In this document: piece by piece, positions 1 to 12,340 of the stretch | Numbering within the stretch: position 1 is the first letter of the stretch | Layout of the letters: every line of letters starts with the position of its first letter | Source of the DNA: Deinococcaceae bacterium | GTDB taxonomy: Bacteria > Deinococcota > Deinococci > Deinococcales > Trueperaceae | Direction: 5' to 3' | Assembly: GCA_040256005.1 (NCBI GenBank) | Contig: JBDZWC010000091.1 | Location: 1-12,340, forward strand | DNA: 12,340 nucleotides | The notes under the pieces: generated by a model | Seen by the model: only the letters and a program-made list of their open reading frames with translations | Databases searched by the model: none | Told to the model about the DNA's origin: nothing | Position numbers and translations under genes: made by a program

Positions 1-681
1 GTCTTGTTGCAGGTGCGGACGCTGCTGGACAACCTCGATGGCGCGCTGGCCAGGGTCACCGGGCGGGTCACCGAGCTGGGGCGGTACCTGGACACGGGCG
101 TGGACTTCCTCGTGAACGCCTGCCTGTTCGTCGCGCTCGCCTTCCAAGGCCCCGTTGTGGCGGCGGCCTGCGCCTTCCTCGTACTGACCTTCGTCCTCTC
201 CTACGACTTCAACGCCGAGCGCCTGTACCGGGAGGCTCATGGCGAGACAGCCGCCGCCCCGCCGGCGCCGGGGCCCAGCCAGTCGGACTCGCCCGCGCCA
301 CGTCCTGCCCCGGGCTGGCCGGCGCCACGCCCTGCCCCGGGCTCGCCGGCGCTGCGAGCCTTCAGGGGCCTCTACACCACGCTGCTCGCCCCACAGGACA
401 GGGTCGTGCGCGGGTTGGAGCGCCGCTTGCTGGAGTCGGCCGCGGAGGCTCCGCTCGAGAAGGTCTCCGCCGAGAAGCGCCGCTCGTGGTGGGGCATCGG
501 TTCGACGGCGGCGCTGGTGAACCTCGGCCTCAGCACGCAGCATCTCGTTCTGGGCGTCTGCCTCGTGGTCGGCAAGCCGTTCGCCTACGTGTGGCTGGTG
601 CTGGCGCAGGGCGTGTACCTTGTCATCGTGCTGAGCCTGCGCTACCTCCTGCACCGCCGCAGGTGGCGGTCCGCGACGTGA
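1..681 (+). CDS. CDP-alcohol phosphatidyltransferase family membrane protein (5' end lies outside the window)
   Basis: Signature DxxDGxxAR...GxxxDxxxD is present as DNLDGALARVTGRVTELGRYLDTGVD, followed by several hydrophobic helices. The frame is open from the window edge. Confidence 0.88.
   Translation, partial: VLLQVRTLLDNLDGALARVTGRVTELGRYLDTGVDFLVNACLFVALAFQGPVVAAACAFLVLTFVLSYDFNAERLYREAHGETAAAPPAPGPSQSDSPAPRPAPGWPAPRPAPGSPALRAFRGLYTTLLAPQDRVVRGLERRLLESAAEAPLEKVSAEKRRSWWGIGSTAALVNLGLSTQHLVLGVCLVVGKPFAYVWLVLAQGVYLVIVLSLRYLLHRRRWRSAT
289..351 (+). repeat. In-frame 27-bp tandem repeat (~2.3 copies) encoding (S/W)PAPRPAPG
   Basis: TCGCCCGCGCCACGTCCTGCCCCGGGC (289-315), TGGCCGGCGCCACGCCCTGCCCCGGGC (316-342), partial TCGCCGGCG (343-351). 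Confidence 0.85.
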
Positions 682-1403
682 GCCAGGGCCGCCCAGCCGC
701 GCTGGTGACTGGTTCCGCCAAGGGCGTTGGTCGGGCGGTGCTGCTGGGCCTGGCGCGGGACGGCTTCGACGTCGTCGTCCACTACCGCAGCAGCGCAGAG
801 GCGGCAGAGGGGGTAGCCGCGGAGGCCAGGGAGCTGGGCGTAGGGGCCGCGACCCTGCGGGCCGACGTCACGGTAGAGGCGGAGGCTCACGGGCTCGTGG
901 ACGCGGCTGTGGAACGGTTCGGCCGGCTCGACGTGCTCGTGAACAACGTCGGTGACTACCACCACGGCCCGCTCTCCCAGCTGACGGGCGAGACCTGGCG
1001 CTACATGCTGGACAGCAACCTGAACTCGACGTTCTACACCAGCCAGCAGGCCGTACCTCACCTCCGCCGCTCGCCGCGCGGCGGCAGGATCGTGAACATC
1101 GGCTACGCGGGCGCCCAGCTCATGAAGGCGCGTCCCGGCATCGTGGCCTACGGCATCGCCAAGACCGGCGTCATCCTCTACTCCAAGGCGCTCGCCAAGG
1201 TCGAGGCACGCCACGGGCTGACGGTCAACGTCGTGAGCCCAGGCGTCATGGAGAACAGCGTCAGTCAACCGTTGGAGGAGGTGCCGATGGGCAGGCTCGG
1301 TCGCTTGAGCGAGCTTACCGCCGCCGTGCGCTTCCTGGTCTCAGAGGAGGCCGCCTACGTCACCGGCGTCGCTCTCGAGGTCGCCGGCGGCTGGAACGTC
1401 TAG
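678..1403 (+). CDS. Short-chain dehydrogenase/reductase, pteridine/dihydrofolate reductase (TmpR/FolM)-like
   Basis: GTG start overlaps the upstream stop (GTGA). Motifs: TGSAKGVG Rossmann, VVVHYRSS (NADPH-type), LVNNVG, YGIAK catalytic YxxxK, VNVVSPG, VTG...VAGG. The TmpR-like subfamily call is from recall. Confidence 0.88.
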   Translation: MSQGRPAALVTGSAKGVGRAVLLGLARDGFDVVVHYRSSAEAAEGVAAEARELGVGAATLRADVTVEAEAHGLVDAAVERFGRLDVLVNNVGDYHHGPLSQLTGETWRYMLDSNLNSTFYTSQQAVPHLRRSPRGGRIVNIGYAGAQLMKARPGIVAYGIAKTGVILYSKALAKVEARHGLTVNVVSPGVMENSVSQPLEEVPMGRLGRLSELTAAVRFLVSEEAAYVTGVALEVAGGWNV

Positions 1404-1484
1404 GTCGATATACTGGTCTGTATAACGGCTAAGCCTGCCCGCCGGCCGATGGCGGCCCCACGGCCACGCAGCGTGGCTGCTGGT

Positions 1485-2051
1485 TCAGCCGGTCTGCCTG
1501 AAGTCGCGGCCTATCGGGTTCGTGACGTCGAAGAGGCCACCGGCCAACGCGATGTTCACCGTCACCAAGGGGTGGCGCCTGACGACCTCGAACTCCTCCA
1601 CCCTGGCGTCCGGCCGCGGCTTGCACACGTTGACGTCGGACAGCTCGACGAACGGCCTGTCGCCGTAGACGAGCGACAGGTGGTCCGACATGCGCACCCG
1701 CGGCGGCAGGAGCATCGTCCCAATGAGTACGAATGCCGAGTACATCACCGTCACCTGCCTGGGCTCGCGGTTCGCCCTCTCGGTGGGCGGCTCTGCCATG
1801 CCGCCGATGAGGAAGGCGAGGCGCTCCTTCGGTACCGCCGCGAAGTCGGTCTCGTACAGCAGAGCGCTGTCGGCGGGCGGCTCCTCCAGGCCCGGCCGGT
1901 AGACGCGGCACATCGTCAGCGGGACGTACGTGCGCTCGCGCTGGTTCAGGTAGCGGGAGATGGGCGTGCCCTTGCGGACGTGCACCAGACCCAAGATCCG
2001 GAAGTCGAGGGTGTACGCCTGCGCCTCGCTAGGCACCACGTTCTGCGCCAT
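1485..2051 (-). CDS. Hypothetical protein with two tandem DUF6812-like domains
   Basis: Internal duplication: 'ILGLVHVRKGTPISRYLNQRERTYVPLT...FAAVPK' and 'LIGTMLLPPRVRMSDHLSLVYGDRPFVELSD...VTVNI'. The start is uncertain (ATG 2051, or GTG 2060/2078). Confidence 0.65.
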   Translation of the reverse strand: MAQNVVPSEAQAYTLDFRILGLVHVRKGTPISRYLNQRERTYVPLTMCRVYRPGLEEPPADSALLYETDFAAVPKERLAFLIGGMAEPPTERANREPRQVTVMYSAFVLIGTMLLPPRVRMSDHLSLVYGDRPFVELSDVNVCKPRPDARVEEFEVVRRHPLVTVNIALAGGLFDVTNPIGRDFRQTG

Positions 2052-2100
2052 CAGCGTCACGTTGCCGGACGCTACCACTCCGGGGTCACGTCCGGCTCGG

Positions 2101-2106
2101 TATATT
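2101..2106 (+). promoter_or_regulatory. Probable -10 box for a leaderless glmM transcript
   Basis: TATATT lies 7 nt upstream of the ATG at 2114, and there is no Shine-Dalgarno sequence. Confidence 0.55.
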
Positions 2107-2113
2107 CGGTGCC

Positions 2114-3502
2114 ATGTCCGATCGGCGCTACTTCGGCACGGACGGCGTGCGAGGCGTCGCCGGCCAGCACCCCATGACCGCCCACTTCGCGTTGCAGCTC
2201 GGCGTCGCGACCGCAGAGCTGCTGAAGCGCACGGCGGCAGGCCGCCCGCGCGTCGTGATCGGCATGGACACGCGCCGGTCCGGTCCCATGCTGGCTCAGG
2301 CGCTGGGGGCGGGCCTGACCTCGCGAGGCGCCGACGTCACGGAGCTAGGGGTCGTGCCAACGCCGGCGGTCTCGTACCTCACCTGCAAGCTGGGCGCAGA
2401 CGCCGGCGTCGTGGTGTCCGCCAGCCACAACCCCTTCGACGACAACGGGATCAAGGTGTTCAACGCCAACGGCGAGAAGCTCGACGACGGGCTCGAGGCC
2501 GAGCTGGAAGCGCTGGTGGCGCGCCTGTCCGAAGGCACCCAGCCCGAGCTCGAGCCGGTGATGGGTGCAGCGGTCGGCCGCTCCAAGCGTCTCCCCCGCC
2601 ATGGGTCCGACCTACCGGGCTCGGACGCGTACACGACGCACCTGTTGGCGAACGCGCCGTACCTGGACGGCATGAAGGTCGTCGTCGACTGCGCCAACGG
2701 CGCCGGGCACCTGATCGCGCCGCGCGTGTTCGCGAAGATAGGCGCTCGTCTCGAGGTCATGAACGCGGAGCCCGACGGCGAGAACATCAACGTGGGCTGT
2801 GGCTCCACCGACCCGAGAGGCATCGTGGACCGGGTGGTCTCCGGCGGCTTCGACGTAGGCGTCACGTTCGACGGCGACGCTGACCGCGCCCTGTTGGTGG
2901 ACCGCCGCGGCCGCATCGTCACAGGCGACCACATCATGGCGATCTGCTCGGTGGCTCGCGGCGAGTCCGAGATCGTGGCCACGCACATGAGCAACCTGGG
3001 CATGGAGCGGTACCTCCAGACGCGGGGCGTGACCGTCAGACGCGTTCAGGTGGGCGACCGCTACGTGTACGAGGAGCTCAAGCGCACGGGGTTGTCCTTG
3101 GGCGGCGAGCAATCGGGCCATGTGCTGTTCCTCGACAAGGCACCGACCGGTGACGGGATCCTGACCGCTCTACAGTTGCTGGCTGCCGTGAGGCAGTCGG
3201 GCAGGTCGCTCGAGGAGTGGATGGACGAGATCCCCGTCTTCCCGCAGGAGCTGATCAACGTGCCGGTGCCCACCGAGCGCAAGGGCCATGTGGCCGAGGC
3301 GCCGGCGGTGGCGGCGGCCGTCAAGGCGGCGGAGACCCGGCTGGGCGAAGCGGGCCGCGTGCTGCTGCGCCCCAGCGGCACGGAGCCTCTCGTCCGCGTG
3401 ATGGTCGAGGGCCCCGACCATGCCGAGGTCACCGAGGTCGCGAACCAGGTGGCTGAGGCGGTCAGGTCGGTGGGCGCCGCGACGGTCGAGGCGGGCGCCT
3501 AG
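2114..3502 (+). CDS. glmM: Phosphoglucosamine mutase
   Basis: YFGTDGVRG N-terminus, SASHNP phosphoserine loop, DGDADR metal loop, GEQSGH, RPSGTEPLVRVMVE. Confidence 0.97.
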   Translation: MSDRRYFGTDGVRGVAGQHPMTAHFALQLGVATAELLKRTAAGRPRVVIGMDTRRSGPMLAQALGAGLTSRGADVTELGVVPTPAVSYLTCKLGADAGVVVSASHNPFDDNGIKVFNANGEKLDDGLEAELEALVARLSEGTQPELEPVMGAAVGRSKRLPRHGSDLPGSDAYTTHLLANAPYLDGMKVVVDCANGAGHLIAPRVFAKIGARLEVMNAEPDGENINVGCGSTDPRGIVDRVVSGGFDVGVTFDGDADRALLVDRRGRIVTGDHIMAICSVARGESEIVATHMSNLGMERYLQTRGVTVRRVQVGDRYVYEELKRTGLSLGGEQSGHVLFLDKAPTGDGILTALQLLAAVRQSGRSLEEWMDEIPVFPQELINVPVPTERKGHVAEAPAVAAAVKAAETRLGEAGRVLLRPSGTEPLVRVMVEGPDHAEVTEVANQVAEAVRSVGAATVEAGA

Positions 3503-4335
3503 ACTCCAGCCCCAGCCAGCAGCGCGGCGAGCCGGGGCAACAGTTCGCCCAGCCGGCCCCGGACCTTGATGTCCACGTCGGCGTCGCCCCGGGTCGGGCC
3601 GTCGTTGACGATCGCCACGGGCTTATCGGCGGCCTTCGCCTGAACGACGAACCGGTATCCCGAGCGCACCGTCAGCGACGAGCCCACGACGAGGAGAGCG
3701 TCTGCCTCACCCAGCATCGCCTTGGCCCGCTCGTAGGTCGGCGCCGGCACGTTCTCGCCGAAGAACACGACCTCCGGCTTGAGCACACCGCTGCAGACGC
3801 GGCAGTGCGCCACCCTGAAGGTCGCCACGATCTCGTCAGGGACGTCGGCGTCGCCGTCGGGGGCGTAGCGGGGCGCCAGCGGCACGTAGGCGGGGTTGAG
3901 CTCGGCCAGGCGGGCCTGCAACGAAGGCCGCTCTTCCCTGGTCCCGCACCGCAGGCACACGACGGAGCGGAGGTTGCCGTGCAGCTCGACGACCGCCTCG
4001 CTGCCCGCCTGCTGATGCAGCCCGTCCACGTTCTGCGTCACCACGCCGTTGGCGTCACCGTTAGCCTCCATGGCCGCAACCGCCGCATGACCGGCGTTCG
4101 GCTCCCGTGCGTCCATGAACGGCCAGCCGGCGAAGCTTCGCGCCCAGTACCGCTGCCTGACGGCCTCGCTGCCGACGAACTCCTGGTACGTGATGGGCTT
4201 GCGCCCCCTGCCTGCGGAGGCGGGGCCGCGGTAGTCGGGGATGCCGGACTCGGTGCTGATGCCCGCACCCGAGAGCACCAGCGTGCGCAGACCGCGCAAC
4301 AGGCTGGCCGCATGCTCGATCGCGCCGTCTCGCAT
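3499..4335 (-). CDS. cobB: NAD-dependent protein deacylase, Sir2/sirtuin class II (SIRT4-like)
   Basis: [34 protein letters not shown], two CxxC zinc pairs, [20 protein letters not shown]. The likely ATG at 4335 has GAGGA upstream. Its stop overlaps the glmM stop by 4 bp (CTAG). Confidence 0.93.
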
Positions 4336-4397
4336 GCGCCATCCTCGCACGCCCAGCACGGGCCGCAGGGGCCGTGCCACACGCGCTATGAGGTTCG

Positions 4398-4426
4398 TTG
4401 ACCCCCCTGGGGGGCGCCCTTATACT
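4398..4426 (+). promoter_or_regulatory. Sigma70/SigA-type promoter of the ABC transporter operon
   Basis: TTGACC (4398-4403), 17-nt spacer, TATACT (4421-4426). RBS GAGGAGG at 4541-4547. Confidence 0.7.
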
Positions 4427-4553
4427 CGCTGGCGTAATCACCGGATGCGCCGGTCCCGATGTCGTGGGCCACGTGGGGACGCCCGTCGTCCTCTGGGCGC
4501 AAGACCCCCAGTCGGCCGGATAGGTTCCGGCGTTCACAACGAGGAGGACACGG

Positions 4554-5840
4554 ATGTCCAACACTCGCACGCCCCGGCGCTGGCCGAGGCTGCTGCTCGC
4601 GGTGGCGGCCTGCCTCGCCCTCGGGACAGTTGCTGCCCAGACCGAGCTCCGCATCACCTGGTACGACGACGGCAACGAGGGCCAGGTCCTGCGTGACCTG
4701 CTCGACCGCTTCGAGGCCGAGAACCCCGACATCACCGTGGTCGTGGACACCGTGCCGTACGCGACGGGGATACTGCAGTCGCTGCCGCTCCAACTGGCCT
4801 CGGGCGAGGGGCCTGACATCGCCCGCGTCACCGACCTGGGCGGCCTGTCCGAGTACTTCCTGGACCTCCGGCCCTTCCTCAGCGACCCCGGTTACTGGGA
4901 GGCCAACTTCGGGCCGTTCCTGGACTGGATGCGGCCGGCGGACTCGGACGCCATCCCGGGGTTCATGACGCAGTTGACCGTCACGGGCCCGTTCGTCAAC
5001 GCCACGCTGTTCGAGCAGGCGGGCGTCGAGATCCCCTCCGGCGACACCACGTGGGAGCAGTGGGCCGAGCTGACGCGCCAGGTGGCCGAGGCCACCGGCA
5101 CGCCCTACGCGATGGTCATGGACCGCACGGGTCACCGCCTGGCCGGCCCCGCCATCAGCATGGGCGCGCAGTTATTCGACGAGGACGGCAACCCGGTCAT
5201 CGACGATGAGGGCATGCGGGCGATGATGCAGCTGATGGTGGACTGGCACGCCGACGGCACCATGAACCCCGACGTGTGGATCGGCTCGCAGGGCACCTAC
5301 GCCGCCGGGAACGAGTTCTTCGTCAACGGCCAGGTCGTGCTGTACATGTCGGGTAGCTGGCAGGTGGGTCAGTTCGACGCCCTCATCGGCGACGCTTTCG
5401 ACTGGCAGGTCGTGCCGAACCCTTGCGGCCCCGCCGCGTGCACCGGCATGCCGGGCGGCGCGGCCGTCGTGGGCATCGCCGACACCGACCACCCGGAAGA
5501 GGTCGCCCGGCTCATGGAGTACCTGGCCAGCGAGGACGTGCTGGCCGAGTTCTACGCGCGCACGCTGTTCATCCCGGGTCACCTGGGCCTGGCGGACCAG
5601 GGCGTGGAGTACGTGAGCGACTCGGAGTCGGCGGTCGCCGCCCTCAACGTGTTCGCAGCCCAGGTGGGCAGGCTCGACCCCATCGCCTACGACCTGCAGG
5701 CGTACCCGTTCAACCGCTTCGTCTTCGACGCCATGCGCGACCGGCTCACCCAGGTGTTCGTGGGCGAGCTGACGCTGGACGAGGCCATGGCCCGCATGCA
5801 GTCGGACATAGACGCGGGCATCGCGGAGTCGCAGCAGTAG
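4554..5840 (+). CDS. Carbohydrate ABC transporter substrate-binding protein (family 1; AguE/oligogalacturonide-like)
   Basis: Sec signal peptide ending AAA-Q with no lipobox. SBP_bac_1-type segments FEAENPDITV, GEGPDIARV, TWEQW, MSGSWQ, GMPGG. Strong RBS. Confidence 0.92.
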   Translation: MSNTRTPRRWPRLLLAVAACLALGTVAAQTELRITWYDDGNEGQVLRDLLDRFEAENPDITVVVDTVPYATGILQSLPLQLASGEGPDIARVTDLGGLSEYFLDLRPFLSDPGYWEANFGPFLDWMRPADSDAIPGFMTQLTVTGPFVNATLFEQAGVEIPSGDTTWEQWAELTRQVAEATGTPYAMVMDRTGHRLAGPAISMGAQLFDEDGNPVIDDEGMRAMMQLMVDWHADGTMNPDVWIGSQGTYAAGNEFFVNGQVVLYMSGSWQVGQFDALIGDAFDWQVVPNPCGPAACTGMPGGAAVVGIADTDHPEEVARLMEYLASEDVLAEFYARTLFIPGHLGLADQGVEYVSDSESAVAALNVFAAQVGRLDPIAYDLQAYPFNRFVFDAMRDRLTQVFVGELTLDEAMARMQSDIDAGIAESQQ

Positions 5841-5872
5841 ACCCCAGACCGGCCCAAAGCGCCGGCAGCGCG

Positions 5873-5913
5873 GCGACGCGGCCGGGCGCCCTCTAGGGCG
5901 CTCGGCCGGTCGC
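5873..5913 (+). promoter_or_regulatory. Intercistronic GC-rich stem-loop (mRNA stabiliser or attenuator after the binding-protein gene)
   Basis: CGGCCGGGCGCCCT-CT-AGGGCGCTCGGCCG (5879-5908), extended by GCGAC/GTCGC. No U-tract. Confidence 0.6.
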
Positions 5914-5926
5914 GGCCACCCCCCTG

Positions 5927-6949
5927 ATGGACAGCGAACGGAGCGGGCGCACCGAGGGAACGGTGGCGCGCGTGGCCTCGGCGGTCTACGCCGGGGCCAT
6001 GTCGCTGCTCGGCATCGTGTTCGAGCCGTTGCAGCGCCTCGTCGGCGTCCGCCGGATGCCGTGGGTCTTCCTGCTCCCCAACCTCCTGATCTTCGGGCTG
6101 TTCATCCTCTTCCCCGTCTTCCTCAACGTCTACGTCTCCTTGACGGGCGGCACGGAGCTCTTCCCGCAGGACCGCCCTTTCGTGGGCGCCGAGAACTACG
6201 AGCGGCTGTTCACGTGTGACGACTTCGGCGACCCCAACTCGTGCCTCGAGGACCGCTTCTGGCGCTCTGTGCGCAACACGGGTGTCTTCGTCCTGTTCCA
6301 GGTGGGCGGCATGGTGCTTGTCTCGCTGCTCACGGCCCTGGTGCTCAACCGGAACATCAGGTTCCGCGGGTTCTTCAGGAGCGTGTACTTCTACCCGGTG
6401 CTGCTGTCACCCGTCGTCGTGGCGTTGATCTGGAAGTGGATACTCCAACGCCAGGGCGTCCTGAACGGCCTGCTCGTGAACCTCGGGGCCGACCCCGTCG
6501 CGTTCCTCCTGGACGGCAGATGGGCGATGACCTGGGTGATCGTCGTGAGCATCTGGGCCCACATGGGCTTCTACACGCTGATACTGCTCGCCGGCCTGCA
6601 GAGCATCCCGGCCGAGCTCTACGACGCTGCTTCCATCGACGGAGCCGGCTCGTACCAGAGCTTCCGGAGCGTGACCCTGCCCCTGCTCATGCCCACGATG
6701 ATGGTGGTCCTGATCCTCTCCCTCATCCGGGCGGTACAGACGTTCGACGAGGTCTACGTGCTCACCGGGGGCGGGCCTGGCACCGCCACGATGATGATCG
6801 TCCAGTACATCTACCAGACCGGCTTCGCGACGCAGGTCCAGCGCTTCGGGCTGGCCGCCGCCGCTAGCGTGTTGCTCGGCCTCGTCCTGCTGGTGGCGAC
6901 GCTGCTCCAGCTGCGGGTCGGCCGTGGCACCGAGGGCCACCTGGCATGA
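5927..6949 (+). CDS. Carbohydrate ABC transporter permease (MalF/UgpA type)
   Basis: FVGAENY, FFRSVYFYP, EAA loop LAGLQSIPAELYDAASIDGA, FDEVYVLTGGGPG, multiple TM helices. Confidence 0.95.
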   Translation: MDSERSGRTEGTVARVASAVYAGAMSLLGIVFEPLQRLVGVRRMPWVFLLPNLLIFGLFILFPVFLNVYVSLTGGTELFPQDRPFVGAENYERLFTCDDFGDPNSCLEDRFWRSVRNTGVFVLFQVGGMVLVSLLTALVLNRNIRFRGFFRSVYFYPVLLSPVVVALIWKWILQRQGVLNGLLVNLGADPVAFLLDGRWAMTWVIVVSIWAHMGFYTLILLAGLQSIPAELYDAASIDGAGSYQSFRSVTLPLLMPTMMVVLILSLIRAVQTFDEVYVLTGGGPGTATMMIVQYIYQTGFATQVQRFGLAAAASVLLGLVLLVATLLQLRVGRGTEGHLA

Positions 6950-6974
6950 GCCGCACGGTGGAAGGTCCACTCGG

Positions 6975-8030
6975 GTGAGCCGCCTGACCGCGTTCCTGTC
7001 GCGCCGGCGGGGCCGGGCCGGTCCCGACCTCACGGACTGGCTCACCTACGCCTACCTGCTGGTGGGCGTGCTGGTGATGTTCGGTCCGGTCCTGTGGCTG
7101 GTGCTGTCGAGCTTCAAGACGCAGGCGGGCCTCGTCGAGTTCCCTCCCACGCTGCTGCCGCTCTCACCAGTCGAGGTCGAGTTGGAGGGCTACGACGAAC
7201 CGCTCCCGCTCTTCGAGGTGAGGCTCGAGGACGGCAGCACGAAGAGGTTGGCCCAGGTGCGCCGGGTGGGCCTCGAGGCGCAGATGGTGGACCCTGACGA
7301 CCCGGGCGAGATCGTGCGCGTGCCCATCGCCGATCGCACCGAGGTGCGGGCACTGCGGCTCCAGGTCTCCAACTTCACGGAACCGCTGCGGCGCTTCGAC
7401 TTCCTTACCTACCTCAAGAACAGCGTGGTGGTCACCGTAGTTGCCACACTCATCACGCTCGTCATCAACAGCATGGCCGCGTTCGCGCTCTCCAAGTACC
7501 GCTTCAGAGGCCGCAACGCCGTGTTCCTCGTGATCCTGGGCACGCTCATGATCCCCCTCAGCGTCGTCCTGGTGCCGGTCTACCTCGTCATCACGCAGAT
7601 CGGCTGGGTCAACAACCTCTGGGGCGTCATCATCCCGGGCGCAGCCACCCCCACAGGCGTGTTCCTGCTAAGGCAGTACATGCTCACGATCCCCGACGAG
7701 CTCATCGATGCGGCACGCATGGACGGCGCCTCGGAATGGCGCATCTACTGGCAGGTAGTCCTGCCCCTGGCGGCGCCCGCTGTGGCGGTACTGACCATCT
7801 TCTCCGTCATGTGGCGCTGGAACGACTTCCTGTGGCCGCTGATCGTGCTCACCCGCAGCGAGCTGTTCACGCTTCAGGTGGGCCTCAACGCGTTCCAGGG
7901 GGAGCTGAACGTGCAGTGGCACTACGTACTGGCGATGACCGTGCTCACCCTGCTGCCCATCACGCTGGTCTTCTCGTTCCTCCAGCGCTTCATCACGACG
8001 GGCATAGCCAGCACTGGCGTCAAGGGCTGA
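6975..8030 (+). CDS. Carbohydrate ABC transporter permease (MalG/UgpE type) with an inserted extracytoplasmic domain
   Basis: GTG at 6975 has GGAAGG upstream. Motifs: SSFKT, YLKNS, EAA loop IPDELIDAARMDGASEWRI, WNDFLWP, LQRFITTGI. Confidence 0.94.
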   Translation: MSRLTAFLSRRRGRAGPDLTDWLTYAYLLVGVLVMFGPVLWLVLSSFKTQAGLVEFPPTLLPLSPVEVELEGYDEPLPLFEVRLEDGSTKRLAQVRRVGLEAQMVDPDDPGEIVRVPIADRTEVRALRLQVSNFTEPLRRFDFLTYLKNSVVVTVVATLITLVINSMAAFALSKYRFRGRNAVFLVILGTLMIPLSVVLVPVYLVITQIGWVNNLWGVIIPGAATPTGVFLLRQYMLTIPDELIDAARMDGASEWRIYWQVVLPLAAPAVAVLTIFSVMWRWNDFLWPLIVLTRSELFTLQVGLNAFQGELNVQWHYVLAMTVLTLLPITLVFSFLQRFITTGIASTGVKG

Positions 8031-8266
8031 TCTCCTCCGCCCACGGAGCCGACGCCAACGGCGCCCATCAAGTTCCTTAACAGTCGCGCCCGCTCACCGA
8101 GCACGGATTGTTCTCATGGCTACCGGTCCAAGAATCCCCGCGTCTACTTGCGAAGGGAGGTGGGCATTCCCTCGTTGGCAGAAAGACTTGGGAAAGAAGG
8201 CAGATCTCGCAGTCAGCGAACGGATCGCGGTCCCAGACCGCCGTTGAAGGAATCGGAGTGATCGAC

Positions 8267-8812
8267 TTGAAGAACACCAGCAAGCGCATCTTCAGGAACC
8301 TGGCCGGGCTTCTAGCCGTCACGGGCATCGCCATGTTCGGCTTCGCTCAGGACGCGGCCATGAGCACCACGGGGATCAACCTGGCCGAGTCCTCCGAGTA
8401 CGGACAGTACCTGACCGACCAGGACGGCATGGCCCTGTACCTGTTCGTGCCTGACGCACAAGGACCCAGCACGTGCTACGACGATTGCGCGACCAACTGG
8501 CCGCCCGTGACCGTCGAGAGCGCGGACGCCCTGCCCACGCTGGGTGAGGGCCTCGATTCTGCGCTGCTCGGCACGGTCGAGCGCGACGACGGCACCCTCC
8601 AGGTGACGTACAACGGCTGGCCGCTGTACTACTACATCGGCGACATGGAAGCCGGCGTGGCCACCGGACAGGGCCTGGGCGACAACTGGTACGTAGTGGA
8701 CGCCACGGGCACCGCCATCGGCATGTCGGCGGCCCCCGCAGATGACGGCGGCGCCGACGACGGCGGCGACGAAGGCGGCGAAGGCGAGGATGGTGGCAGC
8801 GACGGCATGTGA
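8267..8812 (+). CDS. Secreted Yx(FWY)xxD-repeat protein (COG4315 / Lipoprotein_15-like) with an acidic Gly/Asp tail
   Basis: Signal peptide ending GFA-Q. Motifs: GMALYLFVPD, CYDDCATNWPP, QVTYNGWPLYYYIGD, GQG..W. TTG 8267 has GGAG 8 nt upstream (GTG 8258 is an alternative start). Confidence 0.85.
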   Translation: MKNTSKRIFRNLAGLLAVTGIAMFGFAQDAAMSTTGINLAESSEYGQYLTDQDGMALYLFVPDAQGPSTCYDDCATNWPPVTVESADALPTLGEGLDSALLGTVERDDGTLQVTYNGWPLYYYIGDMEAGVATGQGLGDNWYVVDATGTAIGMSAAPADDGGADDGGDEGGEGEDGGSDGM

Positions 8813-8874
8813 GCCCGAGCTCCCCTGGTGCAGTCCCGCTGATCTCGGTCTGATACTCGGCGATCAGCGCAGCG

Positions 8875-8910
8875 GAAGCCCCCGACCCAAGCGGTCGGGG
8901 GCTTCGTTCT
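8875..8910 (+). terminator. Intrinsic terminator between convergent genes
   Basis: Perfect 13-bp stem GAAGCCCCCGACC-caagc-GGTCGGGGGCTTC followed by GTTCT. A second hairpin, CGCTGATC...GATCAGCG, lies at 8837-8869. Confidence 0.75.
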
Positions 8911-8973
8911 GCGCCGGCGGGAGCGACTCGGGGGGTGAGGCGTTGAGGCGGTCGGGCGCGGGCGCCAACCCGC

Positions 8974-11175
8974 CTAGGGGGCGTTCATCCCTTCCATCGC
9001 TTCCCGCACGTGGTCCGGCACGCGCGTGGACCCCACCACCGGCTGCACGGTGATGTCGAGCCCCGCGACGCGGGCGCCCGCCGGCACGTCGACGTACTGG
9101 TCGCGGTAGCCGAGGTAATCGCCTTCGTCCACCTTGCCGCTGTCGTTCTCGTCCGACCAGGCTCCCAGCAGGTTCCTGCCGGACTCCACCTGGAACTCGA
9201 AGTTCGTTATGACCCCGTCGCTGGTCTGGCTACCGCTCGTGTAGAGCCCGCCGTTCGGGTCTTCCTTGAACGCTGCCACGACCATTGGCCCGAGGACCTC
9301 GCCCTCGGCATCGCCCTGCCGGGCGAAGCGGACCTGGTAGAGGAACTGCTCTCCGTCGGCTTCGAAGATGGGCTCGATCGCGTAGAAGCCGTCGACCTCC
9401 AACAGGTCTCTGTCGATGAAGAACCTGATCTGCACGGATTCCTGCGGCTCGAGCGTGCCCGTGAGGAAGTCCGCCCCTGGCGGGGAGTCCTCGCCCACGA
9501 CCTCCGCCGAGACGACGCCTGCCGGCACCGGCCCCGGGTTGTCGATGTCCGACGCCTGCTCGTAGTAGCCGATCAGCTTCCACTCCGCCGTCGCGTCACC
9601 GCTGTTCGTCAGGGTGAACGTCGCGCTGGCGCGGCTGGCGCCCAGGTCGAGGACCGGCGGGTCGAACGTGAGGACCACGCCCTCCTCCACGGGTGGTGGG
9701 GGCTCGTCCGAGCCGATGAGGTCGAGGGCCACCCTGGCGTCGATGAGCCCCGCCCCGCAGTCGAAGCCATGCAAGTCGCGGTCGGGTGCGCCCTGCCCAT
9801 CGCACTCGGCGTCGCTGAGGGGCGTCGCGCTGGCACGCAGCAGCTCCAACGCCACGACGTCCGTGACCGTGGGATCCTCCGCGAGCATCAGCGAGATGAG
9901 GCCCGAGACATGCGGGGCGGCCATGGAGGTGCCCTGCATGAACACGTAGCCGTCGTCGCCGCCGGTGCTGAGGATGCCGTCGCTGGACCTGGCGCTGATG
10001 TCCCCGCCGGGAGCCATGACGTCCACCCTGGCTCCGTAGTTGGAGTACCAGGCCCGGTCGCCGTTGCGATCCGTCCCTCCCACCACGATGGGACCGGGGC
10101 AGTTGGCGGGGGTGAAGCCGCTGGCGGCCTTGTTCGCGTTGCCCGCCGCTGCCACGATGATCGCGGAGTCGGAGGCGGCGGTGATGGCGTCGAACAGAGC
10201 GCCGTAGCACTGGTCCGAGGCGCCACCCAGGCTGAGGTTGATGACGTCGGCCGGGTTCGGGTTGTTCGGCACGCCGGGGACGCTGCCGCCCGCCGCCCAA
10301 CGGATCGCGTCAGCGATGTCGGCGATAGCCCCACCGTTGGCACCCAGCACGCGGACGGGCAGCACCTTGGCGTGCCAGTCGACACCCGCGACGCCCTGGC
10401 CGTTGTTGGTGGTGGCACCTATCGTTCCGGCCACGTGCGTGCCGTGGTAGTCGCCCTGCGGCACCGTGTCGTAAGGGTCGGCATCGCGGCCGTCGCCGTC
10501 GTTGGCCATTACCGCGTCCGAGATGAAGTCGTAGCCGGGCAGAACGCGGCCCACCAGGTCAGGGTGCCTGAGGCTGGCGTTGGACTGGCTGTAGAGGATG
10601 CCCGAGTCCACGACCGCGACCGTAACAGCGGCGCTGCCTGTGGTGATGTCCCAGGCCCCCTCCATGTCGATCGCCTGGTAGTGCCACTGCCTGTCGTACT
10701 CGGGATCGTTCGGAGCCAGCGCAGGCTGCAACAGGTAGTTGGGGTGGGCGTACCGCACGTCCGGTCGCGCTTCCAGCGACGCCGCGATCTCAAGCAGCTC
10801 CGCCAGCGATCCCGCCGACGTCCGGTACAGCGCAGCCCCCTCGATGCCGAGAGGCCGCACCGCGTTCAACGTGACACCGGCCACCCGCAACTCGGAAACC
10901 GTCGCCCGCTGGAGCGCTGGCTCGAACGCCACGATCAGTTCGCCAGGCATGAAGTCCAGCTGTTCGAAATCACGCCCCACGGGGTCCAGCGCCAAGCCCG
11001 TCTGGGCCGCGCCGACGCTGCTTGGCCCCACGATCACCTCGCCGGCGACCGTCCCTGTTCCGGTCCCATCGGGCGGCGTCGGCTGGGTGCAGGCCGCGAG
11101 CAGCGGCAAGAGCACCAGGAGCGCGACGACGCCGCGGGCCCAGGGGGCCCCGGCTCGATCGGTCGTCGTAGACAT
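8974..11175 (-). CDS. Subtilisin-like S8 serine peptidase, lipoprotein, with propeptide and C-terminal beta-rich domains
   Basis: GGAGGTG RBS before ATG 11175 and lipobox LAAC. Catalytic D (VAVVDSG), H (HGTHVAG), oxyanion N (AAAGN), S (GTSMAAPHVSG). C-terminal DxNxSGxxDxGD motif. Confidence 0.95.
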   Translation of the reverse strand: MSTTTDRAGAPWARGVVALLVLLPLLAACTQPTPPDGTGTGTVAGEVIVGPSSVGAAQTGLALDPVGRDFEQLDFMPGELIVAFEPALQRATVSELRVAGVTLNAVRPLGIEGAALYRTSAGSLAELLEIAASLEARPDVRYAHPNYLLQPALAPNDPEYDRQWHYQAIDMEGAWDITTGSAAVTVAVVDSGILYSQSNASLRHPDLVGRVLPGYDFISDAVMANDGDGRDADPYDTVPQGDYHGTHVAGTIGATTNNGQGVAGVDWHAKVLPVRVLGANGGAIADIADAIRWAAGGSVPGVPNNPNPADVINLSLGGASDQCYGALFDAITAASDSAIIVAAAGNANKAASGFTPANCPGPIVVGGTDRNGDRAWYSNYGARVDVMAPGGDISARSSDGILSTGGDDGYVFMQGTSMAAPHVSGLISLMLAEDPTVTDVVALELLRASATPLSDAECDGQGAPDRDLHGFDCGAGLIDARVALDLIGSDEPPPPVEEGVVLTFDPPVLDLGASRASATFTLTNSGDATAEWKLIGYYEQASDIDNPGPVPAGVVSAEVVGEDSPPGADFLTGTLEPQESVQIRFFIDRDLLEVDGFYAIEPIFEADGEQFLYQVRFARQGDAEGEVLGPMVVAAFKEDPNGGLYTSGSQTSDGVITNFEFQVESGRNLLGAWSDENDSGKVDEGDYLGYRDQYVDVPAGARVAGLDITVQPVVGSTRVPDHVREAMEGMNAP

Positions 11176-11375
11176 GAGTTCACCTCCGCAGCGCGAGCGG
11201 GTCGCGATCGCCGTCGCACGTGGTCCGGCGAGCATAGGGGCGCTTCGAGCACGCCGACGCCGGTGCTTGAGGAACGATGAATCTCCCTGAGAATCGCGTT
11301 TGAGACGCGAGCCGAGCCTGGCCGAAGATGAGTTTCATGACGGCGGCGCAGACACTGGCGCCGTGCCCCGTGGCC

Positions 11376-11406
11376 TTGCAAGCTTCCCGCCCGCGCGTGA
11401 TATCCT
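11376..11406 (+). promoter_or_regulatory. Putative tRNA promoter (extended -10)
   Basis: TGaTATCCT at 11398-11406. TTGCAA at 11376-11381 gives a long 19-nt spacer. Confidence 0.45.
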
Positions 11407-11446
11407 TGCCTGCCGACCTCGCCGGGCCGGCCTTGGAACGTCGCGT

Positions 11447-11523
<77 letters not shown>

Positions 11524-11541
11524 AAGAAAGCACGTCTGGGA

Positions 11542-11571
11542 CGGCACCCCGCTAGGGGTGCTGCTTCGTTT
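11542..11571 (+). terminator. Intrinsic terminator downstream of tRNA-Arg
   Basis: CGGCACCCC-gcta-GGGGTGCTG followed by CTTCGTTT. Confidence 0.7.
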
Positions 11572-11582
11572 ATGGCCCAGTT

Positions 11583-11601
11583 CGTAGCAGGAGCGTAGCA
11601 G
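11583..11601. repeat. 8-bp direct repeat CGTAGCAG, 11-bp period (integrase arm-type-like sites)
   Basis: CGTAGCAG at 11583-11590 and 11594-11601. Confidence 0.5.
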
Positions 11602-11607
11602 CACGCA

Positions 11608-11646
11608 CCGATTTGCTCAGGGGAGAAGCCGATGCGTAATCGGCAG
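11608..11646 (+). pseudogene. Degenerate tRNA-Thr(CGT) fragment (5' half through anticodon arm)
   Basis: CCGATTT-GCTCAG-GGGAGA, then a perfect 5-bp stem GCCGA-TGCGTAA-TCGGC-AG. No T arm. Confidence 0.6.
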
Positions 11647-11657
11647 CAAACGTTTCG

Positions 11658-11692
11658 GCGACGGTCTCCAAAACCGTAGGTCGCAGTTTCGA
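11658..11692 (+). pseudogene. tRNA-Trp(CCA) fragment (anticodon arm to T loop)
   Basis: ACGGT-CTCCAAA-ACCGT (5/5 pairs), variable loop AGGTC, then GCAGT-TTCGA. No acceptor stem or D loop. Confidence 0.8.
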
Positions 11693-11720
11693 CCTTGGGC
11701 TTAGGAGTCCTCTGCTCATC
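11691..11720 (-). pseudogene. Degenerate tRNA-Arg(CCT) fragment, inverted
   Basis: The minus strand reads GAT-GAGC-A-GAGGA-CTCCTAA-GCCCA-AGGTC, which is exact tRNA register. The stem pairs only 2/5. Confidence 0.5.
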
Positions 11721-11725
11721 GGCAC

Positions 11726-11747
11726 GAGCAATCGGCTCTTAACCGAC
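11726..11747 (+). pseudogene. tRNA-Lys(CTT) anticodon-arm fragment
   Basis: GAGC-A-ATCGG-CTCTTAA-CCGAC (4/5 pairs). Confidence 0.65.
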
Positions 11748-12251
11748 TAATCTCGGCACCAGCCTAGTTCCCTCTCAACGCCGCCCTTCGGGCCAGACTG
11801 ACGCCTTGACCGACTTCAAGCGGCCAGCCGACTATGGCCGCCCGGATTCCGTGCTCCCACACGAGCAGCTCGAGTCCGCCCGCACCCCGTTCGACTGGAA
11901 CCAACGTGACCTCGAAGGCGCGACATGGCCGTGCATCCCTGAGCTTTCCAGGAGCTCGGCACCATGCTCGGGGACGCGACCACGCTGCACGAGCTGTGGT
12001 AACGGCCTTCAAGCGTCTTGGGAGTTGTGACCATGGCGTCCCCGTTCCCTTCGTTGCGAATGCAACAACGTCACCTGGGTCCGGCCTGACGGGTCGTTCG
12101 AGCTCTCAGTGAACCCTTGGGTCCGGAAATCGACTGCTCCCGACATGCCACCAGACAAGACCTGAAGAACCGCAACCCCGCGCTTGGACATGCAGAGAAC
12201 TGTCGCTTATGTCTCGACTCATGTGTCGCCTATCAAGTGTCGCACCAGACA

Positions 12252-12267
12252 CTCTCGGGCGCACCAA
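12252..12267 (+). repeat. attR-like copy of the 16-bp direct repeat
   Basis: CTCTCGGGCGCACCAA is identical to 11509-11524. Imperfect similarity continues to ~12312. Confidence 0.9.
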
Positions 12268-12284
12268 GGTAAACACCTCACGAC

Positions 12285-12312
12285 GGCACCCCTTCGAGGG
12301 GTGCTTCTCGTT
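12285..12312 (+). terminator. Second, diverged copy of the tRNA terminator hairpin
   Basis: GGCACCCCT-tcg-AGGGGTGCT followed by TCTCGTT. Confidence 0.65.
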
Positions 12313-12340
12313 GGCACTCGCTCACAGCGGCGGCAGATCC

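What the first reader, a model, noticed from the sequence alone, without database searches (positions are those of the whole stretch)
11608..11783. Regularly spaced array of anticodon-arm fragments from several different tRNAs
Seen in sequence: 7-nt anticodon-like loops start at 11633 (TGCGTAA, Thr-CGT, 5/5 stem), 11666 (CTCCAAA, Trp-CCA, 5/5 stem plus AGGTC and TTCGA), 11701 (minus strand CTCCTAA, Arg-CCT, GAGC-A and AGGTC in register, weak stem) and 11736 (CTCTTAA, Lys-CTT, 4/5 stem, GAGC-A). A tentative fifth starts at 11772 (CTCTCAA, Glu-CTC, no stem). Spacings are 33, 35, 35 and 36 bp. Every anticodon begins with C, the loops approximate CTCNNAA, and no unit is a complete tRNA. Established: one class of tyrosine integrases crosses over in the 7-nt anticodon loop and uses the stem symmetry as core sites. 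Inference: this may be a compact stack of att cores, either a record of serial site-specific captures or a multi-target attP for several tRNA genes. It could instead be an RNA of anticodon stem-loop mimics, such as decoys for anticodon nucleases. Mixed orientation favours a DNA recombination origin over a decayed tRNA operon.
Basis: partly seen in the sequence, partly recalled or inferred. Interest (0 to 1): 0.85.

Follow-up and report, generated by a model that had tools for sequence, protein, structure and literature searches.

The report
Patchwork of four tRNA gene pieces
Just behind a tRNA gene, this bacterium carries the middle pieces of four other tRNA genes stitched end to end in mixed directions, most likely a DNA-copying scar inside a dead mobile element rather than a working device.

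Summary
The array is real, but it has four units, not five, and the 'Lys' unit is a mutated tRNA-Asn arm. The pieces are near-exact copies of host-type Thr(CGT), Trp, Arg(CCT, reversed) and Asn genes. They score 18-27 against a shuffle maximum of 14, and contigs from three other studies carry the same DNA. They lie in a decayed island end behind tRNA-Arg(ACG), which ends in a truncated IS481-family element. They are not anticodon-loop att sites: both arms of a unit come from one tRNA, no unit reaches CCA, two loops mismatch the host, and true attR fragments in relatives start at the loop and run to CCA (6 of 6). The joints fall on short motifs that tRNAs share (D-stem, T-loop), which by itself gives the 33-35 bp period and the strand flips. 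Best reading (0.5): a scar of serial microhomology template switching among tRNA genes or their cDNAs. Decoy readings (DNA landing pads, RNA) stay open but have no support. I found no second copy in 362 related genomes or in viral and metagenome scans, and the scan's earlier notes hold no such array. Side finding: this IS481 subfamily inserts exactly behind tRNA CCA ends.

The parts
11447..11523 (+). intact tRNA-Arg(ACG) gene, the integration site
   Evidence: ARAGORN; Rfam RF00005, 68.3 bits
11524..11571 (+). terminator-like hairpin A; its last 19 nt recur at the end of contig C44 in front of the native flanking gene
11583..11601 (+). pair of 8-bp direct repeats resembling integrase arm-type sites; homology to the island remnant of relative G005 runs to 11610
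   Evidence: sequence; similar repeat pairs behind tRNAs of relatives' islands; G005 alignment; role inferred
11608..11618 (-). inverted copy of the Asn piece's D-stem/anticodon-stem start (10 of 10, plus one extra base), joined to the Thr piece at the D-stem motif
11615..11646 (+). tRNA-Thr(CGT) piece, about tRNA positions 10-45; arm 22/24, with small deletions in the D-loop part
11647..11657 (.). linker that, with 11645-11646, is the fold-back complement of 11608-11617 plus a 4-base insertion
11658..11692 (+). tRNA-Trp(CCA) piece, positions 24-49 near exact (25/26 own, 26/26 a relative), loosely to the T-loop (91% over 35 nt)
11688..11717 (-). tRNA-Arg(CCT) piece, positions 22-51, reversed (27/28 own, 29/30 a relative); overlaps the Trp piece by 3-5 bases and the Asn piece by 4
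11714..11746 (+). tRNA-Asn(GTT) piece, positions 10-42, wobble base changed so that the loop reads like Lys(CTT)
11751..11761 (+). 11 bases identical to the 3' end of the genome's tRNA-Leu(CAA); may be a further piece or chance
11762..12143 (.). unassigned island DNA; no protein, RNA family or homologue found
12144..12251 (-). end of a truncated IS481-family element with the first ~16 codons of its transposase
   Evidence: the full copy in G087 has rve, rve_3 and HTH domains
12252..12266 (+). 15-bp duplicate of the tRNA-Arg 3' end, the IS481 target duplication
12267..12340 (+). second terminator-like hairpin and flank resembling the empty site of relative G009

Best explanation
The array is a copying scar: a patchwork made once, in the left end of an island behind tRNA-Arg(ACG), by a polymerase that switched template several times at short motifs shared by tRNA genes. 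Shown: four donors of host type from dispersed loci, mixed orientation, and joints in register on the D-stem motif (twice) and on the palindromic T-loop/variable-loop motif, plus a fold-back linker. Inferred: a broken 3' end near the att site annealed to a tRNA template, copied 25-40 bases and let go, then re-annealed by the next shared motif. It changed strand where the motif is self-complementary. Entering at the D-arm and leaving at the variable or T arm copies the anticodon arm each time and sets a period near 34 bp without any selection. Whether the templates were chromosomal DNA or tRNA-derived cDNA is not resolved. The piece has since drifted, like the IS481 remnant beside it, and probably does nothing.
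For: Joints: the Arg and Asn pieces overlap by the 4-base D-stem motif at 11714-11717; the Trp and Arg pieces overlap at 11688-11692; the inverted Asn start joins the Thr piece at the same D-stem motif. The 34-to-T-loop distance is 19 nt in all 23 donor-type tRNAs listed, and the D-stem lies 23-25 nt before position 34 in 21 of the 23, so motif-to-motif joins give 33-35 bp. The four donors resemble each other more than 98.8% of 101,270 possible sets of four among 41 tRNA types. The donors are dispersed (G030: 1.30, 1.62 and 4.24 Mb). Changes fall in loops and stems alike, including U33, the wobble base and a stem pair. No second copy: 0 of 362 genomes, 0 of 127, 4 of 127 chance-like hits; five viral scans and one metagenome scan gave only whole tRNAs or unrelated DNA. 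Patchworks simulated from random tRNAs fold as well as the real one in 29% (minus strand) and 51% (plus strand) of 139 trials. Precedent for the biochemistry only: group II intron-like RTs anneal microhomologies and do snap-back synthesis in break repair (10.1101/2022.03.14.484287, passages read).
Against: One example only; no intermediate or pre-insertion allele was seen. No reverse transcriptase was found in this 97% complete genome. The passages I read do not report tRNA-templated insertions, and my searches found no bacterial case. The joints are read from a decayed sequence and the overlaps are short; the Trp/Arg overlap is 5 bases only with a relative's Arg allele and 3 with the genome's own. 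The Thr/Trp joint shows no clean overlap. Indels sit in the D-arm parts (3 in 24 nt) and not in the arms (0 in 99 nt; Fisher p = 0.007, post hoc), which fits errors near joints but also selection on the arms. Donor similarity also fits recognition by one protein.
Confidence: 0.5

Rival explanations
1. Stack of attB mimics: the island keeps minimal copies of tRNA integration targets as landing pads or sinks for the integrases of other elements.
For: Each unit spans the loop and both arms, as an attB would, at about one recombinase footprint per unit (established knowledge, recalled). Mixed orientation costs nothing in DNA. Trp is a used anticodon-class target in three relatives, and arm-like repeats follow Arg(CCT) in G030.
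Against: Two of four loops mismatch the host. No Asn attR was found in 89 genomes with the pattern; the one second copy is a whole gene. The joints in register on D-stem motifs are not needed for this role. No such array was found in 127 loci of relatives, 20 of them fetched mostly as island ends. Thr(CGT) usage was not tested.
Confidence: 0.15
2. Structured RNA cargo: a transcript offering anticodon stem-loops as decoys for anticodon nucleases, or an antisense RNA that binds several tRNAs.
For: The minus strand folds with z = -3.46 and the plus strand with -2.20 over 11606-11762. An outer stem closes the Thr hairpin with matching extra bases. A hairpin at 11542-11563 could end transcripts.
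Against: Simulated patchworks reach the same z-scores often, and a version built from the unmutated donors folds better (-4.14) than the real one. One unit is antisense to the others; U33 and a wobble base are changed. No sigma-70-like promoter was found (this scan may miss promoters of this phylum). No conservation.
Confidence: 0.15
3. Collapsed tRNA cluster of a mobile element, shrunk by deletions between neighbouring genes at short homologies.
For: The pieces include D-arm and T-loop remains and a possible 3' end with CCA; deletions at microhomologies give the same kind of joint.
Against: It needs a cluster with alternating orientation; the phage clusters seen here are co-oriented. The pieces are host-type and the host genes are dispersed. 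No relative shows the cluster.
Confidence: 0.1
4. One reading: a record of serial site-specific captures, or a multi-target attP for several tRNA genes.
For: Anticodon-loop integrases are active in this family; arm-like repeats lie just left of the array; the Trp unit's left arm fits Ser(TGA) slightly better, a possible loop hybrid.
Against: Real att fragments run from the loop to CCA (6 of 6; Islander rejects internal fragments, PMC4383910, passages read). The joints lie outside the loops. Integration through these units would break single-copy tRNA genes, and no complementing tRNA is present, unlike tRNA-dependent lysogeny (PMC10865867, passages read).
Confidence: 0.05
5. Chance similarity or an assembly chimera of tRNA k-mers.
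For: The Rfam tRNA model does not score the units; the contig ends 560 bp further on.
Against: Scores 18-27 versus a shuffle maximum of 14; independent contigs span the array.
Confidence: 0.02

Closest known systems
tRNA gene fragments at island and prophage ends (attL/attR identity blocks; Islander, PMC4383910; PMC9897764, passages read)
   Same: tRNA-derived pieces beside a tRNA integration site; host-type sequence
   Different: The known pieces are terminal (mostly loop to CCA), belong to the target tRNA and are co-oriented with it. These are internal, come from four other tRNAs and are in mixed orientation.
Templated insertions by microhomology-mediated template switching (MMBIR/FoSTeS, polymerase-theta-type end joining: recalled; bacterial G2L4 and group II intron RT end joining: 10.1101/2022.03.14.484287, passages read)
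   Same: Short pieces from several templates, both strands, joined at microhomologies, with fold-back segments
   Different: All identified templates are tRNA genes from dispersed loci; I found no bacterial report of this; the enzyme is unknown.
Short-core attP of tRNA-dependent lysogeny (PMC10865867, passages read)
   Same: Short tRNA-matching core at the anticodon, without restoring the gene
   Different: There the core is about 10 bp, single, beside an integrase and a complementing phage tRNA. Here there are four pieces of 21-35 bp and neither partner.
tRNA fragments taken up as CRISPR spacers (one case in PMC9897764, passages read; RT-Cas1, PMC11014452, search listing only)
   Same: Unit size near 34 bp, either orientation, internal tRNA pieces
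   Different: No repeats between units and no Cas1 in the genome

Membership tests
att sites of anticodon-loop tyrosine integrases | fragment is terminal and restores the tRNA (loop to CCA) | tested here: not met
   Units end 8-17 bases after position 34; 6 of 6 true fragments in relatives run to CCA
att sites of anticodon-loop tyrosine integrases | crossover in the loop, so left and right arms differ in origin | tested here: not met
   Both arms best match one tRNA in 3 of 4 units; the Trp left arm is ambiguous with Ser(TGA)
att sites of anticodon-loop tyrosine integrases | 7-base overlap identical to the target | tested here: inconclusive
   Identical for Trp and Arg(CCT); one mismatch each for Thr and Asn; decay could explain it
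att sites of anticodon-loop tyrosine integrases | linked tyrosine integrase and arm sites on both sides | tested here: inconclusive
   No integrase remnant in the window; three tyrosine recombinases on other contigs; arm-like repeats on the left only; an unassembled gap follows the contig end
att sites of anticodon-loop tyrosine integrases | the donor tRNAs are used as targets in this lineage | tested here: inconclusive
   Trp yes; Arg(CCT) suggestive; Asn none seen; Thr(CGT) not tested
CRISPR array | conserved repeats between spacers | tested here: not met
   No repeat family across the units; no Rfam match
CRISPR array | Cas1 in the genome | tested here: not met
   No PF01867 match in the 97% complete genome
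Eroded tRNA cluster | a contiguous full-length cluster in relatives | tested here: not met
   Donor genes dispersed; no neighbouring Thr and Trp arms in 362 genomes (a pattern that only sees gaps up to 30 bp)
Functional decoy or antisense RNA | discrete transcript | not testable with these tools
   Only contigs could be laid; they cannot show strand, ends or level
Functional decoy or antisense RNA | structure kept by selection | tested here: inconclusive
   No homologues for covariation; folding no better than simulated patchworks
Microhomology template-switch insertion | pieces from distinct loci joined at microhomologies, with fold-back segments | tested here: met
   Three joints with 3-5 base overlaps and one fold-back linker; one joint (Thr/Trp) without a clean overlap
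Microhomology template-switch insertion | a responsible polymerase or RT, and a pre-insertion allele | tested here: inconclusive
   No RVT_1 match; other polymerases not searched; no empty allele of the array found
IS481 family (right-hand neighbour only) | rve-type DDE transposase with HTH, TGT/ACA ends, target duplication | tested here: met
   Full copy in G087; the window keeps one end and the duplication

The most novel reading that the evidence does not exclude
A mobile element assembled a compact decoy from the anticodon arms of four host tRNA genes. As DNA it would divert or host the integrases of rival elements; as RNA it would soak up anticodon nucleases or bind tRNAs. The copy here would be the decayed remnant of an undescribed class of counter-defence or landing-pad cargo.
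Probability: 0.2. Interest if true: 0.85.

Novelty: new variant of a known kind. Interest (0 to 1): 0.45.

Why it matters
As a scar, it is a rare natural record that a bacterial chromosome can take up short pieces from several dispersed tRNA genes by serial template switching. That is testable, and it would be more striking if the templates were tRNA-derived cDNA. It also warns that regular spacing of tRNA fragments can come from tRNA geometry alone. As a decoy it would be a new way for mobile elements to compete for tRNA integration sites or to blunt anticodon nucleases. The side finding, an IS481 subfamily that lands exactly behind the CCA of many different tRNA genes, may be the more reproducible result and a handle on structure-guided targeting by a single DDE transposase.

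Tried and rejected
The Rfam scan of the window and the tRNA model on the genome gave no hit on the array. BLAST against phages and plasmids gave only single Trp-arm matches in the rows listed (30 of 58 phage records, 14 of 14 plasmid records). My one scan of genome contigs used a 14-base motif that was too short and returned unrelated loci, so that collection is effectively unsearched for the array. The metagenome scan gave 36 stretches, whole or partial tRNA-Trp genes or chance matches. Five viral pattern scans found no array. DNA searches of 128 family and 363 order genomes found only single tRNA genes in the rows listed (each scores few candidates per genome). In 127 loci of relatives, other internal tRNA matches were isolated, 15-20 bases long and not anticodon-centred. 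The stretch 11762-12143 gave no Pfam family, no longer homologue, no Atlas hit above 0.79 and no rRNA origin. A 40-bp match to a gene junction in two Deinococcus genomes was not backed by a protein profile, so I rejected it. A 12-base tRNA-like match at the IS junction (12128-12139) also occurs in an unrelated gene end; I did not count it. The RNA run X20 holds one 153-base contig at 12020-12172 and nothing on the array, which shows nothing either way. PMC11708052 (passages read) had nothing on tRNA targeting by IS481. No structure or complex prediction was run. Supplements were not read for any paper; those of the bioRxiv RT preprint are closed and could hold sequenced repair junctions that bear on the mechanism.

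Full report
Setting. The window is the whole of contig C51 of a 3.1-Mb, 69% GC draft genome. A protein from a genome of the same order matches proteins named Deinococcus, so the order is Deinococcales; the family is unnamed in the tools. The only full tRNA in the window is Arg(ACG) at 11447-11523. Its last 15 bases and a hairpin recur 743 bp downstream, so the finding lies inside an insert at a tRNA 3' end.

Observation. BLAST and ungapped alignment to the genome's own tRNAs gave Thr(CGT) 22/24 at 11623-11646, Trp 25/26 at 11658-11683 and Arg(CCT) 27/28 at 11690-11717 on the minus strand. With 108 tRNA sequences from this genome and relatives, the fourth unit matched Asn(GTT) 20/21 at 11726-11746. 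It fits the genome's Lys(CTT) only in the loop, and the fifth, Glu-like unit has no support (13/24). The four scores (27, 26, 18, 18) exceed the maximum of 14 in 40 shuffles. In a genome-wide scan, three of 12 T-loop-less hits with at most two mismatches are in this array and the other nine are real or contig-cut tRNA genes. The stretch is held by 20 listed runs from 8 studies, 6 rows being possible sources. Contigs from three other studies cover the array with 0-1 differences. The DNA is real.

Anatomy. Gapped alignment extends the Thr and Asn pieces back to the D-stem 5' strand (position 10) and the Trp piece loosely to the T-loop. The reversed Arg piece ends in the complement of the D-stem 3' strand, and those four bases are also the D-stem 5' strand of the Asn piece (11714-11717). 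The array starts the same way: 11608-11618 is an inverted copy of the start of the Asn arm, with one extra base, and runs into the Thr D-stem. Trp and reversed Arg meet at the palindromic T-loop motif, overlapping by 5 bases with a relative's Arg allele or 3 with the genome's own. The linker after Thr is the fold-back complement of the array's left end with a 4-base insertion. The Thr/Trp joint has no clean overlap. Because the D-stem and T-loop motifs lie at fixed distances from the anticodon, joins at these motifs produce a 33-35 bp period by themselves. The four donors are unusually alike (top 1.2% of sets of four) and are dispersed in complete genomes.

Surroundings. Left of the array are a terminator-like hairpin and a pair of 8-bp direct repeats like those behind tRNA genes at relatives' islands; relative G005 shares this end up to 11610. 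On the right, 12144-12251 is the end of an IS481-family element with the start of its transposase, followed by the 15-bp duplicate. G067 shows the same order at tRNA-Ala (tRNA, hairpin, repeats, IS end, duplicate) without any array. The native flanking gene lies on contig C44, which ends in a copy of the first terminator, so more island DNA may be unassembled. The locus has seen several insertions and deletions. The 380 bp between array and IS are unassigned.

Test of the att idea. Anticodon-loop integration is common in this family: three Trp and three Arg(ACG) island-end fragments start 2-3 bases before position 34 and run to CCA, and tyrosine integrase genes lie at such island ends. Islander likewise defines att fragments as terminal and rejects internal ones (PMC4383910, passages read). 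The array's units are internal, carry both arms of one tRNA (3 of 4 clearly, Trp ambiguous with Ser) and differ from the host loop in 2 of 4 cases. Asn showed no attR in the 89 of 128 genomes that match its 3' half; the one double is two whole genes. A record of captures or a multi-target attP is therefore unlikely. An attB-mimic stack remains possible but unsupported.

Test of the RNA idea. The minus strand folds at z = -3.46 and the plus strand at -2.20. Patchworks built in the same layout from random sets of 22 tRNAs reached these values in 29% and 51% of 139 trials, and the unmutated donors gave -4.14. So the fold needs no selection. No sigma-70-like promoter was found, and contigs cannot show transcription. 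Against pure drift, indels are confined to the D-arm parts (3 in 24 nt versus 0 in 99 nt, p = 0.007, post hoc); errors near joints or selection on the arms could both explain that.

Search for relatives. None was found. The Thr-Trp pattern matched 0 of 362 other genomes and the tail-to-tail pattern 0 of 127. The head-to-head pattern matched 4 of 127, none with tRNA arms on inspection. One metagenome scan and five viral scans returned whole tRNAs or unrelated DNA. These are exact-pattern searches and would miss arrays built from other tRNAs, and the scan of genome contigs was wasted on a short motif. The scan's earlier notes held no look-alike. Paper searches for such arrays, decoys or bacterial tRNA-templated insertions found no description (listings only, except the passages named).

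Mechanism. I favour a one-off scar of serial microhomology template switching (0.5). The pieces, donors, orientations and overlaps are shown. The break, the polymerase and the order of events are inferred, by analogy with MMBIR/FoSTeS (recalled) and with bacterial RT-mediated end joining and snap-back synthesis (10.1101/2022.03.14.484287, passages read; they do not report tRNA insertions). The genome has no RVT_1 or Cas1 match, so DNA templates are at least as likely as cDNA. Rivals: attB-mimic stack 0.15, decoy or antisense RNA 0.15, collapsed tRNA cluster 0.1, att record or multi-target attP 0.05, artefact 0.02.

Verdict. Real, odd and apparently undescribed, but single, drifting and explainable without function. 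It works like a templated insertion and is not a member of the att-fragment or CRISPR families. Interest 0.45; the functional-decoy reading keeps a probability of about 0.2.

Noticed in passing
window 12144-12266; L428 (G087:C73), L429 (G070:C14), L430 and L024 (G071), L431 (G008:C342), L432 (G009:C207), L005 (G004:C18), L022 (G067:C10): An IS481 subfamily (about 1.3 kb, 401-aa transposase) sits 0-1 base behind the CCA of different tRNA genes: Pro(CGG), Ala(CGC), Val(TAC), Arg(CCT) and a CAT-anticodon tRNA. All 5 close homologues among 9 family hits do so. A 15-bp copy of a tRNA 3' end follows the other IS end in 5 of 5 aligned cases. Three paper searches found no description. One viral match to the IS end had no tRNA beside it.
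   Followed up: partly
G000:C44:12562-12580 and window 11553-11571: Contig C44 ends in an exact 19-base copy of the window's first terminator, then the native flanking gene; an unassembled stretch, perhaps a further island, lies between C51 and C44.
   Followed up: partly
window 12249-12287: One contig of run X17 skips 37 bases here, removing the 15-bp duplicate; what lies between is not known.
   Followed up: no
L397 (G014:C1:1096000-1110000): Two tandem attR-type copies of the tRNA-Arg(ACG) 3' half lie about 12 kb apart, far from the intact gene at 4.04 Mb of the same chromosome, which suggests a rearrangement through att sites.
   Followed up: no
G000:C72:4056-4132 and relatives: tRNA-Arg(CCT) of this family has a poorly paired anticodon stem (mismatches at the first and last pair), so the weak stem of unit 3 is largely inherited.
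   Followed up: no
L422 (G028:C53:12300-14600): Two whole tRNA-Asn genes 1.2 kb apart enclose a small two-gene cassette that reads like a HicBA-type toxin-antitoxin pair (label from memory, not scanned).
   Followed up: no
G000:C53:1449-2806: A broken tyrosine integrase lies directly behind tRNA-Val(CAC).
   Followed up: no
window 8974-11176 (-): A long ORF upstream of the tRNA reads like a secreted S8 subtilisin-type protease with a lipoprotein signal (from the translation; not scanned).
   Followed up: no
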